Below, piece by piece: positions 1-42,279 of a stretch of DNA of 42,279 bases. The translations under genes and the position numbers were made by a program. The notes beneath the pieces were generated by a model. The model saw only the letters and a program-made list of their open reading frames with translations. It was not told the DNA's origin and did no database searches. The DNA is from Candidatus Bathyarchaeia archaeon. Its GTDB lineage: Archaea; Thermoproteota; Bathyarchaeia; Bathyarchaeales; Bathycorpusculaceae. The stretch covers positions 1 to 42,279 of the forward strand of contig JBEKWR010000016.1 of assembly GCA_049512935.1 (NCBI GenBank). The letters are read 5' to 3'. Position 1 is the stretch's first letter, and each line of letters begins with the position of its first letter.

Positions 1-522
1 AAAGCGGTCGGAGCCCTAAAAGACAGGCGGTACCTTGAGTTCACAGCTCATCCGCACTGCGGCATGGCAACGTACCTTCTGATCGAAAACGGCAAAATCG
101 TTCCCATCACAAAGTACGGCAACATCCCCAAGTTCATCGGAGTGATGAACAAGGTCTACGAGACAGCTTCGAAGGGAAGCAAGAACAAAGCCAAACTGCG
201 CCTAATCAGCTCGGCGCGTTACATAAAGGTAGGTTTCCTGAGAAAGTACGTTTTAGGCGTGATAACGAAGGGCGACTACGACTCGCTCGGCGACCTGCAG
301 CGACAATCCATTCTGCTTTCGTCGATGCATTTCATGGATCCCTACAACTTTGACCTTGAAAGAGTGCAACGCTGCCTAATCCACTACGCCGTGCCAGACG
401 GGCGCATAATTCCTTTCTGCACCATGAACAGCATCCACAGAGCTGAAGTTGAGAAGAAACTTGGCGTACCCATCAAAGAGTGGAAAGAGCAACATAAGGT
501 TGAAATAAGCCAGCCATTCTAG
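1..522 (+). CDS. tes: Radical SAM protein, C-terminal part (tetraether lipid synthase Tes/MJ0619-like), 5'-truncated by the window edge
   Basis: Frame is open from base 1 (KAVGALKDRRYLEFTAHPHCGMATY...). HPHCG and HFMDPYNFDLERVQRCLIHYAVPDGRIIPFC match the C-terminal motifs of the Tes/MJ0619 family. Confidence 0.75.
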   Translation, partial: KAVGALKDRRYLEFTAHPHCGMATYLLIENGKIVPITKYGNIPKFIGVMNKVYETASKGSKNKAKLRLISSARYIKVGFLRKYVLGVITKGDYDSLGDLQRQSILLSSMHFMDPYNFDLERVQRCLIHYAVPDGRIIPFCTMNSIHRAEVEKKLGVPIKEWKEQHKVEISQPF

Positions 523-557
523 ATGTTGAGAACAAAACATTCAAGGTGAAAAAACTT

Positions 558-884
558 ATGGGTGGAAAAAAGAAACTCGGCATAAAGCAGATGGAAAAGC
601 AGCAGGTCACTCAAGACGAAGCTAAGGCACAGGACAAGAAGAAAGAAAAAGCAGGTCCTCCGAAAGAGCGGAAAGCCGCAAGCATAATGGCGCCAGACGT
701 GAAGGACAGCAAAGTCATCGCTGAAGTCAAGAAAATGAACGTTTTAACACCGTACGCCGTTGCGACACGCTACAACATGCGAATCAGCACAGCAAAAGAC
801 TTTCTGGAACAGCTCGAAACATGCGGCGCGATTCAACTCGTATCTGGAAGCCACAACCTCAAGATCTACAAGCCAGCAGCTTAA
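558..884 (+). CDS. rps25e: 30S ribosomal protein S25e
   Basis: MGGKKK start, winged-helix core LTPYAVATRYNMRISTAKDFLEQL; GGTGA SD before ATG 558. Confidence 0.92.
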   Translation: MGGKKKLGIKQMEKQQVTQDEAKAQDKKKEKAGPPKERKAASIMAPDVKDSKVIAEVKKMNVLTPYAVATRYNMRISTAKDFLEQLETCGAIQLVSGSHNLKIYKPAA

Positions 885-939
885 GTCTGCTAAGGCATTA
901 CCCTTTTAGTTTTCTTGAAAAAAATCGGAGAGTTTTTGT

Positions 940-1422
940 TTGACAGATTTCCCAGAAAGAGTTTACACTGCTGAAGAAGTGAAAACCGCTAAAGAACTAG
1001 TCGACCAAGGGTACAAGCATAACCTCACAGTTGAAGGCTCAACTGGTTTTAAAGAAAAAATCAACCAGACACTCGACCTGATCGAGACAGCGGGTTACTA
1101 TGACTTCTTGAGAGCGTACATCCGAAAAATAATGGAAATTGACGGCTTAACGCAGCTACGGGAAACCGAAGTCGCCATTTGGGCAAACAAGTTCGCCGTT
1201 GACAACCCAGTTGACGCCGCCAGCCTGTTTGTGCAGAAGGCTTACAGCATGAAAGAATACCTGGAAGGCGAACTCTACTACGGCGGCAACGCAGAGAAAC
1301 GTTCAGTCGCCAAACGCGTCGAGTTCCTGCGGGACCTCAAAGACAAAAGCGCTGATGGAAACGTCAAAGAAGAGTGCGAACGGCTGCTTCAAATGTGGAA
1401 GGAAAGCTCGTTAGCGTTTTAG
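940..1422 (+). CDS. Hypothetical protein (160 aa)
   Basis: GGAGAG SD before TTG, protein-like composition, convergent 4-bp overlap with the next gene; no family recognised. Confidence 0.8.
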   Translation: MTDFPERVYTAEEVKTAKELVDQGYKHNLTVEGSTGFKEKINQTLDLIETAGYYDFLRAYIRKIMEIDGLTQLRETEVAIWANKFAVDNPVDAASLFVQKAYSMKEYLEGELYYGGNAEKRSVAKRVEFLRDLKDKSADGNVKEECERLLQMWKESSLAF

Positions 1423-1808
1423 CTGGTAAGCAGTTCAACGCGTATTGTTATTCCGCTTTTAATTTCCTTGAAAACCTCCAAGTTGCTCGTTATCTTGCCC
1501 AGTATGCTCACGGGGCTGTAAGGCTGCGACTTGCCATAGAAGACGCACAAAGCGCCGCCCATAGGCCAAAAAGCGATGGTGCCCGCTTCAACGGTAGGCT
1601 TGGCTTTTTCTTCACCCATCTTAATCGGGATTTCAAAGTAAACCTCCTCCTTCCAAAGCGCGGCTCTGCCTTCAATTGGGAGCTTACGGGTCAGGTAGTC
1701 AATGGTTCTTGGCGCTAAAAACCTGACAAGTTCACCTTCGGCGTGACCTAAACCTTCGATTACAAACTTCACTTTTATCCGTGAAACGTCCCCCGATTCA
1801 GTGCTCAA
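1419..1808 (-). CDS. Cyclophilin-like fold protein (DUF369-like)
   Basis: APRT...LPIEGRAALWKEEVYFEIP...GTIAFWPMGGALCVFYG pattern. Confidence 0.8.
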   Translation of the reverse strand: MSTESGDVSRIKVKFVIEGLGHAEGELVRFLAPRTIDYLTRKLPIEGRAALWKEEVYFEIPIKMGEEKAKPTVEAGTIAFWPMGGALCVFYGKSQPYSPVSILGKITSNLEVFKEIKSGITIRVELLTS

Positions 1809-1937
1809 TTGCTTTCATGCTCCTTCAAACAAAATCCAAGTAAATTAAGGGTTCTGGCTATTCATAATGCAACGTTCGATTTAACTGTTACAGTTACTCA
1901 CGTCGCCGAGAGCGAAGGGGGTCCAGAAGCAGCCACG

Positions 1938-3041
1938 CTACAGTAGGCTTAGCAATGTTTTTCCTATGTAATCAACCTGTTCAGAGGTGACTGCTGGATG
2001 GATGGGCAGGGAGAAAACTTGTTTTGACGCACTGTCCGTTTCAGGCAGCTTTGCGCTTTTGAAGTTTTCACGGTAGAACGGCATCTGATGCACGGGGTTG
2101 ACGTAGTAGGCTTCGGCGCCGATTCCCTGTTTCTTTAACGCATCCAAAATGCCGTTGCGTTCTGTTTCTGTTCCGTTCTTCAATCTAGCAGTGTAGAGGT
2201 ACCAACTGTGCTGGCGGTCCTTGGATTCGTAGGGCAAGATGAGCCTGCTGCTTTGCTCAAGTATCTTTGTCAGTTGCTGCGCGTTTCGGCGGCGTTTAGC
2301 CACAAAAGAGGGCAGTTTATCCAGCTGCACGTTGCCTATCGCAGCCTGCATTTCCGACATGCGGTAATTGTTGCCAAGAATCAGCGAGGCGTACTTGGCT
2401 TTTTCTCCATGCGTCCTGATCATCCGTAGCGTCTCGTCCAATTGATCGTTGCTTGTCGTGACTAAGCCGCCTTCGCCAGTTGTCATGTTTTTGCTTGCGT
2501 ACAGGCTCCAGCAGGCGGCGTCAGCGTAGCTTCCAGCTGGTTTTCCAGCGTAAGTTGCCCCGTGCGCTTGGGCAGCATCCTCAACCAACGCTAAACCGTG
2601 CTTCTCGGCAATTTCTCTTAAGGGATCCATGTCGGCTGAGAAACCGTAGAGATCAACGGGCAGAATAGCCTTGGTTTTTTTGGTTACCGCCTTTTCAGCC
2701 GCGCTGGGCGACAGATTGTAAGTTGCAGGGTCGATGTCGGCGAAAACGGGTTTCCCGCCTGCCAAAACGACGGCTTCCGCAGTGGCTACGAAAGTGAAGC
2801 TGGGCAGGATGACTTCGTCGCCTTGTTTTACGCCGCAAGCCATTACAGCCGAGTGCAACGCTGCGGTGCCTGTGTTGACGGCTACGGCGTGTTTTGCGCC
2901 TGCGAGTTTCGCGAAGTTTTGCTCCAGCCTCGTTACTTCTGGGCCTGCTCCAAGCCCGCTTGTCAGCATTCCACTTCGCAGAACTTTAACCACTTCTTGG
3001 ATCTCTTCTTCGCCTATTTGCGGCATATTAATGGGTATCAA
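1938..3041 (-). CDS. DegT/DnrJ/EryC1/StrS family PLP-dependent sugar aminotransferase
   Basis: NTGTAAL, SFTFVATAEAV, EDAAQAHGA, SLYASKNMTTGEGG, NYRMSE motifs. Confidence 0.93.
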   Translation of the reverse strand: MIPINMPQIGEEEIQEVVKVLRSGMLTSGLGAGPEVTRLEQNFAKLAGAKHAVAVNTGTAALHSAVMACGVKQGDEVILPSFTFVATAEAVVLAGGKPVFADIDPATYNLSPSAAEKAVTKKTKAILPVDLYGFSADMDPLREIAEKHGLALVEDAAQAHGATYAGKPAGSYADAACWSLYASKNMTTGEGGLVTTSNDQLDETLRMIRTHGEKAKYASLILGNNYRMSEMQAAIGNVQLDKLPSFVAKRRRNAQQLTKILEQSSRLILPYESKDRQHSWYLYTARLKNGTETERNGILDALKKQGIGAEAYYVNPVHQMPFYRENFKSAKLPETDSASKQVFSLPIHPAVTSEQVDYIGKTLLSLL

Positions 3042-3115
3042 AGGTTAAGCCTCAACTTACGGAATAGGTATGGCTGTGTGGTATATTTCGATTTTCCAAA
3101 ATCTTTAACCGCAGG

Positions 3116-4249
3116 CTACTCGACGCTGATGTTCTGTACGATCTTGTAGTCGGTCACAACCCTAACGCCGCGCGCTCGAAACTCTTCATCAAGTTCCGCG
3201 TCGCCAGTGTCAACCCTCAAACTCTTGAGCCTGTCCAACTTGCTTTTAGTCGCAACCACAACAATCTTGTCTAAGCCGACCTGGCGGATAACTTTGGCGC
3301 TTATCTGCTGGTTTCCCCTTCCGAAAATGAAGCCCTGACCGCCAATCGGCGTAACAATAATTTGGGCAGTTTTTCCCTTTATGGTTTCAAGTATTTGCCG
3401 CTCGTTTGCATCACGCTGGATTATTTTCTTGTTTTGGAAGAGGTCCACGCCGAGAAGGGTTTTCTTCTCATCTAAAAGGTCGCTTATGGTGCGGGTTGTG
3501 GTTCCCGGTCCCACAATGTAAATGATTTCTGGTTTCATTTCCTCTATGATGTAAACGGCTATTGCCGCTTGGTTGCGTACCTCGCTTTCGGTCATTGGGC
3601 TTTCAAGCTTGTTTCCTTGGATCAAATGCGGCTCGTAGGGGCTAAGCATGTAACCGTAAAGCTCCGCGGAAAGATGACCTGCCCTGAAGGCTTCCTCATC
3701 GATGTCCATTACCTCTGCTTCCCGCAGCGGCAAGCCATCCCAAAGGAACACGAGGGCAACTCTTGCGGCGGCTTGAGGAGTCACGGCGAATAGGGCGCTG
3801 TGCATTTTGACGCCTGTCGGAACCCCAAGCACGGGAACTTTCAAGCCGACGGCTTTCAGTACATCACGGGCTGTCCCGTCGCCGCCGCAGAAAACCAGCA
3901 AATCAACCCCAGAAGCCAGTATTCGTTTAGCGATGATTTCGGTGTCCTCACAGGAAGTTTCCTCTTTGGTTTCGCCCTCTACCTTGAAGGTAAAGCCGCA
4001 TTTCCTTGCTTCACCCTCGCCCATCTTGCCAGCGCCAACAATCAATCGCAGGCTCTCTTTTGCCGCAACGATTGCGGCGAGAAACGTTTCTGCCTTATGC
4101 GACGCTATCGGTTTCGCGCCAAGGGATATGGCTTTGTCAAGGATTGTTTTGCCGTCTGTTCCTTTTAACCCGACGGCACCGCCCATTCCTGCGACTGGGT
4201 TAACGATGAAACCGACGGTTTTGGTCGGCAATTGCTGGGGTTCCGTCAA
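3116..4249 (-). CDS. ATP-NAD kinase family protein
   Basis: GFIVNPVAGMGG, GGDGTARD, GVPTGVKMHS, GGQGFIFGRGNQQ motifs. Confidence 0.88.
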   Translation of the reverse strand: MTEPQQLPTKTVGFIVNPVAGMGGAVGLKGTDGKTILDKAISLGAKPIASHKAETFLAAIVAAKESLRLIVGAGKMGEGEARKCGFTFKVEGETKEETSCEDTEIIAKRILASGVDLLVFCGGDGTARDVLKAVGLKVPVLGVPTGVKMHSALFAVTPQAAARVALVFLWDGLPLREAEVMDIDEEAFRAGHLSAELYGYMLSPYEPHLIQGNKLESPMTESEVRNQAAIAVYIIEEMKPEIIYIVGPGTTTRTISDLLDEKKTLLGVDLFQNKKIIQRDANERQILETIKGKTAQIIVTPIGGQGFIFGRGNQQISAKVIRQVGLDKIVVVATKSKLDRLKSLRVDTGDAELDEEFRARGVRVVTDYKIVQNISVE

Positions 4250-4312
4250 CTGGGTTAACCTAAGTTGGTATTGGGCTGCTAGGATAAAAAGAAAATGCGA
4301 CGTTAACTGACG

Positions 4313-4342
4313 TATTTGGATCCAAATAGGGTTCTATTTGGA
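4313..4342. promoter_or_regulatory. Three TATTTGGA half-sites (forward, reverse, forward): candidate operator
   Basis: TATTTGGA 4313-4320, TCCAAATA 4321-4328, TATTTGGA 4335-4342, upstream of the NAD-kinase gene. Confidence 0.4.
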
Positions 4343-4552
4343 ACATCTAGAAAACCGTAGGGGTAGGCTGAACGAAAAAAGAAAATCGACGGGAAGGCTA
4401 GACCAAGCGGTCAGTGAAGTTGTTGATGATGAAGAAGAAGATGATGGAGTATTTTCCTTCTTTTCAGAAAGAAAAAGGGCACTATCGGACTAAAAACAGT
4501 CTTGAACGCAAAAAAGAAAAATAAAATAGGAAAAGGGGGAAAGAGCGTTGAT

Positions 4553-5965
4553 TTAGAGTGTTTCGCAGCTTATGTATTTCTTGTTGACTTCGTCGAGCCA
4601 CGGGTACAGGTTGTGAAGCTTCTTCATCGACTCTTCAACTCTCTCGGTCGGGTACTCGTAAGGCTGCAGGTTACCGCTGAAGTACTCGTCGTACGCCGCC
4701 ATGTCAAAGTAGCCGTGACCGCAGAGCACGAACAAGATGGTTTTCGCCTCGCCCGTCTTCTTGCAGCGCAAAGCCTCGTCAATGGCGCCTTTGATCGCGT
4801 GGGACGGCTCAGGTGCCGGAATGATGCCTTCGGTTTGGATGAACAGTTTCGCCGCGTCGAAGACTTCCAACTGGTTGAACGCTTCCGTCGTCATCTTCTT
4901 CTCTTGAACAAGAACGCTAATCGTCGGAGCAATGCCGTGGTAGCGGAGCCCGCCTGCGTGGATGGGCGCGGGTATAAAGTCGTGGCCTATCGTGTGCATG
5001 GGCACAAGAGGCGTCAGTTTCGCGGTGTCGCCGTGGTCATACTGGTAATATCCCTTTGTAACTTTTGGGCATGCGGTGGCTTCAGTTGCAACAAATTTGG
5101 TTTCTTTGGGCGCTTTTTTTGCGACCTTGTCGTGGTAGAAGGGCCACATGAGTCCTGAGAAACTGCTGCCTCCACCTATGCACCCGTAAATCACATCGGG
5201 GTAATCATCAACCATTTCAAGCTGTTTCTTGGCTTCTAAACCTTCAACAGTCTGATGCAAGCAAACGTGGTTGAAGACGCTGCCTATGGCATAGTTGGTT
5301 TCCTCTTCGTTCACGAGGGCATCTTCGACCGCTTCACTGATGGCTATGCCGAGACTGCCAGTGCTATCTGGGTCTTCAGCAAGGATTTTCCTGCCTGCTT
5401 CTGTCTTGTTACTTGGGCTAGCAATGCATTCTGCGCCGAAGGCTTTCATCATCATCTTTCGGTACGGTTTCTGATCATAGCTTGCACGCACCATGTAAAC
5501 GGTGGCTTTGAGCCCGAACATCATGGTTGCAAACGCCAAGGCTGAACCCCACTGACCCGCCCCGGTTTCTGTTGATAGGCGTTTGGTGCCTTCTTTCATG
5601 TTGTAGTATGCTTGGGGTACGGCGGTGTTGGGTTTGTGGCTTCCAGCTGGGCTTACGCCTTCGTACTTGTAATAGATTTTTGCGGGCGTTTTTAGCGCTT
5701 TTTCCAGCCCGATGGCTCTGAAAAGTGGTGACGGTCTCCAGATTCGGTAGACCTCTCTGACTTCTTCAGGTATGTCTATCCATCGTTCTTGGCTGATTTC
5801 TTGACCGATAATTGCTTTTGGGAATATTCTTGGAACGATTCCGACGCCTGGCTGCTTTGTGGCTGCATCGATGAATGGTGGGAGCGGCTTAGGCAAATCG
5901 GGGACGATGTTATACCACTGTTTGGGTATGTCGCCTTCTTTAAGTAAGATTTTTCTGTCTGGCAT
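4553..5965 (-). CDS. trpB2: Tryptophan synthase beta chain type 2 (TrpB2)
   Basis: [22 protein letters not shown] (PLP lysine), [30 protein letters not shown]. Confidence 0.95.
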
Positions 5966-5997
5966 TTTTTTCGCCTTTTTTACTTTAAGCTATGAAA

Positions 5998-6043
5998 TGT
6001 ACGTTTCAGTTTTATTTAAGGCTTTTGTGTACATATTTGTACG
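5998..6043. promoter_or_regulatory. TRP-box-like sites around the trpB2 promoter
   Basis: TGTACG 5998-6003, TGTACA 6028-6033, TGTACG 6038-6043, flanking a minus-strand TTAAATA TATA box near 6013-6019. Confidence 0.6.
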
Positions 6044-6114
6044 TTGAAAACGTAGCAACACCTAAACAACACATTTATACAGAAACGAACAGAAACATAC
6101 AGAAGCGAAGCAAA

Positions 6115-6618
6115 ATGTGGAACATGATTAAAGATCAATTACAGGAATACCCCGAACGCCTCAAAGTTGCACGCGTCCTAATAGAAAACGGACTAAGCGT
6201 ACAAGGAAACAAGGTATGCCTAAACCAAATCGAAATCCCGCCCGTGCGCATAGCAAGAGCCGCGGGGGTAGATCGACGAACCGTAAACGAAACGTTACGT
6301 ACAATAGAGGCTGACCCTGAACTCAAACTAATCTTTGAAGAAATACGTCCCGCAGGACACTCGCTCAAAGAAATAGCCAAGCACCTCAATCTGGGAGTCT
6401 TAGAGATTACGCCTGTGAACGCGATGTCGCCGGGAATCCTGTCCAACGCAGCCATGATCCTCAACAGGGCGGGACTAAGCATCAGGCAGGCGATCGTGGA
6501 TGACCCTGAACTCTCGCCTGAGCCTAAGCTTACCCTGATAGTTGAGAAGAAAATTCCAGGAGAACTAATCTCCGAGCTGCTAAAGACACCTGGAATAGCT
6601 AAAGTCTCTGTCTATTAA
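6115..6618 (+). CDS. trpY: TrpY-like regulator (N-terminal HTH plus C-terminal ACT domain)
   Basis: RIARAAGVDRRTVNET HTH; PGILS...SIRQAIVDDPELSPEPKLTLI ACT domain; divergent from trpB2. Start placed at MWNM (ATG 6115), not 5992. Confidence 0.75.
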   Translation: MWNMIKDQLQEYPERLKVARVLIENGLSVQGNKVCLNQIEIPPVRIARAAGVDRRTVNETLRTIEADPELKLIFEEIRPAGHSLKEIAKHLNLGVLEITPVNAMSPGILSNAAMILNRAGLSIRQAIVDDPELSPEPKLTLIVEKKIPGELISELLKTPGIAKVSVY

Positions 6619-6773
6619 AGCCGTGGCAACAATGAAAAAAAGAAGAACCGAAAAACTGGCAAAATGATGCAAAAAGCGCTCGCATAGGCTTTAGTCGTCA
6701 ATCCTCGCCTAGAAAAACTTATATTGCTAGTAATATTTGTTGTTGTTCGCATTATAAGTGGAGGTTACTTGAT

Positions 6774-8465
6774 TTGTCATCATTTCCAACGCAGGCGGGA
6801 GGAATACCTGTTCTTGTTCTGAAAGAAGGCTCAAACAGGTCCCGTGGGAAAGAAGCACTGCACGGTAACATAACTGCCGCTAAAGTTGTGGCTGAAAGCG
6901 TCAAGAGCGCTTTGGGTCCGAAAGGCATGGATAAAATGTTGGTTGACAACTTTGGAGACACTACGATAACGAGTGATGGCCGCACGATTTTGGATGAGAT
7001 GGATGTTCAGCATCCAGCCGCCAAAATGCTTGTTGAGGTCGCCAAGACCCAGGATAACGAAGCTGGCGACGGAACAACATCCGCCGTTATAATTGCAGGC
7101 GAACTTCTAAGCAGAGCAGAAGAGTTAATCGACAAAAATGTGCACCCAACAGTAATAATTGACGGTTACAGGAAGGCAGCTGAAAAAGCGCTTAAAACCC
7201 TTGAGAAAATAGCTCTGCCAGTAGACTTGAAATCACAGGACTTTCTGAAAAAAGCCGCCACAACTTCCATGGGAAGCAAAATCGTCGCTGAACACAAGGA
7301 TTACTTAGCTGATTTGGCCGTTAAGGCGATGCTTGCAGTCGCGGAAAAGCAAGGGCGCGTTTACAAGGTTGATGTTGACGACGTAAAGGTTGAGAAGAAG
7401 ACAGGCGAGTCACTTAATGATACAACACTTATTAACGGCATAATTTTAGATAAGGAAATTGTTCAGTCGGGCATGCCTAAGCGGGTGGAGAAAGCGAAGA
7501 TTGCATTAATAGACGTTTCTTTGGAGATTGAGAAAACCGAGTTAGATTCTAAGATAAACATTGAAAGCCCAGACATGATTGAAGCCTTCCTCAAAGAAGA
7601 AGAAACGATGCTCAGAGACATGACAAACAAAATCTTGGCTTCAGGAGCAAACGTAGTCATATGCCAAAAAGGCATAGACGACATGGTTCAGCATTTCCTT
7701 TCAAGAAAAGGGGTAATAGCGATTAGGCGAGCCAAGAAGTCAGACATGGAGAAACTCGCGAGAGCCACAGGTGCAAAAATAGTTTCAAGCATAGACGATA
7801 TTTCACCGTCAGACCTTGGATACGCTGCTTTGGTTGAGGAGCGCAGGATCGGCGACGACAAGATGACTTTCATCGAAGGCTGCAAGAACCCTAAGGCAGT
7901 AACCATCCTAATCAGGGCCGCGACGCAACGCATGACCGCCGAGGCAGAACGCTCAATCCACGACGCACTTTGTGTTGTCAGAGACTTAATTCAAGAGCCT
8001 AAAATTGTCGCTGGAGGAGGCGCCCCAGAAATGGAAATGGCAAGCGTACTGAGGAAGTATGCTGAGACGGTGCCAGGAAGAGAGCAGCTTGCAGTTAGAG
8101 TGTTCGCAGAAGCCCTCGAATCTATACCTGTAACGCTGGCTGAAAACGCTGGCTTAGACCCAGTTGACATACTTATAGAACTTAGAACCAGACATGAAAA
8201 AGGAGAAACATGGGCTGGCATCGAGGTTTTGGAGGGCAAAGTTCAAGACATGTCAAAAGTAAACATTTTCGAGCCGTTATCAGTTAAAAAACAAATAATA
8301 AAATCCGCAAACGAAGCAGCATCCATGATACTCAAAATCGACGACGTTATCGCTTCAGGCAAGATGAAGGGACCACCGACACCGCCAGGCGGAATGGGCG
8401 GCGGCATGGGAGGCATGGGTGGAATGGGCGGCATGGGCGGATATCCAGGCGCTGGAGAGTACTAA
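6774..8465 (+). CDS. ths: Thermosome (group II chaperonin) subunit
   Basis: [33 protein letters not shown]-terminal GGM repeats; GGAGG SD before TTG. Confidence 0.97.
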
Positions 8466-8468
8466 AAT

Positions 8469-8714
8469 ACGTCAGAAAGAAAAATAACAGTTGGACCACC
8501 AAAAATCACTCGTTTCGAGAAGGCAAGGATAGTTGGAGCTAGAGCACTTCAAATCTCGATGGGAGCACCGATCTTGGTGGATGCAAACGAAAAGACTAAC
8601 CCCATCGACATAGCGTTAAAAGAACTTGAGGCTGCGATACTGCCGATAACTATCAGGCGCACTTTGCCAGACGGAACCTACCAAGACATACCGTTAAAAT
8701 GGCTGCTAACTTAA
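8469..8714 (+). CDS. rpoK: DNA-directed RNA polymerase subunit K (Rpo6), apparent ACG start; absent from the ORF track
   Basis: Manual translation: (M)[80 protein letters not shown]. Contains the Rpo6 signature [16 protein letters not shown]. Confidence 0.93.
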
Positions 8715-8717
8715 GCT

Positions 8718-9206
8718 TCAATTTTTTTCCTTCAGTTCTTCCAGTTCCGCTTGCGCTTCACTAAGGGTGTTGCTGATCTGTTTCCAGTGGGCTCCTTGCC
8801 AGTAGATTTGCCCGCAGTTTGGGCACTTCCAGAAATTATCATAGTATGTGTACGTGTTCTTCTGCAATTCACCCGAAAGCTGCTCTTTCGGAGTAGCCTT
8901 AAGCTTTGTGTTGCAAACTGGGCAGTTGGACTTTTCCATATCAATCTCCAGCGCTAAACCATATCGGTTGGCAACTTCCGCGAGCCTTGCAGATTCTGAT
9001 GTTCCTTCAACGAAGAAAGCGTCAATGCCCTTGGCGGCGGCGCGTTGGAAAAGCTCCAAATCTTTAGTCAGTAAAACACGACTTTCCTTCTTCGCCAAGT
9101 CGAGAAGCTCATTATCGTTTAGCTCAACATTGTACGTTACGTCTTGACCCAGCATGCGTAGCCAACGTGCCATTTTTCCCAGCATGCTATCCGCTAAGAA
9201 CTTCAC
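8718..9206 (-). CDS. Mut7-C RNase (PIN-like) domain protein with Zn ribbon
   Basis: KFLADSMLGKMARWLRMLG, LLTKD, CPVCN...CPNCGQIYWQGAHW. Confidence 0.9.
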   Translation of the reverse strand: MKFLADSMLGKMARWLRMLGQDVTYNVELNDNELLDLAKKESRVLLTKDLELFQRAAAKGIDAFFVEGTSESARLAEVANRYGLALEIDMEKSNCPVCNTKLKATPKEQLSGELQKNTYTYYDNFWKCPNCGQIYWQGAHWKQISNTLSEAQAELEELKEKN

Positions 9207-10549
9207 TGGTTGACTCTCCGAGCAATTGAGCCGCTGCCCGGCTTTGCAACTATTTCTCCTTCGTCAAAGACTAGCAAGCCGTTAACGTATGTTTTCACTG
9301 GTTTGCCCTGCACTTCCCACCCGTCATACGGGGAAAATTTGGCTTTAGACTTGAACTTTGAAGCGTCAATCTTAAATTTACTGTTAAAATCCACAACCGT
9401 CAAATCCGCGTTTTTACCATACTCCAAGCGACCCCGATCTTTCAAACTGTAGATTTCCGCGGGTTTCTCGGCGAGAAGCGAAACCGCTTGGTTTATGGAT
9501 AAACGGTTCTTTCTAACCTGCGTCAATATGAGAGGCAGAGTCGTTTCCAGACCTGGAACCCCGATTTTGACGTCCCAAACGCTGCTCGCAGACTTTTCGC
9601 TTAAAGCGTGCGGCGCATGGTCGGAGCCTAAAGCGTCAACCCAGCCCTGCTCCAAGCCTTTCCATAAAGCGTCAACTTGGTCCTTGCTGCGAATCGGAGG
9701 CGCCATAATCGCCAGTTGCCCGTAACGTTCCAGATCAGCCGTTGATAGCAGAAGATGGTTAGCGGTAACTTCGCAGGTTACTTGTCTTCCCGTTTTTCTT
9801 GCCTCTGAGATGGCGTTTAAGCCTTTTTCTGTTGACACATGGCAGAAATGCAAGTGAACATCCGTTCGGGCACTTATTTTCAGCAGGCGTTCAACGGCTT
9901 TCACTTCGACCTCTTCGGAATGTGCCTGTTGAAAAGCCGTGGTGCCGCTTTTTTTGGCTTGCCTGAGTTTTTCCTCGTTTGCTGCAAGCAAGGCTCTGTC
10001 TTCAGCGTGCAAAGCCACGGGCACGTTCAACGGTGCCACCTCCGTGAAGGCGTCAAGCAACTCCTCATCTTCGTCGATGTTTAGTCCCCCGATCTGGGAG
10101 CCCATGAAAAGCTTAAAGCCAACTGCACCTTCAGAAACGATGTCTTGGGTTTCAGCGATTTTCTTGGGGAATTCCGAGTAGAACCCAACGTTAACCAGAA
10201 TCCTTCTCTGAGCCAACGCTATTCGATCTCTAAGCGTGACGGCGCTCATCGTGACGGGTTCGTTGTTGGGCATGTCCAAGACGGTGGCGAAGCCTCCTGC
10301 GGCTGCGGCGGCGGTTCCCGTTTGGAAATCTTCCTTGTAGGCTTTCCCCTCGTCTCGAAGGTGCACGTGCTCGTCTATCAAGCCGGGCAGCACGAGCAGG
10401 CTCTTAAGGTTGGTTTTTTCGTCGGCGCTTGGCATCTGGGTTTCTTTTCCGATCTTGAAGATTTTGCCTTCTTCAACTGCGATGCTGCAGTCAACGATTT
10501 GCCCGTTGAGGTAGGCTTTGGCGTTTGTGAGGACAGAATCAACGATCAC
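9203..10549 (-). CDS. pyrC: Dihydroorotase family cyclic amidohydrolase
   Basis: PGLIDEHVHLRD, DMPNN, HFCHVST, GSDHAPH, SKAKFSPYDG. Allantoinase-type specificity not excluded. Confidence 0.85.
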   Translation of the reverse strand: MIVDSVLTNAKAYLNGQIVDCSIAVEEGKIFKIGKETQMPSADEKTNLKSLLVLPGLIDEHVHLRDEGKAYKEDFQTGTAAAAAGGFATVLDMPNNEPVTMSAVTLRDRIALAQRRILVNVGFYSEFPKKIAETQDIVSEGAVGFKLFMGSQIGGLNIDEDEELLDAFTEVAPLNVPVALHAEDRALLAANEEKLRQAKKSGTTAFQQAHSEEVEVKAVERLLKISARTDVHLHFCHVSTEKGLNAISEARKTGRQVTCEVTANHLLLSTADLERYGQLAIMAPPIRSKDQVDALWKGLEQGWVDALGSDHAPHALSEKSASSVWDVKIGVPGLETTLPLILTQVRKNRLSINQAVSLLAEKPAEIYSLKDRGRLEYGKNADLTVVDFNSKFKIDASKFKSKAKFSPYDGWEVQGKPVKTYVNGLLVFDEGEIVAKPGSGSIARRVNQ

Positions 10550-11067
10550 TTCAGTTCACGGTTTATTGATTAGCGGCTGGTTAGGTTAAAAGTTTATCTT
10601 AGCCAGTCTGGGATAAGAGAAAGAAAACGATGGTTGACCCGCAAATGGTTCGGCGTTTGAAAAAGTCTGGTTTCAAGAGAGCGCTGGTTGTTGTTGATGT
10701 TGTTGATGATACAGTTGTTTTCACTCTGCCCCAAAAAGACCAGAGTGTAACTGTCAAAGGAAGCAAAACCCTTAACTTTTCTGACGCCGAGTTAATTGCA
10801 CATGAAAGGGGAATGACGATTTTTTCACGAAAGCAGGATGACGTGTTCTCAAAACTGTTTCTTTTTATTTTAAGGCTGGCTGTTTACTCAAAATCTACGT
10901 TCTTGACCATGACAGCCCTTTCTTTGTTCGGTTTAATCCACGGTGTCGCATGTGTTCCAAGAAAAAGAGCAAGCGCAGTGAAAAGCCTCCTGCGTTACGG
11001 CGTTGCGGTGCTCCAGCACGCGTTAGGCGCATCAGCCCACAGCTCGCTGTGAGGATAATTGGCGAGT

Positions 11068-11646
11068 TTACTTTTCTTGTTCCAACTCTACGCGGCATTC
11101 GTCGCAGATGTTTTGTCCGTTACGTTCTTTGAGGCTTTCAGAGTAAACGTTGCAGCGGTCACAGTACCCTGAAAGAGGAGTTTCTTCAGACTCATCCGCT
11201 CTTGAAGCGCCTTCAATGCGTGACCTCTCCTGAATGATCTCGATGAGTTCAGGCATTACGCCTAAAACGTCTTTGGCAGTGATTATGCCGACGAGGTTGC
11301 CCCTGTAGATAACGCCGAGCCTCCTAATGTCAAGCCTGTTCATTCTTCTCGCCGCTTCACTTATGGTCGCTTCAGGTTCAATGGTGACCAGGGGAGTCGT
11401 CATGATTTCCTCGACCTTCACAGTGTCAGGCTTTAGGTTTTTAGCTAAAACCCTAACGACCAAGTCCCGCTCCGTGATTATTCCGATCGATTTGCCAGCT
11501 TTGTTGGTGACTATTACGCAGCCTAAATCGTTCTTGTCCATGGCGGCGGCAGCTAGGTCAGAAGTGGAAGTTTCATCCATAGTTACCACGGGGCTGCTCA
11601 TCACGTCTCGCACTAGCATCTTTGTTCTCAATCCGATTTCAGACAT
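11068..11646 (-). CDS. CBS-domain pair protein with C-terminal Zn-binding motif
   Basis: VRDVMSSPVVT, GIITERDL, IMTTPLVTI; GYCDRC...ICDEC. Start placed at MSEIG (11646). Confidence 0.9.
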   Translation of the reverse strand: MSEIGLRTKMLVRDVMSSPVVTMDETSTSDLAAAAMDKNDLGCVIVTNKAGKSIGIITERDLVVRVLAKNLKPDTVKVEEIMTTPLVTIEPEATISEAARRMNRLDIRRLGVIYRGNLVGIITAKDVLGVMPELIEIIQERSRIEGASRADESEETPLSGYCDRCNVYSESLKERNGQNICDECRVELEQEK

Positions 11647-11800
11647 TGAAAGTTCACTTCGAACAATTATTAGGAGACTTAACTCCAATGCAACAATAAA
11701 GAAACGCATAATTTAAGATTTGCTTAGACAAGAATCTGCGCCCGTGAAGTTTTATTAGACTCTTTACCGTTAGGACAATATGCCCAACGGAGAACTATTT

Positions 11801-12688
11801 ATGCTGACGACAAACGCTGAAAAACTCATAAAAATGTCAGTTATGGGCGAAATAGCCAGCCCAACCATCAGGTCAGTCTACAACGTTTCTGCAACGGGGC
11901 AGCCGCTAGTGTTGCCAGGTGTAGGCGGCATAACCTACAACCTGAGGGTCGGGGATCCAGCGTGCGATTGGGAAGCTGACCATGTGGAGCCAGGGGTTAG
12001 CGTGGAAAACAAGGAAAACGATGCGCGGTCTGGACAGGCTGCTAACACCGCTTTCAACGTGCTGTCATGTATCGGGAACACCGCGACAGTGGCTAATGGC
12101 GACGCTAAAGGCGCTATGGGAACCGTAACGGGCAAGCATGGCGGAATCGAGCATGTGCTCGTTGATTTTCCCTCAGGGATTCTGGAAAAGCTTCTGATAG
12201 GCGACAGGATTCTTGTGAAGGCTTTCGGCGTGGGCTTAAAACTGCTTGACTTTCCAGAAATTAAAGTCCTGAATATGGACCCAGCTTTGCTTGAGGTTTG
12301 GGATCCGCAGCCAAGGGGGGACAAGCTTGAGGTGCCTGTCACACATGTTGTTCCAGCAGCCATAATGGGTTCAGGCTTGGGCGCAAACCAGGTTAACTCG
12401 GGAGACTACGACATTCAACTGTTCGACAAAGCGGTTGTTGACCAATACGGGCTGGAAAGCTTAAGGCTTGGCGACCTGGTAGCCATCGTTGACGCTGACC
12501 ACTCGTTTGGAAGAATATACCGCCAAGGCGCAATGTCGGTTGGCGTAGTCATCCATTCTAACTGTGTTACCGCTGGCCATGGACCTGGAGTTACAACTTT
12601 GATGACGTCGCCTGAAGGAAGAATTGTTCCGCTCATCAAACGGGAAGCAAACATTGCTTCTCTGTTAAAGTTAAGGGCAGATATATAA
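11801..12688 (+). CDS. DUF4438 (TM1086-like) protein
   Basis: PGVGGITYN, ADHVEPGVS, GKHGGIEHV, GDYDIQL, HSNCVTAGHGPGVT; GGAGA SD before ATG 11801. Confidence 0.8.
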   Translation: MLTTNAEKLIKMSVMGEIASPTIRSVYNVSATGQPLVLPGVGGITYNLRVGDPACDWEADHVEPGVSVENKENDARSGQAANTAFNVLSCIGNTATVANGDAKGAMGTVTGKHGGIEHVLVDFPSGILEKLLIGDRILVKAFGVGLKLLDFPEIKVLNMDPALLEVWDPQPRGDKLEVPVTHVVPAAIMGSGLGANQVNSGDYDIQLFDKAVVDQYGLESLRLGDLVAIVDADHSFGRIYRQGAMSVGVVIHSNCVTAGHGPGVTTLMTSPEGRIVPLIKREANIASLLKLRADI

Positions 12689-12739
12689 GATAGATTAAAG
12701 CATAAGTTGGAAAATAGAAGAGAAAGAGGTTAAAAATAA

Positions 12740-13030
12740 TTGCCATCTAAGCGAAAAAGCCGAGGAAGATCAAAAGGAAGCAAAGGAAGCAGCAGCCTTG
12801 TTCAATGCGCTAATTGTGGGGCAATGGTGCCGCGTGATAAGGCAAAGAGGTCTACTCGCCGTGTGTCGTTTGTTGAGCCGCAGTTAGCTAAGGAGCTTAG
12901 GCAAAAAGGCACGTTTCTTGCTTCATGGGTGGACACGAAATACTACTGCATATCATGTGCTGTTCACCGTGGAATAGTTAACGTTAGAGCCGAAAGCGAG
13001 CGCCACTCACGAGCCCGAAGAAGATACTAA
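12740..13030 (+). CDS. rps26e: 30S ribosomal protein S26e
   Basis: MPSKRKSRGRSKG, CANCGAMVPRDKA, YCISCAVHRGIV. Confidence 0.97.
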   Translation: MPSKRKSRGRSKGSKGSSSLVQCANCGAMVPRDKAKRSTRRVSFVEPQLAKELRQKGTFLASWVDTKYYCISCAVHRGIVNVRAESERHSRARRRY

Positions 13031-13662
13031 ACAACTGATACTACTTTTTTCTTTAATTCCTTGTAAACGTAAAGTGCTCTTTGTACAACTGTAAAGTTTG
13101 AAAGCACCGCCAGTAAGGCTACGCCATAACCCAAGGCGGGCAGCCAGAAAAACGCAACCACGCTGACCACAGCCAGAATTAGCATGCGTTCTGCCCGTTC
13201 AGCCAGACCTACCGACTCCATTTTTAACCCTGCAGCTTCAGCTCTTGCTCTGCTGTAACTTACCAACAAAGAACCTGCTAGAGCCGCCAAGGCCCAAACG
13301 GGACCCCAAAATACGCCCCAAGCGGGGTTACAGAGCCCAGCGATTATTATGGCGGCAAAAACTATTGCATCCGCGTACCTGTCGAGGACAGAGTCGAAGA
13401 AGCCGCCGAAAACAGTTACTTGCTGGAAGGTTCTGGCTATGATTCCGTCAAGCGTGTCGCAGAATCCTGAAGCCAAAAGAAACGCCGTCGCTAAGAGTAA
13501 AAGCCAACGGTGAGTTGAAGCTAGCCCGTATGAGACCGCTGAGGCGAAAGCGAGAATGAACCCGATTAGGCTTACTTTGTTAGGGGTTAAACCTATTTTA
13601 TGCGCCGCTTGAGCCTGCGAAGTTAGCATTTGCTGAATTTGCTTCTTGAGTTTCGTTAGCAA
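13027..13662 (-). CDS. CDP-alcohol phosphatidyltransferase (archaetidylinositol phosphate synthase-like)
   Basis: TPNKVS; DTLDGIIAR...GGFFDSVLDRYAD signature; SYSRARAE. Confidence 0.9.
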   Translation of the reverse strand: MLTKLKKQIQQMLTSQAQAAHKIGLTPNKVSLIGFILAFASAVSYGLASTHRWLLLLATAFLLASGFCDTLDGIIARTFQQVTVFGGFFDSVLDRYADAIVFAAIIIAGLCNPAWGVFWGPVWALAALAGSLLVSYSRARAEAAGLKMESVGLAERAERMLILAVVSVVAFFWLPALGYGVALLAVLSNFTVVQRALYVYKELKKKVVSVV

Positions 13663-13903
13663 GGGTAATTCTCAACTTTGTAATGGTGTTAAAGCTCATT
13701 ATGGGGTAGGTGTAGAAAAGCCTTCCCGTTAAGCGGCGGCAAAAACTGACCTTGTATCATTTTTTGCTTGATTAAGCGTCTATTCAATGGACTTATAAGG
13801 AAGTAATCGTAATTAGTTGGGAAGTAACGTTTCCATTGCAAAGCAACCGCTAAGCAACAGTAACGTTACACATGGGCAAACAACAAAAAAGGAGTAAAAG
13901 AAA

Positions 13904-14191
13904 ATGACTGAAAACGCAGATGTTATCTTTGTGGGAAACAAACCTCCAATGAGCTATGTTCTGGCAATCATAACAAGCCTATCCCAAAGCAACCTGAAAG
14001 AAATCACACTGAAAGCACGAGGCCAAGCCATAACCACCGCTGTTGACGTCGCTGAGATCACAAGAAACCGTTTCGTCAAAGACCTTAAAGTAACAAAGAT
14101 CGCCATTGGAACAGTCGAGATGCCGCCACGTGAGGGAGAAAGCAAGTCCAGAATGGTTTCCACAATGGAGATAACGCTAAGCAAAAAGTAA
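13904..14191 (+). CDS. albA: DNA/RNA-binding protein Alba
   Basis: IFVGNKPPMSYV, LKARGQAITTAVDVAE, VSTMEITL. Confidence 0.95.
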   Translation: MTENADVIFVGNKPPMSYVLAIITSLSQSNLKEITLKARGQAITTAVDVAEITRNRFVKDLKVTKIAIGTVEMPPREGESKSRMVSTMEITLSKK

Positions 14192-14315
14192 AACTGGACG
14201 CGCAAACAAGAAACCAAATTCAAATCTTCTTCCATTTTTTGGTTAACAATCTTACTTTTTGAAAAATCTAAAATGTGAGAAACCGTTCTAAGTTTACCCT
14301 TCCACAAGAGTGTCT

Positions 14316-15884
14316 CTAGTTTGACTCGTTTGTTTCTGCATTAGAATCTGGTTCTTTTGATTCCTCTTTTTTCTGTTCACGTTTGGATGGCTTCGGCAGA
14401 CGCGAAAACAGAATGGCTGCTCTTGCCCGAATTATCTTTCTGGTTTCAAGAGTTACAGGAGATTTTGCGATCAAACTGTCCAGTTCCCTTTTGCTTTCTT
14501 CGAGTCTTTCAGTGAATTCTTGATTGGAAATTTTTCCTTCTGACCTCAACCTGTGAGCCTCTTCAATGACTGAGGATATACGCACGAATTGCTCGTCAAG
14601 CTCGGTTTTCTTGAAGGCTTCAGATTCAGGCATTTCTCTCTTGGCGTAGCGAAACAGGAGAGGCACCTGAACCATGATTGAAATGAAGGCGACTCCGAAC
14701 ACCATGGTGTTTATGGTGTGAAGGTCCTTTTCCGATATGAGAGCCGAGGTTGTGATGGTTGCTGCAAGCGCGATTGAAAGGGCGCCTCTTACACCGCTCA
14801 ACATAGCTATGTTGCTCCAAACAGATCTCATTTTTCCGCTTATTTTTCTGTAGAAAGCAAGTATCGGGTAAACCGTCGCAGCTCTAGAAACTGTTACCGC
14901 GGCAAACGCCACCAGAATTATGACTATCGATTGGGGAAAAGTTACGATGTTTGCTTCGAAGCCGATAAGGAGAAAAGCCGCTGAGTTACCTATGAACGCG
15001 GCGATCTGCCAAAAAATCGCAACTGCTTCCTTCGTTGCAGGCTCCATTGCGGTTCGAACGGTAAAGTTACCAAAGTATAATCCCGCAACGGCAACCGCGA
15101 TGAGTCCAGAGGCGCCGATTCCAGAAGCAAACGCGAAGGACCCGTACACAACTGCGATTGTCAGAATGGTTTCCGCAACTCTGTCCTCGATTAAGCTTGA
15201 AAGGATCTCTCCTGCAAAAGCAACGCCCAGCCCGATTAAAACCCCAGCGCCAAGCGTAAACCCGAAACCCAGCAGTGAACTGGTGACGTTTATTTTTTGA
15301 AGCCCTATTGATGAAAGTATTATGGTGAAAACTATGATGGCTGTTGCATCGTTGAAGGTTGCCTCAGTGTCCAATAGGGTTGATAGCTTCGATGGAACCC
15401 TAACGTGCCGAAAAACTTCCAGCACTGTTACGACGTCCGTCGGTGCAATTAGAGCCGCAAACAAAAACGAAACATAAATGGATAGACCAATGATTTGCCA
15501 CAAGATCAGACCCGTAACAACAGTTGCTATCAGAACACCAATTGTGGCAAGGACTAATGAGGGCTTAATTACACTTCTCAAATCACTGCCACGGATATGA
15601 ATCATGGCTTCAAAAATGAGTGGAGGAACGATGAGACCAACGTAGAGACCACCTCCGCCGCCTTGGATTAACAAGCCATAAATGGACCGAATCTGCACAG
15701 TTACGTTCTGCATCAGCCCTTGAATCGGGCTTCCGTGAAGCGACAATAAGCCTACAATTACAGTGATTAAGACGCCTGTAAGAACCAAAACCAAAGTGTA
15801 AGGAGCCTTAACTCGCCTTGAAATAAGCGCGGCTACGAAAGTCAAAAGTAAGAATGCTGAAAGGACCAGTTCTATGCTTGCCAT
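14316..15884 (-). CDS. Na+/H+ antiporter, CPA1 family
   Basis: Many TM segments; LIAPTDVVTV, EATFNDATAI, SGVRGALSIALA. Confidence 0.9.
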   Translation of the reverse strand: MASIELVLSAFLLLTFVAALISRRVKAPYTLVLVLTGVLITVIVGLLSLHGSPIQGLMQNVTVQIRSIYGLLIQGGGGGLYVGLIVPPLIFEAMIHIRGSDLRSVIKPSLVLATIGVLIATVVTGLILWQIIGLSIYVSFLFAALIAPTDVVTVLEVFRHVRVPSKLSTLLDTEATFNDATAIIVFTIILSSIGLQKINVTSSLLGFGFTLGAGVLIGLGVAFAGEILSSLIEDRVAETILTIAVVYGSFAFASGIGASGLIAVAVAGLYFGNFTVRTAMEPATKEAVAIFWQIAAFIGNSAAFLLIGFEANIVTFPQSIVIILVAFAAVTVSRAATVYPILAFYRKISGKMRSVWSNIAMLSGVRGALSIALAATITTSALISEKDLHTINTMVFGVAFISIMVQVPLLFRYAKREMPESEAFKKTELDEQFVRISSVIEEAHRLRSEGKISNQEFTERLEESKRELDSLIAKSPVTLETRKIIRARAAILFSRLPKPSKREQKKEESKEPDSNAETNESN

Positions 15885-16057
15885 TGAATGCTTTCACCGT
15901 CAGCGCTAAGCAATTTGGGAGTTAAGTCTTTTTGTTGTTGGGGCTTAATCAATCTCTCGCTTTGATATCCCCCATGAATATCCGTTTTAGGCTTTCTTTT
16001 GGCATCGCAAGGTTAAATAGCTGAATTCCTTAAGTTAGGAATTTGCGTGTGAAGTCA

Positions 16058-17347
16058 ATGTTAGATATCAAGCTTATCCGAGAAAGCCCTGAACTCGTAA
16101 AAAACAATCTTGCAAAACGCGGCAACCCCGAATGCACACAGATGCTAGACGACTTAATCGTTGTTGATAAGGAATGGCGACTAAACCTAACAAAACTAAA
16201 CGATTTGCGTCACCAGCGAAAACTGGTAACTATAGAAATCGCTAAACTGAAAAAGGCGGGCAAGGAAGCGGACGATGAAGTTTATAGGGCGCAGGATATT
16301 GATGAAAAAATCGGGAACATCGAAAAGCAGGTCACACAGCAAGAACTGAAGACTCATGACTACCTCATGCGATTGCCAAACCTGCTAGATGACAGCGTCC
16401 CGTTTGGCAAAGACGACAAAGACAACGTAGAGGTTAAAAGTTGGGGGACAATTCCAAATTTTGCTTTTCCTGTAAAGAACCATATTGATCTGGCTTTGAC
16501 GTTAGACCAGATTGACATGGAGAGAGCGGGGAAAATTTCTGGAGCAAGGTTCTTCTACCTCAAAAACGAGGTCGCAATGTTGGACATGGCTTTGATGAGC
16601 TTCGCCATAGAAGAACTGGCGAAAAAGGGTTACACCCCGGTGATACCGCCTTACTTGATGAAGCGGGAAGCCTACGAGGGAGTAACAGCATTAGCCGACT
16701 TCGCTGATGTTCTCTACAAGGCTGAAAACGAAGACCTCTACTTAATCGCCACTTCCGAGCATCCGATGGCTGCAATGTACATGGACGAAGTGCTCAAGGA
16801 ACAAGAGATGCCCATAAAACTCGCTGGAATAAGCACCTGCTTCAGAAAGGAAGCGGGAGCCCACGGCAAAGACACAAGAGGGATTTTCCGCACTCACCAG
16901 TTTAACAAAATCGAGCAGTTCATCTTCTGCAAGCCGGAAGACTCAGCCAAGCTGCATGAGGAACTGCTTATGAACGCCGAGGACCTGCTTCAGAAGCTTG
17001 AGTTACCCTACCGTGTCGTCAACGTTTGCACGGGCGACATCGGAACCGTCGCAGCCAAGAAATACGATATTGAAGCTTGGATGCCGGCGCAAAACGGTTA
17101 CCGAGAGGTTGTTTCATGCAGCAACTGCACAGATTACCAAGCCAGACGCTTAGGCATCCGTTACCGAGAAAAAGAAGGCGCCGCACCGAAAGGGTTTGTT
17201 CACACGTTAAACTCGACGGCTATAGCCACGGGCAGAACCATAGTTGCGGTGCTGGAGAACAACCAGCAAGAAGACGGTACCATAATGATTCCCAGCGTCT
17301 TGCGTAAATACATGGGTGGCAGAGAAAAAATAGTCAAAAAACCATAA
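16058..17347 (+). CDS. serS: Serine--tRNA ligase
   Basis: MLDIKLIRE, LIATSEHP, CFRKEAGAHGKDTRGIFRTHQFNKIEQF, SCSNCTDYQARRL. Confidence 0.98.
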   Translation: MLDIKLIRESPELVKNNLAKRGNPECTQMLDDLIVVDKEWRLNLTKLNDLRHQRKLVTIEIAKLKKAGKEADDEVYRAQDIDEKIGNIEKQVTQQELKTHDYLMRLPNLLDDSVPFGKDDKDNVEVKSWGTIPNFAFPVKNHIDLALTLDQIDMERAGKISGARFFYLKNEVAMLDMALMSFAIEELAKKGYTPVIPPYLMKREAYEGVTALADFADVLYKAENEDLYLIATSEHPMAAMYMDEVLKEQEMPIKLAGISTCFRKEAGAHGKDTRGIFRTHQFNKIEQFIFCKPEDSAKLHEELLMNAEDLLQKLELPYRVVNVCTGDIGTVAAKKYDIEAWMPAQNGYREVVSCSNCTDYQARRLGIRYREKEGAAPKGFVHTLNSTAIATGRTIVAVLENNQQEDGTIMIPSVLRKYMGGREKIVKKP

Positions 17348-17397
17348 AGCTTTTAATATTTCTATGAGAATCTTTGTGCGCGTTTGGAGAAATATCT

Positions 17398-18048
17398 TTG
17401 TCTTCAAAAACTAAACATGTTCGTGACAAGTGGCGTGGGAAAGGATGGTACATGGTTATTGCGCCGTCCTTCTTTGGAAACATCGAGTTAGGTTCCATTC
17501 CAGCTGAAGAACCTGAAAAGCTTATTGGAAGAGTTGTTGAAGCCACACTGTACGATATAACGGGCGATTTTTCGCATCACTACTTGAAAATGTTCTTCCA
17601 AGTTAACGAGATCGACGCGAAAACCGCTAAGACACTGTTTAAAGGTCATGAATACTCAAGGGATTACCTTCGAAGCCTAGTGAGAAGAAGAACCACCAAG
17701 GTTGACTCGTTGATCAACCTGACCACCAAAGACGGGTACAAACTTAGAATTGCGGTTTCAGCGTTGACGCTTTCAAGGATAAAAACGTCCCAGGAAAAGA
17801 TAATCCGCAAGATAATGGACAAAACAATCCATGAAAAAGCCGACGCGTTATCGCTTGACCAGTTCGTTCAAGAAATGGTTCTCGGCAAAATCGCTTCAGA
17901 CATATACAACCAAGCTAAAGAAGTTGCACCGCTTAGGCATGTTGGCATAAGAAAGTCCAAGCTTATAGGGCAGCCTGAAAGTCAGCCGAAAACGCAGGAA
18001 GTCAAAGCGGAGCCAGAGGCGCCTCAAGTAGCGGAAGCTGAGGCATAA
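17398..18048 (+). CDS. rps3ae: 30S ribosomal protein S3ae (eS1)
   Basis: RDKWRGKGWY, LIGRVVEATLYDITGD, RDYLRSLVRR; GGAGA SD before TTG 17398. Confidence 0.96.
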   Translation: MSSKTKHVRDKWRGKGWYMVIAPSFFGNIELGSIPAEEPEKLIGRVVEATLYDITGDFSHHYLKMFFQVNEIDAKTAKTLFKGHEYSRDYLRSLVRRRTTKVDSLINLTTKDGYKLRIAVSALTLSRIKTSQEKIIRKIMDKTIHEKADALSLDQFVQEMVLGKIASDIYNQAKEVAPLRHVGIRKSKLIGQPESQPKTQEVKAEPEAPQVAEAEA

Positions 18049-18333
18049 GCACCCTTATTTTCAAACTTGTTTTAGCGGCAGTTCCGTAAGTCGCTTGACC
18101 CGCTTTATTGAGTTCTGAGAGCAATTGCGGGTTTCTTCTATTCGAAGCGTGCATCAACGAAGCGTAAATGCGTTCCATAAATGCAATTTTGACCCATAGC
18201 GGCGACGAGTCTACACACGCAAATTGTGTTATGTCGCCTACAGCCAAGAGCCCCTGCGGAAGCTTTTTAGGGCAAAATACTTTAGAGGCGGCAGACTAAA
18301 AAATTCCCAAACAGATCTTAAGGAGCATTGTTC

Positions 18334-18792
18334 TTGTCAGTTAAGGCAGGAGTTCATGAAAAAGGAACCTTCACCGTCCAAGACGCCCTCGACAACATCA
18401 GAAAAGACCCCAACTTCCACAAAGCTGGAGCCATAGGGCTATTTATCGGGGTGGTACGGGGTGAAACTTTCGAGGGACAAAACGTTGAGAAACTTCATCT
18501 TGAAGCCTACGAGGAAAAAGCCAACCAAGTCTTGGGGAAAATATGCGATGATTTAACCCGGAAGCCTGGAGTATTTAACGTTCAAATCCACCATTTGCTG
18601 GGCGAATTCAACGTTGGCGACGATTTGGTTTACGTTGCTGTTGCTGGTTCCCATCGACCAGAAGTGTTCACGGCACTCCGGGAAGCCGTTGAGAGGTACA
18701 AGAGCGAAGCACCAATCTTTAAGAAGGAACGAGCGGTCGACGAAAAAGGCTCCTCCGCCGAGTACTGGGTCTCTGAAAAACGCAGCCATTGA
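18334..18792 (+). CDS. moaE: Molybdopterin synthase catalytic subunit MoaE
   Basis: GAIGLFIGVVR, LEAYEEKA, AGSHRPEVF, KSEAPIFKKE; AAGGAG SD before TTG 18334 (18328 also possible). Confidence 0.9.
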   Translation: MSVKAGVHEKGTFTVQDALDNIRKDPNFHKAGAIGLFIGVVRGETFEGQNVEKLHLEAYEEKANQVLGKICDDLTRKPGVFNVQIHHLLGEFNVGDDLVYVAVAGSHRPEVFTALREAVERYKSEAPIFKKERAVDEKGSSAEYWVSEKRSH

Positions 18793-18812
18793 CTTGACGA
18801 TGAGGAAGGGTC

Positions 18813-19730
18813 ATGATTACAGCTTTGGCAGGCGGAGTCGGCGCGGCAAGATTCCTAACTGGGCTAACTAAGATTGTGAAGGAGGAAGACTTGTCGGTGA
18901 TTGTAAACACTGGGGACGACATGGACATGTTTGGTTTACACATTTCTCCAGACATCGACATAGTGTCGTACACTTTAGCGGGAGTTGTTGATGAAGAGAA
19001 AGGCTGGGGGATACGAAACGACACCTTCCAATGCCTCGAAAATCTCAGGAAAATGGGCTTGGAAACGTGGTTCAGCATAGGCGACAGAGATTTCGCAACT
19101 CACATTTTTAGGACAGACTTGTTACGCAAGGGCTACACGCTTTCAGAAGTGACCAAGGAAATCTGCAGGCGCTTAGGACTCAAAGTTGACGTAGTGCCGA
19201 TGACGGACGATAAATTTGAGACGTGGATAAAAATCGAAGAAGGATTAGTTCATTTTGAAGAGTACTTCGTGAAGAGGCAAGCAAGAGACGAGGTCTTAGG
19301 CGTTAAGTTCGTCGGCTCCGCCACCGCGAAACCCGCACTTAAAGCCGTTAGCTCAATCTTGAACGCGGAAATGATCATTATTTGCCCCAGCAACCCGATA
19401 GTTAGCATTGGCAGCATTCTGTCGGTTAACGGCGTCAGAGACGCCTTGAAGAAGACAAACGCCAAAATCGTCGGGGTAAGCCCGATAGTTGCCGGCGCAC
19501 CCATCAAGGGTCCAGCGGACAAACTTTTGCGCGGTTTAGGCTTGGAGGTTTCGGCGTTTTCGGTTGCGAAGCTTTACTCAGAATTTCTTGATTCTTTCGT
19601 GATCGACGTTAAAGACGCCGACGAAAAGAGTCGGATTGAGCAGCTTGGAATCGACGTGAAAGTGACGGATACGGTGATGAACAAGCTGGAAGACAAGGTC
19701 AGGTTGGCGAAGGCTGTTCTGGAAAACTGA
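18813..19730 (+). CDS. cofD: 2-phospho-L-lactate transferase (F420 biosynthesis)
   Basis: LAGGVGAARF, VNTGDD, SPDIDIV, GDRDFATH, PSNPIVSI, GPADKL. Confidence 0.95.
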   Translation: MITALAGGVGAARFLTGLTKIVKEEDLSVIVNTGDDMDMFGLHISPDIDIVSYTLAGVVDEEKGWGIRNDTFQCLENLRKMGLETWFSIGDRDFATHIFRTDLLRKGYTLSEVTKEICRRLGLKVDVVPMTDDKFETWIKIEEGLVHFEEYFVKRQARDEVLGVKFVGSATAKPALKAVSSILNAEMIIICPSNPIVSIGSILSVNGVRDALKKTNAKIVGVSPIVAGAPIKGPADKLLRGLGLEVSAFSVAKLYSEFLDSFVIDVKDADEKSRIEQLGIDVKVTDTVMNKLEDKVRLAKAVLEN

Positions 19731-20122
19731 ATTTTTCTATATAGAATAAGTTATTCTCTATATACTATTTGCGCATGATAAATAAGGCGAAACAGAGGAC
19801 GGGTTACTTGGAAAAGCCATGCAGAAAAAGAAATCTAAAAAACGTCAAATAGAACGTGAAATTCCATGGTACTTTAACCATGTTTAACGCATGGCTCAGC
19901 TTATTAAAATCGGGGGAGAAAATTGAAGGGAAACACAAGTGGCAAAAAGCAAGCTAAGGCTAAAAACGCTGATCTTATGGATTGGCTTTTAGCAATTGAC
20001 GCATGCTTATCATGACACACCTAAAAGTAGCGTTGAGGAACAGAAAATATGTACGTTAGCATTTACCTCCAAGTGTGCCCTATGAGAAGGGTTATATCTG
20101 AAACTGAATCAATTATTAGGCG

Positions 20123-20800
20123 GTGTTGAGCGTGGAAAGAAAAAGTTACGATTGGTTTGAACAGCGCCGCAAAACCAGAGGATTAGAACTTGCTCACGAT
20201 CAGATAACAAAAGCTTTTGACACGGTTACGTGGCTGCATAAAGCAACCAAGAGTTTTTCAGAAAAGAATTTTAAAGAAGCTCAAAAGTACATTGACAACC
20301 TCTACAAGACTGAGGAAGGCGTTGACTCGCTTAGAACAGACGTTTTCATGGAGTTATCAAAGGGAGCAGCGCTTGTAGCTGATTACCGCGAAGACCTGCT
20401 TCACCTGGTTAAGCGGCTAGACACCTTGGCTGACCACACGAAAGACGCCGCGCGGTGCCTTGAGATGCTTTCAGGCGCAGAAATCCCGCAGGAGCTAAGC
20501 GACAAAACCGTCGTCATGACTGGAAAACTTGTGGATACGGCTCAAACACTGAGAAGCAGCATAGAGAAAATCTCATCGAACCCCACAGAAGCCATCAACG
20601 AAGCGAAGAAGGTCGGCGAATTAGAGCACGCCATCGACGTTGAATATCTCAAGTGCAAGAGTCTATTCGTGAAGTATGGCGAAAGCATAAACTGCGGAGC
20701 CATGGTGATATTCGACGACTTAGTAGAGTTCATTGAACAAGCCGCAGACATGTGCGCTGACACGGCAGACTACATCCTTGTGCTCTCCAGCAGAGAATAA
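20123..20800 (+). CDS. DUF47/PhoU-like phosphate transport regulator
   Basis: Repeated E-x3-D helical motifs (EEGVDSLR, EHAIDVEY), REDLLHLVKRLDTLAD, EQAADMCADTAD. Confidence 0.85.
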   Translation: MLSVERKSYDWFEQRRKTRGLELAHDQITKAFDTVTWLHKATKSFSEKNFKEAQKYIDNLYKTEEGVDSLRTDVFMELSKGAALVADYREDLLHLVKRLDTLADHTKDAARCLEMLSGAEIPQELSDKTVVMTGKLVDTAQTLRSSIEKISSNPTEAINEAKKVGELEHAIDVEYLKCKSLFVKYGESINCGAMVIFDDLVEFIEQAADMCADTADYILVLSSRE

Positions 20801-20862
20801 AACCCAAAAAAAACTCCATTTTAGTTTCGCAATGCTTCAACAGCGAAGCCGCCAAACCACTC

Positions 20863-20915
20863 TTTCCTAGAATTCAAACTTGACCTGATTTTCCTAAAAT
20901 TCAACAGGTTATATA
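20863..20915 (+). promoter_or_regulatory. 15-bp direct repeat directly upstream of a TATA box
   Basis: TTTCCTAGAATTCAA 20863-20877 and TTTCCTAAAATTCAA 20890-20904, then TTATATA 20909-20915. Confidence 0.45.
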
Positions 20916-20945
20916 TTGTTCCCTCGCATGTCAGTGCTTACAAGG

Positions 20946-23366
20946 ATGACAATGAGAAAAAAGAAGTGGATGCTGCTTATCCTAATTCCACTTATCCTCA
21001 TGCCCTGCTGCCTCTCGGCAGTTTCAGGCACCACTGCCAACGCGGGCGCCGACAACTGGGCAATGTTCCGTCAGAACCCAAGCCATACTGGCACTTCAGC
21101 CGATAACAGCCTAGCTAATTCCGCAAGGCTCTTGTGGAATTTCACGACAATGGAGGGAGTCGTGTCTTCCCCTGCGGTGGCTGACGGGTACGTTTTTGTA
21201 GGAGCTAACGAAGGCGCAGTTTACTGCCTGAACTCATCTAGCGGCAAGTTAGTGTGGGGTTTCTTAACTGACGATTTTGTGGGGTCGTCCCCCGCAGTCT
21301 ACGATGGACGGGTTTACTTCGGGTGTTGTAACGGCTACGTGTACACTTTAAACGAGACGAACGGCGGGCAACTCTGGAATTACAGTGTCGGCGGCAGTTT
21401 TGTGCCTGGTCCTGAAAGCGCTTTTTCGTCTCCTACCTGTTTTGACGGCGTCGTCTACATAGGATCGTATGACGGCAATGTGTACGCTTTGAACGACTCA
21501 GACGGCGCGAAGCTCTGGAACTACGACACGGGCAATAGTGTTCAATCGTGTCCCGCCGTCTCGGAAGGCGTCGTCTACGCATCAGCTGGCTTTCTTGTTT
21601 ACGCTTTAAACGCCACTTCAGGAAGCGAGATTTGGAGCCAACACACGGGAAGCACCGTTTCCTCGCCCTGCGTAAACGACGGTTACGTCTATATCGGTTC
21701 ATCCGACGGCTACGCTTGTTGCTTAAACTCTTCCACAGGCGCCTTTATTTGGAAATATCAAACTCAAGATTCCGTGGTGTCTTCCCCAGCTTTAGCTTAC
21801 GGGTGCGTCTACTTCGGCTCCGAAGACAACAACGTTTACTGCTTGAACGCTTATAGTGGCAAAGAAGTTTGGCAGAGCCAAACCGGCTACTGGGTCAAAT
21901 CGTCGCCTGCGGTGGCAGACGGCAACGTCTACGTGGGCTCGGAAGACAACAGCATTTACTGTTTTAACGCTTCCACAGGGGCGAAAGAGTGGAGCTACGA
22001 GACTGGAAACTTTGTGGATTCTTCACCCGCAGTCGCTGACAACACCCTGTACGTCGGCTCCGACGACAACCACGTCTACGCCTTCGCCTTATCCTATTCA
22101 ACCTCGAAAAACGCCGCCTCGCCCAGCAGCGCTCTCCCCTTGAACACGATCGGGTTTGACGCGATTTCGTTTGCCATAATAGCGGTGGCTGCTTTCGCCG
22201 TAGTTCGCTTTGTTCGCCAAACGAGAAGAAGCCGTCGAAGCGCGGAAGCCACGAAGGTTTCTGACGGGAAGGTTTCCTGGTTTTCGGCACATTGGGAAGC
22301 GCTTTGCGTTTTAGCGATCTTGGCTTTTTCACTGATATTCTATGTTAACCTTGGAAGCGGCGTGCTTTGGGTTGCCGATGAGCAGACGTACTCTCAGTGG
22401 GCGTTCCACATGGTTAAGACCGGAGACTACTTGACTCCTTGGGGTAACGGGGGATTACTGCTTTGGATAAGCAAGCCGCCGCTTGGCATATGGCTGATGG
22501 CTCTTTCCTACCAGTTCTTGGGCGTCAGCAACTTTGCAGCGAGGCTTTCCAGCGCCGTGTTCGGCAGCTTGTCGCTGGTGCTGGTGTTCTATTTGGGAAA
22601 GAAACTTTACAATCCAGCCGTGGGCTTTATGTCGGCGCTCATCTTGGGCAGTTTCACGACGTTTTACGAGTTTGCGAGGCGCGCCATGACGGATGTTCCC
22701 TTCGTCTTCTTCGTTTTGGCTAGCGTGTACTTTTTCTTGTTAAGCGACGAGAAAGAAGGTGCCAGCAAGTACGCGGTATTAGGCGGCTTGTTCTTCGGCT
22801 TGGCGTTGATGACAAAGCAGGTTCAAGCGCTCCTGATTCCCCTCATCATCTTCGCATATCTCCTGGCGACGAAGCGAAGTCTTAGGTTTCTCGTTACAAA
22901 ACGGTTCACGCTGCTGTGGGCTGTGGCGCTGCTCATCTTTGGTCCCTGGCTGATTTACATGTGGAGCACCTATGGATCCATTTTCTGGCAAGCCTACTTC
23001 GGCTTCAGCTTTGTCTCTCGCACCGTGACCCCTATTGAGGGGCACGCCCACGGCTACCTCTACTACTTCACAGGTTTTGCCAGCACCGAAAACGTGGCTT
23101 ACGTCGTGCTTACCGCTTTCTCCGCTGTGTTCTGCCTTTTCAACGCGGCGGTTAAACGGGTTAAACAGGACACGTTGGTTCTCGCGTGGATGATTGTTGT
23201 GCTCGCGGTGTTCACTCTTGCCCAGACAAAACTTTACTACTACATTCTGCCAGCGTTCCCGGCGTTCGCCATCGCCATAAGCAGCCTACTGTACCAGACG
23301 GCAAATAAGGGTTACAGCTTTTTGCGCGGCGTCTTCAAAACCAAGAAACAGCAAATTAGACCGTGA
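20946..23366 (+). CDS. Secreted PQQ-like/BamB beta-propeller fused to an ArnT/PMT-like (GT-C) membrane glycosyltransferase
   Basis: Signal peptide; about 8 repeats of V-x-SSPAV-x-DG-x-VY-x-GS-x-D; then WVADEQTY, SKPPLGIW, AARLSSA, AMTDVP, LMTK, KLYYYILPAFPAFAI. Start is 20946 or 20952 given the TATA position. Confidence 0.88.
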   Translation: MTMRKKKWMLLILIPLILMPCCLSAVSGTTANAGADNWAMFRQNPSHTGTSADNSLANSARLLWNFTTMEGVVSSPAVADGYVFVGANEGAVYCLNSSSGKLVWGFLTDDFVGSSPAVYDGRVYFGCCNGYVYTLNETNGGQLWNYSVGGSFVPGPESAFSSPTCFDGVVYIGSYDGNVYALNDSDGAKLWNYDTGNSVQSCPAVSEGVVYASAGFLVYALNATSGSEIWSQHTGSTVSSPCVNDGYVYIGSSDGYACCLNSSTGAFIWKYQTQDSVVSSPALAYGCVYFGSEDNNVYCLNAYSGKEVWQSQTGYWVKSSPAVADGNVYVGSEDNSIYCFNASTGAKEWSYETGNFVDSSPAVADNTLYVGSDDNHVYAFALSYSTSKNAASPSSALPLNTIGFDAISFAIIAVAAFAVVRFVRQTRRSRRSAEATKVSDGKVSWFSAHWEALCVLAILAFSLIFYVNLGSGVLWVADEQTYSQWAFHMVKTGDYLTPWGNGGLLLWISKPPLGIWLMALSYQFLGVSNFAARLSSAVFGSLSLVLVFYLGKKLYNPAVGFMSALILGSFTTFYEFARRAMTDVPFVFFVLASVYFFLLSDEKEGASKYAVLGGLFFGLALMTKQVQALLIPLIIFAYLLATKRSLRFLVTKRFTLLWAVALLIFGPWLIYMWSTYGSIFWQAYFGFSFVSRTVTPIEGHAHGYLYYFTGFASTENVAYVVLTAFSAVFCLFNAAVKRVKQDTLVLAWMIVVLAVFTLAQTKLYYYILPAFPAFAIAISSLLYQTANKGYSFLRGVFKTKKQQIRP

Positions 23367-23428
23367 GATTTTGCGGGCTTGGTTTTGGGTTGCTTTTCCT
23401 GTTTGGGGTTTGAAGCGTTTGTAAGTCA

Positions 23429-23484
23429 CGTCCCTACGCGTCCCTTTCCGACTCCTTCCGACCCTTCCCGTCTCTTTTCGACCC
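23429..23484. repeat. Six CGWCYC motifs at exact 10-bp spacing
   Basis: CGTCCC 23429, CGTCCC 23439, CGACTC 23449, CGACCC 23459, CGTCTC 23469, CGACCC 23479. Confidence 0.7.
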
Positions 23485-23710
23485 GAATTGCCCGCCCGTA
23501 AGCCGCAGTTGTGTTCTAACACTTTTCTGTGACATGCGTCCTCGGCATTCACCAAAAAGGAAGATTCCCTAATGGTCGTAGCAAATGAAAAAGGGAAGAA
23601 GTCTGAAGGGACTGATCTCCAATTGTAATGTTTTAATAATTAAACCTAAAACATCTCAGGTTAAGAGCTCCGCTATCTTCACCTGACCGTCTGAAGAAGA
23701 AGGGGAAAAC

Positions 23711-24949
23711 ATGAAAAAGATGAACCTAAAGCAAGTCTTAACCGTAATTTCCGTTTTCGGCCCCGCAGTCCTCGTCTCAGTAGAACTGTTTGATCCCGCC
23801 AGCATCGTCGCGGCAACGGCGGCGGGCGCAGCAGTTGGCTTTGCAGTATTATGGGCAGCCTTCTACTCAGGCGTCTTGCTGATCGGGATACAAGAGATTA
23901 GCGCTAGGTTGGGAGTTGTCACTGGAAAAACCTTAGCGGAAAACATACATCAAAGGTTTGGACCACGCTATTCACTTCCACTCTTCACGCTTTCGCTGTT
24001 TCTGAACCTCGCCACGCTAACCGCCGAAATAATGGGTCTAAGCCTCGCAGTATCGTTCCTGTTCAAAATAGCCTACCCTTTAGCAATAGCCATATCGATT
24101 CTGCTAAACATTATTCTGGTTTACTTAACTTCATACGACAAATTAGAAAAAATCTTGATAATCTTAGTCACTGCAATCTTCTTATCCTACTTATATTTTC
24201 TCTCCTCGCTCCACGCAAACCTTGGCACGATAGTTTACAATTCGCTGGTTCCTTCACTGAAGGCTAACTCTTTCTACTACGCCGAGGCGATAGTAGGGGC
24301 TTCTATTACACCCACCTACGTCATCCTTCACAGCGGACTAGTTTACGAAAAAGGATGGGCTCATCACCACGAGAAAGGAGTTGAAGACCTAATCAAGGAA
24401 GGCAAATCCGTGAGAAAAGAAAGAGTCGATTCCTTTGTAAGTATCCTAATGGGCACAATTCTCACTATTGTCATAATGGCCAGTGCTGCATTACTGATCG
24501 GGGGCAAATCGGTGGCTAGTTTCGCGGATATAGCAGCCCCTTTCAGCATTAAATTTGGATTAGCGGGAGTGGAAGTCTTCGCAGTCGCCTTTGCCTTCGC
24601 TGGAATATTAGCTGTGGTTACTGTAGGCTTGGGCACAGTTTACTCTGCCTTCGGATTTTTGGGCCTTGAGAGCCAGATTAAGGAAAGAAGGTTCAGGTTC
24701 GTATTCGTCTTGGCGCTCGTAATCTCTGCAATTTTCGCGCTCATACCAAACCAAATTGAAGTAATGGTCTTCACCCAATACTTAAACGGGCTCCTGCTAC
24801 CGTTTATCCTCGTACCTCTCGTAATTATCACCCGAAACAAGGATTTAATGGGCAAATACAAACTCGGAAAAGCTACCTTAGCTTTAGCATTGGCAACGAT
24901 CGTAATAACAACGATTCTCTTCCTCGCAAGCATAGCTTCAATGTTGTAG
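23711..24949 (+). CDS. NRAMP/SLC11-family divalent metal transporter with divergent binding motifs
   Basis: FDPASI, QEISARLGVVTGKTLAENI, AEIMG, GASITPTYVILHS, about 11 TM segments. Confidence 0.85.
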   Translation: MKKMNLKQVLTVISVFGPAVLVSVELFDPASIVAATAAGAAVGFAVLWAAFYSGVLLIGIQEISARLGVVTGKTLAENIHQRFGPRYSLPLFTLSLFLNLATLTAEIMGLSLAVSFLFKIAYPLAIAISILLNIILVYLTSYDKLEKILIILVTAIFLSYLYFLSSLHANLGTIVYNSLVPSLKANSFYYAEAIVGASITPTYVILHSGLVYEKGWAHHHEKGVEDLIKEGKSVRKERVDSFVSILMGTILTIVIMASAALLIGGKSVASFADIAAPFSIKFGLAGVEVFAVAFAFAGILAVVTVGLGTVYSAFGFLGLESQIKERRFRFVFVLALVISAIFALIPNQIEVMVFTQYLNGLLLPFILVPLVIITRNKDLMGKYKLGKATLALALATIVITTILFLASIASML

Positions 24950-25022
24950 AGTTCGACGGATTAGCACTGAAAGAATACATGTTAAGCAAATCCTTGTTTT
25001 TCCTTGGAGAATGCTAAAAGTT

Positions 25023-25101
25023 TGGCGGGCCCGCTGGGATTTGAACCCAGGACCTCCGGCTCCGCAGGCCGGTGTCATAATCCGTACTAGACGACGAGCC
25101 C
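25023..25101 (-). tRNA. tRNA-Arg (anticodon GCG), CCA encoded, no intron
   Basis: GGGCTCG/CGGGCCC acceptor stem, CCGGC-CTGCGGA-GCCGG anticodon arm, CTGGG-TTCAAAT-CCCAG T arm, G-CCA 3' end. Confidence 0.97.
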
Positions 25102-25191
25102 AAGGTTTTTGCGCCCAGAAAACTGGGGCAGAATAGTAAACACTTTGCTTAAACTTAAAAATAGTGGTGAAGCTGAAACGGGTTACGTTGT

Positions 25192-26793
25192 TTATTTGGG
25201 GTAAGTTATTTTGAACTGGGTTCCTTCGCCGACCTTGCTTTCAAAGCTTACAGTTGCGCCCTGCGCTTCCACCAATCGTTTGACAACGGCTAACCCGAAG
25301 CCTTGCCCTTTGGATTTGGTTGTCATCAACGGCTGGAAAAGCTTGGGCTTAAACTCGTCGGGGATGCCAACGCCCGTGTCCCCAACCGTGATGGCTATGC
25401 CGTCGCCTTCAGGTGAAGCTTTGATGGTCAGGGTTCCGCCGCTAGGCATAGCCTGAACAGCGTTAGTAACCAGGTTGACAAGAACCCGTTTGAGAAAAGT
25501 AGAATCTGCCTTTACCTGCAGGTGCCCATCGATTTCCTCAACAACTCTGACGTTGCCTGGGACATTGACTGTTGAGAGCATTTCGGGAATGGCAACGCTG
25601 AGGTCAACTTCCGCCATTTCAGGCTTAAGGACCCTCGCGTAATCTTGCAGGTCAGTTATAATCTTGTTGATGTAATCAACCTGCTCCTGGATGATTCGTA
25701 AACTCTCTCGAACGTCAATCTTAAACTGGGAATCAACTGAATCATCCACTTCTTGATTCATCAAGAACAGTTCCCCAGCGATAGCCTGCAGGGGGTTGCG
25801 TATGTCATGCCCAATCATGCCTGCAGTTTGCCCAATAGCGGCTAAGCGTTCAGCGTTCTGCAACTGCTTTGTCCGCTCCTCCACGATGCGCTCAAGATTT
25901 TTCGCGTAATCCTCAAGTTTTTGTTCTATCTGCCTGCGTTCAGTTACGTCCTGTTCTATACCAACTATCCTCGCGGGTTTGCCGTCTTCCCCGATTTCCC
26001 TGACGATTCGCTCGGAATGGATAGTCCTTACGGAGCCACCGCGCCTGACAATACGGTAATCAAAACTAGCCTTAGAAAGCAGCCTTGCGTTAAACAGCAG
26101 TTGCTCCATCTCTTGGTTAATTTTTTCTCGGTCTTCAGGATAAATATGGGAAACATACTCAGCCGTGTTGGGACCGTACTTTTGCGGTTCTAAGCCAAAA
26201 ATTCGGAACAGCTCGTCAGACCAAATCGCCTTGTCATCTTTAGTATAATACTCCCAGTTGCCCACATGAGCGATTCTCTGCGCCATTTTTAGTCTGTCTT
26301 CGCTTTCCTGAAGCGCCTCTTGAGTTTTAACTCGTTCAGTCACGTCATCGAAAATGGTTACTGCTGCGTTAACTTTGCCTCCATTACCGTAAAGCGGCTT
26401 CGCGCTTACGTTGACAATAAAACGTTTCCCATCGGGGCGCTCGATAATTTCAGGCGAGTTGAGAACGGTCTCTTCATTATATAATGCCCGGTAAGTACAA
26501 AGTTGTTCAGTCGGACAAACTTTACCGTCCAACGTGTAAAACTTCAAAGCCTCAAAATGCTCTACTAATTTTAAGCCGCAAGGGTTTCCGCCGTACAGTT
26601 CAAAAGCCCTTTTGTTCGCAAAAGTCAAGATTCCACCAAACTTTTCCACGACAATCACGGCTGAGGGAATATTATCCAAAATATCTCGAAACCGTTCTGA
26701 CTCCAAAGGTAAAGCGCAAGACGTAGAGATAGAGCTTAAAAGTTCGTCTTCGTCAACACGTTGTTGCCCATTCACTTTTTTTGCTTTCATCAT
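25192..26793 (-). CDS. Cytoplasmic PAS-PAS sensor histidine kinase
   Basis: Two PAS/PAC domains; H-box GHDIRNPL, N-box NLVTNAVQA, DTGVG, GQGFGL; no TM segment. Confidence 0.93.
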   Translation of the reverse strand: MMKAKKVNGQQRVDEDELLSSISTSCALPLESERFRDILDNIPSAVIVVEKFGGILTFANKRAFELYGGNPCGLKLVEHFEALKFYTLDGKVCPTEQLCTYRALYNEETVLNSPEIIERPDGKRFIVNVSAKPLYGNGGKVNAAVTIFDDVTERVKTQEALQESEDRLKMAQRIAHVGNWEYYTKDDKAIWSDELFRIFGLEPQKYGPNTAEYVSHIYPEDREKINQEMEQLLFNARLLSKASFDYRIVRRGGSVRTIHSERIVREIGEDGKPARIVGIEQDVTERRQIEQKLEDYAKNLERIVEERTKQLQNAERLAAIGQTAGMIGHDIRNPLQAIAGELFLMNQEVDDSVDSQFKIDVRESLRIIQEQVDYINKIITDLQDYARVLKPEMAEVDLSVAIPEMLSTVNVPGNVRVVEEIDGHLQVKADSTFLKRVLVNLVTNAVQAMPSGGTLTIKASPEGDGIAITVGDTGVGIPDEFKPKLFQPLMTTKSKGQGFGLAVVKRLVEAQGATVSFESKVGEGTQFKITYPK

Positions 26794-27142
26794 TCGTAGG
26801 TCCTGTTCATTCTCACAGGAAGCCTAGACGACTGCTACCAAATATTATGGCTACATAACAGTTGAGTCTCTTGGCTTTCTATTTATGGCTGACTAATGGT
26901 AATCAAAAAGATACATAAAAAGTCACCGAAAAAGTCAGTTCAAAAGAAACATGCAAAAGCAAGATTGTTCGCTTTCTTGGCCATGATAAAGTCTGCAGAT
27001 TCTTGCATCAGAATTTGATACGCAAAAAATATCAAGCGGACGGGGGGTTGCGGTTGCAGTCCTCTTTTTTTAATCCATCTTGATGTTTAGATTTTTGCGT
27101 AATCCTCTTGATTTGTTGCGTAAGATGTTTGAAGGGATTATG

Positions 27143-28747
27143 TTAGTTTTTGCTAACTGCCCTTTTTAGAGCGGCGATAACATTTTGTTTGCCCATCGCA
27201 AGCACATATGGACCCAAACGTGGACCCTGCGGCGCACCCATAAGAACGCGGTACAGAGTCTTAAAGAAGCTACCTGGGGACACGTTGTTGTTTTTTGCCG
27301 CGTTAAAGATGGCGTTTTGGATTTTGTCTGGGTCATCTTCAGTTTCAAGTTTAGCGACAAGCTCGGTTATCGCGTTTTTCTCTTCCTCTGTCAGGTTTAC
27401 TTCTGTTTCGGTTATTTCTTCAAAGTCCCTTATCCAATTCAAAGCGTACTCAACGCGCCGCTTCAAGTTAGCGTCTAAGGCTTGACCCTTCGGAAGGTAA
27501 CCGTAGCTTTGAAGCTTCTCAGCCACGTAGTCTTCCAAGCATTCCTTAGGCGCCATCTTGACAAGAAACGCCATCAAGTTGTAAGGCACATGAACGCTTA
27601 ACTTGGCAGGCGGCTTCGCAACGCAGCAGTACTCAAACAAGCCCCTAAGCCTAACAGCCTCTTTTTCGCCAGCTTGCTTTTTGCCGAAGTAAACGTCTTC
27701 TAGGAAGTCAAGCTCGTTCATGTAAGCGGGAATATCCGACACATCCAAAGTTCGAGTGCCGACAAACCGCTTTAGCATGAGCAAGAGAAGCGATTGGGGG
27801 GAACCGTAATGGAACCACACCTGAGGCGTAAACACGTTGCCCGCCGACTTGGAGATTTTTTTTCCTCCTTTATCCAGAAACATCTCGTACCTCGCGTGTG
27901 AAGGCGGCTCAAAACAGAGGACTTCGCGGCAGATTCTATCGTTGATTTTGACTGAGTCAGCGATGTCTTTTCCGTAGGCTTCAAACCGAATGTCCAACGC
28001 TTTCCAGCGGGCGGCAAACTCGCCTTTCCAAGTTAGTTTTCCCTCGCCTCGGGTGATGTCTGCTTCGCCCTCGTGCCCGCAGCCCTTGATGAGCTTGCCA
28101 CGGATTTCGAGACCTTCGCATTTGTAATGGACTTTGTCAGTTTTAGGGTCAAACGAGTAAGCCCGTGTCGTGTAGATGCGCCCACATTTTTCGCAGACGG
28201 CAAAGAAGGGCAAAACTTCAGTGTATGTTTCTTGGCCGACCTCTTCCTTAACTATTTGACCGACTTTTTTGGCGTTAGTGAGGATGACTCGGATTTCGTC
28301 AAGAAGCAGTCCTTTTTCATAAACTTCCTTCGCTGAATAGTAGCAGTATTCTATTCCGCATCTGTCCAGAGACTCGAGAAGAAGGGAACTCATGTGTTTG
28401 CCGTAGCTTTCATGGCAGCTGAACGGGTCAGGAATACTTGAAACTGGGAACCCAAGGTACTTTTCTAATCCTGCATCCGTTAACCCCGCGGGAACTTTCC
28501 GCAAACCGTCTTTGTCGTCACAGTAAGCGATGAGTTCTGAATTGACTTCTTGATTCTTCAGTGCAAGGGTAACTGTGTATGAGCGCGCGGCGTCGCCTAA
28601 GCTGCCGATGTGCGGGAACCCTGAAGCGCCAAGACCCATCTCCGTTCTAAGTTTGCCCATGCTTCTACCAAGCTCTCGTTCACGGTCGACCACTTTCTTA
28701 GCCATCATGTCATACCATGTGCCGCGCCCGATTGTTTCTTCACTCAT
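27143..28747 (-). CDS. lysS: Lysine--tRNA ligase, class I
   Basis: SGFPHIGS (HIGH-like), KKISKSAGN (KMSKS-like), FEAYGKD, QGPRLGP; start at MSEETIG (28747). Confidence 0.96.
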   Translation of the reverse strand: MSEETIGRGTWYDMMAKKVVDRERELGRSMGKLRTEMGLGASGFPHIGSLGDAARSYTVTLALKNQEVNSELIAYCDDKDGLRKVPAGLTDAGLEKYLGFPVSSIPDPFSCHESYGKHMSSLLLESLDRCGIEYCYYSAKEVYEKGLLLDEIRVILTNAKKVGQIVKEEVGQETYTEVLPFFAVCEKCGRIYTTRAYSFDPKTDKVHYKCEGLEIRGKLIKGCGHEGEADITRGEGKLTWKGEFAARWKALDIRFEAYGKDIADSVKINDRICREVLCFEPPSHARYEMFLDKGGKKISKSAGNVFTPQVWFHYGSPQSLLLLMLKRFVGTRTLDVSDIPAYMNELDFLEDVYFGKKQAGEKEAVRLRGLFEYCCVAKPPAKLSVHVPYNLMAFLVKMAPKECLEDYVAEKLQSYGYLPKGQALDANLKRRVEYALNWIRDFEEITETEVNLTEEEKNAITELVAKLETEDDPDKIQNAIFNAAKNNNVSPGSFFKTLYRVLMGAPQGPRLGPYVLAMGKQNVIAALKRAVSKN

Positions 28748-28814
28748 AACATTGAGCCTTCTGCCATTGTGACTACACAAAGGGGTAGAAAAATGTTTAG
28801 AGCCGAAAAATGGC

Positions 28815-29180
28815 TCAAGGCTGGCTCAAGGCTGGCTTGCTTCTACGCATGGCTGAAGCGATGGCTATGACGCCGAGGGCAAGTAGCAGTATGGCTACCG
28901 TGTAAATCCAACTGTAGCCCCAGACGAACCATGCGACGCCCACAGCCATAAGAAGCACACCCATTTGAACGGTGCTGTATGGTGAGCGCTCGTACTTTTG
29001 AGGGCTTTGGGCTCTCATCGCCGCGAGTACCAGCATCCAGACGCCGAACAGAACGATGATTAATTGTAGAACGTTCCACCAATTTTTAACCACGCCCAGC
29101 GGGTTTAGCAGTATGGCTACTACTATGATTATGAAGAAAACGCCGATGGTTAGCAGCTGGCGCCTGCCGCTGTCAGACAT
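28815..29180 (-). CDS. Small 4-TM membrane protein
   Basis: Four hydrophobic segments; ATG directly follows the SPFH gene stop. Confidence 0.85.
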   Translation of the reverse strand: MSDSGRRQLLTIGVFFIIIVVAILLNPLGVVKNWWNVLQLIIVLFGVWMLVLAAMRAQSPQKYERSPYSTVQMGVLLMAVGVAWFVWGYSWIYTVAILLLALGVIAIASAMRRSKPALSQP

Positions 29181-30221
29181 TTACGTGCCACCCTGCGTTA
29201 AGGTCGTGCCGCATTCGGGACAGAACTTTGAATTTGCAGGGATTGGCTTACCGCATTTGGGACAGTTGATTGTGGCTTGGGATGGAGGCGTAAGAGAGGC
29301 TCCGCATTCGGGGCAGAACTTCGACGTTGCTGGAACACGCGCGCCGCATTTGGGACATATCAAAAGAGTCATTGCTTGTGCTGGCGCCTGAGCTGGAGGA
29401 GCCGCGGAGTTCATGACTTGCGGTATAAGAACCATTCCTGTGCCTAAACCCGCTCCGCCGCCACCGCCGCCGCCTGAGCCTAGAGATGCAGCCGCGTTCT
29501 GCACGGTTTCCATTCGCAGGACTGTGTCTGCAGATACGTTTCCAGTCTTAAGGTAGAACAGCCGTTGACGGTACTCTGGGGTGGTGTCGATACCTTCGAA
29601 CCGCAGGTCGGTTAATTCGATGCCTAAACGTTTGAAGTAGTCTAAAACGGAGTTCTTAACAATCACCGAAGTTTCTTGAAGCCTGGTGAAGACGGTGACC
29701 AGGTCGTAATGGGAAATCTCCGCGATTATCTTTTCGTTAAGAAAGCCTCTGAGGAAGTTGTTGACGTCGTCCGTTGTGTAAGCGTTTTGTCCGCCCACAA
29801 CCTCGTTGACGAACAGGGTTGCGTCTTCGATTTTGAATAGGAACTGACCGTAAACCTTCAGCGGAGCCAACTCGGTTGTCTGAGCACTTGTGCCCCATTT
29901 GCCGTTGAAAACCTTAGTGGCGATATAAATTACCATCGATGTGAACGGCTTGTCTTTTCCGTATCCTGCAATCCGCGTCAATGCGCCCGTTAGCAACGGC
30001 AAATTCAACGTGGTTAAGGTGTGCCTGCCAGGACCGAAAACATCGTAAGCCTTCCCGTCTCTGAAGAATACAGCTACCTCGTATTCATGCACAATAAGTT
30101 GAGCTCCCCAGGTTATAGCCTCAGATGCGTTTGTTCCTGGTGTTGCTCCTGATGGAGCCCATCTGTAGATTATTTCTTCTGCGTTTGCTTGTGAACTTGC
30201 CCATTCTATTACTTGTGGCAT
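29181..30221 (-). CDS. SPFH/band-7 (YdjI-like) protein with C-terminal double zinc ribbons
   Basis: QLIVHEYEVAVFFRDGKAYDVFGPGRHTLTTLNLPLL, Gly-rich linker, two CPKCG-x8-FCPECG units. Confidence 0.9.
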   Translation of the reverse strand: MPQVIEWASSQANAEEIIYRWAPSGATPGTNASEAITWGAQLIVHEYEVAVFFRDGKAYDVFGPGRHTLTTLNLPLLTGALTRIAGYGKDKPFTSMVIYIATKVFNGKWGTSAQTTELAPLKVYGQFLFKIEDATLFVNEVVGGQNAYTTDDVNNFLRGFLNEKIIAEISHYDLVTVFTRLQETSVIVKNSVLDYFKRLGIELTDLRFEGIDTTPEYRQRLFYLKTGNVSADTVLRMETVQNAAASLGSGGGGGGGAGLGTGMVLIPQVMNSAAPPAQAPAQAMTLLICPKCGARVPATSKFCPECGASLTPPSQATINCPKCGKPIPANSKFCPECGTTLTQGGT

Positions 30222-30222
30222 T

Positions 30223-30759
30223 TTAACTCACTCCCATCATGATTTCGTTACGTTGATCAAACGTGTTCTCTAAACTTTCAAGCTTATCTGTCACACTCTG
30301 AACATGGCTCTGGAGGTTTGACGTGGCACCGCTAGCTAAATCCGTCTTGAAGGCGTTGACCTCGGTGGTTAAGGCGTTTATGAGGTCTAAAAGCTTATTG
30401 TCGAAAGCTATCATGTCGTCAAGGTTCTGTTCTTTGACTTTCACAGCGTCAAAGAAGCCGCTGTACCCGTAGGAGGCATGATTGACCTTTTCAACCACAC
30501 GGTCCATTTTAGCCAATAAACGATCCATGTCTGTTAAGACGTCGAAGTAGCGGCGGTCAGCCAAACTCTGCTCAATCGCCCTCAAATCTGTCTTTTCCAC
30601 AGACAGCTTCATGTACAGGTGATTCCTAATCAGCCTGTCACTTTCCCGCCGTATTTCCTTTTCTTTATAGCCGCGGAAACCTGGAATAAAAGCAGCAATG
30701 CGCTCAGGAAGGTTCATTTGACCCTGAACTTTTGATAACATATCGTTTTGATCGCTCAT
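30223..30759 (-). CDS. Conserved helical/coiled-coil hypothetical protein
   Basis: IPGFRGYKEKEIRRESDRLIR and ASYGYSGFFDAVKV motifs; 1 nt from the SPFH start. Confidence 0.85.
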   Translation of the reverse strand: MSDQNDMLSKVQGQMNLPERIAAFIPGFRGYKEKEIRRESDRLIRNHLYMKLSVEKTDLRAIEQSLADRRYFDVLTDMDRLLAKMDRVVEKVNHASYGYSGFFDAVKVKEQNLDDMIAFDNKLLDLINALTTEVNAFKTDLASGATSNLQSHVQSVTDKLESLENTFDQRNEIMMGVS

Positions 30760-30882
30760 TTTACAATACCGCCTTTTTTATTATCCGTTGATAATAAGAG
30801 GTCACTTTTAAAGGTTTTTAGGACATGCAAAGATCAGAACTTGGCAGGTGGGATATCACCTTCAGGACTGTTACGCCAGTTT

Positions 30883-32265
30883 CTACGCACCTAAGTGTTC
30901 ACGTTTCAGTATTTCCCGCGCCACAATCACGCCTGAAGCTGAAGCCTGAATCAAGCCGCGCGTGACGCCTGCGCCGTCGCCGATTGTGAACATGTTTTGG
31001 ATTTTACTTTCCAAAGCATTGCTGAGCTGCAGATGGGAAGAGTAGAACTTGACTTCTATGCCGTAGAGCAAAGTGTCCCGTGAATGGATTCCAGGCGCGA
31101 TAACGTCGAGGGCTTGAAGCATCTCGCGGATGTCCACCAAGTAACGGTAGGGCAAAACGAAGCTTAAGTCGCCTGGGGTAGCGTTCTTCAAAGTGGGGGT
31201 AACCACGCTTCGCGATAAACGTTCAGGTGTCGAACGACGACCAACAACCAAATCGCCTAACCGCTGAACCATCACACCGCCGCTTAAAAGGTTCGAAAGC
31301 CTAGCAACATATTTGCCGTAAGCAATAGGCTCTTTGAACGGCTCCGTGAACGAGGTGCTGACGAGGATAGCGAAGTTGGTGTTATCAGTCCTTCTTTCCG
31401 CATAGCTTCCGCCGTTAACCGTTAACACGCCGTCGTATGATTCCGTGGTAACTTCCCCGTAGGGCGAGACACAGAAAGTGCGGACTTGGTCATCAAACTG
31501 CCGTGAGTAATAAACAAGCTTCGGCTCATAAAGCGCCTTAGTCAAGTTCTCCATAACAGAAGCCAAAACTTCAACGCGTACGCCGATGTCAACGGGGTTG
31601 TTCACGGTTTTTAACCCGCGAACCTGAGCTTCAGTTTGAAGCCATTCTGCGCCGCTCCTACCAGGCGCAATTATCACGTATTTGCCGAAGATTTTTTCGC
31701 CGTCAACCGTTTCCACGCCTTGGATCAGGTGGTTCTCGGTGATGAGCGCTTTGACCTCTGATTTTGGGCGGAAAGTGATTTTCCCGTTGAGTTCTTTGCG
31801 CATTCGCTGCAGGGTTTCTTTGCACTTGTCCGTGCCCATGTGACGGACCTCTTGCCTGATAAGCTTTAATCCTGCCAACGAAGCGGCACGCTCGATTTCA
31901 TCTACTTTTTCATTATCGCCACCGTAAACTCGGTCGCTTGCCCCGAACTTCAGGTAGATGCTATCGACGTGTTTCACCAGTGCCTGGAGCTCCTTTGTTG
32001 AGACGTACTGGTTTAGCCAGCCGCCGACTTCTGTTGACAACGTGAGTTTTCCGTCACTGTACGCGCCTGCTCCGCCCCAGCCGGAGAGAACTGAGCATGG
32101 TTCACAGTGAACACATTCGAATCCTCGGCTTGATGGGCATTTGCGTTTGTCAATATCGGGTCCCCTGTCAAGGATGAGGACGCTTAAGTTTGTTTTCTCC
32201 GTTAGTTCTAGCGCTGAAAAGATGCCTGCTGGCCCTGCGCCCACGATTATCACGTCATACTTCAT
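30883..32265 (-). CDS. NAD(P)/FAD-dependent oxidoreductase (COG2509-like)
   Basis: IIVGAGPAG, GWGGAGAYSDGKL, DIGVRVE, IGDGAGVTRGL. Confidence 0.9.
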   Translation of the reverse strand: MKYDVIIVGAGPAGIFSALELTEKTNLSVLILDRGPDIDKRKCPSSRGFECVHCEPCSVLSGWGGAGAYSDGKLTLSTEVGGWLNQYVSTKELQALVKHVDSIYLKFGASDRVYGGDNEKVDEIERAASLAGLKLIRQEVRHMGTDKCKETLQRMRKELNGKITFRPKSEVKALITENHLIQGVETVDGEKIFGKYVIIAPGRSGAEWLQTEAQVRGLKTVNNPVDIGVRVEVLASVMENLTKALYEPKLVYYSRQFDDQVRTFCVSPYGEVTTESYDGVLTVNGGSYAERRTDNTNFAILVSTSFTEPFKEPIAYGKYVARLSNLLSGGVMVQRLGDLVVGRRSTPERLSRSVVTPTLKNATPGDLSFVLPYRYLVDIREMLQALDVIAPGIHSRDTLLYGIEVKFYSSHLQLSNALESKIQNMFTIGDGAGVTRGLIQASASGVIVAREILKREHLGA

Positions 32266-32437
32266 GGGGAACTCTCTCCTTGGAACCCAGAACTACATGC
32301 AACAGGTAGGATATATTTGTTCGCGAAAACCCGTGGAAAGAAAGATCGATGATTTTGACTGGCAGAAAAGCTCTTTTATGGATATATCTAAAGAACATTT
32401 ATTATGGCAAACCGTCGCTTATGAATTAGCGAAAAAA

Positions 32438-32911
32438 ATGCCTAACGAACCCCATTCTGAAAACAACTTTGATGAATTAATCAGCGACTTCTCACGCTTC
32501 TACATACTCACCATACTGTATGAGGGACCAGCGTATGGATACAGCATCATCAGCCGATTCAAGAAAAGAGTAAAAAAAGATGTAAGTCCCAGCCTGGTTT
32601 ACCCGTTTCTTGGGCAGCTGGAAGAAAAAGGGTTGGTCACGCACACGATAAAACCCGTGGGCGAAAAAGAAAGAAAAATCTTCGAGTTAACCCAAGCAGG
32701 CAGAGAATTATGCACGGAGCTTTTCAAACGCTTCGCCGACCTAGTGTCAATCGCCATTGAGCCAAGCCTCTATGTCTGCGCCCACTGCGGATGCAAAGTC
32801 TACGAGGGCGGCTACAGAGAAGCCATAGACGGCAGGGAAACAGCGTTCTGCTGCATCCACTGCGCCATGTCATACAAGGAAGCAAAAAGGCTGGCTAAAC
32901 AAAAAAGCTGA
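32438..32911 (+). CDS. PadR-family regulator with C-terminal Cys-rich (TRASH-like) metal-binding domain
   Basis: YGYSII, SPSLVYPFLGQLEEKGLV, RKIFELTQAG; CAHCGC...FCCIHC. Start placed at ATG 32438. Confidence 0.88.
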   Translation: MPNEPHSENNFDELISDFSRFYILTILYEGPAYGYSIISRFKKRVKKDVSPSLVYPFLGQLEEKGLVTHTIKPVGEKERKIFELTQAGRELCTELFKRFADLVSIAIEPSLYVCAHCGCKVYEGGYREAIDGRETAFCCIHCAMSYKEAKRLAKQKS

Positions 32912-32980
32912 TTCCGACAGCCACCAAGATTGCGATTGATTTATAGATAATTATACTCCACAAAAAATAGTTCGGAGCTG

Positions 32981-32998
32981 CTAGTCTTTTATGGCTTC
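32981..32998. repeat. Left att-like direct repeat CTAGTCTTTTATGGCTTC
   Basis: Identical to 36014-36031; match extends to 25 bp with 2 mismatches (TACAAAG vs AATAAAG). Confidence 0.9.
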
Positions 32999-33298
32999 TA
33001 CAAAGTTAAAGTGACAAAATCCTTCGTTAGTCTCTTTTTTCTATTAAATACTTAATAGATAACCAATGGAGCCATCTCCCGCATACCCATTTTTTTATTT
33101 AAAAGGAAAAGATGAAAAAATTAACATTTGGCAACAAATTTGTAGAGGCTAGTCAGTGTTATTTGCCTTCACGATGTCTAGATATTTGTTGTAGTCTTCA
33201 GTAAGCAACATATCCTAAACTATTCCAACATATTATAAACTTATATGGCAGTTAATAGTAAACAGATAAAACGCTTAGCTTAATTGAGGAGATTAAAT

Positions 33299-33535
33299 TT
33301 GGAAGAATGCCCAAAATGTGAAAAATGGACCTTTTCTTATAATCCTAAAGCTGAAATGAAGGTTTGCTTTAGTTGTGGCTATAACGTTAAGTTTCCTTTC
33401 GACCAATTTATTAATGAAAAAAACGTTATAAATTTTCTTAGTTATCCAAAGCATAAAAGAATTGAAGAAAACAATCAGATGGTTTGCAGAACAATCATAA
33501 TGCAACCTTTAAAAAAATTTTCTATGTGCCCTTAA
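33299..33535 (+). CDS. Small Zn-ribbon protein
   Basis: GAGGAG SD before TTG 33299; CPKC-x15-CFSC; 14-bp convergent overlap with the deaminase gene. Confidence 0.7.
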   Translation: MEECPKCEKWTFSYNPKAEMKVCFSCGYNVKFPFDQFINEKNVINFLSYPKHKRIEENNQMVCRTIIMQPLKKFSMCP

Positions 33536-34805
33536 CCTCATCTTCTTTTTTCCTCTGCCATGGTCCGAAGACTCTGAAATAGGCTTTGGCTTTGATTCCT
33601 TCAAACTTGTTAACTTTAACATCTGCTTCCTTGAGAAGCCTGATCGAATCTTCATCAGGATATGGCTCAACATAGACAACATTCTTAATTTTGCTAAATA
33701 CTATTTTTTGAGAACATGTAAAGCATGGAAAGGTAGTGGTGTAGAGTGTGCATCCTTCTATGTTTCTGCTGCCTGCCGTCAAAATAGCTTTTTCTTCAGC
33801 ATGTAAAGCAGTGCAACGATCCATAATTTTATCTTTAATAAAATATTTGCCTAAATCAAAATTGCAAGTGTGTCCATTGGGTAATTTGTTCTTGCAGAAG
33901 AAAGGGAATTTTACATCCTTAATTTTTTGTTCACATTTTGGGCAAACAGTTGCGTTACTCTCAAGTTCGGCCATACGTTTGTTTTTGCATATATCTCTGT
34001 AGCAACCAGCATACTTAATGAAGCAAGGTTTCATTGGATACGGATTCTCGTTATAACCGACCGAAAGTATGGCATCTTTTTTCTCGTCTACGATGACGGC
34101 ACCAACCCTTCTTTTGATACATTGAGACATTAATGACGCTGAATATGCCATACCCATGTAAGATTCCACCGCTTCAGGTGGTCTAAGTTTGCCTTCAAAT
34201 AATTCTATGTATGGATCTATTTTCGATTTAAGCTTCAAAACAGCTGTGGGTCTTGACGGAAATGTTTCATCATTATCAAGCATCATGTCAGCTTCATCAA
34301 CGCAAAGCTGAACTTGCTGTCCGTGCTCAGTCCATTCTTCTAGTTTATCTCTTTTGTCATCCTCAAAAAATTGGTCTTCGCCCTGACCCAATTTTTTATA
34401 ATCATCTTTTACCCGTTCCCATCTAATGCCAGTTGAACAGTCAACAGCTATTAGGAAAAAATTTCTGTATGAACTTCGGAGATATTCAACCTCGCCCAAA
34501 TTTCTAATACTTGAAAATACCAATCGTTTGTTTTCTTTTGCTCGTTCATTGGCTTCATTGACCGCTAAGGATGCTAAATAACTATTTTCTTTGCTTTCTC
34601 TCAATTCATTGCCCATATTCTGGAGATCACTTTTTTTTGCCTCTTTTGAATCCTTTCCATTTTTCTGAGCCCAAGCTTCTTTAACATATTTAGAAAGCGA
34701 GAATTGCTCAAATCCTAGTTTTACGAGCGCCTCGCCAAGAGTGGAACAACCACTTCCGAATGATCCAGTTAACCCCAGAGCGAGCTTTTCTTTTACTTCC
34801 GTCAT
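33522..34805 (-). CDS. AvcD-like P-loop nucleotide kinase / deoxycytidylate (dCTP) deaminase fusion
   Basis: N-terminal GLTGSFGSGCST P-loop, RD...HGQQV...AD; C-terminal S-x-C-x-KRRVGAVI, GYNENP, HAEEKAI, TTTFPCFTC, YVEPYP, FEGIKAKAYFRVF. Confidence 0.85.
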   Translation of the reverse strand: MTEVKEKLALGLTGSFGSGCSTLGEALVKLGFEQFSLSKYVKEAWAQKNGKDSKEAKKSDLQNMGNELRESKENSYLASLAVNEANERAKENKRLVFSSIRNLGEVEYLRSSYRNFFLIAVDCSTGIRWERVKDDYKKLGQGEDQFFEDDKRDKLEEWTEHGQQVQLCVDEADMMLDNDETFPSRPTAVLKLKSKIDPYIELFEGKLRPPEAVESYMGMAYSASLMSQCIKRRVGAVIVDEKKDAILSVGYNENPYPMKPCFIKYAGCYRDICKNKRMAELESNATVCPKCEQKIKDVKFPFFCKNKLPNGHTCNFDLGKYFIKDKIMDRCTALHAEEKAILTAGSRNIEGCTLYTTTFPCFTCSQKIVFSKIKNVVYVEPYPDEDSIRLLKEADVKVNKFEGIKAKAYFRVFGPWQRKKEDEVKGT

Positions 34806-34820
34806 ACTTGATCGCCGTAT

Positions 34821-35588
34821 TTAGTCTTTAATTTTCTTTTTATCCGGAACATGCTTCACAACGGCACGCTCAACGGTGTCTACAGGCAGATACAACATCG
34901 CACCACTCCTGCGGAACTTTCCGCTCGCATCAAGAACCACGCATCGAGGTCCAGACTTTTTTTTCAGCATTTCAGCATCAAGAAAACTCTTAACTATAGA
35001 AAGGGCAGATTGCTCTTCGAAAGCCTCTTTGCACGCATAACTAAGTGCTATTCGAGTAACCTCTACACTATCCACCCAATCAACATCTCTCAACAATATA
35101 GGAACATCAACAGGTTCCATTTCGCCAGATTTTTCAGCCATTAACATCACGATGCTGCCTAGACTCAGAAGACCATCAGATTGCTTAGCTTCAGAAAAAT
35201 CGTTTATTCCTTCCAAAGAGGTTAGTTTGTATTTGTCAATTATACGTTTCCAATGTTCGAAAACCGATGGTGATGTTCTCCAAAACTCGTCCATCAGAAA
35301 CAATAATGTTGATTCTTTGACATCTGCCCACTGACCATTTTTGACTTCAATAAGGTCAATTGGCAATTTTGAAAGCTCACTTCTAACGAAATCCACATAT
35401 TCACTCAGTTTATCGTAATGCTCGAGAAGGATTTCATTATCCTGACAAAGTTTTTGAATGCAAGAGCGTACGAAATCTGATTTATTGATTTGAATCATTT
35501 GAGCCACCGTATCAAATTGTTGAGATAATGTCTTCTCAATTCTGGCCGAAATGGTTGTTAATCTGACGAGGTCCGCCATTGTAATCAC
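34821..35588 (-). CDS. 255-aa protein: N-terminal ribbon-helix-helix-like domain plus unrecognised C-terminal domain
   Basis: TTISARIEKTLSQQFDTVAQMIQINKSDFVRSCIQKL fits the CopG/MetJ-Arc pattern; 15 bp upstream of the deaminase. Start is GTG 35588 or ATG 35579. Confidence 0.75.
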   Translation of the reverse strand: MITMADLVRLTTISARIEKTLSQQFDTVAQMIQINKSDFVRSCIQKLCQDNEILLEHYDKLSEYVDFVRSELSKLPIDLIEVKNGQWADVKESTLLFLMDEFWRTSPSVFEHWKRIIDKYKLTSLEGINDFSEAKQSDGLLSLGSIVMLMAEKSGEMEPVDVPILLRDVDWVDSVEVTRIALSYACKEAFEEQSALSIVKSFLDAEMLKKKSGPRCVVLDASGKFRRSGAMLYLPVDTVERAVVKHVPDKKKIKD

Positions 35589-35618
35589 TTGTTTACTGCA
35601 AACTACTTATCTAAATCT

Positions 35619-35635
35619 GTAATACCTTGTATTAC
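35619..35635. promoter_or_regulatory. Palindromic operator GTAATAC-CTT-GTATTAC
   Basis: Perfect 7-bp inverted repeat between the minus-strand TTTAAA box (35639-35644) and the RHH gene start. Confidence 0.6.
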
Positions 35636-35714
35636 GCATTTAAACTTTGTGTACGCCTGATTCTCTTTCGTTCATAAGTAAAGAATAACTTCAATTTCGG
35701 GAGGACAAGCAAAG

Positions 35715-35815
35715 TTGGAAACGGTCAATATACGCTTAGAACGCTAAAGCGTGAAGGATTGGGCCTTTCTGAAGCCGAGATTGTAAGCCGAGGATTGATC
35801 CGTTTGCCAAACTGA
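35715..35815 (+). pseudogene. Possible frameshifted small RHH gene remnant
   Basis: GGGAGG SD, TTG start, METVNIRL then stop; another frame continues TLKREGLGLSEAEIVSRGLIRL. Confidence 0.35.
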
Positions 35816-35997
35816 TGCCAAGACCTTAGAAACACACTAATCTACATTAACCTAGAAAAAGCACTCTTTCAAAATGCTGATGAAGAATACCATGTAAAAG
35901 TTGCCGAAAACTTACAAGAAGCATGCAAACTACTAGAAGTAGGCTTTGAATACGTTACTGATCTAACGGCGCTAAGCTGTTTAGGAAAAGAAAGTAG
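35816..35997 (+). pseudogene. Tyrosine recombinase/integrase C-terminal remnant, frameshifted
   Basis: RNTLIYINLEKALFQNADEEYHVKVAENLQEACKLLEVGFEYVTD, frameshift, NGAKLFRKRK*. NTLIY resembles the catalytic-Tyr segment; no start codon; lies next to the att repeat. Confidence 0.75.
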
Positions 35998-36013
35998 TCC
36001 TATATGCTCTAAA

Positions 36014-36031
36014 CTAGTCTTTTATGGCTTC
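36014..36031. repeat. Right att-like direct repeat, equal to the last six codons of the UPF0147 gene
   Basis: CTAGTCTTTTATGGCTTC; the minus strand reads E-A-I-K-D-stop. Confidence 0.9.
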
Positions 36032-36292
36032 AATAAAGCTCATTACGTTCCAGAGCTTAACCCGCGTGTAGGGCGGCATGTTTGGGTCTTGAAGAATCTC
36101 GTCCAGAAGCGACACTGCGTTTGAAGCGCGCACGGCAACTGTGTACTCGCCGCTTTGTAGGGAGTTCATGGCGTCTTTGGCTGAGCGTCTTATGTTTCTA
36201 GGCGTTGTGCTGTCCTCGGAAACTTCTGCAAGCACCGCTAACGCTTGTTTAATTTTTGCATCGTATTCTTCAGCCTTTTTTTTGCGAACCAT
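36014..36292 (-). CDS. UPF0147 family protein
   Basis: EDSTTPRNIRRSA, RASNAVSLLDEILQDPNMPPYTRVKLWN; start at MVRKKK (36292), not 36610. Confidence 0.92.
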   Translation of the reverse strand: MVRKKKAEEYDAKIKQALAVLAEVSEDSTTPRNIRRSAKDAMNSLQSGEYTVAVRASNAVSLLDEILQDPNMPPYTRVKLWNVMSFIEAIKD

Positions 36293-36368
36293 AATGGACC
36301 CTGCCCGCGCATTTTTGGAAGTGACCAAGTTATATAAGGATTGATACGTATTTACTTTGGGGTTGCTC

Positions 36369-36734
36369 TTGCAAGAAAACAAAGAAAATAACACACCTAT
36401 TAAGCGTATGGCTGACCTGCTAAGGCAAGGCGCCGCTTTAACCGACCTGGCATGCCCCGCCTGCTCCTCGCCGCTCTTCAGGCTGCAAGACGGCACTTTG
36501 TGGTGTGCAAAAGACGAGAAAAAAGTCGTCATAGTTAAAGAAGGCGAAGAACCCGCCAAGCCGTCAGCTGGCACAGCATACGATAAGCTGGAATCCACCT
36601 TGCTCAGCAAAATTCAGGACTTGGAGGGCAAAATCGAAAAGACCGAGGACGCGGAAGAACTGCAGAAACTCAGCACCGCATTGTCCCAACTGCTTGACAG
36701 CCTCGGCAAAGTTCAGAAAATGAAGAAAGCCTAA
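36369..36734 (+). CDS. UPF0148 / Sjogren-scleroderma autoantigen-1-like Zn-ribbon protein
   Basis: RMADLLRQGAALTDLACPACSSPLF...WCAKD plus coiled-coil tail; divergent from UPF0147. Exact start uncertain. Confidence 0.85.
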   Translation: MQENKENNTPIKRMADLLRQGAALTDLACPACSSPLFRLQDGTLWCAKDEKKVVIVKEGEEPAKPSAGTAYDKLESTLLSKIQDLEGKIEKTEDAEELQKLSTALSQLLDSLGKVQKMKKA

Positions 36735-36748
36735 GCGAGGAACGTTTT

Positions 36749-37264
36749 ACGCTGGGTTTATTCGACAATTTTCCCCCTAACATCCACATGTATCAGGGTT
36801 TCAATTCGGCGATCCCCAGCGGGCAGCTTCAGCGAAGGCTGATCCAGACGTTTTATGAAGTGAACAAGAAAGAGTTCAGTTTCGAGGAAGCCGCTAACCC
36901 CACGATTCCTGGGTGCAAAATAATTTTTGAGTTCGGTTTGGCTGACGCTGAAAGCTTCAACTACATCGACGAGGAAGAAGTTGAAAAAGCGCTTAGTCTG
37001 CTGGAGAAGGAACACTTGGATATTATGGACTTTTTCTGTGCAATACGCTACTACAAGCGCGAGGAAGAGAAAAACAGAGCATTGAAATTCGATTACTACC
37101 TAATCAGAACGGTGTACAACAAGCGCATTTTTGAAATTCAAGTCTTCCACAAACAGGGTCTCAGGTACCTAACTGCTGAAGATCTAACGCTGTTTATCTT
37201 TAACAGAATAAACGAAGCCTCAAAGAGGAAAGTTCTAAAGAAAACACCTGAAAACCCAACGTAA
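36749..37264 (+). CDS. Hypothetical protein; probable non-canonical start (ACG 36749 or CTG 36752), first ATG at 36788
   Basis: Protein-like ORF (KFDYYLIR, QVFHKQGLRY); in-frame extension LGLFDNFPPNIH behind a GAGG SD at 36737-36740. Confidence 0.75.
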   Translation, partial: TLGLFDNFPPNIHMYQGFNSAIPSGQLQRRLIQTFYEVNKKEFSFEEAANPTIPGCKIIFEFGLADAESFNYIDEEEVEKALSLLEKEHLDIMDFFCAIRYYKREEEKNRALKFDYYLIRTVYNKRIFEIQVFHKQGLRYLTAEDLTLFIFNRINEASKRKVLKKTPENPT

Positions 37265-37375
37265 AGCTATTGAGAGAGGCTCGAATCTATAGCCGAAAGT
37301 TATATTAAACCTGCTCTCAGCAAAAAACAGGATAATGCTTCTTATTAAGAGGCAGGAAATAGGGGCAAAAACCTG

Positions 37376-38338
37376 TTGAATCCCATTGAAGTTTCTTCCC
37401 TAAAAAAAAACTACGGAACCCTAAAAGCAGTAAATGACATTTCGTTCAACGTTAACAAGGGGGAAGTTTTCGGTCTCTTAGGTCCCAACGGCGCAGGCAA
37501 AACCACCACAATAGAAATTTTAGAAGGCTTGCGTGAAAGGGATGGCGGAGACGTCAAGGTTCTCGGTTTCGACCCGTGGAAAAACGGTTATGAGCTTCAC
37601 AAGAAAATCGGCGTTATCCCTCAAGAATTCAACTTTATTGAGAAAGTAACCCCGAGAGAAGCAATAATTTACTATGCGGACCTCTTTGACATTAAAGTCA
37701 ACCCTGATGAAATTCTGAAAGAGGTTTTGCTTGAAGACTCAGCTAAAACCAATTTTGACAGCCTTTCAGGCGGACAAAAACAAAAAATGGGACTTGCTCT
37801 TTCGCTTGTAGGCACTCCTGAACTGCTATTTCTTGACGAACCAACCACTGGACTAGACCCGAACGCTAGAAGAGCAATCTGGGAGGTCATCCGCGGGTTG
37901 AAAGCGAAAGGTAAAACAATCATTTTAACAACCCACTACCTCGATGAAGCACAGCAATTATCCGACAGGGTAGCCATCATGGACCATGGAAAAATTGTCG
38001 CGATGGGAACAAGCGACGAAATCATCGCCGAGCACGGCTCAGGAGAAAGGCTTGAAATCCGCGGGTCCGAACAGCTGGCAAGGTACATCAAAGCAAACAC
38101 GGAATTGCACGTTGACTACGATGTCGCCAGAGGAGTAATCAGCATACCGATTAAAGAGAAAATTGATGCTCTCGCGGCTTTGGCGGCTGCTGAACAGTCG
38201 AAAATGGATTGGGGCGACATCCAGACGCGGCGCGACAGTTTAGACGACGTTTTCGTTAAACTCGTCAGCCGAAAGCTAAGTGAGCACGGCGAAATACTCG
38301 ATGAGCATGAGCACGGCGAGGGAATGAAAGATGTCTAG
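37376..38338 (+). CDS. ABC transporter ATP-binding protein
   Basis: GPNGAGKTT, LSGGQKQK, LFLDEPTTGLD, TTHYLDEA. Confidence 0.95.
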   Translation: MNPIEVSSLKKNYGTLKAVNDISFNVNKGEVFGLLGPNGAGKTTTIEILEGLRERDGGDVKVLGFDPWKNGYELHKKIGVIPQEFNFIEKVTPREAIIYYADLFDIKVNPDEILKEVLLEDSAKTNFDSLSGGQKQKMGLALSLVGTPELLFLDEPTTGLDPNARRAIWEVIRGLKAKGKTIILTTHYLDEAQQLSDRVAIMDHGKIVAMGTSDEIIAEHGSGERLEIRGSEQLARYIKANTELHVDYDVARGVISIPIKEKIDALAALAAAEQSKMDWGDIQTRRDSLDDVFVKLVSRKLSEHGEILDEHEHGEGMKDV

Positions 38339-39440
38339 TGGAAAAAGAATACTTGCTGATTTCAAAGTTTTCAGCCGCGGATACCTAAGGAACAGGTTTG
38401 GGCTTTTCTTCGGGCTCATATTCCCAGTCATTTTGATTTTGATTTTCGGCGCCATTTTCTCAAGCACTGGCTCAAGCGTAATCAACGTTTATGCCCAAAA
38501 CAAAGACAATGGCCCAGTTTCTACCCAGTTTTTAAATGCACTCGACAGCTCAAGCACACTCAGGATAACAATGGTGAATCCTACAGAGGACTTTTCAAAG
38601 TACCTCGCTGCACATTCAGCCTCTGACGGTATCGTCATACCTGAAAACTTCTCCGCCGACTATATGGCTGGTCACCCAGTGAACGTGACGGTTTACGGGA
38701 ACCCGACGTCAAGCACAAGCGGCATTGTAAGCGGAACCGTGGGCGGAGTCATCAACTACTTCAATCTCAACTATTACAAGCAGAACGCAGTGCCAATCGT
38801 AGGCATCACCTCGACCACTGTCAATCTTCATCAGACAAAATACATTGATTTTCTTGTTCCAGGCTTGATTGGTTTCGCCATACTTGTAAGTCCCATGTTC
38901 AGCCTCGTTAACATCTCCTCGGATTATAAGAAGACCAAGCTGTTCAAGCAGCTGTCGCTGACGCCGCTGACCAAGTTTGAGTGGCTGGCCTCGAAGATAA
39001 TGTGGTACATTGCTTTAACCGCAATAAGCTTCGTGCTGATGGTTGTTGTGGGGATTTTGTTGTACGGCGCAAACATCACATTGACACCTTGGCTTATACC
39101 CTTCCTGCTTATCGGTCCAACACTCTTCGCCTCGCTGGGCATGCTTGTCGGAACAGTGACAAAGAACCCCGAGACTGCGGGCGTAATAGGCAACATCGTG
39201 ACGTTTCCAATGATGTTCCTCTCAGGCACCTTCTTCCCAATCAGCATCATGCCGCAATACTTGCAGACCATCGCTCATGTGCTGCCGCTTTTCTACGTGA
39301 TTCAAGGCTTAAACAACGTGATGGTTTACGCGAACTATACTGGTTCACAGGGTGCAATATTTGACTTGGTAGTCCTTGTAGTCATAACAGTAATCATATT
39401 TGCGGCTGCGGTCAGACTATTCAAGTGGAGAGAAGACTAA
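38331..39440 (+). CDS. ABC-2 type exporter permease
   Basis: YIDFLVPGLIG, FPMMFLSGTFFPISIMP; 8-bp overlap with the ATPase gene. Confidence 0.93.
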   Translation: MSSGKRILADFKVFSRGYLRNRFGLFFGLIFPVILILIFGAIFSSTGSSVINVYAQNKDNGPVSTQFLNALDSSSTLRITMVNPTEDFSKYLAAHSASDGIVIPENFSADYMAGHPVNVTVYGNPTSSTSGIVSGTVGGVINYFNLNYYKQNAVPIVGITSTTVNLHQTKYIDFLVPGLIGFAILVSPMFSLVNISSDYKKTKLFKQLSLTPLTKFEWLASKIMWYIALTAISFVLMVVVGILLYGANITLTPWLIPFLLIGPTLFASLGMLVGTVTKNPETAGVIGNIVTFPMMFLSGTFFPISIMPQYLQTIAHVLPLFYVIQGLNNVMVYANYTGSQGAIFDLVVLVVITVIIFAAAVRLFKWRED

Positions 39441-39732
39441 ACCGCAAGAATTTCACACCTTTTTCCTAATCTTTTTCTTTTTCCCTTGGGCAAGTTCCCA
39501 TTTTATTTGCATCATATTCGAATTAACAATAATTATTTGAAAGCTCTAAGCCTTTTATGGCATCGGAAACAATACATTTTCCATGATTAATCTGAAAGAA
39601 CCGAATAATAATGAACTCCAGTTCTTTTCAGCTTCAGCTAATTTCCGTGACCGCAAAAATCTACGGAGTTCAAGATAGACACTTCTCGGAGTGAAACGGA
39701 CAAAGCAGACTGATTGACCTTAAAGGAAAAAA

Positions 39733-40671
39733 ATGCTTATGGAAGACAACAACAATACACCGCAAAGTGAAGAAAAACAAACAGGCAAGAACAGAGATTT
39801 GCCACGCTGGTTCGTCACTTTTGGTTTTGCGGTTATGGTTGTGCTCTTCGGCGTAAGATTCATCGCCATTCCAATCAGCAACAAGGGAATAGAGCCGTTT
39901 TGGGGAGGCGCTCTGCGTCTTGCATTGGCTGCGATAGTTCTTCTTTTCGTAGTGGCTGCGCGAAAACCAGCCTTCCCGAACGCGCGGGGGATGTTCTTCT
40001 CGCTGATTTACGGCTTCTTTTCGGTTGGTCTGAACATTGGTTTGATGTACTGGGGGCTTCTTCAAGTTAGCTCGGACATTGCAGCCATCGTTTACGCTGC
40101 GGTTCCATTAGCAGTCATAGTCTTGTCGATATGTTTCGGTCTTGAAAAATTCCGCCTCCGTCTAATAGTTGGGGCTTTATTGGGGCTGTACGGTGTCGAA
40201 GTGATGTTTGGGGTTGCCATGGGCTTCGGCATCAACCTTGTTTCACTAATAGCTGTCATAGGCGGCGCGTTCTTTAATGCGGTGGGGATGATTGCCGCGA
40301 AGAAGGCGCAGAAAGTCGACCCGATCGTGATGAACTGCGCTGGGTTCGCGTTGGGCGCCGCAATGCTCTTCGCTATGTCTCTTTTGACGAGTGAAGCCAT
40401 CGCTTTGCCAGCTCAACAGGCGACTTGGCTTGCAATAGGCTTTCTCGTAGCGGTTTCCGTGATCGGGTACTCCTTAAACGTTTACATCATCCAGCAAAAG
40501 TCGGTTTCTTACGCTTCTTTCTCAAACGTCCTGACCCCGCTTGTGACGATTGCCGCAAGTTCAGTCATGTTTGGCGAGGAAGTAACGCCCGCGCTCCTTG
40601 TCGGGAGCGGATTGATTTTTGCAGGATTATTCTTCTCGGGACACCTCGTAATCAAGAAAAAGCCTGAGTAA
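39733..40671 (+). CDS. EamA/DMT family transporter
   Basis: About 10 TM segments in two repeats; LRLALAA, GLEK, LTPLVTI...FGEEVT. Confidence 0.88.
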   Translation: MLMEDNNNTPQSEEKQTGKNRDLPRWFVTFGFAVMVVLFGVRFIAIPISNKGIEPFWGGALRLALAAIVLLFVVAARKPAFPNARGMFFSLIYGFFSVGLNIGLMYWGLLQVSSDIAAIVYAAVPLAVIVLSICFGLEKFRLRLIVGALLGLYGVEVMFGVAMGFGINLVSLIAVIGGAFFNAVGMIAAKKAQKVDPIVMNCAGFALGAAMLFAMSLLTSEAIALPAQQATWLAIGFLVAVSVIGYSLNVYIIQQKSVSYASFSNVLTPLVTIAASSVMFGEEVTPALLVGSGLIFAGLFFSGHLVIKKKPE

Positions 40672-40726
40672 GCCTTCGAGCGACGCACGCTTTTTTCGCA
40701 TTTAGCCGTAACCCAAAAAAGCTTTT

Positions 40727-41323
40727 TCAAGCGGTTTTAAGCAGGCTTTGAACCTTAGAAAACAAGGTGTCTGCCACTTCATCTCGGGTTCCATCGCCGT
40801 CAACCAAAACAAGCTCACCCTTCTTCACAAAGCTCAGGTAGACTTCGCGGACGTTTCGCTGAATCTCCAACGTCTCCATCACAGACTTCTTTCTCTGCAA
40901 ACGCTCCAGCACCAGCTCAGGCGGCACATCGATAAAAATTGCGTAATCAGGCTTGAGCGCGTAGGAATTAATTCTTTTAATCCAACCCAAATTCAGCCCA
41001 GCGCTGCCTTGGTAGGCATAAGACGAGTAAACGTATCGGTCGCAAATCACCACTTTGCCCTCGGCTAACGCGGGTTTAACCTCACTCTCAACGTGCTCCA
41101 CCCGGTCAGCGGCAAAAAGCAAAGCTTCAACTGCGGTTGGCAAACGTTTTTCTTCGTAGAGGCAACATTCCCGTATGAAACTGCCCGTTTTGCCATGGCT
41201 TGGCTCAGCCGTGTAGACTGCCCTGCGGCTCTTGCTTAGCCGCTCCGTTAGGATTTGTGCCTGTGTGGTTTTTCCGCTACCGTCCAAGCCTTCAACGCAG
41301 ATGAACACGCCTTTGTTACCCAT
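40727..41323 (-). CDS. tmk: Thymidylate (dTMP) kinase
   Basis: ICVEGLDGSGKTTQ, LLFAADR, DRYVYSSYAYQG; start at MGNKG (41323). Confidence 0.96.
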   Translation of the reverse strand: MGNKGVFICVEGLDGSGKTTQAQILTERLSKSRRAVYTAEPSHGKTGSFIRECCLYEEKRLPTAVEALLFAADRVEHVESEVKPALAEGKVVICDRYVYSSYAYQGSAGLNLGWIKRINSYALKPDYAIFIDVPPELVLERLQRKKSVMETLEIQRNVREVYLSFVKKGELVLVDGDGTRDEVADTLFSKVQSLLKTA

Positions 41324-41398
41324 TTTTTGAGCCCAGCTGGTCAGCGTTAACATTATAGGGAGACAAATAAATATAACTTGCAGTTGTGAGGTTTCCTT

Positions 41399-42279
41399 GT
41401 GCCTAAGGCTTACTGGGGAGAAATAAAGGATCCCGTACACGGGTACGTGTACATTTCTGAAGCGGAAAAGAACATCATTGATTCTTACCCGATGCAGCGG
41501 CTGAGGCGGCTGAGGCAGCTTGCGGGTTCAGAGTACGTTTACCCAGGCGCCAACCACACGCGGTTCGAACACTGCGTCGGCGTCATGTACCTGGCAGGCA
41601 AGGTGCTGGAGAACCCGAACATCGCTGGGCTTCTGGGCGAAGACGAAGCGGACATGTGCAGGCTCTCGGCTCTGCTCCACGACGCGGGACATGGACCCTT
41701 CTCACACGTGTTTGAGCAGCTCTTGATAAGGGACCTGGAAAAAACCCATGAAGACATCACGTCCTGGATCATTGAGAAAAGCGAAACAGCCGACAAACTG
41801 TCAAAAATGGGCTTCAAACCGAAAGAGGTGGCACATCTCGCCGTGGGCAAACTGCAAAAGCGTGGCAGGGCGTTTCTTGACCAGATAATAAGCAGCGCCG
41901 TGGACGTCGACAAGCAGGACTTCATCGTCAGGGACACTTACCACACGGGCGCCGAGTACGGGTTCATCGACGTCTACCGCCTCATACACGCGCTGGACGT
42001 TTTAGGCGAAAACTTGGCGGTGGAGCTTGGCGCACTCTCGGCGCTGGAAGCCTTCATGATTGCAAGGATTGAATCGTTCAAAAGCATCTATTTTCACCGC
42101 GTCGGCAGGGCAGCGCAGATCATGCTGGCAACCGCCATGGAGAAGGCAAACGACGAGTTGGGGTTGACGGCGTTTAAGACGCCTGAGGACTACTTGGCGC
42201 TGGATGACTACACGGTTTGGGCGGCGCTAAAGAAGTGCTCCGTGTCTAAGGGAATAATCGGCGACCTCGAGAGGCGCAG
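41399..42279 (+). CDS. HD-superfamily phosphohydrolase (SAMHD1/dNTPase-like, COG1078), 3'-truncated; absent from the ORF track
   Basis: GAGGT SD, GTG start: MPKAYWGEIKDPVHGY...QRLRRLRQLAGSEYVYPGANHTRFEH...LLHDAGHGPFSH...DVDKQDFIVRD. Confidence 0.93.
   Translation, partial: MPKAYWGEIKDPVHGYVYISEAEKNIIDSYPMQRLRRLRQLAGSEYVYPGANHTRFEHCVGVMYLAGKVLENPNIAGLLGEDEADMCRLSALLHDAGHGPFSHVFEQLLIRDLEKTHEDITSWIIEKSETADKLSKMGFKPKEVAHLAVGKLQKRGRAFLDQIISSAVDVDKQDFIVRDTYHTGAEYGFIDVYRLIHALDVLGENLAVELGALSALEAFMIARIESFKSIYFHRVGRAAQIMLATAMEKANDELGLTAFKTPEDYLALDDYTVWAALKKCSVSKGIIGDLERR

Follow-up and report, generated by a model that had tools for sequence, protein, structure and literature searches.

A divergent AvcD-family deaminase and its conserved zinc-ribbon neighbour on an integrated-element remnant in a Bathyarchaeia archaeon

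Introduction

Defence by dCTP deaminases is usually seen as the work of one gene, or of a deaminase held in check by a small RNA (sRNA), and the annotation tools PADLOC and DefenseFinder treat the dCTP deaminase system as a single gene. In the AvcID system of Vibrio cholerae, a type III toxin-antitoxin system, AvcD is reported to be kept inactive by the labile AvcI RNA and to be released by transcription shut-off (10.1101/2023.02.09.527960). The E. coli anti-phage dCTP deaminase, a protein of 576 aa of which the mutants G29A and C30A were made, is reported to need both of its domains for defence (Tal et al., 10.1101/2021.04.26.441389).

Here we describe a relative of these enzymes encoded in a 42,279-nt stretch of DNA (contig JBEKWR010000016.1, assembly GCA_049512935.1; hereafter the window) from a Candidatus Bathyarchaeia archaeon. 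Like AvcD, the enzyme joins a P-loop domain to a deoxycytidylate deaminase domain, its expected output is a predicted depletion of deoxycytidine nucleotides, and a dedicated, separate regulator would be encoded beside the enzyme gene. In contrast with AvcID, where the regulator is an upstream sRNA (10.1101/2023.02.09.527960), the upstream slot in the window holds a protein gene, and the companion that is conserved, a zinc-ribbon protein, has its gene on the 3' side. A preliminary description of the locus had presented it as a retained archaeal defence module. The homology and the accessory setting on an element remnant stand, but archaeal occurrence is not the novelty, because archaeal members of the family have already been published (PMC11291487). 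We lean somewhat towards a reading in which an AvcD-family antiviral enzyme is paired with a zinc-ribbon regulatory subunit and accompanied by an added RHH repressor, all carried on the remnant of an integrated element.

The inserted element

Three ORFs lie where the preliminary description had placed them. The deaminase gene (33522..34805, minus strand, 427 aa) is backed by the ORF listing, profile matches, alignment and fold. It is preceded, with a gap of 15 nt, by the first gene of this two-gene operon, an RHH-like ORF that is open from a GTG (34821..35588, minus strand, 255 aa); we use the 252-aa form beginning at the ATG at 35579 (34821..35579) because homologues support that start. Convergent with the deaminase gene, and overlapping its 3' end by 14 nt, is a plus-strand frame (33284..33535) that is open from a TTG at 33284 (83 aa). 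Its start is probably the TTG at 33299, 6 nt past a GAGGAG, which would give a 78-aa zinc-ribbon protein (33299..33535) with a CPKC...CFSC motif and a conserved tail.

These genes sit on an insertion of 3.0 kb and low GC content (0.33-0.40 at 33-36 kb, against 0.42-0.54 in all other 1-kb bins of the window), flanked by 25-nt direct repeats that agree at 23 of 25 positions. The right repeat (36014..36038) is the genuine 3' end of a UPF0147 gene (36014-36340, minus strand; PF03685, E 2.9e-30), while the left, att-like repeat (32981..33005) is a copy of the last codons and stop of that gene. Four genomes of the same genus (G003, G004, G012 and G013) have an empty site, with the flanks 45-81 nt apart against 3110 nt here, so that the att-flanked element of the preliminary description is borne out. 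The decayed integrase is borne out in part: the plus-strand stretch that abuts the right repeat (35858..36013) resembles the C-terminal tail of a fragment of tyrosine-recombinase type found at another place in this genome (42% over 33 aa, E 7e-5), but gives no Pfam or PHROGs match. DNA of 35830-35996 recurs at several sites in related genomes. A further relic, taken to be that of a neighbouring gene of the element (35678..35815, plus strand), resembles the N-terminus of a 121-aa ORF flanking the RHH gene of a related locus, L009, with 11 of 14 residues identical (E 3e-5 in a single comparison).

Contigs from other peat and wetland samples span both junctions and carry the island without any change of sequence; in contigs of four DNA runs, no joint bypassed the island and no differences were seen within it. 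No RNA run was listed as containing the locus. The two genes scanned on the right flank encode UPF0147 and an Auto_anti-p27 zinc-ribbon protein, and the flanking genes scanned include no defence genes. Between 32800 and 36200, Rfam gave a single chance Xist_exon1 row at E up to 1, and bacterial-type promoter and terminator sites were no more numerous than in shuffled sequence. The evidence supports the deaminase gene as an accessory, horizontally acquired gene, which would have arrived on an integrative element of which the 3-kb remnant is left.

The deaminase

Pfam profiles match the protein at residues 11-136 (AAA_18) and 213-379 (dCMP_cyt_deam_1), within a kinase-like P-loop domain (about 8-205) followed by a Zn-dependent deaminase domain (about 212-405). 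The fusion of a P-loop, an HGQQV segment and an HAE...PCxxC deaminase in 427 aa, as first described, is conserved in an alignment of 21 homologues. Invariant in all of them are G11, G14, G17, S18 and G19 of the P-loop, G162, Q163 and V165 of the HGQQV segment, and the catalytic motifs H335-A336-E337, P360-C361...C364 and Y382-P383-D384; C20 is present in 20 of the 21. H335, E337, P360, C361 and C364 are also common to three annotated gammaproteobacterial enzymes. Alignment and model place an invariant internal 4-Cys insert of the deaminase domain between its second strand and the HAE helix.

The cysteine that had been noted at the position of the P-loop lysine is correctly placed in the classical GxxxxGK[ST] register. 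When the three gammaproteobacterial enzymes are aligned, their lysine falls opposite S21 and V, M or I opposite C20, so that the P-loop of the window clade has no lysine at all; its sequence, G-S-F-G-S-G-C-S-T, departs from the G-x-x-G-[SC]-G-x-K-[ST] pattern of the annotated enzymes. An equation of the loop cysteine with the C30 mutated by Tal et al. was dropped, as the loop cysteine of an ETEC homologue aligns opposite S18 and not C20.

Comparison with known families bears out the AvcD architecture proposed at the outset. The PADLOC dCTPase model PDLC02373 matches residues 5-421 with E 4.3e-94, and NCBIfam NF041025 matches over profile positions 2-436 of 437 with 218.8 bits (218.3 bits on the genome), below its equivalog cut-off of 400 bits. 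By tblastn, the protein is 26-29% identical, over 97-100% of the query, to annotated plasmid genes for 'anti-phage dCTP deaminase'. The AlphaFold2 model (pLDDT 90.3) resembles dCMP deaminases in its C-terminal half (2hvw, E 2e-11, TM 0.81 by target; also the PBCV-1 dCMP/dCTP deaminase 7fh4) and adenylate-kinase-related proteins in its N-terminal half (3lw7, TM 0.79 by target). By sequence and fold, it belongs to the AvcD / anti-phage dCTP deaminase family as a divergent member. With the single-gene E. coli-type enzymes (Tal et al.; NF041025; PADLOC dCTPase) it shares full-length homology, the motifs HAE and PCxxC and a distribution that is sporadic and linked to mobile DNA; it differs from them in its low identity, its score below the NCBIfam cut-off, its lysine-free loop and its length, as its 427 aa fall short by some 100-150 residues of the 499-532 aa of three annotated plasmid genes and the 576 aa given for the E. 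coli protein. At the three plasmid loci, the deaminase gene is preceded by a small ORF that is not a zinc ribbon, and no zinc ribbon follows it.

The distribution of the gene is patchy. Homologues were found in three of 24 other genomes of the genus (58, 45 and 31% identity) and in none of 16 other genomes of the order. The homologue set numbers 1062, and the gene-neighbourhood counts given below rest on 80 genome loci. On a tree of 77 rows, the window protein falls in a separate deep clade (stem 0.92, SH-aLRT 100), nested among bacterial sequences.

The deaminase domain is of the dCMP-deaminase type, and a housekeeping dCMP deaminase, or a nucleotide kinase of pyrimidine salvage, might account for it. 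Housekeeping and viral dCMP deaminases (S. mutans 2hvw, human 2w4l, T4 1vq2, cyanophage S-TIM5 4p9c and PBCV-1 bi-DCD 7fh4) share the C-terminal fold and the catalytic motifs. These are single-domain proteins of 126-193 residues, whereas the window protein adds the kinase-like domain and the 4-Cys insert, and it scores 48.1 bits against the ComEB model TIGR02571, whose cut-off is 219.45. The gene lies on a low-GC insertion missing from relatives, and searches for it gave nothing in 21 of 24 other same-genus genomes and in all 16 other same-order genomes; the genome has a separate single-domain, dCMP-deaminase-like ORF of 168 aa, and on the tree the protein nests among bacterial sequences. A salvage role is therefore highly improbable, and we expect instead that the protein, as a member of the AvcD / anti-phage dCTP deaminase family, would deaminate dCTP or dCMP and counter viruses by depleting nucleotides.

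The setting on an integrated element with an integrase relic also raises the question of whom the module served. It may have worked for the element rather than the host, as an addiction (post-segregational killing) cassette or a nucleotide-pool tool, and be a stranded remnant now. The copy at L009 has a ParB-like ORF and further small genes of the element as its neighbours, two PHROGs families contain two-domain relatives (phrog_9198, E 2e-33; phrog_8118, E 1e-25), and a Burkholderia phage carries a full-length relative. Yet the three ORFs are intact in an element that has otherwise decayed, with the identical sequence found in other peat and wetland samples, and the viral contig collection yielded only one locus. 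Defence systems commonly ride such elements, so that the two readings overlap; service to the element instead of the host seems to us decidedly unlikely.

The zinc-ribbon partner

An ORF detected by the zinc-ribbon profile adjoins the 3' end of the deaminase gene in 39 of the 80 genome loci. Of the 75 loci whose downstream sequence extends for 150 nt or more, 39 have it and 36 lack it. Among archaea it occurs at 7 of 12 loci, and the bacterial loci that have it come from ten named phyla. In 37 of the 39 the zinc-ribbon gene lies on the same strand as the deaminase gene, and in 19 of the 39 the two overlap by 4 nt. An opposite-strand zinc ribbon is found in the window and in only two of these 39 (L010 and L013); co-translation has therefore been lost here. 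The closest deaminase relative with full context (G003, locus L010; 58% identity) keeps the zinc ribbon, its copy being 40% identical to that of the window (E 2e-14).

On the 77-row tree the zinc-ribbon trait requires 8 changes; shuffles require 25.5, and none of 500 was as low. The trait appears on several deep branches of the clade with SH-aLRT 100. In a zinc-ribbon-rich subclade of 24 rows, the only two partnerless rows come from contigs that end at most 95 nt from the gene. Conversely, its absence from 36 of the 75 loci means that the zinc ribbon is dispensable or replaced in whole subclades. When ORFs of 90 aa or more are counted, the closest one upstream stops just 76-134 nt ahead of the P-loop codons at many of the loci with a zinc ribbon, leaving many loci of the clade without room for an upstream AvcI-like sRNA of 170-300 nt. 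Across archaea and many bacterial phyla, enzyme and zinc-ribbon protein would form a two-protein module. As a separate observation, a PADLOC scan of neighbours in zinc-ribbon loci (128 of 142 ORFs of at least 200 aa, 36 of 39 loci) gave strong matches to HmaC, DpdF, AbiEi/AbiEii, PsyrT, DrmMI and type II/IIG restriction-modification models; this is a listing made without a control set, and enrichment is not claimed.

Structure prediction supports binding of the zinc-ribbon protein to the deaminase. Three runs of the complex gave ipSAE values of 0.67, 0.59 and 0.66 (median 0.66), while the best of three controls gave 0.00; the mark applied is one that 58 of 80 solved complexes attain, as do 2 of 110 mismatched pairs. 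These counts are rough because our own alignments were used. The runs have at least 53% of contacts in common, with a pLDDT of at least 66 for the zinc-ribbon partner. The zinc-ribbon protein is predicted to contact helix 385-393 and strand 397-400, at the edge of the deaminase domain, together with the interdomain linker. Since the modelled interface includes no catalytic residue (H335, E337, C361 or C364), a simple plug of the active site is not predicted. The make-up of the interface residues showed no clear contrast between 35 rows with the partner and 33 without it.

The nearest structural look-alikes of the zinc-ribbon protein are ribbons of the TFIIB and TFS type, all below the bar for naming a family, and the best ESM Atlas matches (0.91) fall in unnamed clusters that point to no family. 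The protein partly matches the C-terminus of the PADLOC candidate PDC-S64 (E 2.5e-5; 2.1e-4 on the genome). No DNA-binding domain was detected in it, and a search for its profile in longer proteins of 362-2000 aa found no fusions to the enzyme or to other effectors, which counts as weak evidence.

Two opposite roles can be considered for such a subunit. It may be an infection sensor that binds constitutively or on a viral cue, for example a change in the transcription machinery read by a TFIIB/TFS-like ribbon, and switches the deaminase on. An interface away from the catalytic residues suits this role, as do the look-alikes (with the reservation just given), and the loss of an activator from whole subclades is easier to tolerate than the loss of an antidote. 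An activator fits less well with the translational coupling behind the enzyme gene, since coupling of this type is typical of stoichiometric pairs such as toxin-antitoxin systems, or with the 24-row subclade in which only contig ends lack the partner. In addition, one of four long planctomycete forms scanned has a weak match, under the cut-off, to DUF2283 (E 0.0068), a domain known from antitoxin-like contexts. An activating role is, on this evidence, possible but somewhat unlikely.

We infer instead that the zinc ribbon acts as a brake rather than a trigger, a regulatory subunit that would restrain the enzyme until infection and would be a protein counterpart of the Vibrio AvcI sRNA. A parallel is offered by MqsR/MqsA, a type II pair in which the toxin gene comes first and the antitoxin binds zinc: there too, a small zinc-binding partner is coupled behind the enzyme gene. 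The two pairs differ in that they have no sequence relation, that no DNA-binding domain was detected in the zinc ribbon, and that an inhibitory role for it is deduced.

The RHH-like protein and its promoter

The preliminary description had made the RHH protein and the deaminase the core of the system, with the zinc ribbon as a neighbour. All three genes are indeed adjacent, but the evolutionarily conserved partner of the deaminase is the zinc-ribbon protein, not the RHH protein. The family of the latter was not found in 40 relatives (0/40), in 400 other genomes of the phylum (0/400), or in the viral-contig and genome-contig collections; it has 31 cluster representatives among 1.84 billion proteins and is a rare add-on in this lineage.

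An RHH head, as originally proposed, is plausible from sequence. The window protein matches a CopG-like PHROG (E 7e-4) and NCBIfam aCcr1 (E 4e-3), and among 20 family members DUF6290 is matched in five and RHH_1 in two; these matches agree with one another, although all are weak (E 1e-4 to 4e-3) and below curated cut-offs. A strand-helix-helix motif, TISVR...NKSDF.R.C..KL, is conserved in 20 sequences, with R13 invariant, while the monomer model has a pLDDT below 50 at residues 1-47. The C-terminal domain of about 200 aa that follows has no fold match (best Foldseek E 0.42; best VIA-align Z 3.2, rmsd 5.9 over 67 residues), and the ESM Atlas (best 0.83) points to no family.

Ahead of the operon lies a putative archaeal promoter and operator (35612..35647, minus strand), read from the sequence as AAAG-TTTAAAT, with the TATA box at 35644-35638, followed directly by the palindrome GTAATAC-aag-GTATTAC at 35634-35618. 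At L009, where the RHH-like protein is 61% identical, the same GTAATAC/GTATTAC half-sites stand directly past a TTTAAAT box, a conservation that concerns two loci only. With a protein gene in the upstream slot and this conserved palindrome, the control layout would differ from that of AvcID, as had been anticipated.

Such an arrangement could also be that of a type II antitoxin, whose C-terminal domain neutralises the deaminase while the RHH head autoregulates, the zinc ribbon being an inherited accessory. The upstream gene only 15 nt from the deaminase start and the promoter palindrome are what one would expect of such an operon. L009 keeps the gene order, RHH then deaminase, as in the window; a third pair of homologues (P0123 and P0006) comes from source contigs both 3011 nt long; and, beside the DUF6290 matches, one homologue carries the source annotation 'antitoxin component of RelBE/YafQ-DinJ'. 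Against these points stand the absence of the RHH gene at G003/L010, where the zinc ribbon is kept, the great rarity of the family and a C-terminal domain without a recognisable fold, which together make an antitoxin role for this protein unlikely. We favour the view that the RHH-headed protein is a third gene gained in this lineage, which would bind DNA through its head and is most likely to repress the operon through the palindrome at its own promoter.

Implications

The zinc-ribbon partner is the new point of this analysis, although the homologue list of Tal et al. may already include archaeal or zinc-ribbon-linked members. A bolder version of the proposal, which we put forward tentatively and hold to be rather doubtful, is that a whole cross-domain branch of AvcD enzymes is a two-protein system in which a TFIIB/TFS-like zinc ribbon takes the place of the AvcI sRNA and acts as the switch, either labile or infection-sensing, perhaps as a readout of the host's gene-expression machinery; the window would then be a three-gene archaeal elaboration with an RHH autoregulator.

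If the partner is confirmed, the control logic of dCTP deaminase defence differs among the branches of one family, and annotation pipelines overlook one component. An enzyme with or without a partner of 50-100 aa would also provide a handle on how nucleotide-depleting defences are silenced and released. The question is directly testable in a cultured, expressible bacterium, as Desulforamulus putei DSM 12395 carries one deaminase/zinc-ribbon pair (L032). On the archaeal side, Bathyarchaeia-like peat organisms, for which we know of no virus-host system, gain a candidate antiviral module. A two-protein branch, if real, would make the replacement of an RNA antitoxin by a protein visible inside a single enzyme family.

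The insertion and its genes

Between 33.0 and 36.0 kb the G+C content of the window is 33-40%, compared with 42-54% in all other 1-kb bins, and this low-G+C stretch contains three intact open reading frames (ORFs). The central one (33522-34805, minus strand) encodes the 427-residue deaminase. On the same strand and 15 nt before it lies an ORF of 255 codons (34821-35588), for which the equivalent of the ATG at 35579 is the start codon in six homologues, giving a protein of 252 residues. The third ORF (33284-33535, plus strand) is convergent with the deaminase gene and covers its last 14 nt; its zinc-ribbon product is likely to have 78 residues because a GAGGAG sequence stands 6 nt before a TTG codon at 33299. 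Two more 1-kb bins of lower G+C (0.437 and 0.431) occur within 24001-27000, around a tRNA-Arg gene (25023-25101).

The insertion lies between 25-nt direct repeats (32981-33005 and 36014-36038, 23 of 25 positions identical), of which the right copy is the genuine 3' terminus of a UPF0147 gene. The flanks are 45-81 nt apart in four genomes of the same genus (G003, G004, G012 and G013), as against 3110 nt in the window. Just inside the right repeat, at 35858-36013, a relic encodes a fragment similar to the C-terminal tail of a tyrosine-recombinase-like partial ORF elsewhere in the genome, on a different contig (E 7e-5). Another relic (35678-35815) is similar to the beginning of a gene next to this module in a metagenome contig; no profile recognises either relic. 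The repeats, empty sites and relics together make "att-flanked element with a decayed integrase", the wording of the preliminary description, a fair account of the locus. The island is unchanged in contigs from other peat and wetland samples, in which both junctions are bridged.

DNA of 35830-35996 recurs at 70-89% identity in related genomes (G003, G005, G010, G011, G014, G015, G025, G026, G030 and G032), and the integrative-element family seems to be common in this group. Contig 21 of the window's own genome (L097; 129-895 and 1474-1896) carries a small AbrB/SpoVT-like ORF and a PIN-like ORF (recognised by eye only) beside a 140-residue tyrosine-recombinase fragment, and may hold another decayed element with a toxin-antitoxin pair.

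The deaminase is acquired and not a housekeeping enzyme. It is present in 3 of 24 other genomes of the genus (58, 45 and 31% identity) and was not found in any of 16 other genomes of the same order. A separate deaminase ORF of 168 residues is encoded on another contig of the window's genome (2.30 Mb in 49 contigs, 93% complete).

The deaminase

The AvcD-type architecture first proposed from the sequence holds: a kinase-like P-loop domain (AAA_18, residues 11-136) is joined to a deoxycytidylate deaminase domain (213-379), and the PADLOC dCTPase model matches residues 5-421 (E 4.3e-94). The NCBIfam equivalog for anti-phage dCTP deaminase also matches from end to end, at 218.8 bits and thus below its 400-bit cut-off. 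Annotated anti-phage dCTP deaminase genes on plasmids of E. coli, Klebsiella and Photobacterium showed 26-29% identity over 97-100% of the query in tblastn searches. By homology, the enzyme would deaminate dCTP and/or dCMP and so starve a replicating virus of deoxycytidine nucleotides.

In the AlphaFold model (pLDDT 90.3, 21 homologues in the alignment), the N-terminal half resembles adenylate-kinase-related proteins and the C-terminal half dCMP deaminases, including the bifunctional dCMP/dCTP deaminase of PBCV-1; the PDB holds no full-length relative. The HAE, PCxxC and YxEPYPD motifs, the HGQQV segment and a four-cysteine insert at 288-314 are invariant or almost so in the 21 homologues. The P-loop reads G-S-F-G-S-G-C-S-T, and the cysteine that had been noticed at the classical Walker A lysine position is conserved in 20 of the 21. 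The lysine of the three annotated gammaproteobacterial enzymes (G-x-x-G-[SC]-G-x-K-[ST]) aligns with S21, and the window's clade therefore has no loop lysine at all, a point that counts against the proposed mechanism. According to the preprint of Tal et al. (10.1101/2021.04.26.441389), substitutions in both the kinase motif (G29A, C30A) and the deaminase domain (C370A, C401A) of the E. coli enzyme abolish defence.

A zinc-ribbon partner

Both genomes of the genus that have a deaminase homologue and lack the 252-residue protein carry, by the 3' end of the deaminase gene, a short ORF with a CPxC...CxxC pattern. One genome per species was scanned with deaminase motifs, and 80 loci were kept. The archaea among them are Bathyarchaeia, Thermoplasmatales, Methanobacteriaceae, Methanohalarchaeum and Micrarchaeota, and the bacterial phyla include Chloroflexota, Bacillota, Planctomycetota, Acidobacteriota and Actinomycetota. 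A zinc-ribbon profile grown from the first matches found such an ORF adjoining the deaminase 3' end in 39 of the 80 loci, including 7 of the 12 archaeal ones; 5 of the other 41 offer less than 150 nt of downstream sequence. That half of the sampled loci manage without a zinc ribbon weighs against the proposed mechanism. The ORF is on the deaminase strand in 37 of the 39 loci; in 31 of these it follows within 10 nt, and 19 share 4 nt with the deaminase gene. The opposite orientation occurs only in L010 (the locus of G003), L013 and the window; this inversion means that translational coupling has been lost in the window, a further point against the proposed mechanism.

In three annotated plasmid loci of the canonical family no zinc ribbon is found downstream, and a small ORF of another kind lies upstream. 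Two of these upstream ORFs, in Photobacterium (L094, 1648-1818) and E. coli (L095, 1691-1876), encode similar ends (..AAQKIRW and ..ASKKITW); the slot that holds the AvcI sRNA in Vibrio may thus have a peptide-coding function as well, unless these ORF predictions are false.

Eight Planctomycetota loci have a partner with about 130 extra residues (L028, L030, L036, L045, L046, L055, L065 and L074; 186-206 residues), and the extra domain gave one weak DUF2283 match (E 0.0068) among four scanned. The window's zinc-ribbon ORF matches positions 259-325 of the 339 in the PADLOC defence candidate PDC-S64 (E 2.5e-5), which hints at fusion of this small domain to another sequence in a different candidate system. 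The deaminase frame is split or shortened in L013, L019, L031, L034, L062, L070, L074 and L079, with the zinc-ribbon ORF intact in L013, L031, L062, L074 and L079; this could reflect decay of the enzyme with retention of the partner, or assembly errors in metagenome-assembled genomes.

A deaminase tree was built by an IQ-TREE quick search (LG+G4, SH-aLRT support only) from 77 rows: 71 of the 80 loci, the window, the metagenome locus L009, L006, and the three annotated plasmid enzymes as outgroup. Sequences whose longest ORF is below 330 residues (L013, L031, L034, L037, L062, L070, L074, L079 and L081) and the duplicates L004 and L005 were left out. A single clade of 73 rows contains all zinc-ribbon loci (support 100, stem 0.92). 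The trait is present on several of its deepest branches and requires 8 changes; shuffling gave 25.5 on average, and none of the 500 shuffles came as low. The window, L009 and L010 group together (support 99) within a Bathyarchaeota group nested among bacterial sequences.

The zinc ribbon is lacking in a Sumerlaeota/Micrarchaeota, a Planctomycetota and an Acidobacteriota/Actinomycetota subclade. Nine loci in or near the last (L016, L017, L018, L020, L021, L022, L023, L029 and L070, from Acidobacteriota, Actinomycetota, Chloroflexota and Myxococcota) have instead a different small ORF, which is conserved, lies immediately downstream of the deaminase gene and converges on it. It encodes 47-72 residues with the motif ..V(I/L)G..G(S/T)SG(Y/N) (profile E 8e-14 to 2e-24), and may be an alternative partner or may mirror a conserved sense-strand element.

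The predicted complex

One complex prediction for the deaminase and the zinc-ribbon protein, made with 21-row and 30-row alignments, reached ipSAE values of 0.67, 0.59 and 0.66 (median 0.66), whereas the best of three controls scored 0.00. This mark is attained by 58 of the 80 solved complexes and by 2 of the 110 mismatched pairs; these counts apply only roughly, since the alignments were our own. At least 53% of contacts are shared between the runs, with a partner pLDDT of at least 66. A hairpin (residues 8-19) and the tail (34-50) of the partner, the parts conserved among Bathyarchaeota copies, are modelled against deaminase residues 383-403 (a helix and the next strand), 241-244, 208-212, 191-198 (the linker helix) and 124-127; the listed interface includes no catalytic residues. 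The model supports binding of the zinc-ribbon protein by the deaminase. As a point against the proposed mechanism, the interface residues show no visible difference between loci with and without the partner.

The predicted complex is silent on whether the partner inhibits or activates the enzyme. Our preferred reading is that the zinc-ribbon protein would act as a brake on the deaminase, a view held tentatively and rated a little short of an even chance; that it would instead be a sensor or activator we consider rather unlikely.

The upstream ribbon-helix-helix-like protein

The 252-residue putative ribbon-helix-helix (RHH) protein is rare, with seven relatives in a word search of 5.8 billion proteins and 31 cluster representatives in a profile search of 1.84 billion. 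It was not found in 40 relatives, in 400 other genomes of the phylum, or in the viral and genome contigs scanned. L009 has the same gene order as the window, with a 25-nt gap between the RHH gene and the deaminase (61 and 67% identity, respectively), and one further pair of homologues lies on contigs of equal size (3011 nt). The first 50 residues follow a conserved strand-helix-helix pattern, whose strand contains an invariant arginine, and match CopG-like, aCcr1, DUF6290 and RHH_1 models weakly. The remaining 200 residues have a confidently predicted fold for which no structural match was found.

On the minus strand, the putative promoter and operator of the RHH gene consists of AAAG-TTTAAAT followed directly by GTAATAC-aag-GTATTAC; in L009, TTTAAAT is followed by GTATTAC-a-t-GTAATAC-tgt-GTAATAT. 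From these two loci we infer an archaeal promoter next to a putative operator to which the RHH head would bind. The most likely role of the RHH protein is to set how strongly the operon is transcribed. That it would serve as a second, direct neutraliser of the deaminase appears improbable.

Regulation and novelty

In Vibrio, the enzyme is reported to pre-exist and to be restrained by the labile AvcI RNA for as long as transcription continues (10.1101/2023.02.09.527960). An upstream RNA of AvcI size often has no room in the window's clade, because in many loci the nearest upstream ORF of at least 90 residues ends 76-134 nt before the P-loop codons. In contrast with the sRNA regulator of Vibrio, the clade has a translationally coupled zinc-ribbon protein.

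A defence-system census (PMC11291487) names dCTPdeaminase among the systems commoner in Asgard genomes than in other prokaryotes; archaeal dCTP deaminase defence is therefore already in print, and the archaeal enzyme as such belongs to a known kind. No report of a zinc-ribbon protein partner of a dCTP deaminase was found in the open-access literature. What appears to be new, judged from gene neighbourhoods, is a conserved zinc-ribbon protein partner of a known dCTP deaminase defence.
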